From Pseudomonadota bacterium (GTDB lineage Bacteria; Chloroflexota; UBA6077; JAJPGT01), in assembly GCA_021325655.1 (NCBI GenBank), contig JAJPGT010000054.1, forward strand, positions 16,124-80,123: a DNA stretch of 64,000 bases, given 5' to 3'. Numbering within the stretch: position 1 is the stretch's first letter; every line of letters starts with the position of its first letter. The notes beneath the pieces are model-generated. The model saw only the letters and a program-made list of their open reading frames with translations, was not told the origin of the DNA and did no database searches. This document shows positions 1 through 64,000 of this stretch, in pieces. The position numbers were made by a program, and so were the translations under genes.

Positions 1-1268
1 GGAAAGCCGGCCCAGTGGTTCATCCAGACGGCGGAGATGCCTGCCCGGCGCAGCGCGTCAAGCAACGGCTGGCTGTCGAACGGCAGCTTGTTCCAGTAGG
101 GCGACTGGAACACCTGGCGGGGATTGGAGGTCGCATAGCCGGCCAGGTGCGCCAGCATGACCAGGGCGACGAGCGAGGCGGCCAGCGAGGCACGCAGAGG
201 GGCACCCCGGACAACCGGCCCCCTGAGGGGCCCTCGCCCAGGGCCCCCGAGCAGTGGCTCCGCCAGCGCCGCCACCGCCAGCGGAACGACGCCCCAGAGC
301 GGTAGAACGTAGCGTCCGGTGGCGTCGAAGCCCCAGGGATTGAGCGATGGCCCGGCGAAGCCGCTGCCAAGGTAGATCAGGACGAGCATGAGCGCGAATA
401 CCAGGGGCACGTCGCTGGGAGCGAGCCGGCGGCCATGGGAGGCACGGCCGCGGAGCAGCAGCGCCAGCAGGCCGGCGCCGACAACGCCGCCCAGCGCCCA
501 GGAGACAGGCGCCGGAGTCGCGCCCCACGGCTGCCAGAGCCCCAGCACCCGGGGCAGCGAGTCGTGGAGCAAGGCCCCGGCCTCAGCCACCAGGTCCTGT
601 GCCAGGGGGTGGCCGCCCGCCAGCGAGCGCGCGGTGCCGAAGCCGCTGGCCAGGTTGCCCAGCCAGAGCGGGATCCCGCCGAGCGCCAGTCCGGCGGCGA
701 GCACGGGGGCCAGGCGTGGGAGCTTGCGCGGGGCCCGGGCGAGCAGCACCAGCGCGCAGGTGGCGAGCGCGTAGACGGCTACGCCTTGGAGCCAGAGGGC
801 GAAGCCGCCAAGCAGCCCGAGCGCCAGCGCCCGGCCGCGGCCCGCCGCGGGGTCCTCAGGCGACTGGTCGCCTGGTGTGCCCTTCGCTGGCCTCCAGGCG
901 AGGTCAATGGCCAGCGCCAGCAGCAGATTGCCGAGCGCCATCACCTCGGGGTACGGTGCCCAGGCCTTGAGCATGGTGGCGGCGACGTAGACGGGCGGTG
1001 CGGCAGCGACCAGCGCGGCGATCAGCGCGGCGGGCGTGGACACGATGCGTCGTGCCAGCCCATAGGTGGTCAGGATGAAGGCGAGCGACGCCGCCAGCGG
1101 CACCAGCTTCAATGCCATGCGCGACATGCCCAGCACCTGGTAGAGCGCCGCCGCCTCATAGGCCTGGAGCGCCCCGGTGTACTGCAGCCCGTTCAGGAAG
1201 ATCGGCCGCTGGCCCTGCAGGATGTGCCGGGCCATCAGCCCGACCATCGCTTCGTCACCGTCGATCAT
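1..1268 (-). CDS. GT-C fold membrane glycosyltransferase (family 39 / ArnT-PMT_2-like); 3' end runs off the window
   Basis: Absent from the ORF track because no stop lies inside the window. My manual minus-strand translation gives one uninterrupted hydrophobic frame reading ...LALAGIFLFGLALRVALLERSHWMIDGDEAMVGLMARHILQGQRPIFLNGLQYTG... and continuing to position 1. A first TM helix followed by a D-x-D-E loop is the GT39/PMT_2 signature. The first ATG/GTG/TTG in frame is ATG 1268..1266. The frame itself is open upstream to a TGA at 1505..1503 (see finding). Confidence 0.6.
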   Translation of the reverse strand, partial: MIDGDEAMVGLMARHILQGQRPIFLNGLQYTGALQAYEAAALYQVLGMSRMALKLVPLAASLAFILTTYGLARRIVSTPAALIAALVAAAPPVYVAATMLKAWAPYPEVMALGNLLLALAIDLAWRPAKGTPGDQSPEDPAAGRGRALALGLLGGFALWLQGVAVYALATCALVLLARAPRKLPRLAPVLAAGLALGGIPLWLGNLASGFGTARSLAGGHPLAQDLVAEAGALLHDSLPRVLGLWQPWGATPAPVSWALGGVVGAGLLALLLRGRASHGRRLAPSDVPLVFALMLVLIYLGSGFAGPSLNPWGFDATGRYVLPLWGVVPLAVAALAEPLLGGPGRGPLRGPVVRGAPLRASLAASLVALVMLAHLAGYATSNPRQVFQSPYWNKLPFDSQPLLDALRRAGISAVWMNHWAGF

Positions 1269-1438
1269 CCAGTGCGAGCGCTCTAGCAGGGCGACGCGGA
1301 GCGCCAGGCCAAATAGGAAGATGCCGGCCAGGGCCAGGCGCGATCCTCGCTCGCCCCGTGCTGCTGTGGGCGGCGAACCAACGCCCGGCCGGCCAGGGGG
1401 CGCGTGCTCGCGCTGGCGGCCCGCTGGGCGGGAGAGCG

Positions 1439-2035
1439 TTACCGACGTTGGAGAAACTCCTCTGACACCCAGCCGCGGAGCTCGGAGAACCGCGTGCCGC
1501 CCTCACACGGCGCGTCGCGCAGCACGATGGGGTAGACGAGCCAGGACCGGCCGGCCGCGTCTGTCGACCGGCCATGGTCCTGGACGAGCACCGTGGCCGG
1601 CCGGTCCTGCAGGAGCGTGCAGTACGAGGGCTGCTTCAGCTCCGGAGAGGACCGGAACTGGGCGCCGCGTCGCACGATCACCGCGGCGCCCATGGGAAGC
1701 TCGCGGACCGTCGGCACCGGCGGGACCTGGCCTCCGGGCGTCTCCTGGCTCAGGCTCAGCGCACCGCCCAGGAGCAGACCGAACAGCACCAGCGGCAGTG
1801 CCACGATCAGGAACGAGAGGCCGCGGGCCGAATGGACCTGCTCCTGGGGCCAGCCAACGCCTGGGCTGGCAGGAGCGCCGCCGAGCGGGGGAGCGCTGCT
1901 CTCTACCGGAGACGAGGGGGCACGCTCTGCCGCGGCGACGGCGCCCGCAGCGGAGAGCGGCGCCGCGGCAGAATCCGAGCCGGGCAACGGGGCGTCGGGC
2001 GATTCGCTCATGGGCTGATTCCTGTCATCTCGCAC
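1439..2035 (-). CDS. hypothetical membrane-anchored protein with SH3b-like C-terminal region
   Basis: Track ORF. It has a low-complexity Ala/Pro/Ser N-terminus, one TM helix (LSFLIVALPLVLFGLLLGGAL) and a C-terminal ~70 aa ending ELRGWVSEEFL that resembles a bacterial SH3 domain. The family is not recognised with certainty. Confidence 0.45.
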   Translation of the reverse strand: MRDDRNQPMSESPDAPLPGSDSAAAPLSAAGAVAAAERAPSSPVESSAPPLGGAPASPGVGWPQEQVHSARGLSFLIVALPLVLFGLLLGGALSLSQETPGGQVPPVPTVRELPMGAAVIVRRGAQFRSSPELKQPSYCTLLQDRPATVLVQDHGRSTDAAGRSWLVYPIVLRDAPCEGGTRFSELRGWVSEEFLQRR

Positions 2036-2327
2036 GCTGGCTCCAAGCTCTGGCAGGCAGGGAGGTTGCGGCGCACCTGGCTGAGGAGCCCGTGGCCGCT
2101 AGGAATGGCCAGCGCCGCGCAAGGTCGTCAGCACGGTTCGTGCCAACTCTGGGCAGTACTCTGGGCACGTCTAGGCACACCTCCCTGGCACGGCTCGTGC
2201 GCGCGGGTTCCTCACAGTTGCGCGCGTAGACAGCCCCGGTGCTTGCGCGCCGGGCTGGGATGCACGGCCTGGCCCTGTCGTCGCTCGCGGCCGGCGGCGG
2301 ATATGATGCAACGCGTGGAGGCAGAGG

Positions 2328-4769
2328 GTGGCGCGAACGCTGGAGCGGGACGTGGCGAGCGCGGCGGTGGGCGCCGCGTTCGGACCGTATCCAGCCCCAC
2401 TCCAACTGTATCTGGGGCTTGGGCTCGTGTCCGCCGCGGTGCTCCTGCTCGAGCTCACCCTGACCCGTGTCTTCTCCGTCTCGCTCTGGTACCACTTTGC
2501 CTTCATGGTCGTAAGCATCGCGCTGCTCGGGGTAGGCGCGAGCGGCAGCTTCGTCACCATCGCCCGCGACCGGCTGCGCGCTGATCTGCACCGCGCCCTG
2601 TTCCGCGCCGGCCTGCTGTTCGCCCTGGCGACGCTCGGGACGCTCGCTATCGCGGTGGCCGTTCCGTTCGACCCCTCGCGGCTGGGCATAGAGCCATTCC
2701 CCCAGGGGCTCTACCTGCTGCTGTTCTACCTGGGGTTGGCGCTGCCCTTCTTTTTTGCCGGCTCTCTGGTGGCGCTGCTGCTGTCCACGCTGACGGCGCA
2801 GGCCGGCCAGCTCTATGGAGCCGATCTGGCCGGCGCCGGGGTGGGCTGTGTCCTGTTCCTGGCGGCACTGCCGGCGCTGGGAGCGCAGGGGGCGATCGTG
2901 CTGGCCGCGCTGCTGGCCGTCGTCGCCGCGCTCCTGCTCGGGCCGCCCCGCGTACCCCGCTGGCTGCTGCCGCCGGCCGTCGCGCTGGCCGTACTCGCCC
3001 CGCTCGCCCAGGGGCTGATCGACGTCCATATCCCACCTAGCAAGGGGCTGGCGCTCGCGGAGCAGGCCGGCGCACGCCCGGTGCTGACCCGCTGGAACAC
3101 CTTCTCGCGCGTCGACGTGACCCAGAACGACCCGACCCGCTTCTTCGCTGGCCTCAGCCCGCGCTACCTCGGCGCGCTGCCCGACCAGGTGGCGATCCGC
3201 ATCGACGCCGACGCCCGCACGGACATCACCCGGCTGGACGGGAACATTGCCGCGCTCGACTATCTCGACCACCTCGCCTCCGCGCTGCCGTACCAGGAGC
3301 TCAGCCAGCCGAGCGTGCTCGTGATCGGCGCGGGCGGCGGGACAGACGTCGTCGCGGCGCTGCACCACGGGGCTCCAGACGTCACCGCGGTGGAGATCAA
3401 CCCGCTGATCGTAGACATCGTGAACCGGGACTATGGGCTGTTCTCGGGTGGGCTGTACCGGGATCCACGCGTCCACGTGGTCGTCGACGAGGGGCGCAAC
3501 TACGTTGCCCGCAGCCATGACCGCTACGACCTGATCCAGATTAGCCTCGTGGATACCTGGGCGGCGACCAGCTCGGGCGCCTACTCGCTGAGCGAGAACT
3601 ACCTGTACACCCGCGAAGCGTTCGGCCACTACTACGACCACCTGACCAACCGGGGCGTCCTGGCGATCAGCCGCTGGTCACGCGAGCCCCCGGTCGAGCT
3701 GCTGCGGCTGCTGTCCACCGCGCTGGCCGGCCTGGAGGATCGCGGCGTGGCCAACCCGGCCCGCCATCTGGCGGTCGTCCGCGCCGACAATCTGGCGACC
3801 ACGATCATCACCCGCGCGCCCCTCAGCCCGGATCAGCTCGCCGCGGTGAATCGCTTCGCCGCCGACAACGGCTTCGAAGTGCTCTACCCCACGTCCGGCC
3901 AGAGCAACGAGGTCCAGGCGTTCATCGACGCCCCGGACCGCGGCCAGCTCATCCAGGACTATCCCTTCAACATTGCGCCCACGTCTGACGACGAGCCGTT
4001 CTTCTTTCAGTACGGCCGCTGGCGCGACCTCAACCCGGGCGTCTTCCTGGACCGCTTCGGCGACCACAACTTCGCCGGCCAGGTCATCCTGGTGGCCGCC
4101 CTGGCGCAGGCGCTGCTCCTGGGCGCCCTGCTCATCCTGCTGCCCCTGGCCAGCCGGCGCGGGCTGCGCGCCAGGCTGCGCCAGGTTCGGTTCGCCCCGG
4201 TGGTGCTCTACTTCGTTGCCCTCGGCCTCGCCTTCATGTTCCTCGAGATCTCGCTCATGCAGCGGCTGTCGCTGTTCCTCGGCCACCCGGTGTACTCGAT
4301 CAGCACGGTGCTGTTCACGCTCCTGCTCGCCAGCGGCGTCGGCAGCCTGCTGACCGCTCGGGTCTCGCCCAGCGGCCTCTCCCGAGCGCTGGCACTGGCA
4401 ATGGTGACCCTCGCGGCGTTGATCGGGCTCGAGCTCCTGCTGCTGCCGCTGCTGATCCAGCACTGGCTTGGCGAGCCGATCGAGATGCGGATCCTGGCCA
4501 GCATTGCCGCCATCGCCCCGCTGGGGCTGTTCATGGGCATGCCGTTTCCGCTCGGGCTGCGGCTCCTGGAGCGCTCGGGCGGGGAGCTCATCCCCTGGGC
4601 CTGGGCGATCAACGGCTGCGCCTCGGTGGTCGGCCCGGTGCTGGCGGTGATCGTCGCCATCTCGGGCGGCTTCACCCTGGTGACGGCGCTGGCGGCAGCG
4701 CTGTACCTGCTCGGCCTCGGGGCCGCACTGCTGCTCCACCCCCGCCCAGCGTCCGCCGCGGGCCGCTAG
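2328..4769 (+). CDS. polytopic membrane protein with a central spermidine-synthase-like SAM-dependent methyltransferase fold
   Basis: 813-aa track ORF with a GTG start. There are clusters of TM helices at both ends. The central soluble domain carries VLVIGAGGGTDVVAALHHGAPDVTAVEINPLIVDIV and DLIQISLVD, the Rossmann/spermidine-synthase pattern. Confidence 0.8.
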   Translation: MARTLERDVASAAVGAAFGPYPAPLQLYLGLGLVSAAVLLLELTLTRVFSVSLWYHFAFMVVSIALLGVGASGSFVTIARDRLRADLHRALFRAGLLFALATLGTLAIAVAVPFDPSRLGIEPFPQGLYLLLFYLGLALPFFFAGSLVALLLSTLTAQAGQLYGADLAGAGVGCVLFLAALPALGAQGAIVLAALLAVVAALLLGPPRVPRWLLPPAVALAVLAPLAQGLIDVHIPPSKGLALAEQAGARPVLTRWNTFSRVDVTQNDPTRFFAGLSPRYLGALPDQVAIRIDADARTDITRLDGNIAALDYLDHLASALPYQELSQPSVLVIGAGGGTDVVAALHHGAPDVTAVEINPLIVDIVNRDYGLFSGGLYRDPRVHVVVDEGRNYVARSHDRYDLIQISLVDTWAATSSGAYSLSENYLYTREAFGHYYDHLTNRGVLAISRWSREPPVELLRLLSTALAGLEDRGVANPARHLAVVRADNLATTIITRAPLSPDQLAAVNRFAADNGFEVLYPTSGQSNEVQAFIDAPDRGQLIQDYPFNIAPTSDDEPFFFQYGRWRDLNPGVFLDRFGDHNFAGQVILVAALAQALLLGALLILLPLASRRGLRARLRQVRFAPVVLYFVALGLAFMFLEISLMQRLSLFLGHPVYSISTVLFTLLLASGVGSLLTARVSPSGLSRALALAMVTLAALIGLELLLLPLLIQHWLGEPIEMRILASIAAIAPLGLFMGMPFPLGLRLLERSGGELIPWAWAINGCASVVGPVLAVIVAISGGFTLVTALAAALYLLGLGAALLLHPRPASAAGR

Positions 4770-4849
4770 CTCGCCTCAGCACGACGCCTTCCTGGCCACG
4801 CCACGGGCACCCCACCGCCTCTCTAGCATTGCCATCTTGTTGCAAACTT

Positions 4850-4878
4850 TTGCAAGAGCATTCGTTCTCTGCTATCCT
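4850..4878 (+). promoter_or_regulatory. sigma-70-like promoter candidate (-35 TTGCAA, 17-nt spacer, -10 TATCCT)
   Basis: An AT-rich island in otherwise GC-rich DNA reads cttgTTGCAAacttTTGCAAgagcattcgttctctgcTATCCTgg. It lies ~70 nt upstream of the ATG at 4947, which is itself preceded by GGGAGG. Confidence 0.35.
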
Positions 4879-4946
4879 GGAGCCGCGCGGCCCGGGATGT
4901 GGCGCGCCGGTGACGAGACACAGCCGGCAGAGGGAGGTTGCGGTTG

Positions 4947-5996
4947 ATGGCGGTCGCCCCGGACGTCCTGCCGGCGCTGCGCCCGGCCGAGGCGCGCTCG
5001 TCTCGCCGGCTGCCCGTCGCCGGCAGCGGCGTTCCCGTCGCTGTCGTCCAGGCGCTCGACGGCTCCCAGGCTGCTGCCGTGCAGGCGCTAGCCGCCGAGT
5101 GCGCCCGCTGGGATCGAGTCTTTCCCCTCTGTGAGCAGACGCTGCTCCGGCTCGCCTGTGGCGGCGACGGCGAACGCTTCGCGCTGCTCGCCCGCGACTG
5201 CGGCGGGGCGCTCATCGGCTATGCCCAGGCGGGCGCCATGAACGACGACCTCTCCGCGGACCTGTGCGTCGCCCCGGTGGCGCGTGGCCAGGGGCTCGGC
5301 CGCTGCCTGCTCGCAGCACTGGAGCGCCGTGCCGCCCGGCTGGGGCGTGATCGGCTGCACCTGTGGGCCCGGGGCGATCTTCCCGCTGCCCGCTGGCTCC
5401 TGCTCACGCGGGGTGCGACTCCGGATCGGGCGCTGCTGGAGCTCGAGCGGCCCCTGCAGGACCTCCCGCCGGCCGCGCTGCCCCCCGGCATCTCCCTGCG
5501 CCCCTTCGTTCCGGGCCAGGACGACGCGGCCTGGCTTGCGCTGCACCATCGCTGCTTTGGCTGGCACCCGGAGCAGGCGACCTGGACGCTGGCGGACCTG
5601 CGTGCTCGGCTGGTGCAGCCGTGGTTCCGCGCCGCTGGCTTCCTGCTGGCGGAGGGAGAGGGCCACTTGCGCGGCTTCGTCTGGACCAAGCTCGTCCGGG
5701 GCCTGGACGGTGTGCTGGAAGGCGAGATCTACATCGTCGGGGTTGCCCCGGAGGCGCAAGGGCGGGGCCTGGGCCGGGCGCTCACTCTGGCCGGGCTGGA
5801 GCAGCTCCGGCAGCAGGGAGTGGCGCGGGCGCGGCTGTTCGTCGAGTCCGACAACCGACCGGCACGCCGGCTCTACGACGCGCTCGGCTTCCACCGGCGC
5901 CAGCTTCACGTTTGCTACCGCCTCTCGATCCCCACTCAAGACGAGGTAGAGGGAGCGGCCGCCTCGCCCCCAGAGGGCGCGCCGGTGTTGGCGTAA
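4947..5996 (+). CDS. mshD: tandem-GNAT acetyltransferase, mycothiol-synthase (MshD)-like
   Basis: Two GNAT halves. The second has EIYIVGVAPEAQGRGLGRALTLAGLEQL...ARLFVESDNRPARRLYDALGF, which closely follows the MshD acetyl-CoA site pattern. I moved the start from the track TTG 4938 to ATG 4947, which lies 7 nt (4940-4946) after GGGAGG. Confidence 0.7.
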   Translation: MAVAPDVLPALRPAEARSSRRLPVAGSGVPVAVVQALDGSQAAAVQALAAECARWDRVFPLCEQTLLRLACGGDGERFALLARDCGGALIGYAQAGAMNDDLSADLCVAPVARGQGLGRCLLAALERRAARLGRDRLHLWARGDLPAARWLLLTRGATPDRALLELERPLQDLPPAALPPGISLRPFVPGQDDAAWLALHHRCFGWHPEQATWTLADLRARLVQPWFRAAGFLLAEGEGHLRGFVWTKLVRGLDGVLEGEIYIVGVAPEAQGRGLGRALTLAGLEQLRQQGVARARLFVESDNRPARRLYDALGFHRRQLHVCYRLSIPTQDEVEGAAASPPEGAPVLA

Positions 5997-6412
5997 CACG
6001 CGGCGCACAAGCCCACCAGGGCAAAATGGGCCAGGTCGGCGTGAAAGCCGTAGCGCTGCTGGAGCTCATGGTCCAGGGGGGAGAGGAGGGAGAGTTCCAG
6101 CTCCTGCTCCGAGCCACAGCGGCGGCAGACCAGGTGCTGGTGCGGCTGTTCGTCCACCCCGTGCCAGCGCGCCACCCCGTCATCGAAGTGGGTGTGGCGC
6201 ACCAGGTCCAGCTCTTCCAGGAACTCCAGAGTGCGGTAGACCGTGGAGAGGTTGACCTGTGGGTAGCGTGCGCGCACCCGGGCGTAGACTGCCTCGGCGG
6301 TGATGTGCCCCGGGAGAGACTCGATGGCATCCAGGATGATCTGCCGCTGGAGCGTCATCCTGAAGCCTCGCTCCCTGGCCCGCTCCTGTACCACCGCGCT
6401 CAACGATGCCAT
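5936..6412 (-). CDS. Fur family transcriptional regulator
   Basis: MASLSAVVQERARERGFRMTLQRQIILDAIE...NLSTVYRTLEFLEELDLV...HQHLVCRRCG...GLCAACY contains a winged helix plus HxH and two CxxC metal sites. The start is trimmed to ATG 6412, with GGAGGGAAGG upstream. Confidence 0.8.
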   Translation of the reverse strand: MASLSAVVQERARERGFRMTLQRQIILDAIESLPGHITAEAVYARVRARYPQVNLSTVYRTLEFLEELDLVRHTHFDDGVARWHGVDEQPHQHLVCRRCGSEQELELSLLSPLDHELQQRYGFHADLAHFALVGLCAACYANTGAPSGGEAAAPSTSS

Positions 6413-6531
6413 CCGCCTTCGCCTTCCCTCCGACGTGCTGGCCACAGCGTACCACGGAATGAGCGCCGGCTCGTCGAAAAGCTGCGCGACTGTGCGGGCG
6501 CCGGCCAGGCCGCCCGTGAGGAGACGGTGGC

Positions 6532-7248
6532 TCAGTCGCACGGCGCCTGGTGCGGGCTGGATACACGCAGCAGGCGGAACGCGAGGTCGACCGCCGGGCC
6601 GATGCCGAGCGCGAACAGCAATGTCCCCACCCCGATCGTCCCGCCGAGCAGGAAGCCGAGCGCCAGCGCGCTCGATTCGATCAGCGCCCGAACGATCCCT
6701 ACCCGCACCCCGAGCAGGCGGCTCAGCGCCAGCATCAGGCTGTCGCGTGGCCCGGCCCCGAGCGCGGCCTTGAGGTACAGCGCCGAGCCGAGGCCGACCA
6801 CGGCGACTCCGGCGAGGTGGAGCGCGATGCGGAGCAGCACGGGTGCCTGGCGCGCGTCGAGTGTGAGGTGCATGGCTGCCAGCAGGTCGATGCAGGCGCC
6901 GATCAGCACCATGTTGCAGACGGTGCCAAGGCCCGGGCGGACGCGCAGCAGGGCGCTTCCCAGGATGATGACTCCGCCGACGGCGATGCTCGCCTGGCCA
7001 AAGCTGAGCGGGGTGTGCCGGCTGAGGCCCTGGTGCAGCGCGTCCCAGGGGCTGAGCCCCAGCCCCGAGCCGAGCGTCATGGTGATGCCGTAGGCGAACA
7101 GGAACAGCCCTGCGACCAGCAGCGCCAGTCGCGTGGCCAGGACACCCCAGGCGACCGGTCGCCCGGGGACGCGGCCGCCAGATCGCGCCCGGGCGCGATC
7201 TGGCGGCCGCAGTCGCGGCTCAGGCTGTCCAGACAGCATCGGGTGCAT
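6532..7248 (-). CDS. YczE/YitT-like membrane protein
   Basis: LALLVAGLFLFAYGITMTLGSGLGLSPWDALHQGLSRHTPLSFGQASIAVG matches the YczE-family N-terminal pattern, and the whole protein is hydrophobic. The start is trimmed to ATG 7248 (MHPMLSG). Confidence 0.6.
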   Translation of the reverse strand: MHPMLSGQPEPRLRPPDRARARSGGRVPGRPVAWGVLATRLALLVAGLFLFAYGITMTLGSGLGLSPWDALHQGLSRHTPLSFGQASIAVGGVIILGSALLRVRPGLGTVCNMVLIGACIDLLAAMHLTLDARQAPVLLRIALHLAGVAVVGLGSALYLKAALGAGPRDSLMLALSRLLGVRVGIVRALIESSALALGFLLGGTIGVGTLLFALGIGPAVDLAFRLLRVSSPHQAPCD

Positions 7249-7565
7249 GATACGGGTGCCCGGGCACGGCTGTTCCCGCCGCGCTGGCGTTGAATACGCC
7301 CGAGGAGATACGCACGTTAGAAGAACAGGTGTGGCGCCAACCAGGCTGTAGCCGCCAGGCCGGCCAGTGCTCCGAAGACCTGGAGTAGTGCCGCTCCCAT
7401 CGCGCCCCCCTCGATGCTCTCGCTCCAGCATGCCCGCTAGGCCAGTCCGGTGTCACGGATCGCCTGGCCGGAGTGGGACCGTCCGAAAGGGCCGTTCGGC
7501 GCGGCGGGCCGGGCAGAGCGCTCTGCCCGGCCCGCCGCGCGCTTCCCGAGGGAGCGGGAGGCGAC

Positions 7566-10340
<2,775 letters not shown>

Positions 10341-10379
10341 CGTTCCTTCCTCCACGCGGGTTCGATGTGGAACGGCCTG

Positions 10380-10658
10380 TCAGCAGGCCACGCACACCGT
10401 CGCCCAGGGGCGCGCCACCAACCGCTGGGCCGGAATGGGCCGGCGACAGCGGTCGCACCGGCCGTAGCTACCGTCCGCCAGCTTCTCCAGCGCTCGGGCG
10501 ACCTCAGCGGCGAAGTGCTACAGCCGCGCGGCGGCCATCGCGCGCGTGCGCTACTCGACCGCGTTGGAGGTGTGGTCGCCCGCTCGCTTGCCGTACTGAA
10601 GCTGGCAGCGGAGCTCGCGGCGCTGCGCCAGCCGCGCCGCCACCCGCTCTGTGTCCAC
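10380..10658 (-). pseudogene. DksA/TraR-type C4 zinc-finger gene interrupted by two in-frame TAG codons
   Basis: Manual minus-strand translation from GTG 10658 gives VDTERVAARLAQRRELRCQLQYGKRAGDHTSNAVE-TAG-RTRAMAAARL-TAG-HFAAEVARALEKLADGSYGRCDRCRRPIPAQRLVARPWATVCVAC-TGA. The C-terminus is the TraR/DksA CxxC-x17-CxxC finger. The TAGs are at 10553..10551 and 10520..10518, all in one frame. Confidence 0.6.
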
Positions 10659-10749
10659 TTTTCCATTGTACTGACTCGCCCGCGCGGTGGCCTGAGTCTG
10701 TTCTGGAATGGCGACTCGCCTACAATGGCCCCGAGAGCGGAGGGGGCGC

Positions 10750-11367
10750 GTGGATGTCACAATCGTGCTGCGAGGGCTGCTGATCGGCTTCGCCATTGCC
10801 GCCCCGGTGGGGCCGATCGGGGTGCTCTGCATCCGGCGCACGCTCGCCGCCGGGCAGCTCGTCGGGCTGGCCTCCGGGCTCGGGGCAGCGACCGCGGACG
10901 CCTTCTATGGCGCAGTCGCCGGCTTCGGGCTGGCGTTCATCTCATCGTTCCTGCTCAGCCAGCAGCTCGCCTTGCGGCTTATCGGCGGCGCCTTCCTGCT
11001 CTGCCTCGGGGCGCGAACCTTTCTCGCCCACCCGGCGGGGCAGGCGGCGGCCGCGCAGGGCCGCGGTATCCTCGGGGCCTATCTCTCCACGCTGCTGCTG
11101 ACGCTCACCAACCCGACCACGATCCTCTCCTTCGTGGCGATCTTCGCCGGGCTGGGTGTCGCCAGCGCCACGAGAAGCTACCTCACCGCCGCGCTGCTGG
11201 TGCTGGGTGTGTTCTGTGGCTCTGCCCTCTGGTGGCTGGTGCTGAGCTCCGGGGTGACGCTGTTCCGCCAGCGCGTCAGTGCGCACGGATTGGCCTGGGT
11301 GAACCGCGTTTCCGGCATCATCATTGGCGGGTTCGGGCTGGCGGCGCTGGCGAGCCTGGCCCGCTAG
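10750..11367 (+). CDS. LysE/RhtB family amino-acid exporter
   Basis: LLIGFAIAAPVGPIGVLCIRRTL... is the typical LysE N-terminal motif, and the protein has ~6 TM segments over ~205 aa. The start is trimmed to GTG 10750, after GGAGGGGG. Confidence 0.8.
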   Translation: MDVTIVLRGLLIGFAIAAPVGPIGVLCIRRTLAAGQLVGLASGLGAATADAFYGAVAGFGLAFISSFLLSQQLALRLIGGAFLLCLGARTFLAHPAGQAAAAQGRGILGAYLSTLLLTLTNPTTILSFVAIFAGLGVASATRSYLTAALLVLGVFCGSALWWLVLSSGVTLFRQRVSAHGLAWVNRVSGIIIGGFGLAALASLAR

Positions 11368-11410
11368 TGGCGCAGCCCTCGTCTTTGAGGGCCGGAGAGA
11401 GCGGAAGTCT

Positions 11411-12313
11411 ATGGCCGACGCGGAGATCACGGTCGTCGTGCTGACGTACAACTCGGAGGAGGTGGTCGGGCGCTGCCTGGAGGCGCTCCGGCAGGGCGGC
11501 GCTCGCGCATCCGTCGTCGTCATCGACAACGCGTCGCGCGATCGTTCCGTGGAGGTGGCCCGCGCCGCCTGCCCCGAGGCGGAGATCATCCAGACCGGGC
11601 GGAACCTCGGCTACACTGCCAACAATATCGGGCTGCAGCGGGCGCGCACGTCCTACGCGCTGATCCTCAATCCCGACGTGGAGCTGCGGCCCGGGGCGCT
11701 GCGGGCGTTGCTGGACTTTGCCAACGCCCACCCGCGCGCGGCACTGGTCGGCTGCCGGCTGCTCAACCCGGATGGCACCCTGCAGCACTCCTGCTTCCGC
11801 TTCCCCAGCCTGACCCAGGCGCTGGTCGGCTTCTTCCCGATCCTGCCGCTGGACTCGGAGCGCAACGGCCGCTACCCGCCGGGCGCCTACGAGCGGCCGC
11901 ACCCGGTGGAGCACCTGCTGGGCGCTTGCCTGCTGGTCCGGCTGGAGGCGGTGCGAGAGGTGGGGCTGCTGGACCCCCGCTTCTTCATGTACTTCGAGGA
12001 GACAGACTGGTGCTACCGCTTCCGCGCCGCCGGCTGGCAGGTGTGGTACACCCCGGACGCGACCGGGGTGCACCAGGGCGGGCACAGCACCCGCCGCGAC
12101 GCGGAGCGGATGTCGATCGAGTTCTATCGCAGCCAGCAGCGCTTCTACCGCAAGCACTACTCGCCCTGGCGCCGCCTGGCGCTGGCGCTGATCCGCCGGG
12201 TGGGGGTGGCCTGGTGGACGCTGCGCACTGCGCGGGCGCTGCTGCGTGGCCGGGTGGACCGCGAACTAGCCCGGCGCCGCTTCGCCAGCTACTGGCAAAT
12301 TGCCCGATTGTAG
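11411..12313 (+). CDS. family 2 glycosyltransferase
   Basis: ITVVVLTYNSEEVVGRCLEALR...VVVIDNASRD...ALILNPDVEL...FMYFEETDWCYR shows the GT2 (GT-A) DxD and ED motifs. The start is ATG 11411. Confidence 0.85.
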   Translation: MADAEITVVVLTYNSEEVVGRCLEALRQGGARASVVVIDNASRDRSVEVARAACPEAEIIQTGRNLGYTANNIGLQRARTSYALILNPDVELRPGALRALLDFANAHPRAALVGCRLLNPDGTLQHSCFRFPSLTQALVGFFPILPLDSERNGRYPPGAYERPHPVEHLLGACLLVRLEAVREVGLLDPRFFMYFEETDWCYRFRAAGWQVWYTPDATGVHQGGHSTRRDAERMSIEFYRSQQRFYRKHYSPWRRLALALIRRVGVAWWTLRTARALLRGRVDRELARRRFASYWQIARL

Positions 12314-12338
12314 CGCCCGGCGGCGCGTAACGTGCACC

Positions 12339-12758
12339 ATGCAGAGGAGCTTTCCGCTCGGAGGCACGGCCGTGCAGTTCACCTGGATCATTGCGCTCCT
12401 GTTCGCCATCCTGGTCGCCCTGTTCGCGGTGCAGAACACCACACCCGTCACTGTCTCGTTCCTGTTCTGGAGCGCCAGCCAGGTCGCGGTGGCGCTGGTC
12501 ATCATCGCCTCTGTCGCCGTTGGGGCGCTGATCACCATGCTGGCGAGCTTGCCGCGGCTGGTGCGCGGCCGGCTGCGCACGCGCGCGCTCCGCCGTGATC
12601 TGCGGCAGTACGAGCAGCGGATCGCGGAGCTCGAGGCGGAGCTGGAGCGCTATCGCAGCCGGCCGGCGGTGCGCGAGCTGCCGGCGCCGGGCGAGACGAC
12701 TAGCGGCCCTAGCGATACGCCGCCCACGCTCGGCTCCGACTTAGTTACGCCACGCTGA
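12339..12758 (+). CDS. LapA-domain (DUF1049-like) small membrane protein with coiled-coil tail
   Basis: Two TM helices (FTWIIALLFAILVALFAVQNTTPVTVSFLFWS...VALVIIASVAVGALI) are followed by a charged helix QYEQRIAELEAELERYR. The start is ATG 12339. Confidence 0.6.
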   Translation: MQRSFPLGGTAVQFTWIIALLFAILVALFAVQNTTPVTVSFLFWSASQVAVALVIIASVAVGALITMLASLPRLVRGRLRTRALRRDLRQYEQRIAELEAELERYRSRPAVRELPAPGETTSGPSDTPPTLGSDLVTPR

Positions 12759-12866
12759 GCGGCGGCCAGCCGGGGCCGCGGAGGCTACACTCCAGGCAGA
12801 TGGCTGGAGTGGCGAGGCATGCAATGATCCTGCTCGGCACCTTGTGCCTCGCGCCGGGGCGGCCCG

Positions 12867-15692
12867 ATGGCTGAAGGGCGCCCGGGGCGAACGCCGACGG
12901 CTGGCGTCGCCGAGCGCGACGGCCGGAACCGCAAGCCGCCAGTCCACCAGGACCCGCTGGCGGAACTGCGCGCCAGCGTCCGCTTCCTGGGCGAGCAGCT
13001 TGGTGAGGTCCTCAAGGAGCAGGGCGGCCCGGCGCTGCTAGAGACGGTGGAGCGGGTCCGCAAGACAGCGATCCGGCTCCGGGAGCGTCGCCAGGTGAAC
13101 CTGGCCGAGCTGGCCGAGCAGGTGGCGGCGCTGGACGCGGACACCACCTTCGCTGTCGTCCGCGCCTTCCACACCTATTTCCACCTGATCAACCTGGCGG
13201 AGCAGGAGCAGCGGCTGCGGACGCTCCGCGAGCGGGAGGCGGCGCTGGCGCCCCGGCCCCGGCACGAGTCGCTCGCGGAGGCGCTGCTGGCGGTGCGCGA
13301 CGCCGGGGTGCCGGCCGCGGCGGTGCGCGCCCTGCTCGGCCGGCTGGAGGTGCGCCCCGTCTTCACCGCGCACCCGACGGAGGTGCGCCGCCGGACCGTG
13401 CTCAACCACCTGCGCCGCATCGCCGCGCTCGTCGCCACCCTGGAAGGCACACTGCTGCGGCGGGATGAGCGGGCGATGCAGGTGGAGGCGCTCAAGGACG
13501 CGATCACCCTGCTCTGGCAGACCCAGGAGATCCGCGACCGCCGGCCGAGTGTGCAGGATGAGGCGGCCAGCGTCCTGCACACGGTGCTCCCAACACTGTT
13601 TGCCGCCGTCCCGCGCCTGTACCGCGACCTGGCGCAGGCGCTGGAGCTGGCCTATCCCCAGCGTCGGCTGGAGGTGCCGCTGTTCCTCCGCTTCGGCACC
13701 TGGGTGGGCGGTGACCGCGATGGCAACCCGAACGTCACTCCGGATGTCTCGGAGGCGACGATGGAGATGCAGCGCACGCTGGTGCTGGAGCGCTACGAGC
13801 AGGAGGCGGGCGAGCTGAGCCGGGTGCTGAGCAGCTCCGAGCGCCTGGTCGGCTGCTCCCAGGAGCTGCGCGTCTGGCTGGACGCCCAGGCCGCGACCCT
13901 GCCCGAGCTGGCCCGCGCGCTGGACGAACGCTACCCCGACCAGCCGTATCGGCGCGCCTTCGCCCTGATCGCGGAGCGGCTGCGCCGGGCGAGACTGGCT
14001 GCCGGCCAGCCCGGCGCCTATGCCGGGGCGGACGACCTGATCGCCGGCCTGCACGTGATCGAGCGGAGCCTGGAGGCACACCACGGCGCGCGGCTGGCGC
14101 GTGGGCCGGTGGGCGACTTCCTCTGCCGGGTCGCGGTGTTCGGCTTCCACGGCTTGGCGATGGACTTCCGCCAGCACAGCGCCCGCCACACCGCGGCGCT
14201 GGCGGAGCTGCTGGCGCCCCAGGGCGTGGCGGATTACGCCGGGCTGGATGAGTTGGCGCGCATCGAGCTCCTGCGCCAGGTGCTGCAACGCGGCTCGCGG
14301 CTGTGGGATCCTGAGCGGCCGTTGTCCGACGCGACCCGCGAGGTGCTGGAGACGTTCGCAATGCTGGCGCGGCTCCAGCGCCGGATGGGCGTAGCCGCCT
14401 GCGATACCTACGTCATTAGCATGACGCTGCGACCCAGCCACGTGCTCGAGGCGCTCGTGCTGGCGCGGGAAGCCCAGGTGCCGGTCTGTAAGATCGTCCC
14501 GCTGTTCGAGAGCATTGACGAGCTGCGCTCCTGCGGCGAGATCATGGACCGGCTGCTCGGTCTGCCTGAGTATCGCCGCCACGTGGCAGCTACCGGCGAT
14601 GTCCAGGAGGTGATGCTGGGCTACTCGGACAGCAACAAGCAGGGTGGCTTCCTCTGCTCGCTCTGGGCGCTGTACGGGGCCCACCGCGACCTGGCCGCCG
14701 TGGCAGCCAAGCACGGCGTGGCGCTGCGGCTGTTCCACGGCCGCGGCGGGGCGGTGGGCCGCGGTGGCGGCCCGATGGAGCGGGCGATCATGGCCCAGCC
14801 GCGCGGCAGCCTGAACGGCCGCTTCAAAGTGACCGAGCAGGGTGAGGTGATCTTTACCCGCTACGCCAACCCGCGCATCGCCCATCGCCACCTGGAGCAG
14901 GTAACCCAGGCAGTGATCCGCGCCAGCCTGGATCCGGCCGTCCTGCCCGGCCGGGCCGAGGCGGAGCCCGGCTGGGAGGCGCTGGTGGAGGAGCTGGCGC
15001 GGCGCGCCGAGCAGGCCTACCGCTCGCTGGTGTACGAAACGCCCGAGTTCCTGACGTTCTTCCGCCAGGCGACCCCGATCCAGGAGATCGCCCGGCTGAA
15101 CGCCGCCTCCCGCCCGGTGAGCCGTGGCGGCGGCCAGCACCTGGAGGATCTGCGCGCCATCCCCTGGGTGTTCTCCTGGACACAGATCCGCTGCAACCTG
15201 CCCGGCTGGTACGGGCTGGGCACTGCGCTCGGCTGGGCGGAGCGGGAGGGCCACCTGGAGACGCTGCGGGCGATGTACCAGCGCTGGCCCTTCTTCCGCA
15301 CGCTCGTCGACAACGCGGACTTCAGCCTGGGCACCGCGAGCCTGGAGGTGACCCGCCTGTATGCCGGCCTGGTCGAAGACGAGGCGATCCGGCGCAAGGT
15401 CTTTGGACGGATCGAGCGGGAATACCGCCAGGCGGCCCGGCTGGTGCCGGCGATCAGCGGCCACGAGCGGCTTCTGGGAGGCTCGCCGGTGCTCCAGCGC
15501 TCCGTCGCCCTGCGCAACCCCTACGTGGATCCGCTGCACTGCGCCCAGGTGGCGCTGCTGCGCCGCTGGCGCGGTACCTGCAGCCACGAGCAGGGGACGG
15601 CGGGGGCGGAGGATACCCGCTGCCAGGAGCTGCTCCGCGGTATCCTGCACACGATCAACGGCATCGCCGCTGGCGTCCAGGTAAGCGGGTGA
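12867..15692 (+). CDS. ppc: phosphoenolpyruvate carboxylase
   Basis: 941 aa with the PEPC signatures [32 protein letters not shown] and a C-terminal [11 protein letters not shown]. Confidence 0.95.
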
Positions 15693-15846
15693 TCCCGCTC
15701 GCCCTCCGCCAGCCCGGCGAGCGGATGCGATGACCGGCAATTCAGAGCGCTAACGGGCATGTCCGGGGCTGCCGTGGTATGGCGGTTGCGGTGGTGCGCA
15801 GCAGCGCGCTCCATCAGCCGGCTGTGCTCGGCGGAAGTGGAGCGGT

Positions 15847-16074
15847 ATGGAGGAGCGCGGTGCGGGGCGGTCCATGGATCCGAGGGAAGCAGCGCAGCGG
15901 CAGATGCTCTTGAGCCGGGGCCGCGCGCTGACGGAGCGACGTGGCGAGCTGGTGCAGGCGCTGCTCCGTGAGCGGGCGCGGGAGCCCAGCGATCGGCAGC
16001 GCATTGCGCAACTGGAGGCCGAGATCGCTGCGCTTGATGCGGAGCTACGGGAGGTACGGCGGGCCTGGGGCTAG
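15847..16074 (+). CDS. hypothetical small coiled-coil protein
   Basis: 75-aa track ORF with a heptad-like charged helix (RQRIAQLEAEIAALDAELREVRR) and a GGAG a few nt upstream. No family recognised; it could be spurious. Confidence 0.25.
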   Translation: MEERGAGRSMDPREAAQRQMLLSRGRALTERRGELVQALLRERAREPSDRQRIAQLEAEIAALDAELREVRRAWG

Positions 16075-16137
16075 CCGGTCGGCTCGCCGTAGCCGCCTAC
16101 CCCCAGCGCCGGATCTCCGGCAGCGAGCCGCAGCGGC

Positions 16138-17478
16138 TCAGACGAGCGAGGCGTAGCGATCCACCTCCCACTGGGTGACCGTGTTGTGGTACTCGTGCCA
16201 CTCCTGCAGCTTCAGCGCGATGTAGCGGTCGGTGAACTCCTGCCCAAGCGCTTCGCGGATCACCGGGTCCGCGTCCAGCGCTTCCAGTGCCTCCTTCAGC
16301 GTTGACGGCAGCAGCGTGATGCCCCTCTCGCTGAGCTGCCGTGGCCCCAGCGAGTAGATGTTCAGATCGTTGCGCTGGCCGGGGTCGAGCCGCCGGTTGA
16401 TGCCGTCCAGCCCGGCCGCCAGGATGGCAGCGGTGGCCAGGTAGATGTTGCAGGAGGAATCGACCGTGCGGTTCTCGACGCGCCCCGGCCCCGGCACTCG
16501 CAGCATCTGCGTCCGGTTGTTCCCGCCGAAGACCACCGCCACCGGAGCCCAGGTGGCGCCGGACTCGGTCGGCACCGCGATCAGCCGCTTGTAGGAGTTG
16601 ACCGTCGGCCCGGTCAGGGCGCTGACGGCCCGGGCGTGCGCGAGCAGCCCGCCGATGAAGTGGTAGGCGAGCGGCGAGAGTCCGAGCTCGTCCTGCTCGT
16701 CCAGGAAGAGGTTGCGGCGACCGGTCTCGGCGTCCCACAGGCTCAGGTGGGTGTGCGCCCCGTTGCCGGTCTTGTTCGCCCACGGCTTCGGCATGAAGCA
16801 GGCCTGGGCGCCGATCTCCTGCGCCAGCGTCTGCGCCATGTACTTGAAGAAGACGTAGCGGTCGCAGGTGGTGAGACACTCGGTGTAGGTGAAGTTGATC
16901 TCGAACTGCGCGTTCGAATCCTCGTGGTCGGTGGCGTAGACGTCCCAGCCCAACTCCTGCATATAGCCGATCAGCCGCTGCAGGAAGTCGAGCGAGCGGG
17001 TGATCCCGCGCATGTCATAGCAGGGGCGGCTGAGCGTGTCCGCGGCGTCGAACGGCTCGATCCCGTGGTCGGTCCGCCGGACTAGATAGAACTCCGGCTC
17101 GACCCCCATGTTCAGGATGTAGCCCTGCTGCCGCGCCTGCTCCCGCACCCGCTTCAGGATCGAGCGACTGCACAGGAACGACGGCCGGCCATCCTGGTAC
17201 ACGTCGGAGGCGAAGCGAGCGGTGTTCGGACGCCAGGGCAGGACGGTGAGCGTGTCCCAGTCGGGAATCGAGGCCATGTCGCCCTCGTGCGGCCCGCTGC
17301 CCAGGCCGTATGTGGCGAACCCCTGGAAGAAGGCGCCGCCGTCCGGTGGGACAAGGTCCATGATGTGCTCGACCGGTACCAGCTTGGCGCGCGGCACCCC
17401 GAACAGGTCGACACACTGGGCGAAGAGGAACTGAACCCCGCGCTCGCGGAGGGCAGCGGCAGCTTCGTAGACGTCCAT
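16138..17478 (-). CDS. glutamine synthetase family protein (type I-like; GlnA3/gamma-glutamyl-amine ligase-like)
   Basis: 446 aa with an N-terminal beta-grasp ([18 protein letters not shown]), a catalytic core ([41 protein letters not shown]) and no adenylylation-loop Tyr context that I could see. Confidence 0.9.
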
Positions 17479-17678
17479 CGGGCCTCCCCCAAATACCGCG
17501 TCGCGGGCGGGCGCCGCCCGCGGTGGGGCTGATCGTATAGCGGCCCAGGCCGTCCGTCAATCCGCCCAACAGCCCCGGGTGTGCCCCGTTTCTGTAGACC
17601 TGGACGGGTGGTGCCGCCAGGATGCGGACCGCCCGCTGGCGGAGCTGGCCTGGCTGGGGCGCATCGCCCCCATTCTGG

Positions 17679-18124
17679 GAGGGCATTCAGAAATTGAGAC
17701 TGGATCCTGGGCAACGCGATCCGACCGATGCCGAGTGGCGCTCGTGGAGCCGCTGCCCAAGCGGCGGGGGCCTGGACGGCCGCGGCGGGTCGACTTGCGG
17801 CTGGTGCTGAACGCCCTGTTTTACCTGACCCGCACCGGCTGCCAGGGGCGGCTGCTGCCGCGCGACTTCCCGTACTGGGCGACCGTCTGCTACTACTTCG
17901 ACCGATGGACCGCCGGCACCGGGGAGCGCCTGAACGACGCCTTGCGGGAGCAACTGCGCGTCCAGGTTGGCTGACACGCCCAGCCGAGTGCGGCCATCCT
18001 GGACAGCCAGAGCGCCAAGACGACCGAGGTGGAGGCCTGTAGCGCCGCCTACCTGTACCTGGCCTCGATCCGCCTCTTGACAATGCGTCTATCCTGTGCA
18101 ACTGCATGATTTCTGAACACCCTC
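17679..18124 (+). mobile_element. decayed, internally deleted IS5-family (DUF4096-type transposase) element with recognisable terminal inverted repeats
   Basis: IRL is GAGGGCATTCAGAAAT (17679-17694). The reverse complement of IRR, GAGGGTGTTCAGAAAT (18109-18124), matches it at 14/16 positions. Between them lie transposase fragments: TDAEW (one frame), then [57 protein letters not shown], an in-frame TGA (17972), then PSAAILDSQSAKTTE joined directly to a C-terminal-like AAYLYLASIRLL. The DDE core is missing. Confidence 0.7.
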
Positions 18125-18600
18125 TGATAGTCCCTGTGATCGCGGCGATCATCATCGACCTGTTCTTCTTCCCGGGTATGGCCCTGTTCTGCGAGAACTG
18201 GAAGCACGAGCTGCCGCCCAGCCCTACTCCGAGTCCCGCTCCGGGCCCCACCCCGACCCCTCCGGCAGGTGTCTGACGTGCCGAGGGCCGGCTGCTGGCA
18301 GCCCGCCGCGCAGCTAGGCTCTGCGCGCAAAGCGGGTCGGCCCTCGCCACCTCGATCTGATCACCGATGCCGCGGCACTGGGGGCGCCGAGGTAGCTGGT
18401 CAGCCGTGCCCACGACGATTGCAAAAGGTGGTGTCGGAGCCGGCCGTGGTCAGGTATCGATCCCGCTCACCCTGCCCTACATATGGTTCCTGAGCGCCGA
18501 TAGCACTCTCGCGCCTCGCAACGTCCAGTGAGGGCCTCAACAGCGCCTGGTCACGGCGGGGATGGACCTTATTGTTGGGTAGGGGCAGCGGGGCCTGGCG

Positions 18601-19356
18601 CTATGCTCCGCTGGCTTCGGCGATGCGGCGGTCCAGGTCGGCCACCCCGGGCTGGTCGCCGGCGGCCAGCTTGTAGCAGCGCTCGACGTACAGGGCGCTG
18701 AGCTGGGTGGCGCGCTGGCCCGGCTCGCGGGCGATCCGAAGCAGCTCGTCCACCCTGTACTCAGCGTCCAGCCGGCGGCCCACCCGCTCGATCTCCGCGG
18801 CCGTCTCGCGGGCCAGCGCCACGTCGCCCCCTTCCACTGCGTAGCGCAGGGTGCCCAGCGCCCGGGCCAGCCGCTCGACCTTCTCCGTCGGGGTCATCAC
18901 TTCGAGCAGGATCTCGTCCACGTCCAGGTCGCCGGCCAGCTCGCGGGCGGGCTCCGGCTCAGGAGCCGCCTCCAGGCGGGCTTTGGCCTCGGCGTAGAGC
19001 GTGGCGTAGCGCTCGCTCGCTTCCGAGACGGCCAGCATCAGCCGGTGCAGGTCGCTGGTAGGCAGGGCACCACCGTCGAGCAGGTCGTCGCCGCGCTGCT
19101 GGGCCAGCCGCCGCAGGTACTCCTGGCTCTCGACCGCCTCGGGGAATGGGGGCAACGGGTAGACGTTCGGGAAGCCGGGCAGCGCGCCACTGGGAAGCTG
19201 CGCGGCGAGCACCGGTGGGATGAACTTGGACATGTCCATCAGGATCGGCGGGACCACCAGGTAGGTGGCCCAGACCCGCACTGGGTCGGACGGGTCGCGG
19301 AAGTACAGCAGCGCGTGACCGCGCGGGGCGCTGGGATCGCCAAGCTCGAACTGCAT
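18601..19356 (-). CDS. hypothetical protein
   Basis: Track ORF 18601..19572, trimmed to ATG 19356 (MQFELGDPSAPRGHALLYFRD...). Its composition is coding-like and non-repetitive, with an alpha-helical C-terminal half. No family recognised and the start is uncertain. Confidence 0.5.
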   Translation of the reverse strand: MQFELGDPSAPRGHALLYFRDPSDPVRVWATYLVVPPILMDMSKFIPPVLAAQLPSGALPGFPNVYPLPPFPEAVESQEYLRRLAQQRGDDLLDGGALPTSDLHRLMLAVSEASERYATLYAEAKARLEAAPEPEPARELAGDLDVDEILLEVMTPTEKVERLARALGTLRYAVEGGDVALARETAAEIERVGRRLDAEYRVDELLRIAREPGQRATQLSALYVERCYKLAAGDQPGVADLDRRIAEASGA

Positions 19357-19549
19357 GGTGCCGAATTGTACGTCGCCACCACTGGCAGCATCATCCTTAG
19401 CGGTCGTCGCGACGGCCGTGGCGGTGCTGGTTCTGTCTCCCTGAACCGCCAGGTGGGGCAACGCGATGCCTGCCGTGCTCGGCGCAATCCGGGATAGTTG
19501 TAGCGAGGGCCGCGCCCGGCGCCGGCCCCGATCCTCTCTGGAGGCCGAG

Positions 19550-20581
19550 ATGGCAGACGCGCAGTCCAGCACTGGCAGGCCGCCCGTCCACCCGCGCCAA
19601 GCGCGGATCGGCTACGTCCTGTCACACGAACAGTTCCCGCCCCGGCAGATCGTCGCCAACGCCATCGCTGCCGAGCGAGCCGGCTTCGACGAAGTCTGGG
19701 CCAGCGATCACTTCCACCCCTGGATGGACAACCAGGGCCATGCCGGGCACGCCTGGGTGACGATGGGCGCCTACGGCCAGCACACCACCATCCGCATGGG
19801 CACCGGCGTCACCTGCCCCAGCTTCCGCTACCGCCCGGCCGAGGTGGCGCAGGCGTTCGCCACGCTCGGATCGCTCTACCCCGGGCGGGTGTTCCTGGGC
19901 ATCGGTGGCGGCGAGGCGGTCAACGAGGTCGCCGCGGGCGGTGGCTGGGGCAGCTACCGCGAGCGCGCCGCCCGGATGGCCGAGGCGGTTCGCCTGATCC
20001 GGCGGCTGTGGACCGGCGAGTGGGTGCAGTCGGACGGTCCGTACTACCCGATCCCCAACGCGAAGATCTACGACCTGCCCGAGCAGCCGGTGCCGATCTA
20101 CCTCGCCGCCAGCGGCCCGAACAGCGCCCGGCTGGCGGGTGAGCTGGGCGACGGCTGGATCACCGTGATGGACTCCGCACTGGACCCGAAGCTGCACGCG
20201 GCCTTCGCCGACGGCGCGCGCGCCGCGGGCAAAGATCCCTCCGCCCTGCCGATCCTGGTCGAGCACTACGTCGTCGTCGGTGGCAGGGCAGAAGCGGAGG
20301 AGGCGGCGCGCCTCTGGCGCTTCAATCCGATCGGCTTCAGCCTGGCCTCGGAGCCCGATCCGCGCAAAATCCTCCAGGCAGCGGAGGAGCAGGTCACGCT
20401 CGAGCAGGCCTACAGCCGCTGGCCGGTGAGCGACGATCCCGAGGTGCACGTGCAGGCGATCCGGCGTTTCCTAGACGCCGGGGTCACGGACGTGTTCATC
20501 CACAGCGGCCAGATGGACCAGCAGCGCGTGATCGACTTCTATGGCCGGGAGGTGCTGCCCCGGCTCCGCGCCGTGGCGTAA
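19550..20581 (+). CDS. LLM-class F420-dependent oxidoreductase (F420-dependent glucose-6-phosphate dehydrogenase-like family)
   Basis: IGYVLSHEQFPPRQIVANAIAAERAGFDEVWASDHFHPW...GTGVTCPSFRYRPAEVAQAFATLGSLYPGRVFLGIGGGEAVNE follows the FGD/LLM TIM-barrel pattern. The start is ATG 19550 after GGAGG. Confidence 0.85.
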   Translation: MADAQSSTGRPPVHPRQARIGYVLSHEQFPPRQIVANAIAAERAGFDEVWASDHFHPWMDNQGHAGHAWVTMGAYGQHTTIRMGTGVTCPSFRYRPAEVAQAFATLGSLYPGRVFLGIGGGEAVNEVAAGGGWGSYRERAARMAEAVRLIRRLWTGEWVQSDGPYYPIPNAKIYDLPEQPVPIYLAASGPNSARLAGELGDGWITVMDSALDPKLHAAFADGARAAGKDPSALPILVEHYVVVGGRAEAEEAARLWRFNPIGFSLASEPDPRKILQAAEEQVTLEQAYSRWPVSDDPEVHVQAIRRFLDAGVTDVFIHSGQMDQQRVIDFYGREVLPRLRAVA

Positions 20582-20720
20582 CCGTCTCAGCGGCCGGCTC
20601 GGCAGAGGAGAGCGAAGCGGAGGAGGAGCGCCGCCAGCCGTGGCGGGGAGGCGCATGACCGAGTGCTCCGCCAACGCGGGATCATCGGGCAGCGACAATC
20701 AGAAAGCACGGGAGGAGAGC

Positions 20721-21464
20721 ATGGAGCTTCGTGACCGGGTGGCGCTGGTTACCGGTGGCGGCACCGGATTGGGGCGGGCGATCTCGCACGAGCTGGCCCG
20801 GCGCGGCGCCCACGTGGCCGTGGTCTATTCGCGCTCACAGGCCGAGGCGCTGGCGACCGCGGGGGAGCTGCGCGACCTGGGGGTGCGCGCCGAGGCGCTG
20901 CAGGCGGACGTCTCGGACAGCGCGGCGGTGCGGCGAGTGGTGGCGCAGACCCTGGAGCGGTTCGGCCGGCTGGACGTGGTGGTCAACGACGCCGGCACCA
21001 CCAAGTTCGTCCCCTTTGCCGACCTGGAAGGGATCAGCGACGAGGATTGGGACCGGATCATGGCGGTAAACGCCAAGGGTCCCTGGCTGGTAGCGAAAGC
21101 GGCGGCAGCGGCGTTGCGCGAGCGTCAGGGCTCCATCGTCAACATCGCCTCCATCGCCGGCCAGGTCCCTTCCGGCTCCAGTCTGGCCTACGCGGTCTCC
21201 AAAGCGGCGCTCATCCACCTCACCACCTGCCTCGCCCGGGCGCTGGCCCCCGACGTCCGGGTCAACTGCATCGCCCCGGGCCTGTTCGTCACCCGCTGGA
21301 CCGCCGGGTTCTCCGAGGAGCAGATGCAGGCGATGATCCAGCGCTCTCTGTTGAAGCGGACCGTCTCGCTGGAGGATCTGGCCCGGATAACGGTGGAGGT
21401 CGCCTGCAACGACGGCATGACCGGCGAAACGGTGGTCGTGGATACAGGGCTGCGCTGGGCCTAG
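20721..21464 (+). CDS. SDR family oxidoreductase
   Basis: Contains VALVTGGGTGLGRAI (TGxxxGxG), NDAG and YAVSKAA (YxxxK). The start is ATG 20721 after GGGAGGAG. Confidence 0.9.
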   Translation: MELRDRVALVTGGGTGLGRAISHELARRGAHVAVVYSRSQAEALATAGELRDLGVRAEALQADVSDSAAVRRVVAQTLERFGRLDVVVNDAGTTKFVPFADLEGISDEDWDRIMAVNAKGPWLVAKAAAAALRERQGSIVNIASIAGQVPSGSSLAYAVSKAALIHLTTCLARALAPDVRVNCIAPGLFVTRWTAGFSEEQMQAMIQRSLLKRTVSLEDLARITVEVACNDGMTGETVVVDTGLRWA

Positions 21465-21482
21465 CGCGCACGGAGCTCGCGG

Positions 21483-21989
21483 CTAGCGGTTCCTCGTCGT
21501 CCAGTCGAAGCCGATGCGGGGGTCGTCGAAGGGCAAGCGCTCCTCGTCGGGCGCAGCCGGGTTGTACGGCTCGGTGGTGTGGTAGAACAGTGCCACCGGC
21601 TGGGTGCCCAGCACTCGGTAGCCGTGGGCGACGCCGGCAGGGATGGCGAGCAGCGCTCGGTTGTGCTCGCCCAGGTAGAACACGTTCGTCTCCCCATAGG
21701 TCGGCGAGTCTTCGCGCAGGTCGTACAGCACCGCCTGCGCCATCCCGCTGGCAACGAACCAGAGGTCGTCCTGGCGGCGGTGCCAGTGGAAGGCCTTGAT
21801 CACCCCCGGGTAGGTGATGGTGAAGCTGGTCTGGCCGAACTTGCGATAGAACGGATCGTCTGCCCGCAGCACCTCCATGAAGATCCCGCGGTCGTCCGGG
21901 TGCACGATCAACTGCTTGAGCGCCACGCCCTCGATCACCGCCGCTCCCTTACCCGGCTCCGAGGCCGGTTCTCCTGCCATGCCCGGCAT
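21483..21989 (-). CDS. dTDP-4-dehydrorhamnose 3,5-epimerase-like cupin
   Basis: HPDDRGIFMEVLR...QTSFTITYPGVIKAFHWHRRQDDLWFV...AIPAGVAHGYRVLG matches the RmlC-fold pattern. The start is ambiguous between ATG 21989 and ATG 21980. Confidence 0.75.
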   Translation of the reverse strand: MPGMAGEPASEPGKGAAVIEGVALKQLIVHPDDRGIFMEVLRADDPFYRKFGQTSFTITYPGVIKAFHWHRRQDDLWFVASGMAQAVLYDLREDSPTYGETNVFYLGEHNRALLAIPAGVAHGYRVLGTQPVALFYHTTEPYNPAAPDEERLPFDDPRIGFDWTTRNR

Positions 21990-22131
21990 GGCAGCGTGCC
22001 GGCAGCATTCTAGCCTCGCCGCTCCCTCGTCGGCCCAGGCTGTAACCATGCTGGAGGCGAATACGGGGTGGAGCGCAGCCCGCCGGGCGGCCCTGTGGTC
22101 GTCCGGAAGTGGCCGCCCAGCGGGCGTTGGA

Positions 22132-22449
22132 TCAGCTCGCTTCGAGCTCGTTCAGGAACGCCGGCTTCTGGTCCCAGCCCAGCGAGTCGAGATCGTCGCA
22201 CGATTGCGCCAGGAACAGGCACCCCTCCGTGGCGTCCTGGATCGCGCTCAGGGGAATGTAGAGGTGCTTGCCGAGGCCCAGGAAGCCGGTCTTCACCTCG
22301 ACGATGTCCTCACGCGGCTCGCCCGCCGCGGCATCGCCAACAGTGGCAAACTCGTGTCGATAGACGTGGGCAACCGTGCCGACCTTCTTCCCGTCGCGGT
22401 CGCACACGTCCATGTCTGGCTGGATGCGTCCAAGATACCGATCCTGCAT
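22132..22449 (-). CDS. DUF2171 (PRC-barrel-like) small protein
   Basis: MQDRYLGRIQPDMDVCDRDGKKVGTVAHVY...LGKHLYIPLSAI follows the DUF2171 pattern. GGAGGG lies 8 nt upstream of ATG 22449. Confidence 0.6.
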   Translation of the reverse strand: MQDRYLGRIQPDMDVCDRDGKKVGTVAHVYRHEFATVGDAAAGEPREDIVEVKTGFLGLGKHLYIPLSAIQDATEGCLFLAQSCDDLDSLGWDQKPAFLNELEAS

Positions 22450-22675
22450 GGAATTTTCCCTCCAGAAATCGGATCGGTCGGCGTCCGGACCGCGCCGCCC
22501 GGTTCCAGCTCACGGGCGGGTACAGCACGACGCGTACCAGCCCAGCACGGTTGGAGCCAGCCGGACGAGGCGGCTGACGCTGCGCGCCGGCCGGGAGAGC
22601 CGATCTCGCCGGGAGATGGCGGGGGCGTGGACCTGCCCTCCCCACGCCCCATGCCGTTAGCGTCCGAGCCGGCGG

Positions 22676-24787
22676 CTACTTTGGCACCTGCGGCGCGGGC
22701 GCCTGGACCGCCGGGCCCGGGGTGGCAGGCAACGGGGCCGTGGGCGCGGCGCTCGCCGCCAGCACCTCGATCCGCCCGACCATGAAGGGATGCGGGGTGC
22801 AGTGGTAGGTGTAGACCCCCGGCGTGGTGAAGGTGAACGAGAAGCTCTGGCCGGTCTGCATCACCTTGGAGTCGAAGGTCGTCCCATCGTCAGAGGTGGC
22901 GCTGTGCGGGAAGGCGCCGTCCTGCTTCCAGGTGACGGTGGTGCCCACCGGGATCACCACGTTGGAGGGGTCGTACTTGAAGTTCACGATCTCGATGCTG
23001 TTCGTCTGCACTGGTGCGCCGATGATCGCCGCCTCTGGCTTGGTGGCTGGCGGCGGCGGCGCCGCGACCGGCCCGAGCGTGCCGGTGAGCGAGAACACCC
23101 AGAGCGTGTCGCCGCGCGGGTAATCGAGCTGGAAGTTGCCACCAGAGGCCACGGCGACGTACTCCTGCCCATCTACCTGGTACACCGAAGGCGCGGCGTT
23201 GGCGCCCGCGCCGGTCTGGAACTGCCAGAGCAGGTCGCCGGTCCTGGCGTCGTAGGCCTCGAAGTTGCCGTCGCCCTGCCCGGCGAACACCAGCCCGCCG
23301 GCGGTCGTGGTGGTGCCGCCGATCATCATGTACTTGCCTGGCTTCTGCCAGGCGATGCGGTTGGTATGAACATCGATCGCCGTGAGCGTACCAGAGGTCT
23401 CCTGGTCGGGCGGCGTGGTGAAGCTGCTACCCAGCTTCAGCTTGCCCTGCTCGATCTCCGAGGGGTTGTAGGTGAAGATCATCGGCTGGTTGATGCCATC
23501 CACGTAGACGTAGCCGGTGTCCGGGTTGTAGGAGATGGGCGACCACTCGTTGCCACCGTTGGCGCCCGGCAGGATCAGCACCGGCAGTTCCTCGAAGGGG
23601 GTGAAGATGGCGCCCTTCGGGTACGGCGATTGGAGGTTCCGGGCGTCCTGCGGAACGAAGGCGTCCCCTTGCGGGAACGGCTGCGTCTCGGCGGTCGCCT
23701 GGTGCGGATCCTGCGGCACCGGCTTCTCCACGATGGGCACCAGTGGCTGCCCGGTCACCCGGTCCAGCAGGTACACCCAGCCGGTCTTGCCGGCGTGCGC
23801 CAGCCCCTTGACCGGCTTGCCGTTGATGGTGGTGTCGAACAGCACCGCCGGGCTGGTAGCGTCGTAGTCCCAGATATCGTGGTGGACCGTCTGGTAGTGC
23901 CAGCGGTAGGCACCGGTGTGGACATCCAGCGCGACGATCGACTCGGTGTACAGGTTGTCGCCAGCGCGCACCGTCCCATCCAGGTCCGGGCCCGGGTTGC
24001 CAACAGTGAGGTACAGCAGCCCTAGGTCGGGGTCGATCGCTGGAGTCATCCACATCGAGCCGCCGCCGTGCTTGTAGATGTCGCCGGGCGGCCAGGTCTC
24101 GCTGCCAGGCTCTCCCGGGGCCGGGATGGTGTACCAGCGCCAGACCTGGGCCCCGGTATCGGCGTTGTACGCGGTCACGTAGCCGCGATTCTCATACTCC
24201 GCGCCGGAGATGCCGATGATGACCATCCCGTCGAAGTACTGCGGCGCCATCGTCTCGCTGTAACCGTCCGCGGTGGAGCCGACCTCGACATCCCACACCT
24301 TGGCGCCGGACTGCTGGTCGAGCGCGACGAGGTGGCCGTTGACCTCGCCGACGAACACCTTCCCGCTGCCCACCGCGACACCGCGGTTGACCAGGCCGCA
24401 GCAGACGGCGACCTTGTCGGTGTCGATGTTCGGATGGTACTCCCAGAGCACCTGGCCGTTCTTCGCGTCGAGCGCCCACACGTCGTCACGGCCCGAGGTG
24501 AGGTACATCACGCCGTTGATGACGACCGGGGTTGACTCAAAGGAGCTACTCTTGTCGCCGAATTTGGCGTGGAACGTCCAGGCGCCCTTGAGGTTCTTGA
24601 CGTTGCTCGTATTGATCTGGGTAAGCGTGGAGTAGCGCTGGTTGTAGTAGCTACCACCGTAGTTCGGCCAATCGGCGCCCGGCGGGGGTGGGGGCACCTG
24701 GCCCGGGCTCGCCGCGGCGGGAACGGCCAGTGCCAGCGCCGCGCACAGCGAGAGTACAACGATCCTGATCGCCATCCGAGGTTGCAT
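22676..24787 (-). CDS. PQQ-dependent (quinoprotein) alcohol dehydrogenase-type beta-propeller fused to a C-terminal amicyanin-like cupredoxin domain; secreted
   Basis: The protein starts with a signal peptide (MQPRMAIRIVVLSLCAALALAVPAAA). It carries quinoprotein motifs (WPNYGGSYYNQRYS, the vicinal CC in KVAVCCGLVNRGVAV, and W-rich propeller repeats). The last ~110 aa read VGTTVTWKQDGAFPHSAT...GVYTYHCTPHPFMVGRIEV, which contains the type-1 copper ligands H...C-x2-H-x2-M. GGAGG lies upstream of ATG 24787. Confidence 0.9.
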   Translation of the reverse strand: MQPRMAIRIVVLSLCAALALAVPAAASPGQVPPPPPGADWPNYGGSYYNQRYSTLTQINTSNVKNLKGAWTFHAKFGDKSSSFESTPVVINGVMYLTSGRDDVWALDAKNGQVLWEYHPNIDTDKVAVCCGLVNRGVAVGSGKVFVGEVNGHLVALDQQSGAKVWDVEVGSTADGYSETMAPQYFDGMVIIGISGAEYENRGYVTAYNADTGAQVWRWYTIPAPGEPGSETWPPGDIYKHGGGSMWMTPAIDPDLGLLYLTVGNPGPDLDGTVRAGDNLYTESIVALDVHTGAYRWHYQTVHHDIWDYDATSPAVLFDTTINGKPVKGLAHAGKTGWVYLLDRVTGQPLVPIVEKPVPQDPHQATAETQPFPQGDAFVPQDARNLQSPYPKGAIFTPFEELPVLILPGANGGNEWSPISYNPDTGYVYVDGINQPMIFTYNPSEIEQGKLKLGSSFTTPPDQETSGTLTAIDVHTNRIAWQKPGKYMMIGGTTTTAGGLVFAGQGDGNFEAYDARTGDLLWQFQTGAGANAAPSVYQVDGQEYVAVASGGNFQLDYPRGDTLWVFSLTGTLGPVAAPPPPATKPEAAIIGAPVQTNSIEIVNFKYDPSNVVIPVGTTVTWKQDGAFPHSATSDDGTTFDSKVMQTGQSFSFTFTTPGVYTYHCTPHPFMVGRIEVLAASAAPTAPLPATPGPAVQAPAPQVPK

Positions 24788-25088
24788 ACTCGCGCCTCCA
24801 CATCATGCGTCGCGTCCCTGCGGACACGAAATCAGGTAGGCCGAAACACTTTCCCCCCTTTCGCTCTCAGCCGCTCTATGAGCAGCAATGCACCTCCCGC
24901 GCTCCAGCATAGCAGTCTCAGCGGAAGACGGCTTATCCTGCCGCGGCGGTTCCACGCTGGTGCCGAGGAATCGGCGGTTCTGGGCCCCGCTCCCGTTCGG
25001 AACCGTTCATAATTGAGCGAGCAGATACTCTGGCGAGCAGAGCCACGAGCGGCTCTGCTCTGGTGCGAGACGCCAAGGAGTACGCCCG

Positions 25089-25583
25089 ATGACGACGGCC
25101 AGTCCAGCCGTTACCGTGTACACCACCTCGACTTGACCCTGGTGTGTCCGAGCGAAGGAGTTCCTTCGCCAGCACAACATCCCGTTCGTCGAGCGGAACA
25201 TCGAGCAGGACCGCGCTGCCCAGATGGAGGTCTATCGCATGACCGGGCAGCTCGGGGTGCCGGTTATTGCCGACGACCAGGAGGCGATCATCGGCTTCAA
25301 TGTCCCGCGGCTGCAGCAGCTTGCGGCGCGCCATTTCCGGCCGCGGCTGGGGCTGCTCGTTGCCCCGGCAGAGGAGGGCGTGCGTATTGGCGCGGTGCGG
25401 CCGGACACCGTGGCCGCCCGGGCCGGGCTCCAGCCGGGCGACATCGTGGTCGAGCTGTCGGGCGCGCCGGTGAAGACACCGGACGACCTGGAGCGCATTG
25501 CCAGCAAGATGCGGCCCGGCACGCCGACCAGTATCATGGTGCTCCGCGGCGGAGAACGTCTGACCTTGATCCTCCGTCCCTAG
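25089..25583 (+). CDS. glutaredoxin/NrdH-like domain fused to a PDZ domain; in-frame TGA (25134-25136) at the first Cys position of the CxxC motif (candidate selenocysteine, or else a pseudogene)
   Basis: AAGGAG (25075-25080) precedes ATG 25089. The frame reads MTTASPAVTVYTTST-TGA-PWCVRAKEFLRQHNIPFVERNIEQDRAAQMEVYRMTGQLGVPVIADDQEAIIGFN... and is continuous with track ORF 25224..25583, which carries PDZ-like GVRIGAVRPDTVAARAGLQPGDIVVELSG. Confidence 0.65.
25152..25169 (+). promoter_or_regulatory. SECIS-like hairpin GCGAAGG-AGUU-CCUUCGC, 15 nt 3' of the in-frame UGA
   Basis: A perfect 7-bp stem with a 4-nt loop that contains G and U. The loop starts 22 nt after the UGA. Assigning it as a SECIS is inference. 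Confidence 0.4.
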
Positions 25584-25636
25584 TACAGTAAGCGCCAGGC
25601 CTCGAGCCGGACGCAGCTTGAGCACACAGCACACGG

Positions 25637-27070
25637 GTGGGCAGGTCCAACGTGAGTGTTCATGGCAGCGCTGTCAACCAGGGCTTTCCCCAGCAGTTGG
25701 ATCTCGCGGCGCGGCTGGACCGCGTTCCGCTGAGCGGCTTCCACCGCCGGCTCGTGCTCCTCAGCGGGCTGGGCTGGATGTTCGACGCGATGGACATCCT
25801 GATCCTCGGCTCGGTCCTGGCAGCGGTTGGCCGGCAGTGGGGGCTCGACCCCGGCACCACCGCGCTGATCAACTCGATCAATCTGCTCGGGATGTTCGTC
25901 GGCGCCACGGTGGCAGGCACGCTGGCCGACCGCTACGGGCGGCGAGCACTCTTCCAGACCACGCTCCTGGTCTACAGCCTGTTCACCGGGCTGTCGGCGC
26001 TGGCCTATAACGCGGTGAGCCTGATGGTGCTGCGCTTCCTGGCCGGGCTGGGGCTGGGGGGCGAGCTGCCGGTCGCCAGCACACTCGTATCGGAGTTTGC
26101 CCCGACCAAGAACCGCGGCCGGCTCGTCGTCCTGCTGGAGAGCTTCTGGGCGTTCGGCTCGGTGCTGGCGGCCCTGGTCGGCTATCTGGTGATCCCCAGT
26201 CTGGGCTGGCAGGCGGCGTTCCTGATCGGGGCGCTGCCGGCGTTGTACGTGTTCGTTCTGCGCCAGGGTATTCCAGAGTCGCCCCGCTACCTGCTCGCCC
26301 GCGGCCGCCGCGCCGAGGCCGAGGCGGTCGTCGCCCGAGTGGAGCGCGACGCCGGCCTGGCCAGGGGATCGAAGAACCGGCGCATCGTCCCGCCCCGGCC
26401 GCCGCTGGCCCCTCCGCGCGCGAGCGGCCCCGGCCTCGGGACGCTGTTCAGCCCGCTCTACCTGCGCCGGACGCTGGTGCTCTGGGTGCTCTGGGCGACG
26501 ATGAACTTCTCCTACTACGGCATCTTCCTCTGGCTGCCCACCCAGTTCGTTCGCAAGGGCTTCTCGCTCGACCAGGCGCTGCTGTTCAACCTGATCGTCG
26601 CGGTCGCCCAGATCCCCGGCTACTTCGCCGCCGCCTGGCTGGTAGAGCAGTGGGGCCGGCGGATCACCCTGGTGGTCTTCCTGGCGCTGTGCGCTGTCGG
26701 CGCCTGGGGCTTTGGCCAGGTCACCTTGCCGGAACACCTGGGGGCTGAGTCGATCCCGGCCATTCTGGGCTGGGGCTCGGTGATCTCCTTCTTCAATCTG
26801 GGCGCCTGGGGGGTGGTGTACAGCTACACCCCGGAGCTGTACCCGACCACGCTACGTGCCGCTGGTGCCGGGGCAGCGACAGCGTTTGGCCGGCTCTGGG
26901 CGATCCTGGCGCCGCTGTCGATCCCGCTGCAGCTTGGACTGTTCGGCTCCCAGGCCAATGTCTTCCTCGCCTTCATGGCGATCATGGTGATTGGCGCGGT
27001 CGTCGTCCTGCTGTTCGGCATCGAAACCCGCGGCCGCTCGCTGGAGGAGCTCGCCGCCGCGCCCGCGTAA
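25637..27070 (+). CDS. MFS transporter (sugar-porter/SV2-like metabolite transporter)
   Basis: 12-TM pattern with the GRRALF loop (LADRYGRRALFQ), ESPRYL and a second-half repeat. The start is uncertain (GTG 25637 or GTG 25652). Confidence 0.85.
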   Translation: MGRSNVSVHGSAVNQGFPQQLDLAARLDRVPLSGFHRRLVLLSGLGWMFDAMDILILGSVLAAVGRQWGLDPGTTALINSINLLGMFVGATVAGTLADRYGRRALFQTTLLVYSLFTGLSALAYNAVSLMVLRFLAGLGLGGELPVASTLVSEFAPTKNRGRLVVLLESFWAFGSVLAALVGYLVIPSLGWQAAFLIGALPALYVFVLRQGIPESPRYLLARGRRAEAEAVVARVERDAGLARGSKNRRIVPPRPPLAPPRASGPGLGTLFSPLYLRRTLVLWVLWATMNFSYYGIFLWLPTQFVRKGFSLDQALLFNLIVAVAQIPGYFAAAWLVEQWGRRITLVVFLALCAVGAWGFGQVTLPEHLGAESIPAILGWGSVISFFNLGAWGVVYSYTPELYPTTLRAAGAGAATAFGRLWAILAPLSIPLQLGLFGSQANVFLAFMAIMVIGAVVVLLFGIETRGRSLEELAAAPA

Positions 27071-27143
27071 GCCGCACCTCCGCCCGTTGCGCAGCCAGCG
27101 CCGGCCGGGCCAGCCGTGCCCCGGGTGCCACCGCCTGGGTACG

Positions 27144-29567
27144 ATGAGGCGTACAGACGCGAGGGCGGGGATGGTGGACGACGAGCGCCCGCGCTTGACC
27201 GACGCGCTGCGAGCACTGGCCCGGCTGGGCTCCGGGGCGCGACCGGAGCTGGGGCTGAGCGAGGCGGAGCAGCGGCTGCTGCGGCGGCTGGCGCACTTGG
27301 ACGAGACGTTTTGGACAGCCGAGGAGCGGCGCGAGGTCTGGCGGCTGGTGCGTCGGTGCGCGGAGCCGCTGGCGGCGCGCGGGATCGACGTCGATCTGAT
27401 TGCCACCGAGCCGGCGACGCCCAGCCAGCCACCGGGGGTGCTGCGCCGACGGGCCGCTGGCGAGGCCCACGGCGACGAACGCGAGCGCGTGCTGCGCCGA
27501 ACGGCGCGACCGCCCGCGCCGGTGGCGGCGGAGGCGCTGCCCGTTGCCCCAGCACGCTGGAGCGCCCGGGCGGTGCTCGGGCCAGAGGGCGCCATCGCCC
27601 GCCGTCTGCCTGGCTACGAGCTTCGCGAGCAACAGCTTCGGATGGCCGAGCTGGTCGAGCGGGCGATCACCGAGGGGAAGCACGCGGTGATCGAGGCCGG
27701 GACGGGCACCGGCAAGAGCCTCGGCTACCTGGTGCCTGGCCTGCTGTCCGGCAGGCGGATGATCGTCAGCACCGCCAACAAGTCGCTCCAGGAGCAGCTC
27801 GCCCGCAAGGACGTTCCGTTTCTGCAGGCAGCGCTCCCGCGGCGCTTCAACGCGGTCGTCCTGAAGGGCCGGGGGAACTACCTGTGCCTGCTGCGCCTGG
27901 GGGAGCTGCGCGACCGGCTCGCCGGCCGCCTGCGCGACGACGCCGCGTTTCGCACCCAGGAGGCCGCGCGCGCCTGGCCGCGCCTGGAGGACTGGTCGCG
28001 CCGCACCGGCAGCGGCGATCTGGAGGAGGCGCCCTTCGGGGTGCCGGACGACCTGAAGGAGCTGGTTACGGTCGACGCCGAGTCCTGCCTGGGCGCCCGC
28101 TGCCCGCTGCGGGGCAACTGCTTCGCCGAGCAGGCCAGGACTCAGGCACGAGAGGCCGACCTGGTGATCGTGAACCATTGGCTGCTGCTCAGCGACCTGG
28201 CACTGCGCCAGAGCGCGGGTGAGCAGGTCGCGGCGCTCCCCGACGCTCCGCTCCTGGTGGTGGACGAGGCTCAGCACCTGGAGGACTGCGCCACCGACAC
28301 GCTTGGCACCCAGGTGTCGCTCGGCCGCTGGGAGCGGCTGGCCCGACGGCTGGAGGCGCTGACGCTGCGCCACCCGGCAGTGGTGAAGGCGGCGGAGGAG
28401 AGCGAGGAGCGTGAGCGCGCCGAGCAGTGGCGGCTGAGGGCGGCCGCCCTGGGCAGCGTGCTGGCGGGCGTGCTGGATCAGCTCCAGGCTCGACTGGAGC
28501 GCAGCCGCGCCAGTAGCCAGCGACTCGGCGACGAGCGCTCCCTGGCGCGTGGCGCGCTGGCGGCGCTGGAGCAGCTTGGAGAGGAGCTGGCGGTGGGGAC
28601 GCCGTTCTGGCTCAGCGAGGAGCAGCGGGACGACTGGGCGAAGCTCGCCGAGCAGGTGGCCCGCCTGGCGGAGGACCTGGAGCTGCTCGTCACGCCCGGT
28701 GACGAGCAGGCGCTGGTCCGCTTCGCCGCCTTCGAGGCCGGCGGCGCGCGCCGCCGGCTGGTGCTGTATGCCCGCCCGATCGACGTGAGCGGGGCGCTCC
28801 GCGAGCAGCTCTTCGGGGCGTTCCCCACGGTGATCGCCACTTCGGCGACGCTGGCCACGGAGGGCGGCTTCGGCTACTGGCGCGCGCGCGTCGGGCTGGA
28901 CCAGGCGTTGGAGCTGGTGCTCGGCTCGCCGTTCGACGTGCAGGCCAACGCGCTGCTCTACCTGCCGCCCGACGGCGCGCGCCTCGACCCCGCCCGCGCC
29001 CGCGCCCGGGGCGAGGTGGACTACCTGGAGGCGCTGGCGGACGAGATCGCGCAGCTCCTGGATGCCAGTGATGGCCGCGCCTTCTGCCTGTTCAGCAGCA
29101 ACCGGGCGCTGGACGAGGTGTACCGCCGGCTGAGGCCCCGGCTGCACTGGCTCACGCTACGCCAGGGGGAGGGCTCGCGGCCAGAGCTGCTCCGCCGCTT
29201 CAAGGAGGATGGCCGCGCGGTGCTGTTCGGGCTCAAGAGCTTCTGGGAGGGCGTGGATGTGCAGGGTGAGGCGCTCAGCCTGGTCGTCATCGACAAGCTG
29301 CCCTTCCCGCCGCCCGATGACCCGGTCTGGGCGGCCCGCTGCGCCGTAGCCAGGGACTGGTTCAACGAGCTGGCGCTGCCCTACGCCACCCTCCAGCTCA
29401 AGCAGGGCTTCGGTCGGCTCCTCCGCACTCGCGGTGACCGGGGCGTCGTCGCGCTGCTCGACGGCCGCCTCACCACCCGGGAGTATGGCGCCCGGATCCT
29501 GCGGGCGCTGCCGCCCGCCAGCCGGACCCGCGACATCGCGCAGGTGCGGGCCTTCTTCGGTGGCTAG
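27144..29567 (+). CDS. DinG/XPD-family ATP-dependent DNA helicase (Fe-S type) with a ~180-aa N-terminal extension
   Basis: Contains AVIEAGTGTGKSLGYLVP (Walker A), a four-Cys cluster (YLCLL...ESCLGARCPLRGNCF), VVDEAQHLED (DEAH-like) and C-terminal FWEGVDVQGEALSLVVIDKLPF...QGFGRLLR. I trimmed the start because the track ORF overlaps the preceding MFS gene; ATG 27144 or ATG 27171. Confidence 0.85.
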   Translation: MRRTDARAGMVDDERPRLTDALRALARLGSGARPELGLSEAEQRLLRRLAHLDETFWTAEERREVWRLVRRCAEPLAARGIDVDLIATEPATPSQPPGVLRRRAAGEAHGDERERVLRRTARPPAPVAAEALPVAPARWSARAVLGPEGAIARRLPGYELREQQLRMAELVERAITEGKHAVIEAGTGTGKSLGYLVPGLLSGRRMIVSTANKSLQEQLARKDVPFLQAALPRRFNAVVLKGRGNYLCLLRLGELRDRLAGRLRDDAAFRTQEAARAWPRLEDWSRRTGSGDLEEAPFGVPDDLKELVTVDAESCLGARCPLRGNCFAEQARTQAREADLVIVNHWLLLSDLALRQSAGEQVAALPDAPLLVVDEAQHLEDCATDTLGTQVSLGRWERLARRLEALTLRHPAVVKAAEESEERERAEQWRLRAAALGSVLAGVLDQLQARLERSRASSQRLGDERSLARGALAALEQLGEELAVGTPFWLSEEQRDDWAKLAEQVARLAEDLELLVTPGDEQALVRFAAFEAGGARRRLVLYARPIDVSGALREQLFGAFPTVIATSATLATEGGFGYWRARVGLDQALELVLGSPFDVQANALLYLPPDGARLDPARARARGEVDYLEALADEIAQLLDASDGRAFCLFSSNRALDEVYRRLRPRLHWLTLRQGEGSRPELLRRFKEDGRAVLFGLKSFWEGVDVQGEALSLVVIDKLPFPPPDDPVWAARCAVARDWFNELALPYATLQLKQGFGRLLRTRGDRGVVALLDGRLTTREYGARILRALPPASRTRDIAQVRAFFGG

Positions 29568-29590
29568 CCACGGGCGAGCGACGCGGGTCG

Positions 29591-30097
29591 TCAGCGGGCC
29601 TGGGTCCACTCGGTCTCGATCGTCGGCGGGTGGGTGAGCGTCTGCATTACGACGCAGTACTGCTCGGTCTTCTCCCGCAGGGCGGCGAGCTGCTCCGGCG
29701 TCGCTTCGGGGGCAGCGACCTCGAAGCGGACCCGGATCTGCTCGAACCCCACCGGCACATCTCTGGCGATGCCGAGCGTCCCGCGCAGGTCCAGCTCGCC
29801 GTTTACCACCACCTCGACCCACTCGATCGGGATGCCCATCGCGGCGGCGACCATCTGGCAGGTAATCTGGGCGCAGGCTGCCAGCGCTCCGAGCAGCAGG
29901 TCGCCGGAGCAGGCGGCGGTTCCCGCGCCGCCGACCCCGCTATGAGCCTGGGCGGCGTAGATCGCCCGGCCGATATCGACCGAGCAGGCGATCGGGCTAT
30001 CGGCCTGGCTGCCCCGGGCGGTCAGGGTGATCCGAGCGCTACCCGGAACCTGGCGGTAGCGCTCCTTGAGCGGCCGCTGAAGGGTTCGCAGGTCCAT
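29591..30097 (-). CDS. OsmC/Ohr family peroxiredoxin-like protein
   Basis: GDLLLGALAACAQITCQMVAAAMGI...TEQYCVVMQTL follows the OsmC two-Cys pattern. The start is ATG 30097 with GAGGAG 9 nt upstream. Confidence 0.85.
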   Translation of the reverse strand: MDLRTLQRPLKERYRQVPGSARITLTARGSQADSPIACSVDIGRAIYAAQAHSGVGGAGTAACSGDLLLGALAACAQITCQMVAAAMGIPIEWVEVVVNGELDLRGTLGIARDVPVGFEQIRVRFEVAAPEATPEQLAALREKTEQYCVVMQTLTHPPTIETEWTQAR

Positions 30098-30240
30098 AGA
30101 GACTGTCTCCTCATGCACGGAGCGCAGCGTGACGTCAGGTATAGTGAGCAACGCGCCCGCGCTCCAGTGTACGCCCGTTTGCGGTACTATGCAGCGATGT
30201 CGTCACGGAGCGCGCTCCGGTAGCGCTCCGCGGAGGAGGC

Positions 30241-30774
30241 GTGATGATCGCCCCTGAGCCAGCCGCGACGCTCGAGCCAGCCGAGGTGCTCGGCACGGTG
30301 GAAGCAATCTATCTGGCGCCTGCGGCCGGCGGGCCGATGCAAGCGGTCGAGCAAGCGCTGGCCGTCGCCGGCCGTGGGCTGGAGGGCGACCGTTACTTCC
30401 ACGGCGTCGGCACCTATTCGGCCACGCCGGGCACCGGGCGGCATCTGACGATGATCGATGCCACGGTGCTGGAGGCGCTGGCGTCAGAGCTCGGGCTGGC
30501 CCTAGGCCCGGGCGAGAGCCGGCGCAATCTGGTGGTGCGCGGGGTCGAGCTGCTCACCCTGGTCGGCCGCCGCGTCTGGGTGGGCGAGGCGCTCTGTGAG
30601 GGCGTGCGGGACTGCCCGCCGTGCAGCCACCTGGAGCAGCTTACCCGGCCGGGCGTCTTGAAGGCGCTGGTCGGCCGGGGCGGGCTGCGGCTGCATGTGC
30701 TCCGGAGCGGGGTCATTCGGCGTGGGGACCCGATCCGCGCTGCCCTCGCACCGCCGGAGTGTGGCGCAGAGTAG
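30241..30774 (+). CDS. MOSC domain-containing protein
   Basis: GLEGDRYFH...HLTMIDATVLEAL...RRNLVVRGVEL...GEALCEGVRDCPPCSHLE has the MOSC beta-barrel with its conserved Cys. Confidence 0.8.
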   Translation: MMIAPEPAATLEPAEVLGTVEAIYLAPAAGGPMQAVEQALAVAGRGLEGDRYFHGVGTYSATPGTGRHLTMIDATVLEALASELGLALGPGESRRNLVVRGVELLTLVGRRVWVGEALCEGVRDCPPCSHLEQLTRPGVLKALVGRGGLRLHVLRSGVIRRGDPIRAALAPPECGAE

Positions 30775-30918
30775 CGCCGGCGGGCGTGTTCCGAACACAG
30801 CCATTGGCTACCATACAGCGGGCGACTCAGCAGCGTGGCTGAGCCGCGACGCCGACGACACGGCGCAGCGGTGAAAGAGATGGAGACCAACGCTATTCAG
30901 CGGGGCGGCCGGTAGGTC

Positions 30919-31173
30919 GTGCGCTGCTGGGTCTGCGGAGCGGCGGCTGAAGGGTCTTGTCGCTTCTGTGGCCGAGGCATTTGTAAAGCGCATGCCCGAA
31001 CGCGCGCCTTCCTGTTTGAGACCTGGGAAGACGAGGGGGCGCTGCGGGGGCTCGCAGTGGAGGATGCGCTCCACTGCGGCGTGTGCAAAGTGCGGCCGGA
31101 GCCGATGGACCTCGAATTCCTGCGCGGGCGGCAGATGCAGGACAAGGGCGGCAAAGCGCCGGACCACCCCTGA
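30919..31173 (+). CDS. small Cys-rich zinc-ribbon protein (DUF2180-like)
   Basis: 84 aa with a GTG start. MRCWVCGAAAEGSCRFCGRGICKAHA...HCGVCKV gives CxxC-x7-CxxC-x4-C-x2-H plus a distal CxxC. The gene ends 33 nt before the next gene on the same strand. Confidence 0.5.
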   Translation: MRCWVCGAAAEGSCRFCGRGICKAHARTRAFLFETWEDEGALRGLAVEDALHCGVCKVRPEPMDLEFLRGRQMQDKGGKAPDHP

Positions 31174-31206
31174 AGCCTGGCTGAGCGTGGACAAGGTGGG
31201 CCTCCG

Positions 31207-33342
31207 ATGATCGAAGCCGCCCGGTCGCCCTGGTGGGAGCAGCTTGCCCGGGCCATCTCGCCCATCGAGGAGCGGCCGCGGGTGGTCGATGGGATCGAGG
31301 CGGTCTGCCAGACCAGTCGTGATGGCCGAGCCTATATGGTGGTCCGCAGCCCGGTTGCGAACACGTACCTGAAGCTCGATCCGCGCGAGTTCGAGCTGCT
31401 GGCACTCATGGACGGCAGCCGCAGCGTCAAGGCGCTGGTGGTGGCCTATTTCCAGCGCCATGGCGTCCTGGCCTTGCCACGTATCGCCGGCTTGGTCGGG
31501 CTGCTGCGCGCGCACCGATTCCTGACCGAGCCGCCGCTGGACGCCCTCGCGGCGCTGGAGTGCCGGCTGCGCCGCTGGAGCGCCGGGGTGCTGTTCGCCC
31601 GGCTGGCGCGCGGGCTGGTGCAGACGGAGATCGAAGTGCGCGGCGTCGACCGGGTGCTGGACGGCTGGTATCGGGCCTGGGGCTGGCTTCTGTTCACCCG
31701 GTCGATCGCCCTGGCCGGTACCGTGCTAGGATTCCTCGGGCCGCTGCTGTTCCTGCTCGAGCTGAGCCGGGCCCGCTACCCGTTGTTCCGCACGGGCGGC
31801 TCGTACGTCGCGGGCCTCGTGCTGCTGCTGCTGCTGGAGCTGCTCGTGCTCACTGTGCACGAGCTTGGCCACGGCCTGGCAGTCAAGCACGCGGGGCGAA
31901 CCGTCCACCGGGCTGGGTTTCTGCTCTACTACGGCCTGCCGGCCGCCTTCGTGGACACGACCGACGTCTGGATGGCGCCGCGCCGGCTGCGGCTGATCAC
32001 CTCCTTTGCCGGCCCCTGGACGGGCCTGGTGATCGGCGGACTCGCCGCGCTCGGGGCGTGGGCGCTGCCCGCGGGCTCCCTGGGGGCGTTCCTGTTCGTC
32101 TGGTGCTTCGTCTCGCTTATCAACACGCTGGCCAACTTCAACCCGCTGCTCGAGCTCGATGGCTATTACCTCCTGGTGGACCTTATAGAGAAGCCGATGC
32201 TGCGGGCCCGAGCGCTGACGTTTGTGCGCGGGCCGCTGTGGACCCGGCTTCGGCAACGCCAGCGGCTCAGCGGTGAGGAGCAGTTCTTCGCCTGGTTCGG
32301 TCTCGCCACCCTCGTCTACTCTGGGCTCTCGCTGTTCCTCGCACTCAGCTTCTGGTCGCGCTGGCTGCTGCCGGCCCTGCGTGGGGCGTGGCAGAGCGAC
32401 CAGCCACTGGCGCGCCTCGTGGTGCTGCTGGTCGGCCTGGCCATCGCCACCCCACTGGCACTCGCCGCCTGGGCCGGCGTCAGGTCCTTGTCCGCGGCTG
32501 TCGCGCGACGGCTGATCCTGCTGAACGGGCGCGCCGCCGCCCGTCGCCACCGCGCGATGCTCGACGCCCTGCGCGCGGTGCCGCTCTGGGCAGGGCTTCC
32601 CGATGGGCAGGCGCTGGAGGTGGCCCGGGCGATGCGGGCCCAGGACGTCCCACCGGGGACGGAGGTGGTCCGCCAGGGCGAGCCGGGCGACCGCTTCTAC
32701 CTCATCGACTACGGTCGCTTCGAAGTGCTGGTGGATGGCCAGCCGGTCGCCCGGCTGGGCCGCGGCGACTACTTTGGGGAGCGTGCGCTGCTGAATCGAG
32801 CGCCGCGGGCAGCCACGGTGGTGGCGGTGGAGCCCAGCCGCGTGTTCTGGCTGGACCAGGCGCAGTTCCAGGCGCTGCTGGCGCACGACCTGGCAACCCG
32901 GGCCCGGCTCGAGGCCGCGGTCGCCTACCGCGCCGAGGTGGCGGCGATGCCGCTGTTCCGCGACCTCCGCCCGGTCGAGCTGGACCTGCTCCTGGCCCGC
33001 CTGATCCCCATCCGAGTCGAGGCCGGCGCCGCCATTATCCACCAGGGCGAGCCGGGCGACCGCTTCTACATCATCCGCTCGGGGTCGGTCCAGGTGGAGC
33101 GCGACGATCACCTGCTGGCGACGCTCGGACCGGGCGAGACGTTCGGCGAGATCGCGCTGCTGCACAACGTGCCCCGCACGGCAACGGTGCGTGCAGTGGA
33201 GCCGACGGAGCTGCTCGCGCTGGAAGCGACCGACTTCCACGATCTGCTGGCCAGCTACTTCGGCCGGGCGGAGGAGCTGGAGCGGCTGAGCCATCTCCGC
33301 CTCGCCACGCACCACCGGCTGGACCAGATCGTGGCGCGGTAG
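31207..33342 (+). CDS. M50 (site-2 protease) family membrane metalloprotease-like protein fused to two cyclic-nucleotide-binding domains
   Basis: HELGHGLAVKH lies within a TM helix (LLELLVLTVHELGH), and the second M50 motif NFNPLLELDGYY is present. There are several TM helices, followed by two CAP-type cNMP modules (FGERALLNRAPRAATVVA and FGEIALLHNVPRTATVRA). Confidence 0.85.
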   Translation: MIEAARSPWWEQLARAISPIEERPRVVDGIEAVCQTSRDGRAYMVVRSPVANTYLKLDPREFELLALMDGSRSVKALVVAYFQRHGVLALPRIAGLVGLLRAHRFLTEPPLDALAALECRLRRWSAGVLFARLARGLVQTEIEVRGVDRVLDGWYRAWGWLLFTRSIALAGTVLGFLGPLLFLLELSRARYPLFRTGGSYVAGLVLLLLLELLVLTVHELGHGLAVKHAGRTVHRAGFLLYYGLPAAFVDTTDVWMAPRRLRLITSFAGPWTGLVIGGLAALGAWALPAGSLGAFLFVWCFVSLINTLANFNPLLELDGYYLLVDLIEKPMLRARALTFVRGPLWTRLRQRQRLSGEEQFFAWFGLATLVYSGLSLFLALSFWSRWLLPALRGAWQSDQPLARLVVLLVGLAIATPLALAAWAGVRSLSAAVARRLILLNGRAAARRHRAMLDALRAVPLWAGLPDGQALEVARAMRAQDVPPGTEVVRQGEPGDRFYLIDYGRFEVLVDGQPVARLGRGDYFGERALLNRAPRAATVVAVEPSRVFWLDQAQFQALLAHDLATRARLEAAVAYRAEVAAMPLFRDLRPVELDLLLARLIPIRVEAGAAIIHQGEPGDRFYIIRSGSVQVERDDHLLATLGPGETFGEIALLHNVPRTATVRAVEPTELLALEATDFHDLLASYFGRAEELERLSHLRLATHHRLDQIVAR

Positions 33343-33470
33343 CAGCGATCAGCGCCAGCCGCCCGCCCGACGGGGGGCCGTGGCCCCATGGTCGCCTGGT
33401 GTCCTGGGCTTGTCCCTCGCCGCCACACGGCTGCGCTCCCTGTGCCAACTGACCATGGGCGGTCGATCGC

Positions 33471-34118
33471 TTACACCAGGGGCGGCTCGCGCTGGCGCAC
33501 GTCCTCCCAGCGCAGGCGCTTGATCGTGAACAGGCCGGCCGCGGTGCGCGAGTAGCCGCTGCCGGCAAGCCGCCCCACCGGCTTCAGCAGCGCGGGATCC
33601 ACCCGACCGTCACGCAGCACCCGCGGCTGGACATGGAATAGCAGCACCTCGCCGATCACGAAGTAGGCGGGCGCGTTGCCCAGCTCCAGGATCTGCAGCA
33701 GCCGGCACTCTAGCGCCACCGGCGCCTCCGCCACCCGCGGTGCCCGCACCCGCGCGCTCGGCGCCGGCGTGAGCCCAGCCCAGACAAACTCGCTCTGGTC
33801 AGGCGGAAAGTCGGTCGCGGTGACGTTCATCGCCTCCGCCAGCTCCTCGCTGACGACGTTGACGACGAAGTCGCCACTGAAGCGGACGTTGCGCACCGTG
33901 TCCTTCAGCCCGGTGCTGGAGAAGCCGACGATCGGCGGGTCGTCGGAGAGCGCGGTGAAGTAGCTGTGCGGGGCGAGGTTGTACACCCCGTTGGCCCCGA
34001 GCGTGGAGACCCAGCCGATCGGGCGGGGCACGACCACGCTGGTGACCAGGTAATAGCAGTCTCGCGCGGAGAGCGCGCGCGGGTCGAGCTGGATCGGCTC
34101 AGGCGCATCATCTGGCAC
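33471..34118 (-). CDS. flavin reductase family protein (FMN-binding split barrel)
   Basis: CYYLVTSVVVPRPIGWVSTLGANGVYNLAPHSYFTALSDDPPIVGFSS follows the Flavin_Reduct pattern. Confidence 0.85.
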   Translation of the reverse strand: MPDDAPEPIQLDPRALSARDCYYLVTSVVVPRPIGWVSTLGANGVYNLAPHSYFTALSDDPPIVGFSSTGLKDTVRNVRFSGDFVVNVVSEELAEAMNVTATDFPPDQSEFVWAGLTPAPSARVRAPRVAEAPVALECRLLQILELGNAPAYFVIGEVLLFHVQPRVLRDGRVDPALLKPVGRLAGSGYSRTAAGLFTIKRLRWEDVRQREPPLV

Positions 34119-34268
34119 TGGTCTGCCCTCAAGGGCGGGCGCTCGCTGCTATCGTGGCGGCCAGCGGCGGCAACCGGCAAGCCGGCCGCTCGCGTACCAT
34201 AGGACGGCGGCTCCGGCGCCGGGGACACCGCGACAAGAGCCGGCACCCTGGGTGAGCGAGGACGGACG

Positions 34269-35276
34269 ATGGCGCTCCCGGTAGCACTGGACGCGATGGG
34301 CGGAGACTACGCTCCCGCCGTGCCGGCCGAGGCCGCGGTACAGGCAGCGCGCCGCCACCAGCTCCCGCTGCTGCTGGTCGGCCCGGAGCCAGCGGTGCGC
34401 GCGGAGTTAGCGAAGCACGACACCGCGGGGCTGGAGATCGAGGTCGTCCACGCCCCGGAGGTCATCGCCATGGACGAGCACCCGGCGAGCGCGGTGCGGC
34501 AGAAGCCGCACAGCTCGATCGCGGTCGGGATGCGCCTGGTGAAGGAAGGGCGGGCGGCGGCGTTCGTCTCGGCGGGCAATACCGGGGCGATGGTCGCCGC
34601 CGGGCTGCTAGAGCTCGGGCGAGCGCGGGGGGTGGACCGGCCGGCGCTGGGGATCGTCTTTCCCACCCTGCGGGGCAAGACGTTGCTGCTCGACGTCGGC
34701 GCGACCCCGGACGCCAAGCCGGAGCACCTGGCGCAGTTCGGGCTGATGGGCTCGCTGTACCTGGAGCGCGTCTTCCGGGTTGCCAGCCCGCGCGTCGGGC
34801 TGATCTCGATCGGCGAGGAGGAAGGCAAGGGGAACCTGCTGGTGCAGCAGGCGGCCCAGCGGCTGCGCGCGCTGCCCCTCAACTACGTCGGCAACGTGGA
34901 AGGCAAGGACATCCCGGCCGGGACGGTGGACGTGGCGGTGTGCGACGGCTTTGTCGGCAATGTGCTGCTGAAGTTCGCCGAGGGGCTGGCCGCGGCGATC
35001 AGCGGGATCATCCGCGAAGAGCTGCAGCGGAACTGGTGGTCCAAGCTGCTCGCCGCCGGGCTGCTGCCCGCCTTCCGCCGCGCGCGGACACGCATGGATT
35101 ACGCGGAGTATGGCGGCGCCCCACTGCTGGGGCTGCGCGGGCTGGCCATCGTCGCCCACGGCCGCTCGAGCGCCTACGCCCTCCAGAACGCACTGCGGGT
35201 GGCGCGGGAGGCCGCGGGACAGGATGTGCCGCGGCTGATCGCGGAGGGGCTAGCGGAGCGGAGCAGCGAGATGTAG
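34269..35276 (+). CDS. plsX: phosphate acyltransferase PlsX
   Basis: VALDAMGGDYAP...AFVSAGNTGA...GLISIGEEEGKGN...DVAVCDGFVGNVLLK...GAPLLGLRGLAIVAHGRSS are canonical PlsX blocks. Confidence 0.9.
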   Translation: MALPVALDAMGGDYAPAVPAEAAVQAARRHQLPLLLVGPEPAVRAELAKHDTAGLEIEVVHAPEVIAMDEHPASAVRQKPHSSIAVGMRLVKEGRAAAFVSAGNTGAMVAAGLLELGRARGVDRPALGIVFPTLRGKTLLLDVGATPDAKPEHLAQFGLMGSLYLERVFRVASPRVGLISIGEEEGKGNLLVQQAAQRLRALPLNYVGNVEGKDIPAGTVDVAVCDGFVGNVLLKFAEGLAAAISGIIREELQRNWWSKLLAAGLLPAFRRARTRMDYAEYGGAPLLGLRGLAIVAHGRSSAYALQNALRVAREAAGQDVPRLIAEGLAERSSEM

Positions 35277-35284
35277 ACAGGATA

Positions 35285-35319
35285 GGGGCCACGAGTGGCT
35301 GCCCTCCACTCGTGGCCCC
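35285..35319. terminator. perfect 13-bp GC-rich hairpin between convergent genes (no T-tract)
   Basis: GGGGCCACGAGTG-gctgccctc-CACTCGTGGCCCC, 9 nt after the plsX stop and between plsX (+) and the VOC gene (-). Confidence 0.5.
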
Positions 35320-35438
35320 ACCGTCGTGGCTCGCTCCGCGTTCGCCCCAGGCGGAGCCGCCTCGGGGCGGCGCGGGCGGCCAGGTCTCCGTCCCGGGGGC
35401 CTGAGCGGCAAGATGCTCCTGCTGTTCAGGCCCCCCGC

Positions 35439-35822
35439 TCAGGCTCCGCCGTGCTGCGGGTTCGGCTCCCACAGCGCGAACACATTGCCCTCGGGATCGG
35501 TCAGGTGAGCGAACCAGCCGTAGCTCATCACCTCCGTCTTGGGTACCAGCACGCTCGCGCCTAGCTCCTGCGCCCGGGCCAGGTACTGGTCAATCGACTC
35601 GACGCCGATGTAGTTGACGATCTGCTGCCCGGGCGCCAGCCGCCGCATCAGACCGCCGCCAGGCCCACCCTGGTCGCCGCTGTTGGTCCGGATCATCCAA
35701 TACTCAGCATCCGGCATCGACGCGTCCTTCTCGATCGTCCAGCCGAAGAGCTTGCTGTAGAAGGCGCTGGCGCGCTCCGGGTCATCGGCCGGGATCTCGA
35801 AGTGGACAATGCTGTGAGCCAT
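35439..35822 (-). CDS. VOC (glyoxalase/bleomycin-resistance) family protein
   Basis: MAHSIVHFEIPADDPERASAFYSKLFGW...GWFAHLTDPEGNVFALWE. The start is ATG 35822 after GGAGGAA. Confidence 0.8.
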   Translation of the reverse strand: MAHSIVHFEIPADDPERASAFYSKLFGWTIEKDASMPDAEYWMIRTNSGDQGGPGGGLMRRLAPGQQIVNYIGVESIDQYLARAQELGASVLVPKTEVMSYGWFAHLTDPEGNVFALWEPNPQHGGA

Positions 35823-36020
35823 GCCGTTCCTCCAAAAAGCTCGGATGTCCCCAGTATCCCCTATCCGAAACCTGTAGAACATATGTCCTACATCACAAGC
35901 GCGTCACGGTGAGCGCGCTGGGGCGATCTTGGGGTAGTCTTGCAGCAACACGCCCGTGGGTTCGGACGCCACGGGCGCGGCGGTCCGAGGCCGCCGACAC
36001 CACCGCTGAGGAGGCTGCTC

Positions 36021-36854
36021 ATGCCGCGCGCACAGGTCGGAGCGATCAGCCTGAACTACGAGACGGCCGGGAGCGGTTTCCCGCTCGTGCTCATCCACGC
36101 CTGGCCCACGGATCACGCCATCTGGCAGCTTCAGATGCCTGTCTTCTCCCGCGACTACCACACCATCGCGGTGGACCTGCGGGGGCTGGGCCAGTCCGAC
36201 AAGCCGCCGGCTCCGAACACCCCGGAGATCATGGCACGCGATCTGGTCGGGCTGCTCGACGCGCTGGGGATCGAGCGCGCGGCCGTCTGCGGCATCTCGC
36301 TGGGTGGGGTCGTCGCGGCACAGATGACGCTGGATGCGCCGCAGCGCGTCGCGAGCGCTGTCTGGGTCGGCGCACCCTCGTATGTGGACCGGTTCATGAT
36401 CACGGTCGGGGGCGAGACGATCCCGCTGGCGGAGGTGTACCTGCGGGTGCTGGAGCCGGAAGGGTATCTCGGCTTCTGGCACAAGGTGTGGAAGGCCAAT
36501 ATCGAGCTGTTGTTCAATGAGGAGTTCGTCCAGTCGCGCCTCGGCACCTATCTCATCGAATCACTGTTCGAGGACCGCTACGCGCGCTGGAACGCCGACG
36601 CCCGCCCGATCATCGACATCCTGCACGGGCTCAGCACCTGGAACATTCTCGACCGGCTGCCCACGGTGACCCGGCCGGTGCAGGTAGTGGTGGGCGACCA
36701 CGACCCGACCTTCGTGTACTGCGAGGAGCAGGGCCGGCTCACCGCGAACGCCGAGTACGTGGTCATCGACAACAGCGGCCACTTCTGCAACCTGGACAAC
36801 CCGGCGCGCTTCAACCAGGTGGTGCTCGACTTCCTGCACCGCACCGCGCGCTAG
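36021..36854 (+). CDS. alpha/beta hydrolase
   Basis: FPLVLIHAWPTDH, the nucleophile elbow GISLGG and a C-terminal SGHFCNLDNP. The start is ATG 36021 after GAGGAGG. Confidence 0.85.
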   Translation: MPRAQVGAISLNYETAGSGFPLVLIHAWPTDHAIWQLQMPVFSRDYHTIAVDLRGLGQSDKPPAPNTPEIMARDLVGLLDALGIERAAVCGISLGGVVAAQMTLDAPQRVASAVWVGAPSYVDRFMITVGGETIPLAEVYLRVLEPEGYLGFWHKVWKANIELLFNEEFVQSRLGTYLIESLFEDRYARWNADARPIIDILHGLSTWNILDRLPTVTRPVQVVVGDHDPTFVYCEEQGRLTANAEYVVIDNSGHFCNLDNPARFNQVVLDFLHRTAR

Positions 36855-36931
36855 GTCGAGCCGCTGGCACAGAGTGCCACAGCTCCGCGCCAGTGCGGGG
36901 GAGGCGAACTGGGCGTCTTGTGGGCAGCGCG

Positions 36932-37831
36932 CTACTCGAGCACCCGCAGGGCATAGCGCGGATCGCAGTGCCACTCCCAGTAGCGCTCGGCGATCCGGCG
37001 GGTGATCGGCCCGGGGCGGCCGTCGCCCACCTGGCGGCGGTCGACCTCAACGATGGGGGCGATGCCACCGGCGGTGGTGCAGAAGAACGCCTCGTCAGCG
37101 TTGTACAGGTCATAGGGGGTCAGCCAGGCATACTCCGCCCGCAGCCTCAGCTCGGCGGCGATCTCGAAGACCGTCTCGCGGGTAATCCCCCAGAGCACGT
37201 CTTCGGAGGGGGTGTAGAGCATTCCGCTGCGCACCAGGAACACGTTTGCCCCCCGCCCCTCGGTCAAGAAGCCGCGGGTGTCGAGCAGCACCACTTCGTC
37301 CACGCCGGCATCGATCGCCTCCAGCTTGGCCAGGTAGCCGTTGAGGCGGTTGAAGGTCTTGATCTTCGGGTCCAGCACCTCCACCGGCAGGTTGCGGGTG
37401 CGGGGGATCAGCACCCGCATGCCACGCTCCAGGCCGTCCGGCCCGCCCACTGCCCACAGGTAGGGGATGGCGTAGACCATCACGGTGGGTGGCCAGGTCT
37501 CCGGCGGGGTGTTGGCGCGCAGGCCACGGGTGGCGACACACTGGACGTAGGCCTCGCGCAGTCCTGCCCGCCGCACCGTCTCGACAACAATCTGCCGGAG
37601 CTGGTCCTTCGTGTACGGCAGTTCCAGCCGGATGGCGTGCGCCGAGCGGTAGAAGCGGTCGAGGTGAGCGTCGAGCTTGAACAGCCAGCCCTTCCAGACG
37701 GCCATCGTGTCGAAGACGTTGGCACCCATCAGGAAGCCGCTGTCGAAGATCGAGAGCGTGGCGTCGCGGGTGGGCAGAAACTCGCCATTGATCCAGGCCA
37801 TCCCCTGCACCCCGACGTGCTCGGTCGTCAT
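36932..37831 (-). CDS. class IV (branched-chain / D-amino-acid) aminotransferase
   Basis: INGEFLPTRDATLSIFDSGFLMGANVFDT...LDAHLDRFYRSA...LDTRGFLTEGRGANVFLV...GITRETV follows the fold-type IV PLP enzyme pattern. Confidence 0.85.
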   Translation of the reverse strand: MTTEHVGVQGMAWINGEFLPTRDATLSIFDSGFLMGANVFDTMAVWKGWLFKLDAHLDRFYRSAHAIRLELPYTKDQLRQIVVETVRRAGLREAYVQCVATRGLRANTPPETWPPTVMVYAIPYLWAVGGPDGLERGMRVLIPRTRNLPVEVLDPKIKTFNRLNGYLAKLEAIDAGVDEVVLLDTRGFLTEGRGANVFLVRSGMLYTPSEDVLWGITRETVFEIAAELRLRAEYAWLTPYDLYNADEAFFCTTAGGIAPIVEVDRRQVGDGRPGPITRRIAERYWEWHCDPRYALRVLE

Positions 37832-37899
37832 GTCATCCCTCCCGTAAGCCGCACCAGGCAGTGTAGTCCGCCTGGCGGCTGGGAGCCACCAGCGGGCCG

Positions 37900-38709
37900 C
37901 TAGCTCTTCACCGCTCCGAGCGTCAGGCCGCGGGCGAAGTGCTTGTGCACCAGCAGCCCGAGCACGACGATCGGCAGCGTCGCGATCGCCGAGAGCGCCG
38001 CCGCCTGGCCCACCAGCGCCCCTTGGCCGCCGAGGTAGCCGGCGATGATGACCGGCAGGGTGTAGGTGGTGCTGCGGGTGAGGATCAGCGCGAACAGGAA
38101 CTCGGTCCAGCTAAAGATAAAGGCGAAGGTGGCGGTGGCGATCAGCCCCGGCAGCGTGAGCGGGAGTGTCACCCAGCGCAGCACCCCCAGGCGAGTGCAG
38201 CCGTCCACCAGCGCGCTCTCCTCGATCTCCACCGGCACCTCGGCAAAGTAGCTGCGCAGCATCCAGATGACGTAGGGCAGGTTGAAGAAGGCGTACAGGA
38301 CGATCAGCCCGACGTACGTGTCCAGCAGACCGAAGACGCGGAACACCAGGAAGATCGGGATGACGACTACGATCGGCGGCATCAGACGCTGGGAGAAGAT
38401 CCAGAACGCGAGGTGCCGACCGCCGGTGTTGAAGCGGGCCAGGCTGTACGCGGCCAGCCCACCGAGGAGTAGCGCCAGCAGGGTGGCGCTACTGGCGATG
38501 ACCAGGCTGTTCCTGAGCGCGGCCCCCCCTTTGAGCTGCATCACGGTGGCGAAGTGGATCAGGGTGGGATGCGCCGGGAACCAGACCGGCGGGATGTGCA
38601 GGATATCGGCCGGCAGCTTGATCGAGGCGATGAGCATCCAGTAGATCGGGAACAGGAAGAAGGTGAGCGCCAGCAGGACGACCAGGTAACGCAGGCTTCG
38701 CAGCGCCAT
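37900..38709 (-). CDS. carbohydrate ABC transporter permease (MalG-like), paralog A
   Basis: FPIYWMLIASIK..., the EAA loop EESALVDGCTRLGVLRWVTLPL and 6 TM segments. Confidence 0.9.
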   Translation of the reverse strand: MALRSLRYLVVLLALTFFLFPIYWMLIASIKLPADILHIPPVWFPAHPTLIHFATVMQLKGGAALRNSLVIASSATLLALLLGGLAAYSLARFNTGGRHLAFWIFSQRLMPPIVVVIPIFLVFRVFGLLDTYVGLIVLYAFFNLPYVIWMLRSYFAEVPVEIEESALVDGCTRLGVLRWVTLPLTLPGLIATATFAFIFSWTEFLFALILTRSTTYTLPVIIAGYLGGQGALVGQAAALSAIATLPIVVLGLLVHKHFARGLTLGAVKS

Positions 38710-38733
38710 CAGCTTTCAGCCATCAGCACAACC

Positions 38734-38763
38734 GCGGGAGCAGCGCGGCCGCGCTGCTCCCGC
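38734..38763. promoter_or_regulatory. perfect 30-nt palindrome / 13-bp stem-loop between the two tandem MalG-like genes
   Basis: GCGGGAGCAGCGC-GGCC-GCGCTGCTCCCGC in the 77-nt spacer between genes 38787..39659 and 37900..38709. Confidence 0.5.
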
Positions 38764-38786
38764 GCCTGGCCGTTGCCGACTCCGCA

Positions 38787-39659
38787 CTAGCTCTTGACCG
38801 CGCCAAGTGTCAGCCCCCGGACGAAGTGCTTCTGCACCAGCACCCCGATCACGAACAGTGGGATAGTCGCGACCACGGCCAGCGCCGCGGCCTGGCCCCA
38901 GATCGCTCCCTGCGTCCCGTAGTAGCCGGCGATGGTGACCGGCAAGGTGAAGGCATTGTTGCGGGTGAGGATCAGCGCGAACAGGAACTCGGTCCAGCTA
39001 AAGATAAAGGCGAAGGTGGCGGTGGCGATCAGCCCCGGCAGCGAGAGCGGCAGGGTGATCCGTCGCAGCACCCCCAGGCGAGTGCAGCCGTCCACCAGTG
39101 CGCTCTCCTCGATCTCCACCGGCACCTCGGCAAAGTAGCTGCGCAGCATCCAGATGACGTAGGGCAGATTGAACAGCGTGTACAGGATGATGAGCGCCAG
39201 GTGAGTATCCAGCAGCCCGAGGGTGCGGAACACCAGGAACAGCGGGATGATGAGCACCACCGGGGGCATGAGCCGCTGGGAGAGAATCCAGAAGGAGAAA
39301 TGATGCCCGCCGGTGTTGAAGCGGGCCAGGCTGTACGCGGCCAGCCCGCCGATCAGCAGCGAGAGCGCGGTGGTGGCGAACGAGATGATGAGGCTGTTCT
39401 TGAGCGCGGTGTAGCCCTTGAGCGGCATCACCGCGCCGAAGTGGATCAGCGTCGGCTCGGAGGGGATCCACAGCGGCGGGTTGCGCAGGTAGTCGCCCGG
39501 CAGCTTGAACGCGGTGCTGATGACCCAGAAGATCGGGAACAGGAAGAAGGCGAGCGCGACCAGCACCACCAGATAGCGCAGTGCCAGGAGCAGCGGCTTG
39601 CGGCGGCTGGCGCGGTGGACCGGCCGCGGGGCGGCGAGCGCGGGCGAGGTGGCGCTCAT
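38787..39659 (-). CDS. carbohydrate ABC transporter permease (MalG-like), paralog B
   Basis: FPIFWVISTAFK..., the EAA loop EESALVDGCTRLGVLRRITLPL. I trimmed the start to ATG 39659, which overlaps the upstream gene stop as ATGA. The track ORF extension to 39941 is the other frame of the upstream gene region. Confidence 0.9.
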   Translation of the reverse strand: MSATSPALAAPRPVHRASRRKPLLLALRYLVVLVALAFFLFPIFWVISTAFKLPGDYLRNPPLWIPSEPTLIHFGAVMPLKGYTALKNSLIISFATTALSLLIGGLAAYSLARFNTGGHHFSFWILSQRLMPPVVLIIPLFLVFRTLGLLDTHLALIILYTLFNLPYVIWMLRSYFAEVPVEIEESALVDGCTRLGVLRRITLPLSLPGLIATATFAFIFSWTEFLFALILTRNNAFTLPVTIAGYYGTQGAIWGQAAALAVVATIPLFVIGVLVQKHFVRGLTLGAVKS

Positions 39660-40591
39660 AGTCGCTCCTCCCGCAGAAAACGGCTCACGTACAGCGTTGC
39701 CGCCACGCTGAGCAGAATGACGACCAGGTAGGAGATGGAGGCGGCGTAGCCCATGCGGAAGAACTTGAAGCCCAGATCGTACAGGTAATAGGAGATCGTC
39801 TGGGTGGAAAAGCCCGGGCCGCCGCCAGTAGTGCCAAAGATGACGTCGAATGCCTTGAAGGCGTCCAGCGAGCGGAACAGGATGGCGACCGCGATGACGC
39901 GCGACAGCGACGGCAGGGTGATGTTCCAGAAAGACTGCCACCAGTTCGCGCCATCAATCGCCGCCGCCTCGTACAGCTCCGGGCTCACCCCGGCCAGCCC
40001 GGCCAGCAGCACCAGGAACATGAACGGGGTCCATTGCCAGACCTCGGTGACGATGATCGCCAGCAGCGCGGTGTCCGTCTTGGCCAGCCAGGCGACCAGC
40101 ACCGGGTGGCCGGTGATGATTCCGAGAATCTGGTTGATGGCGCCATACTGCGCATCCCAGAGCATCTTCCAGGTGAAGGCGACGACGATCGGGACCATCA
40201 TCACCGGCAGCATCAGCAGCGGGATGATGAAGCGCTTACCCCGCAGCTCGTCCACCAGCACCAGCGCCAGACCAAGCCCGAGCAGGAACTCTAGCGCCAC
40301 CCCGGCCACCAGGATGACCAGCGTGACCCCGAGCGAGCCCCAGACGCGGGGGTCGGTCACCGCCGCGGCGTAATTGCCCAGCCCAACAAACGGATGCTCC
40401 TGGACCTGGAGGTCCCAGCGAACGAAGCTGAGCCAGAGCGAATAGAGCAGCGGGAAGATGCTGAGCAGCACGATGGTGACGACCGCCGGGGCGACCATCA
40501 GCCAGCCCTCGCGCCGCTGGCGGGCAGCCAGACTGCCACGGCGCGCGGCCAGTCTGGCTGCTGCCGTCGGAGTGGACGTGGATGCGCTCAC
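39656..40591 (-). CDS. carbohydrate ABC transporter permease (MalF-like)
   Basis: REGWLMVAPAVVTIVLLSIFPLLYSLWLSF..., the EAA loop YEAAAIDGANWWQSFWNITLP and 6 TM segments. Confidence 0.9.
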   Translation of the reverse strand: MSASTSTPTAAARLAARRGSLAARQRREGWLMVAPAVVTIVLLSIFPLLYSLWLSFVRWDLQVQEHPFVGLGNYAAAVTDPRVWGSLGVTLVILVAGVALEFLLGLGLALVLVDELRGKRFIIPLLMLPVMMVPIVVAFTWKMLWDAQYGAINQILGIITGHPVLVAWLAKTDTALLAIIVTEVWQWTPFMFLVLLAGLAGVSPELYEAAAIDGANWWQSFWNITLPSLSRVIAVAILFRSLDAFKAFDVIFGTTGGGPGFSTQTISYYLYDLGFKFFRMGYAASISYLVVILLSVAATLYVSRFLREERL

Positions 40592-40750
40592 AAATGCTGC
40601 CTCCTGGACGGCGGGGCTGAGCCAGCGCCGCCCATTCTACTGCGCCGAGTGCGGCCAGGATTCGCGCCCTGTGCAACATTGCAGGCTCTCAGAGAGGCGA
40701 GGGGCATACACTCCGCCCCTTCGCCCCGCCCCCACTGCTTCCCACGGGGC

Positions 40751-40790
40751 GGGCCGAGGGGAGGCGGCTCAGCCGCGCTCCCCTCGGCCC
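40751..40790 (-). promoter_or_regulatory. long GC-rich stem-loop immediately 3' of the binding-protein gene (intercistronic)
   Basis: GGGCCGAGGGGAG-GCGGCT-c-AGCCGC-g-CTCCCCTCGGCCC forms ~19 bp with one bulge. It lies 16 nt downstream of the SBP stop and upstream of the permease genes. Confidence 0.5.
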
Positions 40791-40805
40791 TGCTGAAGCG
40801 ACCCG

Positions 40806-42365
40806 CTACATCCCCTGGTAGGCGCCGGGCAGCGCAGCGAACTCGGCGTACGCCTGCTTCTGCTTGTCGCGTCCAATGCGGTCGGTGGTCGCGTTCCAGG
40901 CCTGGGCCGCCGTGTTCAGCGCATCCTCCACAGAGGTGCCTGCCTGCGCCGCCGTCACCGCCTTGTCGACCGCGTCGTTGTACTCGGCCGCGCCGGGGAT
41001 GGTGAGGTCCAGCAGCGCACTGTCCGCCGCCGCCTTGAGCGTGTCCAGGTAATCGCCGGCGTACGGCCACAGGCTGCGATATTTGGGCGAGCTGTAGTGG
41101 CTCAGCCGGAACGGGTCGCGCAGCGCGTAGGGGAGCATGCAGCGCTCCAGGCTGATGGTCGGGCTGTTGGCCCACTGGCAGAACAGGTAGGCCAGCTCCT
41201 TGTTCTTGCTGTCGGCCGAGACGCCCAGCTCCCAGCCGGCGAAGTGCGCGCTGTGGCCGCCGGGCATGATCGCGTAGCCGACGTTCCCGGCCACCTTGGA
41301 GGGCGGGACGAACTTGAGCTGCACCGTGCCGGCGCCATAGCCTTCCGACCAGCGCCCGATGGGTGGCCAGGTGCCGCCGATCATGGCGAGCTGCCCGGCC
41401 ATCCAGGCGGTGAGCACCTCCAGGAAGCCCCACTTCTCGACGCCCGGCGGCATGGTCTTGTTCGAGTTCAGCATCCGGGTGAGCGTCTTTATGCCCGCGT
41501 CGCTGTTGATCTGGGCGTCCATGGTGTCCGGGTTGAAGAACTTGCCGTGGTTCACCCGGAACTCGGCCATGAACCAGAAGAACACCTGGCCCTCGGCGCG
41601 CTGGCTGGCCCCACCCCAGAACTGGCCGTTGCCCTTCTCTGTCAGAAAGCCCTGGATGTCGTCGTACTGCTGATAGGTGGTCGGTGGGGCGAGGTCATAG
41701 CCGAAGCGGGACTTGAACTCGCTCTGGTAATCGGGGTTCCCGAACAGGTCCTTCCGGTAGTACAGCAGGATCATGTCGCCGTCGTCGAACAGCCCGTAGG
41801 TCTTGCCGCCGATGCTCATGAACTGCTTGTACAGCGGGTGATAGTCGTTCAGGTCGTCCTTGTTCATCCACTGGTCGATGTACCCGTCCAGCGGCTCCAG
41901 CATCCCTTGCAGCAGGTAATCTGGCTTGTACGAGGGCTGCACCTGCAGCACGTCGTAGGCGCCGGAGCCGGCGACGTGCTCGGCGACCTGCTTGGAGAAG
42001 ATGTCTGGATATGGCACTTCGATCGTGTTGATCTTGACCCCGGTCAGCTCTTCCCACTTCGGCCCGGAGTAGTTCAGCGGGTCCTGCGCCTGGAGCCCGG
42101 CCTCCCAGAGCACGTTCAGGGTCTGGCCGCGGAAGCGCTGCGCCTGCTGCACGGCCTGGTCCGCCGAGTCCAGTCCCGGGATCGTCCGCCAGAAGCGGCC
42201 CGGCGCGATGCTCCCCGCCGGCGCGGCCGCGGCGATTGTCGCCGAGCCGAGCAGCGAGACCGCCCCGGCCGCCGCACCGAGTGCGAGCGAGCGGCGCAGG
42301 AATTGCCTGCGGGTGGTCTTCGCTCCGAACAGTCCATCCCCGCTAGCCTTCAGCTCTTGGTTCAT
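40806..42365 (-). CDS. extracellular solute-binding protein (family 1, sugar ABC), Tat signal
   Basis: TRRQFLRRSLALGAAAGAVSLLG is a twin-arginine signal. The size (519 aa) and W/Y-rich pattern are typical of CUT1 SBPs. Confidence 0.9.
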   Translation of the reverse strand: MNQELKASGDGLFGAKTTRRQFLRRSLALGAAAGAVSLLGSATIAAAAPAGSIAPGRFWRTIPGLDSADQAVQQAQRFRGQTLNVLWEAGLQAQDPLNYSGPKWEELTGVKINTIEVPYPDIFSKQVAEHVAGSGAYDVLQVQPSYKPDYLLQGMLEPLDGYIDQWMNKDDLNDYHPLYKQFMSIGGKTYGLFDDGDMILLYYRKDLFGNPDYQSEFKSRFGYDLAPPTTYQQYDDIQGFLTEKGNGQFWGGASQRAEGQVFFWFMAEFRVNHGKFFNPDTMDAQINSDAGIKTLTRMLNSNKTMPPGVEKWGFLEVLTAWMAGQLAMIGGTWPPIGRWSEGYGAGTVQLKFVPPSKVAGNVGYAIMPGGHSAHFAGWELGVSADSKNKELAYLFCQWANSPTISLERCMLPYALRDPFRLSHYSSPKYRSLWPYAGDYLDTLKAAADSALLDLTIPGAAEYNDAVDKAVTAAQAGTSVEDALNTAAQAWNATTDRIGRDKQKQAYAEFAALPGAYQGM

Positions 42366-42499
42366 CGCTTCTCCCCTTCACGCTCCGTGCTGAAGCGCGG
42401 ACACCGCGCTCTGCCTATTCCCGATGGGCACCACTGGTAGACATGCCTGCCCAGATCGCCGGCCGCTCCCCTGCGGCGGCGCTCCTGTTGGACTTCGCG

Positions 42500-44494
42500 T
42501 CACAGCGGTTCGCGATTGCTCTCTCCGCGCTCGCCTCCTTCCACGTCGTCGATCCGGGCCACGGCGTAGGGCAGTAGCTCCAGCTCCAGCTCGCCCCCGC
42601 TGGTGTTCCGCGCCGCGCTCGAGGCGGCGCGGAACACCTCCGGCGTGCGCATCGCCGCCTCGGCGTTCATCTCGTCGAGCAGGCGCACCGCCACCCGTGG
42701 CCCCAGGCCGCGGACGTGCACCCGCTGGGTGTCGGGCGACAGGTTGGCGAGCAGGACGCGGGTCGCGCCGTTGCTCCGTAGCGCCAGGCCGTCTACTGCG
42801 AGCCGGTCGGTGGACAGCGAGGGGATCACCTCCGCGCCGGCGAAGTCGCCGACGTCGGCGAAGACGTGGTACAGCGGGAACACTGCGCCGGGCAGAGAGC
42901 GGAACCGCTCCGGCAGAGGCGAGCCCGCCTCCGTCTCCATCACCCCGCGCCAGCCGCTCGTCTCGTAGTAGGTGACGCTGGCGACGCCGCTCTCGGCCAG
43001 GTACTTCAGGCTCCCGAGCGTCCAGGCGGCGCCGAACAGCGCCATCTGGCGCGGATCCACCTGGGGCGGCAGCTCGCCCGGCCCCGGCTCGGGCTCCGGG
43101 CCAGTAGCGACCGGGTTGAAGCGCTGCTTGAGCGTGACCGGCGTCACCACGATCGGCGTGCCGTCCACAAATGCCCGCGCGCTCTCCACCGTGTACCGCT
43201 GGGCCTGCACGGTCTCCATCACCGAGGCGTTGTCCACTGCGTGGACCTGCGGGTTGATCGGGTAGAAGACGAAGTCGGCCACGTCCAGCGGTGGTCGCAC
43301 CCGGTTCAGCTCGGTGAAGTTCGAGTTCGGTCCGGACCCGAACGGTGCGCTCGGGTCGTAGCTACCAAGCGCCGCCCGCGCCAGCTCCAGCCAGCGCCGC
43401 GAGGTCGACCCCTTGCCGTGCTCGGCCAGGTGTAGCACCAGCCAGCGCGCCACCCGCGGCTTGGCCGCCTCCAGCTCCGCCCGCAGCGCCCGCAGCTCCG
43501 CCTCCGCGTTGTCCGTCAGCAGCAGCGCGACCTCCAGCGCTGCCCCGAGCGCCGCTGCCTCGCGCGTTGCGCGTCGGAGCGCCTCGGCCCACCCGGCCTC
43601 GGCGAGCGGCAGGTCCACCCGCAGGTGCGCCAGGCGCAGCGCCCGCAGTCGCTCGATCTCGCGCGCGGACAGCGGCTGGCCGTGGCTGGCGCTGCCCAGC
43701 CCGATGGGCGGGAGCGTCCCGGCCGGCTGGTCGCCCACCGTGAAGGCGAGCGGCGACACCTCGCCGGCCTGCGCGGGAAGCTGGCCCAGCAGCGTCAGCG
43801 TGGCTGACTGGAAGACTTTCGTCCCCTTCGGGACCTCGACCGGGTAGGGCAGCCGCAGCGGGGTGCTGTACGTCTTGAACGAGTCGTCGGTCCAGTTGCG
43901 CTGGTCCTCCATCTCGAAGACGTCGCCCTCGAAGCGCACCTCGGCCCATAGCCCGGGCAGCACCTCGTGCAGCAGCGCGTGAATGTCCAGCACCGGCTGG
44001 TGCGGCGAGATGTGCTCCGGCAACACCCCCTCTTCAAGCGTTCCGTCCGGCTTCAGCACCCGGAAGCGCGCCCCGGCGCACTCCTTGGGCGGGTGGAGCA
44101 CGCAGATGCCGATGCGGTTCCGCAGGAAGGTGGAGCGCGCCTCGCCATCCATCACGTACACGATGGTCCCCTTCTCGTCGCCGCTGATCGTGCCCCGCCA
44201 GACGAAGTCGATGTCGCCCTCGATGTGCTCCGAGGTGAAGCTGATCTCGAACTGGGCCTCGCCCCGGTCGATCCGCAGGTCCGACAGGCGCGGCGGGACG
44301 GTGCCCCAGTTGCGATCGCGGATCGCGACGTAGACCCGGCGCAGCAGCTCGCGATCGCCCAGGCGGACGTAGCGCAGGTCGCCCTGCTCGAAGACGAGCG
44401 AGAGCGGACCGGCGCGCAGCGGGACCCTCTCCGGCAGCGGCTCGTCCCGACCGTAGCGAATGACGTTGGTCGGAAGCTGGCTGGTGGCCACCAT
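42500..44494 (-). CDS. conserved-looking protein of unknown function (664 aa), cytoplasmic
   Basis: A long ORF with non-repetitive, coding-like composition, in an operon position between the aldolase and the SBP. It has no signal peptide or TM segment. Motifs such as FEMEDQRNWTDDSFKTYSTPL and FYPINPQVHAVDNASVMET are present but I cannot assign a family. Confidence 0.8.
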   Translation of the reverse strand: MVATSQLPTNVIRYGRDEPLPERVPLRAGPLSLVFEQGDLRYVRLGDRELLRRVYVAIRDRNWGTVPPRLSDLRIDRGEAQFEISFTSEHIEGDIDFVWRGTISGDEKGTIVYVMDGEARSTFLRNRIGICVLHPPKECAGARFRVLKPDGTLEEGVLPEHISPHQPVLDIHALLHEVLPGLWAEVRFEGDVFEMEDQRNWTDDSFKTYSTPLRLPYPVEVPKGTKVFQSATLTLLGQLPAQAGEVSPLAFTVGDQPAGTLPPIGLGSASHGQPLSAREIERLRALRLAHLRVDLPLAEAGWAEALRRATREAAALGAALEVALLLTDNAEAELRALRAELEAAKPRVARWLVLHLAEHGKGSTSRRWLELARAALGSYDPSAPFGSGPNSNFTELNRVRPPLDVADFVFYPINPQVHAVDNASVMETVQAQRYTVESARAFVDGTPIVVTPVTLKQRFNPVATGPEPEPGPGELPPQVDPRQMALFGAAWTLGSLKYLAESGVASVTYYETSGWRGVMETEAGSPLPERFRSLPGAVFPLYHVFADVGDFAGAEVIPSLSTDRLAVDGLALRSNGATRVLLANLSPDTQRVHVRGLGPRVAVRLLDEMNAEAAMRTPEVFRAASSAARNTSGGELELELLPYAVARIDDVEGGERGESNREPL

Positions 44495-44511
44495 CGCGCG
44501 TCTCCTCCCTG

Positions 44512-45300
44512 TTAGCGGCCGCGCGCACCCACGTGCGCGCGGAGTGCCTCGATCCCCTCGCGGAGTCCCTGCTGGTAGATCCAGAGATCACCCCAGTAGG
44601 CGATCGCCCGAAAGCCCTGGTCGAGCAGCGCCTTGCCGTTGTCGATCCCGCCGGCCATGAACCCCGCCGCCTTGCCGTGGCGCCGGCACGCCTCCAGTAC
44701 CCGGTCCACGGCGCGCAGATACTCCGGGTGCGTGAACTGAGCCGGGATGCCCATCGAGTTGGTCAGATCGAAGTGGCCGATCCAGACAACGTCGATACCC
44801 TCCAGCGCGGCGATCCGGTCGACGTTCTCCAGCCCCTGCACCGTCTCGATCTGGGCAATCAGCAGCACCTCGTCGTTGGCACGCTGCATCTTCTCGAAGA
44901 CGTCTCCGCCCCGGTAGTCGTCGTGGGCGAGGCCGAAGCCGGCGCCCCGCCGGCCCGCCGGCGGGTACTTGGCCGAGCTGACGATCAGCCGCGCCTGCTC
45001 CTCGCTCTCGACCATCGGGACCATGATCCCCATCGCGCCGACGTCGAGCACCCGGGCGATGAAGTGGTACTGCGTCGCTGGCACCCGCACCATCGGGATG
45101 AGGTCGGCGCCGCGGGCGGTGGAGAACAGCATCCGGATGGTGTCGGTGCTCCAGCCGGTGTGCTCCATGTCGAAGATCACGAACTCCGCCCCGGCTGCCG
45201 CAGCGGCGCGGGCGATGCCCGTGCTGTTGAACTCGAAGACCATCGTCCCGAGCGCGACGCCGCCCTGGGCCAGGGTGCGCTTGACCGTGTTGGCTCTCAC
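44512..45300 (-). CDS. HpcH/HpaI family 2-keto-3-deoxy-acid aldolase
   Basis: GTMVFEFNSTGIARAAAAAGAEFVIFDMEHTGWS...VRVP...AKYPPAGRRGAGFG...LIAQIETVQGLENVDRIAALEGIDVVWIGHFDL. I trimmed the start to GTG 45300, which overlaps the upstream stop as GTGA. Confidence 0.85.
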   Translation of the reverse strand: MRANTVKRTLAQGGVALGTMVFEFNSTGIARAAAAAGAEFVIFDMEHTGWSTDTIRMLFSTARGADLIPMVRVPATQYHFIARVLDVGAMGIMVPMVESEEQARLIVSSAKYPPAGRRGAGFGLAHDDYRGGDVFEKMQRANDEVLLIAQIETVQGLENVDRIAALEGIDVVWIGHFDLTNSMGIPAQFTHPEYLRAVDRVLEACRRHGKAAGFMAGGIDNGKALLDQGFRAIAYWGDLWIYQQGLREGIEALRAHVGARGR

Positions 45301-46349
45301 CGTGCCTCCGTCGGGGCGCTGTAGCGCCGCAGCTTCGCCTGAAGCTTCGGGCTCTGCAGTACCGCGCGATTCACCACGTAGCGAGGGATGCGCCCGGCCG
45401 CGACGTCGAGAATCGCCTCGCAGCAGCTCACCCCGTTGCCACGGAAGCACTCGTCCGTCCAGCAGATGCCGTGCGGGGTGACGATCACGTTGTCCAGTTT
45501 CAGGATCGGATCGTCCGGGTCTGGCGGCTCCTGCTCGAAAACGTCCAGCGCCGCGCCCGCGATCCGCCGCTCTTGCAGCGCCCGGGTGAGCGCCTGCTGG
45601 TCGACGATCGGGCCGCGGGCGGCGTTGATCAGGTAGGCCGTCGGCTTCATCAGCGCCAGCCGCTCTGCGTTGATCAGATGGTGGGTCTCCGGGGTGAGGG
45701 CGCAGTTGATCGAGACGAAGTCGGCCTGCCGGAGCAGCGTCTCCAGGTCATCGACCAGCTCCACCCCGATGGCGGCCGCCTGCTCCTTGCTCACATACGG
45801 GTCGTAGGCGATGTGGCGCATGCCGAGCGGCTGAGCGAGCAGGAACGTCTCGCGGCCGATGTTGCCCAGCCCTATCAGGCCGAGCGTCTTGCCGGTGACG
45901 CCCTCGCCCATGTAGTTCAGCTTCTCCGCCCAGCGTCCCTCCCGAGTCAGGCGATCCTTGGCGAGCAGCTTGTAGCTGAGCGCCAGGATGAACAGGAGGA
46001 TCGAGGCGGCGACGGGGCGGCGGACGCCGTCCGGGGTGATCGTCAGCATCACCCCGTTGGCGGTGCAGGCGTCTACGTCTACGCTGTCGTAGCCGACGCC
46101 GAAGCGGGCGAGCAGTGTCAATCGATCCGCGCCCTCCAGCGTCTTCGCGGTGATCCGCGGCGCCAGGACGATGATCGCGTCGTAGTCCGCAACCTGGTCC
46201 GGGCGCAGCTCAGTGGTGTTTTCCGCCAGGAACTCCCAGGTTAGTCCAGGCGCCTGGTCGAGCAGGCTAAGGCCGATGTCGCCGAAGCCGAGGGTGCCGT
46301 CCGGGCGCAGGAAGTCGCGGGTGAGGCCGACGCGAAAGGTTCCGCTCAT
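45297..46349 (-). CDS. D-isomer-specific 2-hydroxyacid dehydrogenase
   Basis: GKTLGLIGLGNIGRE (NAD site), INAARGPIVD and VIVTPHGICWTDE. Confidence 0.9.
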   Translation of the reverse strand: MSGTFRVGLTRDFLRPDGTLGFGDIGLSLLDQAPGLTWEFLAENTTELRPDQVADYDAIIVLAPRITAKTLEGADRLTLLARFGVGYDSVDVDACTANGVMLTITPDGVRRPVAASILLFILALSYKLLAKDRLTREGRWAEKLNYMGEGVTGKTLGLIGLGNIGRETFLLAQPLGMRHIAYDPYVSKEQAAAIGVELVDDLETLLRQADFVSINCALTPETHHLINAERLALMKPTAYLINAARGPIVDQQALTRALQERRIAGAALDVFEQEPPDPDDPILKLDNVIVTPHGICWTDECFRGNGVSCCEAILDVAAGRIPRYVVNRAVLQSPKLQAKLRRYSAPTEAR

Positions 46350-46364
46350 GCTCTCCTCGTGTCC

Positions 46365-47090
46365 TCAGAACGAGCCGTCTGCTGGCAGGGCAACGTCCAA
46401 CAGCCGCGCCCCGGCGCTGTCCAGGTGGGCGCGCATCGCCGCCCGCGCCGCCTGTACGTCGCGGGCGCGGATCGCCTCATAGATGGGGACATGCTGGTTG
46501 AATGACTCAGTCTTGTCCTCATAGCTCAGCAGCACCTCGACGATCCAGACTCGTAGGATCTGCCGCAGTGTGTCCACTACGTGATGCAGGACCTGGTTGT
46601 GACCAGCGCGAGCGACGGCGAGGTGGAACTCCACGTCGCAGCGGCTATACGTATCGACGTCTGTCAGACTGGCCCGCATCGCCTCCAGCCGCTCGGCGAT
46701 GGTGGCAATCTCCTCCTCAGTGGCCCGCTCGGCGGCCATGCCGGCCAGCTCCACCTCCACCACGCGGCGCGCCTCGATCAGCTCGCGAGTGCTGCGCTCG
46801 CCCATCAGCAGCGCCCAGGACAGCGGTTTGGTGAGGATGGAGCTCTGGCCGCGGCCGACGAACATCCCTTCGCCCACCGCGACCTCGACCACGCCGAGCG
46901 CGGTCATCGTCTTGATCGCCTCGCGCAGCGAGGAGCGGCCAACAGACAGGCGGGCGCACAGCTCTCGCTCGGAGGGCAGCTTGTCGCCCGGCTTCAGCCC
47001 CTGGTCGAGGATCAGCCCAACCAGACGTTTGACGATCTCGTCGGTCAGGGTGGTACGGGCGATGGGGGCCAGGTGGGGCGACTCGATCAC
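46365..47090 (-). CDS. GntR/FadR family transcriptional regulator
   Basis: GDKLPSERELCARLSVGRSSLREAIKTMTALGVVEV is a GntR wHTH, and a helical FCD-type C-terminal domain follows. The start is trimmed to GTG 47090, so the palindrome at 47111-47130 lies upstream; this start is uncertain. Confidence 0.8.
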   Translation of the reverse strand: MIESPHLAPIARTTLTDEIVKRLVGLILDQGLKPGDKLPSERELCARLSVGRSSLREAIKTMTALGVVEVAVGEGMFVGRGQSSILTKPLSWALLMGERSTRELIEARRVVEVELAGMAAERATEEEIATIAERLEAMRASLTDVDTYSRCDVEFHLAVARAGHNQVLHHVVDTLRQILRVWIVEVLLSYEDKTESFNQHVPIYEAIRARDVQAARAAMRAHLDSAGARLLDVALPADGSF

Positions 47091-47110
47091 ATGCCGCTCG
47101 CGTTGGTCTG

Positions 47111-47130
47111 CTGGTCTGATAGGTGACCAG
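47111..47130. promoter_or_regulatory. operator-like inverted repeat CTGGTC-n8-GACCAG in the divergent GntR/LLM intergenic region
   Basis: Read directly from the sequence. It contains the GT...AC core typical of GntR-family operators and lies ~20 nt upstream of the proposed GntR start. Confidence 0.35.
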
Positions 47131-47317
47131 CACAGTACTCTTCCTGCGCCCATCTGTCAAGAGGGTCGGGAAGCGGGACGCTCCCGCCAGCGCCGCGGGC
47201 TCGTGCCTCCTGGACGGACAAGGCGGAGCGGCGGTCCGGACGACGTGCCCGGGTCGCTTGCGGCAGCTCTACTGGCCAATCTGCCTACAATCCTCCAGAC
47301 GCTGCTCCCGGAGGAGA

Positions 47318-48208
47318 ATGGTGAAACTCGGGGTAGGACTGCCCAACACGCTGGCGCCATATGTCGACCGGGCGCTGCTGCTGGACTGGGCCCGTGCCGC
47401 GGACCAAGCCGGGCTGCACTCGCTCGGGGTGATCGATAAGCCCAATTATGACTCGTGGGACCCGCTGATCTCGCTGGCCGCCGCCGCGGCGGTCACCGAG
47501 CGGATCCGCCTGGCGACGACAATTCTCCAACTGCCGAACCGGAACGAGATGCTGGTCGCCAAGCAGCTCGCCGTGATCGACCGCCTGTCCAATGGCCGGC
47601 TCGACTTCGGGACGGCCGTCGGGGGCCGCCCTGACGACTTCGAGGTGCTAGGCGCCTCGATACACGGGCGGGGGCAGCGGTTCGAGGCCCAGCTCGCCCG
47701 TATCCTGCAGGTCTGGAGCGAGGCGCGCCAGGCCACCGAGGAGCGCGGGGTGCTCGGGCCGGCGCCGCTGCAGCAGCCGCACCCGCCGATCTGGATCGGC
47801 GGAATGACCGAGGCGACCATCCGCCGCGCGGTTCGGCTGGGCGATGGCTTCATCTTCGGCACCGCCGGGCCGGAGCAGATGGCCAAGCTCACCCCCATGA
47901 TCCGCGAGTGGGCCCGGGCCGAGGGGAAGGAGCGCTTCTACGTGGCTGCGCTCGCCTACGCCGGCATCGGGGACAACCCGCGCGAAGCGCTGGAGGCGGC
48001 CACGCGGCAGGTGATCCGTTACTACGGACAGCTCTGGACCGCGCCGGAGAACCTGATCCACCACGGGCCGCCCGCGAAGATCGCCGAGGACCTGCAGCGC
48101 TACCGGCAGGCCGGTATCGACGAGCTGATCGTCTTCCTGGAGATTCCTGATCGGCGACAGCTCGATCTATTCGTCCAGGCGCGGGATCAGGCGCAGCTTC
48201 AGGGCTGA
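47318..48208 (+). CDS. LLM-class F420-dependent oxidoreductase
   Basis: MVKLGVGLPNT...LHSLGVIDKPNYDSWDPLISLAAAAAVTERIRLATTILQLPNRN...GRLDFGTAVGGRPDDF. The start is ATG 47318 after GGAGGAG; the track start 47123 overlaps the divergent regulator. Confidence 0.85.
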   Translation: MVKLGVGLPNTLAPYVDRALLLDWARAADQAGLHSLGVIDKPNYDSWDPLISLAAAAAVTERIRLATTILQLPNRNEMLVAKQLAVIDRLSNGRLDFGTAVGGRPDDFEVLGASIHGRGQRFEAQLARILQVWSEARQATEERGVLGPAPLQQPHPPIWIGGMTEATIRRAVRLGDGFIFGTAGPEQMAKLTPMIREWARAEGKERFYVAALAYAGIGDNPREALEAATRQVIRYYGQLWTAPENLIHHGPPAKIAEDLQRYRQAGIDELIVFLEIPDRRQLDLFVQARDQAQLQG

Positions 48209-48378
48209 GGCGGACACGCCCTTGCCCCAACGCCCGCCCACCCCTCTGTGAAAGGGTGCGGGCGGGAAGTCGCTCGGCTCCGTGGCACCAGTCCCAGGAG
48301 GGATCGCTCCACCAGCGGGGCGTGGCCGGGGTGATGGCGGCGAGCAACGCCGCTGGCTGGCCTGCTCGCGCCTGATAA

Positions 48379-48427
48379 GGGATTCGGGATTCGGGATTCG
48401 AACTCCGCATCCCCAATCCCCAACCCC
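48379..48427. repeat. imperfect palindrome built from G-rich heptamers: (GGGATTC)x3 ... ATCCCCAATCCCCAACCCC
   Basis: Read directly: GGGATTCGGGATTCGGGATTCG-AACTCCGC-ATCCCCAATCCCCAACCCC. The bottom strand reads GGGGTTGGGGATTGGGGAT. The site is intergenic, between the LLM gene and the membrane-protein gene. Confidence 0.6.
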
Positions 48428-48569
48428 GAAGCGGCGGCATATGACCACGGTCACCCGCGCGCGGTGAAGTGGTGACTGGGGCCAATTCCCCTCTGCTGGC
48501 CTGCCAGGCTAGGCTGGTCTCGGAATGACCGCACCCGCGTGGCAGGAACGGTCAGGGAGGGTGAACAGC

Positions 48570-49445
48570 ATGCTGGGAGAGACGGTGAGTCTGGCGACGG
48601 CGCTGCGCGCGCTGGTCGCGTTGGTCGTTGTCCTGATCGCGGCGATCGTGATCGCGATGGTTCTGGGCAGCGGGCTGGCGTTCCTCGGGTTCGCGCTCTG
48701 GGTGACGGCGCTCGGCGTCGCCGCGGTTGGCGTCTTCCTGATCGCTCGCGGCGGCCGACCGCTGGCCGGGGCTGGCGCCAGCGCCACGGCGATCTCGGTC
48801 CTGCTCGCCTTCTTCTGGCTGCCCCAGCCAGCGCCAATCGTCTGGACTATTCTGTTCTTCGTTGGGATCGCCCTCGTCGTCGCCGGCACAGCCCGCGACA
48901 CGCCCTCGCGCGCCGGCTGGGTGCTGCTGCTGCCGCGTGTCGCCATCGGCTGGTCCCTGGTGGACAACGCCCAGGATCACTTTCGCTCTGGCTGGCTCCC
49001 GGGCGGCGGGCAGTTCGCGAAGATCGCCAGCGACGCGGCGAGCCGCCCGTCGCTGTACTTCCTCGATCCGGCGTACCAGGGGTTCCTGAAGGGCGCGGTG
49101 GTGCCCCAGGCGGACCTGTGGGCCGCGCTCACGATCTGCGGGGAGATGGTGTTCGGGCTGCTGCTCGCGCTCGGGCTGTGCACCGCGGTCGCTTCGCTCG
49201 GGGCGATGTGGCAGAACGGCAACTACATGCTGATGAAGGGGTTCGTGGCACACGGCGCCTACACGGACAAGGCGTTCTTCGCCGTGGAGCTGTTCAGCCT
49301 GGTGACCGCGGCCGGCCTCGCCTACGGGCTGGACGCGGCACTGCACCGCCAGGTGCCCGGCTGGGTTGCCAGCACTCTCATGGGCGCAGCTGCGCCCGAA
49401 GCGCCGCCTGCCTCGGCGCCACAGCGGCAGCCCGGCCTCGTCTAA
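48570..49445 (+). CDS. polytopic membrane protein, DoxX/DoxD-like C-terminal half (tentative)
   Basis: Hydrophobic throughout. The C-terminal half (WVLLLPRVAIGWSLVDNAQDHF...ICGEMVFGLLLALGL...) resembles DoxX-type proteins. The start is ATG 48570 after AGGGAGG. Confidence 0.55.
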   Translation: MLGETVSLATALRALVALVVVLIAAIVIAMVLGSGLAFLGFALWVTALGVAAVGVFLIARGGRPLAGAGASATAISVLLAFFWLPQPAPIVWTILFFVGIALVVAGTARDTPSRAGWVLLLPRVAIGWSLVDNAQDHFRSGWLPGGGQFAKIASDAASRPSLYFLDPAYQGFLKGAVVPQADLWAALTICGEMVFGLLLALGLCTAVASLGAMWQNGNYMLMKGFVAHGAYTDKAFFAVELFSLVTAAGLAYGLDAALHRQVPGWVASTLMGAAAPEAPPASAPQRQPGLV

Positions 49446-49618
49446 GCTGCCACGTCACCCCGGCCGGGCTGGGAGCATCCCGCCTCTCCCAGTCCGGCCC
49501 GTCCGCGCGAGTGGGGACGTCGCGGCCCTTCCACCTCCTCGGCCTTCACTTCCCGCCGCATGGAAAAGACCCGCGCCCGCGGTGGGCCGCGTTGACAGCG
49601 TGGGCGCAATGGGGTGCA

Positions 49619-50872
49619 ATGGGGCGCGGGGAGCAGATGCGCGACCGCTTCCGCCGTGGCGAGACCACGGACGATCCCTTTCTGCTGCGGCTGGGCGGGC
49701 TGGCGCTGCCGGCCGCGATCTGGCTGCTGGGCATCGTCGCCTCCTACCCAGGCGGCCCCAGCCAGGCGCCGCTCGGGGTGCGCACGGCGCTGGTGCTCGG
49801 CCTGGTCGTGGTGGATCAGACGCTGCCGTCGGCCCGGGCTCCGTGCTGGCGGCGGCTGCTGTGGCTGGCGGCGGAGATACTCCTCTCGCTGCTGGTCGTC
49901 CAGGCGCACGGCAGCGTCGTCCGCCCGGCGCTGATCTACCTGCTGCCGGCCAGCCGGGCGCTGCTGCTGTTCGGAGAGCGCCCCGGCCTGGTGCTCAGTC
50001 TCGCCGTCTGGCTTGCCTACGGGGTGAACGTCGGGCTGTTTCTCTGGCCGGATCGGCTCGGCGAGTTCGTCAGCTACTTCTCCTTCCTGCTCGCCCCGTA
50101 CATCGCCGCGGTCGTGCTGACCCTGGCGACGCTGCGCCAGGCGGCCGACCGCCATCGGCTCCAGCGGCTGTACGACGAGCTGCACCTGGCGCACACCCAC
50201 CTCCAGGCACTGCACCAGCAGGCGCGCGAGGCGGCGGTGGCGGAGGAGCGCAACCGCCTGGCGCGGGAGATCCACGACTCGCTGGCGCACTATCTCACTG
50301 TGATCAGCGTGCAGCTCGAAGCGGCGGAGAAGCTGGGCGCCGAGCAGGTGGACCGAGCGCTGGAGCAGGTGCGTCGGGCCCGGCGGCTCACCCTGGAGTG
50401 TCTGCAAGAGGTCCGCCGCTCCGTCGCCGCGCTGCGCGCCTCCACCCTGGAGGAGCTCTCCTGGTCGAACGCGCTCGAGAAGCTCGCCGCCGAGTTCGGC
50501 GACACCACCGGGCTCCAGGTCGAGCTGCGGATCTCCGCCCCGGAGGACATCCGCCTCGCCCCGGAGATCGCGCTCGCTCTGTACCGCATCGCCCAGGAGG
50601 GGCTGACGAACGTCCACCGCCACGCCCACGCCACGCGGGTGCTGCTCGCGGTGACGGTGAGCAACGGGGCCGTGGAACTGGTGGTGCAGGACGACGGCCA
50701 CGGCCCGCCCGCGGAGCCGCCCAGCGGCCAGGGCGGCTTCGGCCTGCTGGGATTGCGCGAGCGGGTCGAGCTGCTCGGCGGCCGGCTCGGCTTCGGCCGC
50801 GCCCCCAGCGGCGGCAGCCGGCTGGAGGTCGTGCTTCCGGTACAGGTGGCCCATGACGCCGTCCCCGTCTGA
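49619..50872 (+). CDS. NarL-class sensor histidine kinase (HisKA_3 + HATPase_c) with a membrane-embedded N-terminal domain
   Basis: The H-box is ERNRLAREIHDSLAHYLTVISVQLE, with N and G boxes (QEGLTNVHRHA, DDGHG, GFGLLGLRERVELLGG). Five to six TM helices precede it. The start is ATG 49619 or ATG 49637 (the latter after GGGGAG); the upstream part of the track ORF is the alternate frame of the previous gene. Confidence 0.85.
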   Translation: MGRGEQMRDRFRRGETTDDPFLLRLGGLALPAAIWLLGIVASYPGGPSQAPLGVRTALVLGLVVVDQTLPSARAPCWRRLLWLAAEILLSLLVVQAHGSVVRPALIYLLPASRALLLFGERPGLVLSLAVWLAYGVNVGLFLWPDRLGEFVSYFSFLLAPYIAAVVLTLATLRQAADRHRLQRLYDELHLAHTHLQALHQQAREAAVAEERNRLAREIHDSLAHYLTVISVQLEAAEKLGAEQVDRALEQVRRARRLTLECLQEVRRSVAALRASTLEELSWSNALEKLAAEFGDTTGLQVELRISAPEDIRLAPEIALALYRIAQEGLTNVHRHAHATRVLLAVTVSNGAVELVVQDDGHGPPAEPPSGQGGFGLLGLRERVELLGGRLGFGRAPSGGSRLEVVLPVQVAHDAVPV

Positions 50873-51560
50873 TACCCCGAGGGGCGACGCGCTGTCGCCT
50901 CCCGCTCCGCCGGTGACGGTGCTCCTGGTGGACGACCAGCGGCTGCTGCGCGAGGGCCTGCGCACCTTGCTGGAGCTGCACCCGGACATCCGCGTCGTCG
51001 GCGAAGCCGGCAACGGGGTCCAGGCCGAGGCGCTGGTCGAGCAGCTCCGGCCACGCGTGGTGCTGATGGACCTGCGCATGCCCCAGCGCGACGGGGTGGT
51101 CGCCACCAGCCGAATCAAGGCGCGCTGGCCGGAGATTCAGGTGCTCGTCCTGACCACCTTCGACGACGACGAGCTGGTGTTCCGCTCCGTCGAGGCCGGC
51201 GCCTCCGGCTACCTGCTCAAGGACGTCGGCTCGGACGCGCTGGCCGAGGCGGTGCGCGCCGCGGCGCGCGGCGACTCCCCACTTCAGCCGAGCATCGCCC
51301 GCAAGATCCTCAAGAAGCTACGCCAGGGTGGCGCCCCGGACCCCACCCCATCCCTGCCACCCTTCCCGGAGCCGCTCACCAGCCGCGAGCTGGACATCCT
51401 GCGGCTACTGGGGACCGGGGCGACCAACCGCGAGATCGCAGAGCGGCTCGCGCTGACCGAGGGCACGGTGAAGAACTACATCTCCACCATTCTGGCCAAG
51501 ACCGGCCTGCACGACCGCACCCAGGCGGCGCTATTTGCTGTCCGCCACGGCCTCACCTGA
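50853..51560 (+). CDS. NarL/LuxR family response regulator
   Basis: The receiver domain reads VLLVDDQRLLREGL...VVLMDLRMP, and the C-terminal HTH reads LTSRELDILRLLGTGATNREIAERLALTEGTVKNYISTILAK. The gene overlaps the kinase gene by 20 nt. Confidence 0.9.
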   Translation: MTPSPSDTPRGDALSPPAPPVTVLLVDDQRLLREGLRTLLELHPDIRVVGEAGNGVQAEALVEQLRPRVVLMDLRMPQRDGVVATSRIKARWPEIQVLVLTTFDDDELVFRSVEAGASGYLLKDVGSDALAEAVRAAARGDSPLQPSIARKILKKLRQGGAPDPTPSLPPFPEPLTSRELDILRLLGTGATNREIAERLALTEGTVKNYISTILAKTGLHDRTQAALFAVRHGLT

Positions 51561-51631
51561 ACGCAGAGCATCCAGCAGCCAGCCCGCGCAGGGAAGGCGG
51601 GACCAGGGCGCCGCCGGCTCCCGAGGTCCGC

Positions 51632-51660
51632 GCGGGGAGCCCGGCTCCCGGGCTCCCCGC
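51632..51660. terminator. perfect 13-bp GC hairpin between convergent genes (no T-tract)
   Basis: GCGGGGAGCCCGG-ctc-CCGGGCTCCCCGC, between the response-regulator stop (51560) and the hydrolase stop (51670). Confidence 0.5.
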
Positions 51661-51669
51661 GCCCCCTGC

Positions 51670-52572
51670 CTAGCGCATCAGGTGCCGCTTGAACCACTCG
51701 ACCGCGGGTGGGGCGGAGTACGACAGGCCGGGCTCGGTGTAGGCGTCGAAGTGCGTCCCGGGCATGATCACCAGCGACTTCGGCTCGCGAGCGCGCTCGT
51801 AGGCGGCGATCGCCAGGTCCGTCGGGGTGAGCGTGTCGTTCTCCGCGACGACCATCAGCAGTGGTGTCGGTGAGATGCGATGGATGTTCGCCGCCGGGTT
51901 GTACTCCAGGAACTTCTCCAGCGACTCCATGGTCACCTGGTTGCGCCAGTTGGGGGCGATCGTCTCCGCCGTCCGGGTGAACCAGGCGTAGGAATCGGGG
52001 GTGGGGAGCACCGAGGGCTGCCCCTCGGGCGCTACCACCGGGACGTAGGTAATCTGCCCCTCCGTGTAGCGTCGCACCCGGTCCTGGGCCACCGCCTGGA
52101 CGAACTCCGCGAAGCGGTCGGCCCGCAGCAGCCGCTGCGCGTTGGCCCAGCCATCCACCAGCGGCACCTGCGCCACCGCAGCCTTGATGCGCCGCTCGAA
52201 CGCGGCCAGGTGCAGCACGTGCGCCCCACTGTAGGAGCTGCCCCAGACACCGATCCGCTCCGGGTCGACCTCCGGCTGGAGGGAGACCCAGGTGATCGCA
52301 TTGCGGTAATCCTCGTGCTGCTCCGCCGGGAAGAGCTGGCTGCGCGGCTCGCCCTCGGAGTCGCCGAAGTAGCGGTAGTCGAACACCAGGGTGATGAAGC
52401 CCGCGGCCGTGAAGCGCTCGGCGAAGTTCGGCAGATGCATCTCCTTGACCGCGCTGAAGCCGTGGGCCATCACAATCGCCGGGCGCCGCTCCCCGGGGCG
52501 CAGGTCGTCCGGTACATACAGCCAGCCGGCGCAGGTCAACCCCTGGCTGCGAAACGTCACGTCGCGCCGCAT
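51670..52572 (-). CDS. alpha/beta hydrolase (S15/dienelactone-hydrolase-like)
   Basis: PAIVMAHGFSAVKE..., the nucleophile elbow GSSYSG and a C-terminal GTHFD. The start is ATG 52572 with GGGAGGG 6 nt upstream. Confidence 0.85.
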   Translation of the reverse strand: MRRDVTFRSQGLTCAGWLYVPDDLRPGERRPAIVMAHGFSAVKEMHLPNFAERFTAAGFITLVFDYRYFGDSEGEPRSQLFPAEQHEDYRNAITWVSLQPEVDPERIGVWGSSYSGAHVLHLAAFERRIKAAVAQVPLVDGWANAQRLLRADRFAEFVQAVAQDRVRRYTEGQITYVPVVAPEGQPSVLPTPDSYAWFTRTAETIAPNWRNQVTMESLEKFLEYNPAANIHRISPTPLLMVVAENDTLTPTDLAIAAYERAREPKSLVIMPGTHFDAYTEPGLSYSAPPAVEWFKRHLMR

Positions 52573-52936
52573 AGCATGCCCTCCCAGGCCGAGATGCACC
52601 ACTGGTAACACGCCCCGCCCCGGCCGTCAACAGCAGCGCGGCCGTCGGGCGAGCGTCAGGATTCGGCACCGAGGTAAACACACGCAGCTACCCCGTTCTC
52701 CCCGCCGGCCAATCGCGGACAGACTCCGACCGATCACCCACTTGTCTCGCGGGCGGCAGGACACATCTGGGCAACAAGCAGATGACCTTTTCGATGCCGT
52801 TACAGCCGTTGTAGGGCGCGTCACAAACTGATAACATCGGTCCGCTCCCGGCACGACACGGGCAGCTCAGCCGAGCGCGATGCGCCAGCAACCTGTCCGT
52901 GCACCGCCGCCGGCAATCGCGGGGTGACCGGCTGCG

Positions 52937-55900
52937 ATGGACACACAACTTCCGAGCATCTTCGCCTCTATGGACACCGTTGACGACATCCGGAGTCAGA
53001 TCAATACCCGCGCGCCGGTGGGCACGTCCGCTACCACTGATCGTGAGCGGATCCAGGGGAAACTCCAGGTCTGGCGCGAGCGGCTTGTCGACCTAACCGG
53101 TCGCAACCCGCTGCTGGGCATCAACCGGTCGCGCACCTCAAAGCTCCGTATTAGCGCGCCCGAGGTAGGGGAGCTCTTCGATAGCCTGGTAGTGCACGAG
53201 ATGACGCTGCGGCTCCCGCTTGTACGGAGGCGCCCCGCGGCGGACAAAGGAGCGCTTCCGCTCGAGGCAGGAGAAGATGGCGCGGCCGAGCGCAATGCCC
53301 GGGATCTCGAGGTTTCACAGTGGGTCGTCCAAGAGGGCGACATTCGCTTTGACGCCGAGGCCCCTGAACTGAGGCGGCGTCTACGTCGCATTCGAGACAA
53401 CGCCCGCGCGACTGTGGAAGAGCGCGGCGTGACCACGCTGCACCTGACCATCGGCGCCGTATGCTGGGACGACGCACAGCTCGGCCCGTCAGTCGCCCCG
53501 CTCTGGCTGATCCCCTGCGAGCTGGAGAGCGATGGGCCGGACGAGCCGCTCCGGCTCCGCGCGAGCGACGAGGATCCGCAGCTCAACCCGGCCCTCGCCA
53601 TCTACCTGCGCGAGCGTCACGGAAAGCAGCTCCCCTCGCTGCCTGAGGAGCCAGCGGCTGGTGTGGTCGGCGAGCTGCTTCAGCAGGCGCAGTGCGCCCT
53701 GGGCGACGACTTCCAGGTTAGCGATGAATCCTGGCTGAGCACGTTCTCATTTGAGACGCTGACCATGTATCAAGACCTGGATACGCTCGCTGAGGAGGCG
53801 GTAGGGCACGACGTCATCCGGGCATTCTGCAATGTCTCAGTGCGCCAGGACCCCGGCGCCTCAGAGCGGCTTGGCGACGATCTTGATGCCCCTGAACTGG
53901 CTCCGGTCCTGCCCATTCCCGTGCTGCCGGCTGACTCCAGCCAACTGGAGGCGTTGGGGTATGCCCGACAAGGGCGTCACCTGCTGATTTATGGACCTCC
54001 TGGAACCGGCAAGTCGCAGACGATTACCAATCTGATCGCCGACAGCCTCGGTCAGGGCAAGACCGTGCTGTTCGTCAGCGCCAAGAAGGCCGCCCTGGAC
54101 GTGGTGCATGACCGTCTGTCAAAACTCGGGTTCGGCCGCTTTTGCCTTGAGGCGCACAGCACAAAGGCGGGCAAGAGGCGCGTTATCGACGAGCTACGCC
54201 GGGCCCTGGATGCCGCCGGGCAGATGAACGGTGCCGATGACGGGGCCGCGCTGGCCCGTCACGTGGAGCTCCGGGCCCGGCTCAACGAGGCGGTGCGGGA
54301 GCTGCATCGCCGGCGTGATCCGCTCGGACGCTCGGTGTATGAGGGCCTTGGGCAGTTCGCCCGGTACCAGCAGTTACCGGCGCTGTGGGCATCCCTGCCC
54401 TGGCCTGATCCGACGACCGTGGATGGCGACAGCTTCCAAAAGGCTCTGGATCTCCTGGGAGACTTGCAGGCCGAGGCGTCGACATTCGCGGAGCGAGAGA
54501 CCCACCCGTGGCGGGGCTGCATTGTCGAAGACGCCGGATATGCCACCACGCAGACGCTGCTAGATGCGTTGCAGACAGTGCGGGTGGCTGCTACATCAGC
54601 GCTGGATGCATCCAAGTCACTGGCCCCGTTCGTCGGGATGCTCGACCAACGATCCTTCGCTGATCTCGAACAGGGGGCAGATGCCTTCCGCGCGCTGGTG
54701 AAGGCGACCTGGCTGCCGCCGGGCTGGACGACGGCGACGGTCGCGGAGCTGGAGGCTGCGGCGGGGAAGCTGGGCGCGGCGGCGGAGCAGGTTCGCTCGC
54801 TTGCCGATCTGCGGTCGGCATTCGCCGCGCAGACCGATGGCGCGGATCCGGTCGGCGCCCGAGAAGTGCTGGCCCCCGCCCTCGACCGCTTCGCCGCCTG
54901 GTACAAGCGTGTGCTGCCTTCCTACCTCTTCTGGAAGAGAGAGGTCCGCGAGCGCGTCCGTCCCAAGACAGAGGACTACCGCGCGCTGGCCGAACTGGCA
55001 CGGCTGGCAGGCAGAATTGCTGAGGCGGAGGCCGCGCTCGAGGCTCAGCGCCCGGCGCTCACACCGCTGCTCCACGACGCAGCGGGGCCGTGGCCGGATG
55101 TCCGGAGCCTCGACGAGGCCGCCGCCGCCTTCCAGCATGCCGCAACGATCCGACAGGGCCGCGCGCGTTTGGGCAGCAACGAACCGAACGGCGAGACGGT
55201 CGACGTCGATGAGCTTGCACGGGCGGCCGCCGAGAGGGTCCTAGCCCAGCTCCCATCCGCCAATGCCAATCTGGTCGATGCCTTGGACCGGCTACGAGCC
55301 GCCTGGGGCGGGGCATTCGTGGCCAAGGCCGCGCCCCTAGACGTGCCCCTCGCCAGTCTTATTGCCCGCTGTAGCGAGGTGGAAGCGGCGCCGAAGCGGC
55401 TCACCCAGTGGGTAACGCTCCGCCAAGCCCTGGATCGCTGCGAAGAGGCTGGCCTGGGGCCGTTCATTGCGGCGCTGCAACCGCATGGGAGTGGCCAAGC
55501 GGTCGATCTGTTCCTGCGTCTCTTTTGGCTGCTGTGGGTCGATGCCCACATTGCGAAGACGCCAGTGCTCACGCAGTTCAGCGGCCAGAAGCGTGGGGCG
55601 GTGGTTCAGGAGTTCGCGGCGCTGGACGAGCAGCTCCGCAAGCTGGCCATCTCCGCGGCGATCGACGGGGCGGCTCGGCGGGCGGCACAGATCAGTCAGA
55701 CATCGTTCGCCAACCGAAGCTCGCAGCTCGGTATCCTGCAGCGGGAGCTGCAGAAGAAGCGGCCCCGCCCGCTCCGCAAGCTCTTCACGGCTATTCCTCA
55801 GGTATTGCAGGCGATTAAACCCTGCATGCTAATGAGCCCGGTTTCGGTCTCCACTTACTTGGCACCGGGCGCTATCAAGTTCGACACTGTAGTGTTCGAC

Positions 55901-57772
55901 GAAGCCTCGCAGCTCCCGCCCGCCGAGGCGATCCCCGCCATCCTACGCGCCCGGCAGGTCATCGTCGCCGGCGACGACAAACAGCTCCCGCCAACCTCGT
56001 TCTTCTCGTCGGCGCTCTTCGCCGACGACGAAGCAGACGACGAGGCGGAGGATACTGCTCCGTTGGAGTCGCTTCTGCACGAGTGCCAGGCCGTGGCTCC
56101 GTTCTTCCAGCCGACCTCGCTGCGCTGGCACTACCGCTCCCGCGACGAGCGGCTGATCGCGTTCTCGAACCACACCTTCTACGAAGGGTCGCTCATTACA
56201 TTTCCCTCGCCCAGCAGCCCGCCGGATCGAGGGGTGCAGCTCCGCTACGTGAGCAACGGCGTGTGGGATCGTGGCAAGAGCCGCACGAACCGCGCCGAGG
56301 CGCGCGTGGTAGCCGATCTCGTAGTGCAGCACTTGGACGAGCACCCGGACCGGACAATCGGGGTAGCAACCCTCAACGTCAGCCAGAAGGAGGCCGTCGA
56401 GGACGCGCTGGAAGAGGTGCTGCTCGACCGCGCCGATCTGCGTGCCCGGCTCTATGACGAAAAAGAGGCCGAGCCGTTCTTTGTCAAGAGCCTGGAGAAT
56501 GTCCAGGGCGATGAGCGCGATACGATTATCATCAGCACTGGGTATGGTCCGGATCCAAGCGGAATCATCAGCCTCAACTTCGGACCGCTCAACCAGGACG
56601 GTGGTTGGCGGCGACTCAACGTGCTCGTCACCCGCGCCCGGTATCTGACCATCCTGGTCACCAGCCTCCGCAGCGCCGATCTGCGCGCCGTCTCGCCCGA
56701 TAACCGCGGTGCGACCGCCCTCCGACAGTTCATCGAGTACGTAGAGCGTGGAGACCGCCTCACGCCTGAAGCTGCGCGCCTTACCGGCGCGGAGACGAAC
56801 GACTTTGAAGACGCAATCGCCCAGGGCCTGCGCGCCCGCGGTCTGCAGGTGGACGAGCAGGTAGGCGCCTCCAACTTCCGCATCGACTTGGCGATCCGCG
56901 ACCCGCGTGATCCAGACCGGTACCTGCTCGGCGTCGAGTGCGATGGAGCCACCTACCACAGCTCCCGCACTGCGCGCGATCGGGACGTGCTGCGCGCCGA
57001 GATGCTCCGCAAGATGGGTTGGCGGCTGCATCGCATCTGGTCGGTCGACTGGTTCCGCAATCCAGAGCAGGAACTCGATGCTGCGGTGCGGGCTGTCCAA
57101 CGGGCGATGGCGCCTGCTGCTCCAGAGGCCGGCGTACCCGCGCCGCCAGTCTATAGCCCACCAGTATCCCCGCCACCTACCGTTTCTCGCCCGGCCGTCG
57201 CCCCGCCGACGGCTAGTACGTTCCCCGCGGGCGTTCCCTATCGCGAGGCCTCGCGCTTCCATCCCAACCGTGACCTTCTGCTAGCTGATTGGAACGAGCA
57301 GGCGCTGGCCGATGAGATTGCACGCGTGGTCGCCGAAGAGGGGCCCATCCATGTCGAGCTCGCACTACGGCGCGTGCGAGAGCTGAACGGCGTCGGGCGA
57401 GCGGGCAAGCATGTGCGGGCCAATTTCGAGCGAGCGCTCAAGGTAGCAGTGCGACGCAAAGGGCTGCGCCGGGACCAGTCTGGATTCCTCTGGGCGCGGA
57501 ACCAGACGCTCACCCGATTCCGATCCGCTAGCTCCGAAGATGAACCGCGCGCCATCGAGCACATCCCGGTAGAGGAGATCCGCCTGGCTGTGCTGCACGT
57601 CGTGGAGAGCCAGTTCGGGCTTCCGCGCGAGGACCTGGTGCGTCAAGCAGCTTCCGAACTAGGCTTCCAGCGAACGAGTACAGACATCGCTAAAGCGGTC
57701 GGCACAGTAGTAGATGAGCTCATCCGGAAGGGCGAGCTGCGCCGGAGTGGGTTCCAGATAAGGCTGCCATGA
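52937..57772 (+). CDS. 1611-aa Upf1-like SF1 helicase with a DUF4011-type N-terminus, a restriction-endonuclease-fold (DUF559/Vsr-like) domain and a DUF3320-type C-terminus
   Basis: N-terminal LVDLTGRNPLLGIN. Helicase motifs: LLIYGPPGTGKSQTI (I), VVFDEASQLPP (II), VIVAGDDKQLPP, WHYRSRDERLIAFSN, ENVQGDERDTIIIS and RRLNVLVTRAR. The REase-like block reads FRIDLAI...YLLGVECDGATYHSSRTARDRDVLRAEMLRKMGWRLHRIWSVDWF. The C-terminal block reads EGPIHVELALRRVRELNGVGRAG. Confidence 0.9.
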   Translation: MDTQLPSIFASMDTVDDIRSQINTRAPVGTSATTDRERIQGKLQVWRERLVDLTGRNPLLGINRSRTSKLRISAPEVGELFDSLVVHEMTLRLPLVRRRPAADKGALPLEAGEDGAAERNARDLEVSQWVVQEGDIRFDAEAPELRRRLRRIRDNARATVEERGVTTLHLTIGAVCWDDAQLGPSVAPLWLIPCELESDGPDEPLRLRASDEDPQLNPALAIYLRERHGKQLPSLPEEPAAGVVGELLQQAQCALGDDFQVSDESWLSTFSFETLTMYQDLDTLAEEAVGHDVIRAFCNVSVRQDPGASERLGDDLDAPELAPVLPIPVLPADSSQLEALGYARQGRHLLIYGPPGTGKSQTITNLIADSLGQGKTVLFVSAKKAALDVVHDRLSKLGFGRFCLEAHSTKAGKRRVIDELRRALDAAGQMNGADDGAALARHVELRARLNEAVRELHRRRDPLGRSVYEGLGQFARYQQLPALWASLPWPDPTTVDGDSFQKALDLLGDLQAEASTFAERETHPWRGCIVEDAGYATTQTLLDALQTVRVAATSALDASKSLAPFVGMLDQRSFADLEQGADAFRALVKATWLPPGWTTATVAELEAAAGKLGAAAEQVRSLADLRSAFAAQTDGADPVGAREVLAPALDRFAAWYKRVLPSYLFWKREVRERVRPKTEDYRALAELARLAGRIAEAEAALEAQRPALTPLLHDAAGPWPDVRSLDEAAAAFQHAATIRQGRARLGSNEPNGETVDVDELARAAAERVLAQLPSANANLVDALDRLRAAWGGAFVAKAAPLDVPLASLIARCSEVEAAPKRLTQWVTLRQALDRCEEAGLGPFIAALQPHGSGQAVDLFLRLFWLLWVDAHIAKTPVLTQFSGQKRGAVVQEFAALDEQLRKLAISAAIDGAARRAAQISQTSFANRSSQLGILQRELQKKRPRPLRKLFTAIPQVLQAIKPCMLMSPVSVSTYLAPGAIKFDTVVFDEASQLPPAEAIPAILRARQVIVAGDDKQLPPTSFFSSALFADDEADDEAEDTAPLESLLHECQAVAPFFQPTSLRWHYRSRDERLIAFSNHTFYEGSLITFPSPSSPPDRGVQLRYVSNGVWDRGKSRTNRAEARVVADLVVQHLDEHPDRTIGVATLNVSQKEAVEDALEEVLLDRADLRARLYDEKEAEPFFVKSLENVQGDERDTIIISTGYGPDPSGIISLNFGPLNQDGGWRRLNVLVTRARYLTILVTSLRSADLRAVSPDNRGATALRQFIEYVERGDRLTPEAARLTGAETNDFEDAIAQGLRARGLQVDEQVGASNFRIDLAIRDPRDPDRYLLGVECDGATYHSSRTARDRDVLRAEMLRKMGWRLHRIWSVDWFRNPEQELDAAVRAVQRAMAPAAPEAGVPAPPVYSPPVSPPPTVSRPAVAPPTASTFPAGVPYREASRFHPNRDLLLADWNEQALADEIARVVAEEGPIHVELALRRVRELNGVGRAGKHVRANFERALKVAVRRKGLRRDQSGFLWARNQTLTRFRSASSEDEPRAIEHIPVEEIRLAVLHVVESQFGLPREDLVRQAASELGFQRTSTDIAKAVGTVVDELIRKGELRRSGFQIRLP

Positions 57773-58069
57773 GCGGCATCCAGGAGCCAGCGAACCGCGC
57801 ATCTCGTCTGCTCGGGCACGTTGGTACTGTTGTGATGGGGATCCCCGCTTTGAAACAGGAGCCAGGTCCGAGCAGCAAAACCGCCTACGCGAGCGGGATT
57901 CAGACGAAGCTCAGCAGCGGGTGGCAGGACCGATCCGTTTCAGCAGTGACCTTCGGGACCGCAGCAGCCCGGGCTCGTTGACCCGCTGAATAATCTCTCG
58001 CAGCGCCGGCGGGGTGCTTGTGTCGCTCCGCGGCCGGCGCTACCCTGGTGGCAGATGGAGGTGAGGACG

Positions 58070-59776
58070 ATGACCTCTGTGCTGCCCAGCTATGTTCATG
58101 GCGCTTCGGAGACTCCGCTCATCGGGGAGACGATTGGCCAGGCGTTCCGCAAGACGGTGGAGCGGTACGGCGACAATGAGGCGCTGGTGTCGCGCCACCA
58201 GGGGCTGCGCTACACCTACGCGCAGCTCGCGGAGCTGGTGGACCGCGCCGCGCGCGGCCTGCTGGCGCTGGGGATCGAGAAGGGCGACCGCGTCGGGATC
58301 TGGTCGCCGAACAATGCCGAGTGGGTGGTTACCCAGTTCGCGACCGCCCGGATGGGCGCGATCCTGGTGAACATCAACCCGGCCTATCGGCAGCACGAGC
58401 TGGAGTACGCGCTGCAACAGTCCGGGGTGAAGCTGCTCATCACCGCACCCGGCTTCCGAACCCATGACTACCGTGCCACCATCGCCAGCATCGTCCCGGA
58501 GCTGGAGCGCAGCCGCCGGGGTGCGCTCCAGGCCCAGCGGCTGCCGGAGCTGCGCGGGGTGGTGCTGCTGGGCGGCGAGAGCGCGCCGGGGATGATGGCC
58601 TGGGACGAGCTGCTGGAGCGGGCGAGCGCGGTGCGGCAGGAGGAGCTGGAGGCGCGCACCGCGCACCTGCAGTTCGACGACCCGATCAACATCCAGTACA
58701 CCTCCGGCACCACGGGCTATCCGAAGGGCGCCACGCTCAGCCACCACAACATCCTGAACAACGGGTTCTTCATTGGGGAGTGGATGCGGCTGACCCCCAA
58801 GGATCGGCTCTGCATCCCGGTGCCGCTGTACCATTGCTTCGGGATGGTGCTCGGCAATCTCGCCTGCGTCACCCATGGCTCGACGATGGTCTACCCGGCG
58901 GAGTCGTTCGACGCGCTGTCGGTGCTCCAGACAGTGCAGGAGGAGCGCTGCACCGCGCTGCACGGAGTGCCGACGATGTTCATCGCCGAGCTGGGCCACC
59001 CGGACTTCGCCAGGTTCGACCTGTCCACGCTGCGCACCGGGATCATGGCCGGCTCGCCCTGCCCGGTCGAGGTGATGAAGCAGGTCAACACCAAGATGCA
59101 CATGACCGAGGTGACGATCTGCTACGGGATGACCGAGACCTCCCCGGTCAGCTTCCAGACCCGCCCGGACGACGACACCGAGCGGCGGGTCTCCACGGTG
59201 GGGGCGGTCCACCCGCACGTGGAGGCGAAGGTGGTGGACCCGGCCACGGGCGAGGTGGTGCCGCGCGGGACGCCGGGAGAGCTGCTCACCCGCGGCTACC
59301 TGGTGATGCTCGGCTACTGGGGCAACGAGGCGGCGACGCGCGAGGCGATCGACCGCGCCCGCTGGATGCACACCGGCGACATGGCGGTGATGCGCGAGGA
59401 CGGCTACCTGAACATCGTCGGCCGTATCAAGGACATGATCATCCGCGGCGGGGAGAACGTGTACCCGCGCGAGGTGGAGGAGTTCCTGTACACCCACCCG
59501 AAGATCGCCGACGTGCAGGTGATCGGGGTGCCGGATCCGAAGTACGGCGAAGAAGTAATGGCCTGGGTGCGGCTGAAGGAGGGCGAGACGGCGACGGAGG
59601 AGGAGATCCGCGACTTCTGCCGTGGGAAAATCGCCAGCTACAAGATCCCACGCTACGTGAAGTTCGTGGACAGCTTCCCGATGACGGTGACCGGAAAGAT
59701 CCAGAAGTTCAAGATGCGGGAGCAGTCGATCCAGGAGCTGGGGCTGGAGCAGGCGGCGCGCATGGCCACCGCGTAG
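58070..59776 (+). CDS. AMP-dependent acyl-CoA synthetase/ligase
   Basis: [20 protein letters not shown] (AMP-binding motif), [45 protein letters not shown] and GKIQKF. The start is ATG 58070 after GGAGGTGAGG; the track start 58055 lies inside the RBS. Confidence 0.9.
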
Positions 59777-59827
59777 CGCAGTGGCCCCCTCGCCCTTCCG
59801 TGCTCTCCGCGGGGCGGGGGGGCCGCG

Positions 59828-60277
59828 TTACTCGGCGCGCTCCACCTGGACGCGCTTGACGCCCTCGCGCCGAATCCGCCGGCACACCTGGTAGAAGGCG
59901 GTCGCGTCGCCCAGGATGCGCCCAAAGATGGTCATCTGGACCGGCCCGTCCGGCATGCTCGGCACCGCATCACGGTCGTAGAACCAGGCGATCTCCGAGA
60001 GGTCGTCGGGGAAGCCGAAACGCTCTCCGCCCTTCTGGAACCAGTAGCCGACGTCGCCCACCGCGACCCGCGCGGTGGCGTTCTCCGGCGGGAGGGCGAT
60101 CTCGCTCGGGATCAGCAGGACGATCTCGCTGCCGGAGTAGATCGCGTGCTGCGCCTCGCCGGCGAGTGGAAGCGCTTCCCAGATCGCGCGGCAGGTGCGC
60201 GGCGCCGCCTCATCCAGCAGCTCCACCAGCGCGGAGACGCCGTCGTCGACGAAGGTGAGCCGAATCTGGCGGGCCAT
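59828..60277 (-). CDS. DUF3830 (cyclophilin-like fold) family protein
   Basis: MARQIRLTFVDDGVSALVELLDEAAPRTCRAIWEALPLAGEAQHAIYSGSEI follows the DUF3830 pattern. GGAGGG lies 9 nt upstream of ATG 60277. Confidence 0.7.
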   Translation of the reverse strand: MARQIRLTFVDDGVSALVELLDEAAPRTCRAIWEALPLAGEAQHAIYSGSEIVLLIPSEIALPPENATARVAVGDVGYWFQKGGERFGFPDDLSEIAWFYDRDAVPSMPDGPVQMTIFGRILGDATAFYQVCRRIRREGVKRVQVERAE

Positions 60278-60299
60278 CGATGCTGCCCTCCGAGCGAGG

Positions 60300-60971
60300 T
60301 TAGGACTCCAGCCGCCGCGCCACGTCCTGCGCCGCGTCGTCCAGGTGGGCGCGCACGACCTGCGCGATCCGGTGCGGGTCGGCGGAGGCGATCGCGTCCA
60401 CGATGTGCTGGTGGCGCTCCGGGTAGTCGCGGTGCTGGGTGATCGGCAGGCCGGCGACGTGGTAGAGCAGGCGGATGCGGTCGATGAGCCCGCGATGGGT
60501 CCGGGCGAGCAGGCTGTTGCCGCTCAGCTCGCACAGGCGGGCGTGGAACTGGAGGTCCAGTTCGACCAGATCGCGGGCCTCCCCCGCGGCCCGCGCCGCC
60601 GCCATCGCGTCGACCAGCGCTTGCAGCTCGGCCAGGGAGCCACCACGGGCGGCGAGCTGTTCGGCAGCGTAGGATTCGAGCGCGGCGCGCAGGCCGTACA
60701 GCTCCTGAGCGTCGCGCCGGGTGAGCCGGGCCACCATCGCCCCACGGTGGGGGACGGCGACGACGAGGCCCTCCTGCTCGAGCTGGCGCAGCGCCTCTCG
60801 AAAGGGGGAGCGGCTGACACCGAGCTGGCGGCAGAACTCCTCCTCGTTGAGCCACTCGCCGGCCTTGACCCGCCCCTCCAGAATCGCCGCGCGGATGGCG
60901 GCGACGACCTGGTCGCGCAGAAGGTTCGGCCGGGCGGGAGTGAGCACCAGGGGTTGCTTGCCGTCTTCCAC
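60300..60971 (-). CDS. GntR/FadR family transcriptional regulator
   Basis: LNEEEFCRQLGVSRSPFREALRQLEQEGLVV is a wHTH, and an FCD-type helical domain follows. I moved the start to GTG 60971; the track TTG 61004 sits inside the palindrome TTGTATACAA. Confidence 0.8.
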   Translation of the reverse strand: MEDGKQPLVLTPARPNLLRDQVVAAIRAAILEGRVKAGEWLNEEEFCRQLGVSRSPFREALRQLEQEGLVVAVPHRGAMVARLTRRDAQELYGLRAALESYAAEQLAARGGSLAELQALVDAMAAARAAGEARDLVELDLQFHARLCELSGNSLLARTHRGLIDRIRLLYHVAGLPITQHRDYPERHQHIVDAIASADPHRIAQVVRAHLDDAAQDVARRLES

Positions 60972-60994
60972 GGGCGCCTCGCGTATTGCGGGTA

Positions 60995-61004
60995 TTGTAT
61001 ACAA
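60995..61004. promoter_or_regulatory. perfect 10-bp palindrome TTGTATACAA, GntR-type operator candidate
   Basis: Lies in an AT-rich patch (ggtaTTGTATACAAgatgtaatctat) between the divergent GntR gene and the peptide-type ABC permease genes. It fits the GntR-family t.GT...AC.a consensus. Confidence 0.4.
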
Positions 61005-61087
61005 GATGTAATCTATCGTCTACAGCCCGAACGGCGAGCGCGGAGCGGCGGGCGCCGCCTCAGGGCTCCTACACCGGGACACCGAGC

Positions 61088-62035
61088 GTGCAGCGGTATC
61101 TGGTCCGGCGGCTGCTCTCTATCCCGCCTGCGCTGGTCGGGGTATCCATCCTCGTCTTCCTGCTGCTGCGCCTCATCCCCGGCGACGTCGTGGATCAGAT
61201 GCTCGGGGCGCAGAACACCATCACCGAGGCGCAGCGCCAGAGCCTGCGCGCCTTCTTCGGGCTGGACCGGCCGCTGTACGTCCAGTACTGGGACTGGGCA
61301 CGCCGGGTGCTGGTCGGCGACCTGGGCGCCTCCTTCCGCACCTCCACCCCGGTCCTAGAGCTGATCCTGTCCCGCCTGCCCGTCACCGCGGAGCTGACCC
61401 TGCTGAGCATGCTGGCCGGGCTGGCGATCGGGATTCCGACTGGGGTGATCGCGGCAGCCTACCGCGCTACCCGCGTCGACGCCGCCGCCCGCGTCGTCTC
61501 CCTGCTCGGGCTATCGATCCCCGAGTTCTGGCAGGGGACGATGCTGCTGCTGCTCACCTCGCTCGCCTTCCGCTGGGTGCCGCCGGCCTACGTCCCACCC
61601 TGGCAGGACCCGCTCAGCAACCTGCTGACGATGCTCCTGCCGGCGCTCTCGCTGGGGACGGTGCTGGCCTCGAACGTGACCCGCATGACCCGCTCGGCGA
61701 TGCTCGACGTGCTCAACCGCGACTACATCCGTACCGCCCGGGCCAAGGGGCTGGCGGAGCGGAGCGTGGTGCTGCGCCACGCTTTCAAGAACGCGCTCAT
61801 CCCGGTCGTCACCGTCAGTGGGCTCCAGGTCGGCTACCTGCTGGGCGGGGCGCTCATCGTGGAGGAGGTGTTCACCCTGCCGGGCATTGGCCGGCTGCTG
61901 CTCTGGGGCATCTACGGCCGCGACTACCCGGTGGTCCAGGGCACGGTGCTGTTCGTGGCGGTAGCGTTCATCTTCGTCAACGTCGTCGTCGACCTGCTGT
62001 ACGCGGCGCTCGACCCGCGCATCAAGTATGGCTGA
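61088..62035 (+). CDS. ABC transporter permease (DppB/OppB-like)
   Basis: VQRYLVRRLLSIPPALVGVSILVFLLLRLIPGD is the canonical family N-terminus, and the EAA loop reads RDYIRTARAKGLAERSVVLRHAFKNALIP. GTG 61088 is chosen as the start. Confidence 0.85.
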   Translation: MQRYLVRRLLSIPPALVGVSILVFLLLRLIPGDVVDQMLGAQNTITEAQRQSLRAFFGLDRPLYVQYWDWARRVLVGDLGASFRTSTPVLELILSRLPVTAELTLLSMLAGLAIGIPTGVIAAAYRATRVDAAARVVSLLGLSIPEFWQGTMLLLLTSLAFRWVPPAYVPPWQDPLSNLLTMLLPALSLGTVLASNVTRMTRSAMLDVLNRDYIRTARAKGLAERSVVLRHAFKNALIPVVTVSGLQVGYLLGGALIVEEVFTLPGIGRLLLWGIYGRDYPVVQGTVLFVAVAFIFVNVVVDLLYAALDPRIKYG

Positions 62036-62960
62036 GAGCCGGACGCTCCCCCCGGTCGTCGCAGCTCCGGCGCCGCCCGCGCCGGGGCTGCGTGAGCGCC
62101 AGCCGCCGCGCTGGCCGCGGCTGCTGCTGGCCAACCGGCTGGTGCTGTTCGGGCTGCTGCTGGCGCTGCTGCTGGTGCTGCTGGCGCTGCTGGCCGACGT
62201 CGTGTCGCCCCACGACCCGATCGCGCTGGACGTGCGCCACCGCCAGGAGGCGCCCAGCGCGCTGCACCCCTTCGGGACGGACCGCCTCGGCCGCGACATC
62301 CTCAGCCGGGTGATCCACGGCGCGCGCAATTCGCTCCGCGTCGCGGCGGTCTCCGTCGCCGCGGCGCTGCTCCTCGGCAGCGCCCTCGGGCTCGTCTCAG
62401 GTTACTTCGGCGGGCTGGTGGACCTGGCGATCGGCCGGGTCATGGACATCTTCTTCAGCTTCCCGGTGCTGCTGCTCGCGATCGCGATCGCCGCAATGCT
62501 CGGCCCGGGGGTGGGCAACGCCTCACTGGCGATCGCGATCGTCTACACCCCCCTGTTCGCCCGGGTGGTACGCGGGCCGGTGATTGCGGAGCGCCACCGC
62601 GACTACGTGGAGGCAGCGCGCGTGCTGGGCGCCTCGCACCCACGGGTCATCGTCCGTCACATCCTGCCCAACGTCGTCTCACCCATGATCGTCCAAGCCT
62701 CCGCCAGCCTCTCCCACGCGATCCTGATCGAGGCGGCGCTGAGCTACATCGGGCTGGGCACCCAGCCGCCCGCCCCTTCCTGGGGGACGATGCTGAGCGA
62801 GGGCCGGACGTTCCTGGAGACTGCTCCCTGGATGTCGATCTTCCCGGGCGCCGCGATCGCGCTGGCGGTGCTCGCGTTCAACCTGCTGGGGGACGGCATC
62901 CGCGACCTGCTCGACCCGACGCTGCGCGGACACGGGCTGCCTGGCGTCGCCCAGCGCTAG
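62028..62960 (+). CDS. ABC transporter permease (DppC/OppC-like)
   Basis: PFGTDRLGRDILSRVIHGAR and the EAA loop RDYVEAARVLGASHPRVIVRHILPN. The gene overlaps the upstream gene by 8 nt. Confidence 0.9.
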   Translation: MAESRTLPPVVAAPAPPAPGLRERQPPRWPRLLLANRLVLFGLLLALLLVLLALLADVVSPHDPIALDVRHRQEAPSALHPFGTDRLGRDILSRVIHGARNSLRVAAVSVAAALLLGSALGLVSGYFGGLVDLAIGRVMDIFFSFPVLLLAIAIAAMLGPGVGNASLAIAIVYTPLFARVVRGPVIAERHRDYVEAARVLGASHPRVIVRHILPNVVSPMIVQASASLSHAILIEAALSYIGLGTQPPAPSWGTMLSEGRTFLETAPWMSIFPGAAIALAVLAFNLLGDGIRDLLDPTLRGHGLPGVAQR

Positions 62961-63101
62961 TACTCGGGTACCCGTGCATTACCCAGCAGAACACCGGTCA
63001 CAAGGCGCTAGCCGGTGCGAAAGGAGGGAGAGGCGAGGTCGGAGAGCTGACGGAGCCCGCGCGACTGTTCGGAGGACGCTGTGGCTGAGGAGGAGAAGAA
63101 G

Positions 63102-64000
63102 ATGCTCCAGGACAGGAAGCTGACCCGGCGCCAGGCCCTCAAGGGGCTGGCCGGGCTCGCCGTCTCGATCCCCCTATCGTTCGCGCTCACCGTCCCGGCT
63201 GGCGCCGCGGCGCCGCTGCCCGCGCCACGGGCCGCGCCGGCGTTCATTCCCCGCCGGGCCGGCGCCGGGGTCGTCATCGACGCCCGCACCACCGAAGCCG
63301 CCGGGCTGGATCCGCATAACGTCCCGGCGCTCGCCAACTTCCGCATCACCCACCTGCTGTACGACCGGCTGGTCTGGCTGGACCGCGACCTGGTGGTCCA
63401 GCCCCGGCTGGCGGATAGCTGGGAGATTCCGAACCTCACCACCTACATCTTCCACCTGCACCCGGGCGTCAAGTTCCACGACGGGACGGAGCTGACCGCC
63501 GAGGATGTGAAGGCGACCGTGGAGCGCGTCCTGGACGAGAAGACCGGCTCGCAGGTGCGCGGCGACCTGCTCCCGGTCGACAGCGTCGAGGTGGTGGACA
63601 AGTACATCGCCAAGTTCAACCTCAAGACCCCCTATTCCGGGCTGCTGGCGGCGCTGTTCAACGTCGCCATCACCCCCAAGTCGGTCAACAGCCAGCCGCT
63701 CGACTTCCTGAAGAGCAAGGAGATCGGGACCGGCCCCTGGATGCTCGACTCCTGGACCCCGGATGTCGAGATGAAGCTGGTGCGCAACCCGAACTACTGG
63801 CGCCCCGGGGTGCCGAAGCTGGACGGGATCACTATCCGGGTCATGCCGGACGAGTCGTCGATCATCGCGGCGCTGCGCTCCGGCGACGTCCACCACGCGG
63901 TGCTGGAGGACAACAAGAACTACGCGCTGGTGAAGGACGACCCGAACCTCCAGACCTGGCGCACCCCGGCGCTGGGGACGAACGTCATCAACATCAACCA
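63102..64000 (+). CDS. ABC transporter substrate-binding protein (family 5, peptide/nickel type), Tat signal; 3' end off the window
   Basis: Not in the track because no stop lies in the window. Manual translation from ATG 63102 (after GAGGAGGAG) gives MLQDRKLTRRQALKGLAGLAVS...LVWLDRDLVVQPRLADSWEIPNLTTYIFHLHPGVKFHDGTELTAEDVKATVERV...WMLDSWTPDVEMKLVRNPNYW. Confidence 0.85.
   Translation, partial: MLQDRKLTRRQALKGLAGLAVSIPLSFALTVPAGAAAPLPAPRAAPAFIPRRAGAGVVIDARTTEAAGLDPHNVPALANFRITHLLYDRLVWLDRDLVVQPRLADSWEIPNLTTYIFHLHPGVKFHDGTELTAEDVKATVERVLDEKTGSQVRGDLLPVDSVEVVDKYIAKFNLKTPYSGLLAALFNVAITPKSVNSQPLDFLKSKEIGTGPWMLDSWTPDVEMKLVRNPNYWRPGVPKLDGITIRVMPDESSIIAALRSGDVHHAVLEDNKNYALVKDDPNLQTWRTPALGTNVININ

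Follow-up and report, generated by a model that had tools for sequence, protein, structure and literature searches.

Glutaredoxins of the UxxC type (Sec-Grx, PF00462) are an experimentally verified family of bacterial selenoproteins, represented by the glutaredoxin (Grx) from Clostridium oremlandii (Kim et al. 2011, as cited in PMC13188914) and by WP_010943784.1 from Geobacter. The known members are stand-alone proteins of about 80–90 residues from anaerobes (Clostridia and Deltaproteobacteria), with a thioredoxin fold, a UGA-encoded selenocysteine (Sec) at the position of the N-terminal Cys of CxxC, a hairpin within the ORF, and Cys-containing homologs. Sec decoding has also been reported in Chloroflexi, together with a tRNA-Sec of an unusual 8/4 type. 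The closest precedent for a thiol or selenol oxidoreductase that bears a PDZ domain is Trx7/PDZ (NF041199), a predicted bacterial selenoprotein with a thioredoxin-fold redox domain, described by a profile of 390 positions. Among the short glutaredoxin-like proteins, the GlrX_YruB (TIGR02196) and NrdH (TIGR02194) families are single-domain and their NCBIfam descriptions carry no selenoprotein label; the Uxx-star families, judged by name, consist of small proteins of one domain that end in U-x-x-stop.

The gene analyzed here resides in a 64-kb stretch of DNA (henceforth the window) and its features are listed in Table 1. Its start is ATG 25089, with no earlier start codon since the last upstream stop in this frame, and the frame opened there reads MTTASPAVTVYTTST-TGA-PWCVRAKEF..., with TGA 25134-25136 as codon 16. 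Beyond this TGA the frame remains open up to TAG 25581-25583 and includes the mechanically called ORF 25224..25583. The positions of AAGGAG, ATG, the in-frame TGA, the hairpin and the stop-free frame running into that ORF, as given in the original prediction, all proved correct when the sequence was read again. The TGA at 25134 is the same in four independent assemblies, hence it is not a sequencing error. TGA 25134-25136 is very probably a Sec codon in a glutaredoxin-PDZ fusion, and we hold with high confidence that 25089-25583 on the plus strand is one gene for a 164-residue Grx-PDZ selenoprotein, in which a hairpin would direct the insertion of Sec at UGA.

Table 1. Coordinates of the Grx-PDZ gene and its features in the window
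Feature	Position	Strand	Basis or remark
Shine-Dalgarno-like AAGGAG	25075..25080	+	8 nt 5' of the start codon; read from sequence
Complete CDS of the Grx-PDZ fusion, 164 residues (predicted Sec at position 16) and TAG stop	25089..25583	+	translation, Pfam, full-length Cys orthologs
Glutaredoxin / NrdH-YruB-like thioredoxin-fold domain (aa 8-78)	25110..25322	+	PF00462, TIGR02196, AF2, PDB 7c10
Thr codon ACT directly 5' of UGA	25131..25133	+	synonymous site conserved in Sec forms
In-frame TGA (candidate Sec codon, U16) that opens the redox motif U-P-W-C at 25134-25145	25134..25136	+	Sec/Cys alternation in orthologs
SECIS-like hairpin, within codons A-K-E-F-L-R	25152..25169	+	folding, bSECIS criteria, synonymous constraint
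Hairpin, 5' arm GCGAAGG	25152-25158	+	perfect 7-bp stem with the 3' arm
Hairpin, loop AGUU	25159-25162	+	
Hairpin, 3' arm CCUUCGC	25163-25169	+	perfect 7-bp stem with the 5' arm
Database gene call P0004, 114-aa 'PDZ-only' remnant	25239..25583	+	artefact of stopping at TGA
HtrA-type PDZ domain (aa 85-160)	25341..25568	+	PF13180, alignment A2, Foldseek

Pfam searches with U replaced by C bore out the glutaredoxin N-terminus and the PDZ C-terminus that had been proposed from the sequence: both Glutaredoxin (PF00462, aa 8–62, E = 1.6e-17, 63.8 bits against a gathering cutoff of 22.9) and PDZ_2 (PF13180, aa 85–160, E = 6.5e-13, 49.2 bits against a cutoff of 27) scored above their thresholds, the latter with a conserved carboxylate-binding loop. 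The corresponding loop-like motif P-x-L-G-L-x-V (aa 85–91) exhibits invariant P85, L87, G88, L89 and V91 in an alignment of 11 closer sequences (A2). The structure was modelled for a natural Cys ortholog (P0001), 73% identical to the window protein. The AF2 model (pLDDT 91.5) comprises a Grx fold, with the order β1-α1-β2-α2-β3-β4-α3, and a PDZ domain; strand E8-12 is followed by helix H17-28, and CPWC occupies residues 16–19. PDB 7c10 ('Glutaredoxin') was matched with E = 3e-16. The top Foldseek matches of the PDZ part are the PDZ domains of DegS, DegQ, HtrA and HtrA3, and by structure as well as by sequence aa 85–160 match the HtrA/DegS/DegQ type best, with the Φ-G-Φ loop (L87-G88-L89) conserved; the window protein differs from these proteins in having no protease domain.

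The best NCBIfam match of the N-terminal domain is GlrX_YruB (aa 8–78), with 77.5 bits against a cutoff of 88.55, so that by the NCBI criterion the window protein is not a member of that family. It shares with GlrX_YruB and NrdH a short Grx-like fold with G-F after β4 and without GG-x-DD, the classical glutathione-site motif of glutaredoxins. In the NCBIfam comparison the sequence resembles the NrdH/YruB type more than a classical glutaredoxin. The match to PDB 4tr0 ('Glutaredoxin 3'), which we take to be the C. oremlandii protein, is only remote (E = 4e-5). In contrast to the known Sec-Grx proteins, the window protein continues into a PDZ domain at its C-terminus, its gene belongs to soil Chloroflexota, and its active-site dipeptide P-W sets it further apart. 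The Uxx-star profiles remained below threshold (NF041212, 56.7 bits against a cutoff of 66; NF041114, NF041211 and NF047338 lower), and unlike what their names imply, the window protein has an N-terminal UxxC followed by PDZ. Trx7/PDZ is an analogue and not a homologous family: its redox domain is Thioredoxin_7 with the Sec in C-terminal position (CxxU), while ours is Glutaredoxin with UxxC, and NF041199 matched only the PDZ region (aa 94–160) with 31.3 bits against a cutoff of 300. No entry for a PDZ-fused Sec-glutaredoxin was found in NCBIfam or in two reviews, which agrees with the remark in the original prediction that such an architecture was not known to it as a selenoprotein; the novelty is nevertheless smaller than that statement implies, Sec-Grx and Trx7/PDZ both being catalogued already.

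Orthologous loci were collected from Chloroflexota MAGs and soil metagenomes by a scan seeded with the alignment A2, a 24-sequence alignment (A1) being too diverse. Whether orthologs would carry Cys or TGA at codon 16 had been posed as a check, and both occur: TGA is found in 64 of 73 loci and TGC or TGT in the remaining 9 (the TGA loci include 9 contigs that belong to about 8 MAGs of Chloroflexota; binned MAGs with TGA are DATGER01, VBGG01, JAFAOS01, JAFAZN01, DASXRR01 and JBPCIO01), whereas Trp or Arg codons never appear. Alternation of Sec and Cys is the criterion of the Cys/Sec-pair method for selenoprotein prediction, and the UGA column here indeed corresponds to Cys in homologous proteins, with about 50 full-length database homologs showing T-C-P-W-C where the window has TGA. 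The full-length Cys orthologs are 164–181 aa long. The peptide (I/V)TVY(T/S)TPT upstream of TGA is conserved in frame across orthologs, even though the 56 unique Sec-type genes are diverse (median identity 76%, minimum 49%). The codon before UGA is ACT in 53/56 unique Sec-type genes, compared with 2/8 of the Cys-type genes, which have mostly ACC. Genes of the Sec-Grx-PDZ family occur commonly among soil Chloroflexota, and some of those with TGA come from fire-warmed Centralia surface soil.

The stem of the hairpin begins 15 nt and its loop 22 nt after TGA; the predicted MFE is -10.4 kcal/mol, and positions 2 and 3 of the 4-nt loop are G and U. These values agree with all four published bSECIS constraints (PMC13188914, Fig. 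2), namely an apical loop of 3–9 nt on an upper stem of 4–16 bp, a G among the first two bases of the loop and usually then G or U, a UGA-loop distance of 16–37 nt, and an MFE <= -7.5 kcal/mol. The E. coli fdhF element, as an example of the bSECISearch consensus, is likewise a stem-loop within the CDS 3' of UGA with a G-then-U loop, but its sequence is unrelated to that of the window hairpin, whose main form lacks the bulged U. A search of Rfam, which may not contain a general bacterial SECIS model, returned zero matches at gathering or E-value thresholds. Taken alone, the 45-nt stretch from the window folds only modestly better than its shuffled versions (z = -2.14; 8/200 shuffles fold as well), thus a hairpin in a single sequence is weak evidence by itself. 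Its conservation among the aligned orthologs, on the other hand, places it far beyond chance. In the Sec-type genes, synonymous departures affect 5/323 (1.5%) of the six hairpin codons and 378/1088 (34.7%) of the flanking ones (p = 4e-43), a constraint that shared ancestry inflates somewhat but that is controlled internally by the flanks, taken from the very same genes. Codon choice at +6 to +11 is nearly fixed (GCG 55/56, AAG 47/47, GAG 54/54, TTC 54/54, CTT 54/56 and CGC 54/56). In the Cys-type genes the corresponding rates (22% in hairpin codons and 37% in flanks) do not differ significantly, the Leu codon CTT is retained in only 3/8 (p = 1.4e-4 for the comparison with the Sec type), and the perfect 7-bp stem is present in 2/8 sequences as opposed to 44/54 of the Sec type (p = 0.003). 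Judged from these codon counts, the hairpin is under purifying selection at the RNA level in TGA-bearing genes, with a weaker constraint in Cys-bearing ones. As to the covariation envisaged in the original prediction, the hairpin is conserved at synonymous sites, and its main form, being invariant, shows no compensatory changes. Two Cys-type genes, L006 and L036, keep an intact hairpin, which weakens a strict rule that the hairpin occurs only with TGA; we read them as recent Sec-to-Cys conversions. The hairpin 25152-25169 is a putative bacterial SECIS that would be bound by SelB. The Sec/Cys alternation, the constraint on the hairpin and its bSECIS geometry together support the proposal of a UxxC selenoprotein.

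Gene callers routinely end the genes of the Grx-PDZ family at TGA. P0004, which is 100% identical across 70% of the query, is such a call, and the same 114-aa PDZ-only version is repeated in all four assemblies (L083-L086). In homologs, the calls start at differing points past the motif (VRAKEF, MEFLRK, VPFEVRD, MVRRT...), and with remnants starting at so many internal codons, there is no conserved alternative start. Some of the shortened calls bear the JGI names 'S1-C subfamily serine protease' or 'serine protease Do' and others are nameless; the protease names were carried over on the strength of nothing but the PDZ domain.

A rhodanese-CBS fusion on the same contig (L089:3007-3726, minus strand) contains an in-frame TGA within a complete rhodanese domain. 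The TGA column is Cys in 52 homologs, 51 shortened gene calls start two residues after it, and orthologs have TGA in their DNA, with a conserved hairpin of 8 bp and a GUG loop 20 nt downstream. At the level of nucleotide sequence, this gene shows the same signature of Cys/TGA alternation and G-U-loop hairpin as the Grx-PDZ gene. Its putative Sec motif is CxxxxU. A motif-based scan of the window for further read-through TGAs was swamped by false positives, the sequence being 70% GC, and a stricter scan based on the gene map and GC3 revealed, besides 25134, only ordinary adjacent in-frame genes. Reassignment of TGA throughout the genome was considered and rejected: TGA is the normal stop of many ordinary high-GC3 genes within the window, hence the code is not reassigned.

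Genes for the Sec machinery were sought with E. coli proteins (tblastn). Neither the 64-kb window nor ~88 kb of the source contig (JBAIGN010000014.1, 46.4-134.1 kb, part of the unbinned metagenome assembly GCA_037024535.1) yielded selA, selB or selD; ARAGORN did not find tRNA-Sec in the same sequences, though the unusual 8/4 form of Chloroflexi may escape it. The 82 related loci likewise yielded neither the three sel genes nor tRNA-Sec by these methods. The presence of the rhodanese-CBS gene, likewise of Sec type, on the contig speaks indirectly for such machinery in the genome. Could the UGA be read as something other than Sec, either through near-cognate suppression that inserts Trp, Cys or Arg and is stimulated by the hairpin, or as Cys via the Sec machinery? 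Downstream stem-loops are generally able to stimulate stop-codon read-through, and this ability, like the sel genes not being seen in the window or the ~88 kb of contig, would suit such a reading. We nevertheless regard it as very unlikely, in view of the restriction of the alternation to Cys codons at the catalytic nucleophile of CxxC, the SelB-type geometry with G then U in the apical loop and the 22-nt spacing, and the repetition of the same pattern in the rhodanese-CBS gene; moreover, Trp or Arg at residue 16 would inactivate the enzyme. The residue inserted at UGA is inferred to be Sec from this sequence pattern.

Or is the chief role of the UGA that of a terminator or a regulatory pause, for example in a selenium-sensing attenuator, with a re-initiated PDZ protein as the functional product and Sec insertion as a minor event? 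In E. coli, recoding of UGA as Sec does compete with termination mediated by RF2 (one study, PMC4513850, measured a recoding efficiency of 30–40% in vivo), and in-frame ATGs are available at 25224 and 25239. These internal start positions are, however, not conserved in orthologs, the Cys-form orthologs make the whole fusion constitutively, and the Grx residues between UGA and the ATGs (R21, A22, K23, F25, L26, E35, D41, T52, Q54 and G56-D62) are strongly conserved as protein in A2, which would serve no purpose in an untranslated stretch. There is little probability in this scenario, as in that of non-Sec read-through. The suggestion that a TGC/TGT-to-TGA nonsense mutation has killed the glutaredoxin, leaving only a PDZ remnant made from 25224 or 25239, accords with the present annotation here and in all four assemblies and with the Sec machinery not being found in the window and ~88 kb of contig, but can be rejected as extremely improbable, given that the same TGA recurs in 64/73 loci down to 49% identity, that the 15 upstream codons and the rest of the Grx domain are conserved as protein, that a dead gene is not expected to have its hairpin under synonymous-site purifying selection, and that the starts of the remnant calls are scattered and none is conserved.

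According to the selenoprotein interpretation, UGA 25134-25136 would be recoded as Sec under the direction of the hairpin, bound by SelB carrying Sec-tRNA(Sec). The predicted product is a small cytoplasmic glutaredoxin/NrdH-like oxidoreductase, in which Sec would attack from U-P-W-C and Cys19 would resolve. The PDZ domain may dock a C-terminal or extended peptide of a client, whose disulfide or sulfenate could then be reduced by the Sec-Cys site, and regeneration of the enzyme might, as for NrdH-type proteins, depend on thioredoxin reductase or on some other reductant that is not glutathione. The analysis of genomic neighborhood revealed hemB-hemL directly upstream of the gene in 28/50 loci, a tight linkage that is absent from this window and perhaps points to tetrapyrrole synthesis as the pathway of a client. 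The neighbors in the window (PQQ dehydrogenase-cupredoxin, MFS transporter, helicase, OsmC and MOSC) were considered as partners and rejected, as they are not conserved beside orthologs.

The recoding seems to follow the usual course of selenoprotein synthesis in bacteria, and with a textbook mechanism the conceptual surprise is limited. A more far-reaching view, which we put forward as doubtful, is that Sec-Grx-PDZ constitutes an uncatalogued selenoprotein family of aerobic soil Chloroflexota, with PDZ delivering a client (often tetrapyrrole-linked) to the selenol-thiol site, and that together with rhodanese-CBS it points to a selenoproteome of oxic soil bacteria that is sizeable and mis-annotated in a systematic way. 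The selenoproteome would gain a glutaredoxin of the UxxC type that brings its own peptide-docking domain, and with it a tractable way to study the contribution of Sec to a client-targeted oxidoreductase. Because Sec and Cys forms that are close relatives occur both with the hairpin and lacking it, they provide a sharp natural experiment on the evolution of SECIS. With the family mis-annotated almost everywhere, a curated model would fix probably many records and would also flag soil Chloroflexota as selenocysteine users.

The gene at 25089–25583 encodes a glutaredoxin-PDZ fusion interrupted by an in-frame TGA, and the comparisons described here make it highly probable that it is a genuine selenocysteine (Sec)-encoding gene. 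What doubt remains comes from the Sec machinery, no gene of which was found in the window, the fetched loci or the part of the contig covered below. All coordinates of the original prediction (the AAGGAG, the ATG, the TGA, the hairpin and the open frame) were confirmed in the sequence, and the translated frame around the TGA reads MTTASPAVTVYTTST-TGA-PWCVRAKEFLRQ... When C stands in for U, the 164-residue product has two Pfam domain matches: Glutaredoxin (PF00462, aa 8–62, E = 1.6e-17) and PDZ_2 (PF13180, aa 85–160, E = 6.5e-13). The closest sequence match to the glutaredoxin half in the PDB is 7c10 ('Glutaredoxin', E = 3e-16), while 4tr0 ('Glutaredoxin 3', which we take to be the C. oremlandii glutaredoxin) is a distant relative by sequence (E = 4e-5). 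For the PDZ half the matches are PDZ domains of DegS, DegQ, HtrA and HtrA3, and its loop P85-x-L87-G88-L89-x-V91 is invariant in the ortholog alignment. The AF2 model of a natural Cys-containing ortholog (P0001, 73% identical) is confident (mean pLDDT 91.5) and exhibits the order beta1-alpha1-beta2-alpha2-beta3-beta4-alpha3, in which helix alpha1 opens with the CPWC motif, and then a PDZ-like beta-sandwich; the pTM is 0.65, so how the two domains are oriented to each other is uncertain. No NCBIfam model reached its cutoff for this protein (GlrX_YruB: 77.5 bits, cutoff 88.55; Uxx_star: 56.7, cutoff 66; Trx7/PDZ selenoprotein: 31, PDZ part only, cutoff 300).

Features of the glutaredoxin-PDZ gene (window coordinates) and of a second TGA-containing gene on the same contig
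Feature	Position	Strand	Basis
Shine-Dalgarno-like AAGGAG	25075–25080	+	read from sequence
Start codon ATG	25089	+	first start after the preceding in-frame stop
In-frame TGA, codon 16	25134–25136	+	read from sequence
Hairpin GCGAAGG-AGUU-CCUUCGC	25152–25169	+	read from sequence
Stop TAG	25581–25583	+	frame open up to here, through mechanical ORF 25224..25583
Rhodanese-CBS fusion with in-frame TGA	L089:3007–3726; JBAIGN010000014.1 about 56427–57146	-	gene calls, read-through

Protein searches returned two classes of homologs: full-length proteins (164–181 aa) reading T-C-P-W-C, and many truncated calls with varied starts just past the motif (V/MRAKEF, MEFLRK, VPFEVRD, MVRRT, MGVPVI); the gene call at the window locus itself (P0004) is a 114-aa PDZ-only protein. 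The DNA of relatives comprised 11 loci from a collection with a single genome for each species, whose titles name Chloroflexota, Chloroflexi or Chloroflexia MAGs and, in one case, an 'uncultured bacterium' bin, and 71 loci from metagenomes. As to whether orthologs carry Cys or TGA at the codon in question, both occur: among the 73 loci with a locatable motif the first-Cys codon is TGA in 64 and TGC or TGT in nine (8 and 1, respectively). The peptide upstream of the TGA, (I/V)TVY(T/S)TPT, is kept in frame among orthologs, and over the glutaredoxin part the TGA-bearing genes are at least 49% identical, with 76% as the median. This distribution excludes a private nonsense mutation of TGC/TGT to TGA, since the TGA recurs in most of the orthologous loci behind a conserved upstream peptide. 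Genome-wide reassignment of TGA is likewise excluded, because TGA ends ordinary high-GC3 genes of the window, e.g. those of a 941-aa PEP carboxylase and a 446-aa glutamine synthetase. A sequencing error is excluded by four independent assemblies, in which the TGA and the whole gene are identical. One TGA-type ortholog (L045:543, Ga0099827_10154917) reads U-L-W-C, with Leu for the otherwise conserved Pro and an intact hairpin.

The hairpin 3' of the TGA agrees with all four explicit constraints that the review PMC13188914 sets for bacterial SECIS elements: the apical loop AGUU has 4 nt (3–9 allowed), with a G in second place and a U after it (expected is G among the first two positions, usually then G or U), the upper stem has 7 bp (4–16), the distance from UGA to loop is 22 nt (16–37), and the MFE is -10.4 kcal/mol (no higher than -7.5). 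Taken as a single sequence it is suggestive at most: the folding of the 45 nt that follow the UGA is only modestly better than that of shuffles (z = -2.14), 8 out of 200 of which do equally well. The comparison of synonymous sites is more telling. The hairpin occupies codons +6 to +11 (A-K-E-F-L-R), and in the 56 unique TGA-type sequences these are nearly fixed (GCG 55/56, AAG 47/47, GAG 54/54, TTC 54/54, CTT 54/56, CGC 54/56), while the flanking degenerate codons of the same sequences all vary freely, except for the Thr codon that directly precedes the TGA. Synonymous departures amount to 5/323 (1.5%) in hairpin codons against 378/1088 (34.7%) in flanks (p = 4e-43, which overstates the independence of related sequences, the flanking codons of the same genes being the internal control); in the 8 unique Cys-type sequences the corresponding figures are 9/41 (22%) and 55/148 (37%; p = 0.09). 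The Leu codon CTT is found in 54/56 TGA-type versus 3/8 Cys-type sequences (p = 1.4e-4), and the perfect 7-bp stem in 44/54 versus 2/8 (p = 0.003). Hairpin conservation shows as synonymous-site constraint, strong in TGA-type and weaker in Cys-type genes; classical compensatory covariation was not found, because the main stem never changes. In a subclade of TGA-type genes reading A-M-E-F-L-R the stem contains one U-U mismatch, always at the same position, and in three others (L010, L038, L077) the structure is re-modelled and shows either a longer lower stem or, instead, a CCUCC-GGUC-GGAGG hairpin. An intact hairpin is retained in two Cys-type genes, L006 and L036, which resembles the 'remnant SECIS-like structures' that PMC1794560 (Fig. 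4) reports for recent conversions of Sec to Cys. The Thr codon preceding the UGA (25131–25133) is ACT in 53/56 TGA-type and mostly ACC in Cys-type sequences, which may reflect an effect of codon context where recoding takes place, either favoring recoding or disfavoring termination. Together, the TGA/Cys alternation in 73 loci and the synonymous constraint on the hairpin support the reading as a UxxC selenoprotein.

The contig carries a candidate second selenoprotein, encoded about 4 kb ahead of window position 1. Two adjacent calls ('Rhodanese', 67 aa; 'CBS', 170 aa) form one frame split by a TGA (...VVVYCHDTQ-TGA-DMSTRAAW...), and read-through yields a complete rhodanese domain (PF00581, aa 10–97) spanning the TGA, followed by CBS domains. 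The active-site loop, YCHDTQ-U-DMS, is of the form CxxxxU, which is absent among the five rhodanese selenoprotein forms in PMC13188914. The TGA column holds Cys in 52 homologs and 'W' in 13, and the 51 truncated calls all have their start two residues further on. The 'W' arises in translation and is not a real Trp, as the DNA behind one such protein (P0135) has TGA. All orthologs whose DNA was checked, among them P0222 (NCBI name under Candidatus Dormibacteraeota), carry the TGA and a conserved 8-bp hairpin (-13.1 kcal/mol) with a GUG loop 20 nt downstream. Beside the TGA-bearing rhodanese-CBS gene of another organism (JGI Ga0376077_0001091), an in-frame TGA divides an AhpC/TSA peroxiredoxin into two calls (L095:1379–1710, +; ...ADTPG-TGA-TVEG...); the protein looks like a Sec-peroxiredoxin. 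A Candidatus Binatia MAG (JBBDNJ010000121.1) has a stand-alone glutaredoxin-like ORF with TGA at the first Cys (L011:about 1391–1605, +; VMVYSQPG-TGA-LFCGRAKEFL), whose frame breaks some 48 residues further on, perhaps by a frameshift or simply where homology ends.

Because two unrelated genes on one contig share the Cys/TGA and SECIS signature, Sec decoding in this genome is very likely. tblastn searches with E. coli SelA, SelB and SelD (NC_000913.3) gave no match in the window or any fetched relative locus, and no tRNA was found in the 64-kb window. Positions 46.4–134.1 kb of the 340-kb contig JBAIGN010000014.1, which carries the same sequence, were covered by way of pre-computed gene calls and contained no sel genes and no tRNA-Sec, although ARAGORN might miss an 8/4 tRNA-Sec. 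The corresponding assembly (GCA_037024535.1) is an unbinned community assembly from fire-affected Centralia soil (PMC11237453); selenoproteins and unusual 8/4 tRNA-Sec do occur in Chloroflexi (PMC1794560, PMC5389517).

A recurrent linkage to hemL-like genes hints at a function without being evidence for one. In 28 of the 50 loci with enough upstream sequence (e.g. L002:640–2990, L001, L008, L009, L010) a same-strand gene for a hemL-like class-III aminotransferase ends 54–156 nt ahead of the Sec codon, preceded in several by hemB (ALAD), and MarR and HlyD-type genes recur downstream. These associations are absent in the window, the hemL linkage being clade-specific, and the window neighbors (a divergent PQQ-dehydrogenase-cupredoxin gene, MFS transporter, helicase, OsmC, MOSC) are not conserved beside the fetched orthologs. 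The divergent neighbor (22676–24787, minus strand) encodes a 703-aa protein with a PQQ-dependent dehydrogenase beta-propeller and a C-terminal cupredoxin/copper-binding domain. Further downstream (30919–33342, +) an 84-aa ORF (30919–31173) is in frame with a 711-aa cNMP-binding/M50-like gene (31207–33342) across a TGA at 31171, which was judged a chance adjacency, with no Cys-like context. The region 15239–35583 is 99.98–99.99% identical, gap-free, to JGI Ga0070739_10000797 and NCBI JBAIGS010000644.1, and shows indel offsets against JBAIGN010000014.1 and JBHOQT010000072.1; the same population recurs across years in many Centralia soil assemblies.

The data establish one gene with TGA/Cys alternation at the CxxC nucleophile, a selected SECIS-like element and a two-domain fold. 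By analogy with established glutaredoxin/thioredoxin chemistry, Sec16 would attack a substrate disulfide or sulfenate, Cys19 would resolve the selenenyl-sulfide, and a reductase would recycle the enzyme. Since the glutaredoxin domain resembles NrdH/YruB proteins rather than classical glutathione-binding glutaredoxins, thioredoxin reductase or another non-glutathione donor would be the favored reductant. The PDZ domain would most plausibly dock client proteins by their C-terminal peptide or an extended one, conferring substrate selectivity.

Catalogued bacterial selenoproteins include the glutaredoxin family (PF00462, UxxC), which has been verified by experiment, and, as a prediction, a Trx7/PDZ CxxU family (PMC13188914, PMC9312934); the recoding mechanism and chemistry are therefore of a known kind. 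Neither these two reviews nor NCBIfam contains a glutaredoxin-PDZ selenoprotein, in line with the earlier remark, which knew of no description of this architecture as one, and within the paper library searched none combines glutaredoxin, PDZ domain and Chloroflexi. Truncated remnants bear names such as 'S1-C subfamily serine protease', 'serine protease Do', 'Mg/Co/Ni transporter MgtE' or 'predicted transcriptional regulator', annotation artefacts based on the PDZ or CBS domain alone, and some JGI calls (P0135 / L094:441–1124) render the Sec-TGA as W, probably via a code-4 model. What is new is the combination of domains, the setting in soil Chloroflexota, both phyletic and ecological, and how pervasive the mis-annotation is: a well-supported new selenoprotein subfamily with an unusual fusion, even if the mechanism itself is unsurprising.
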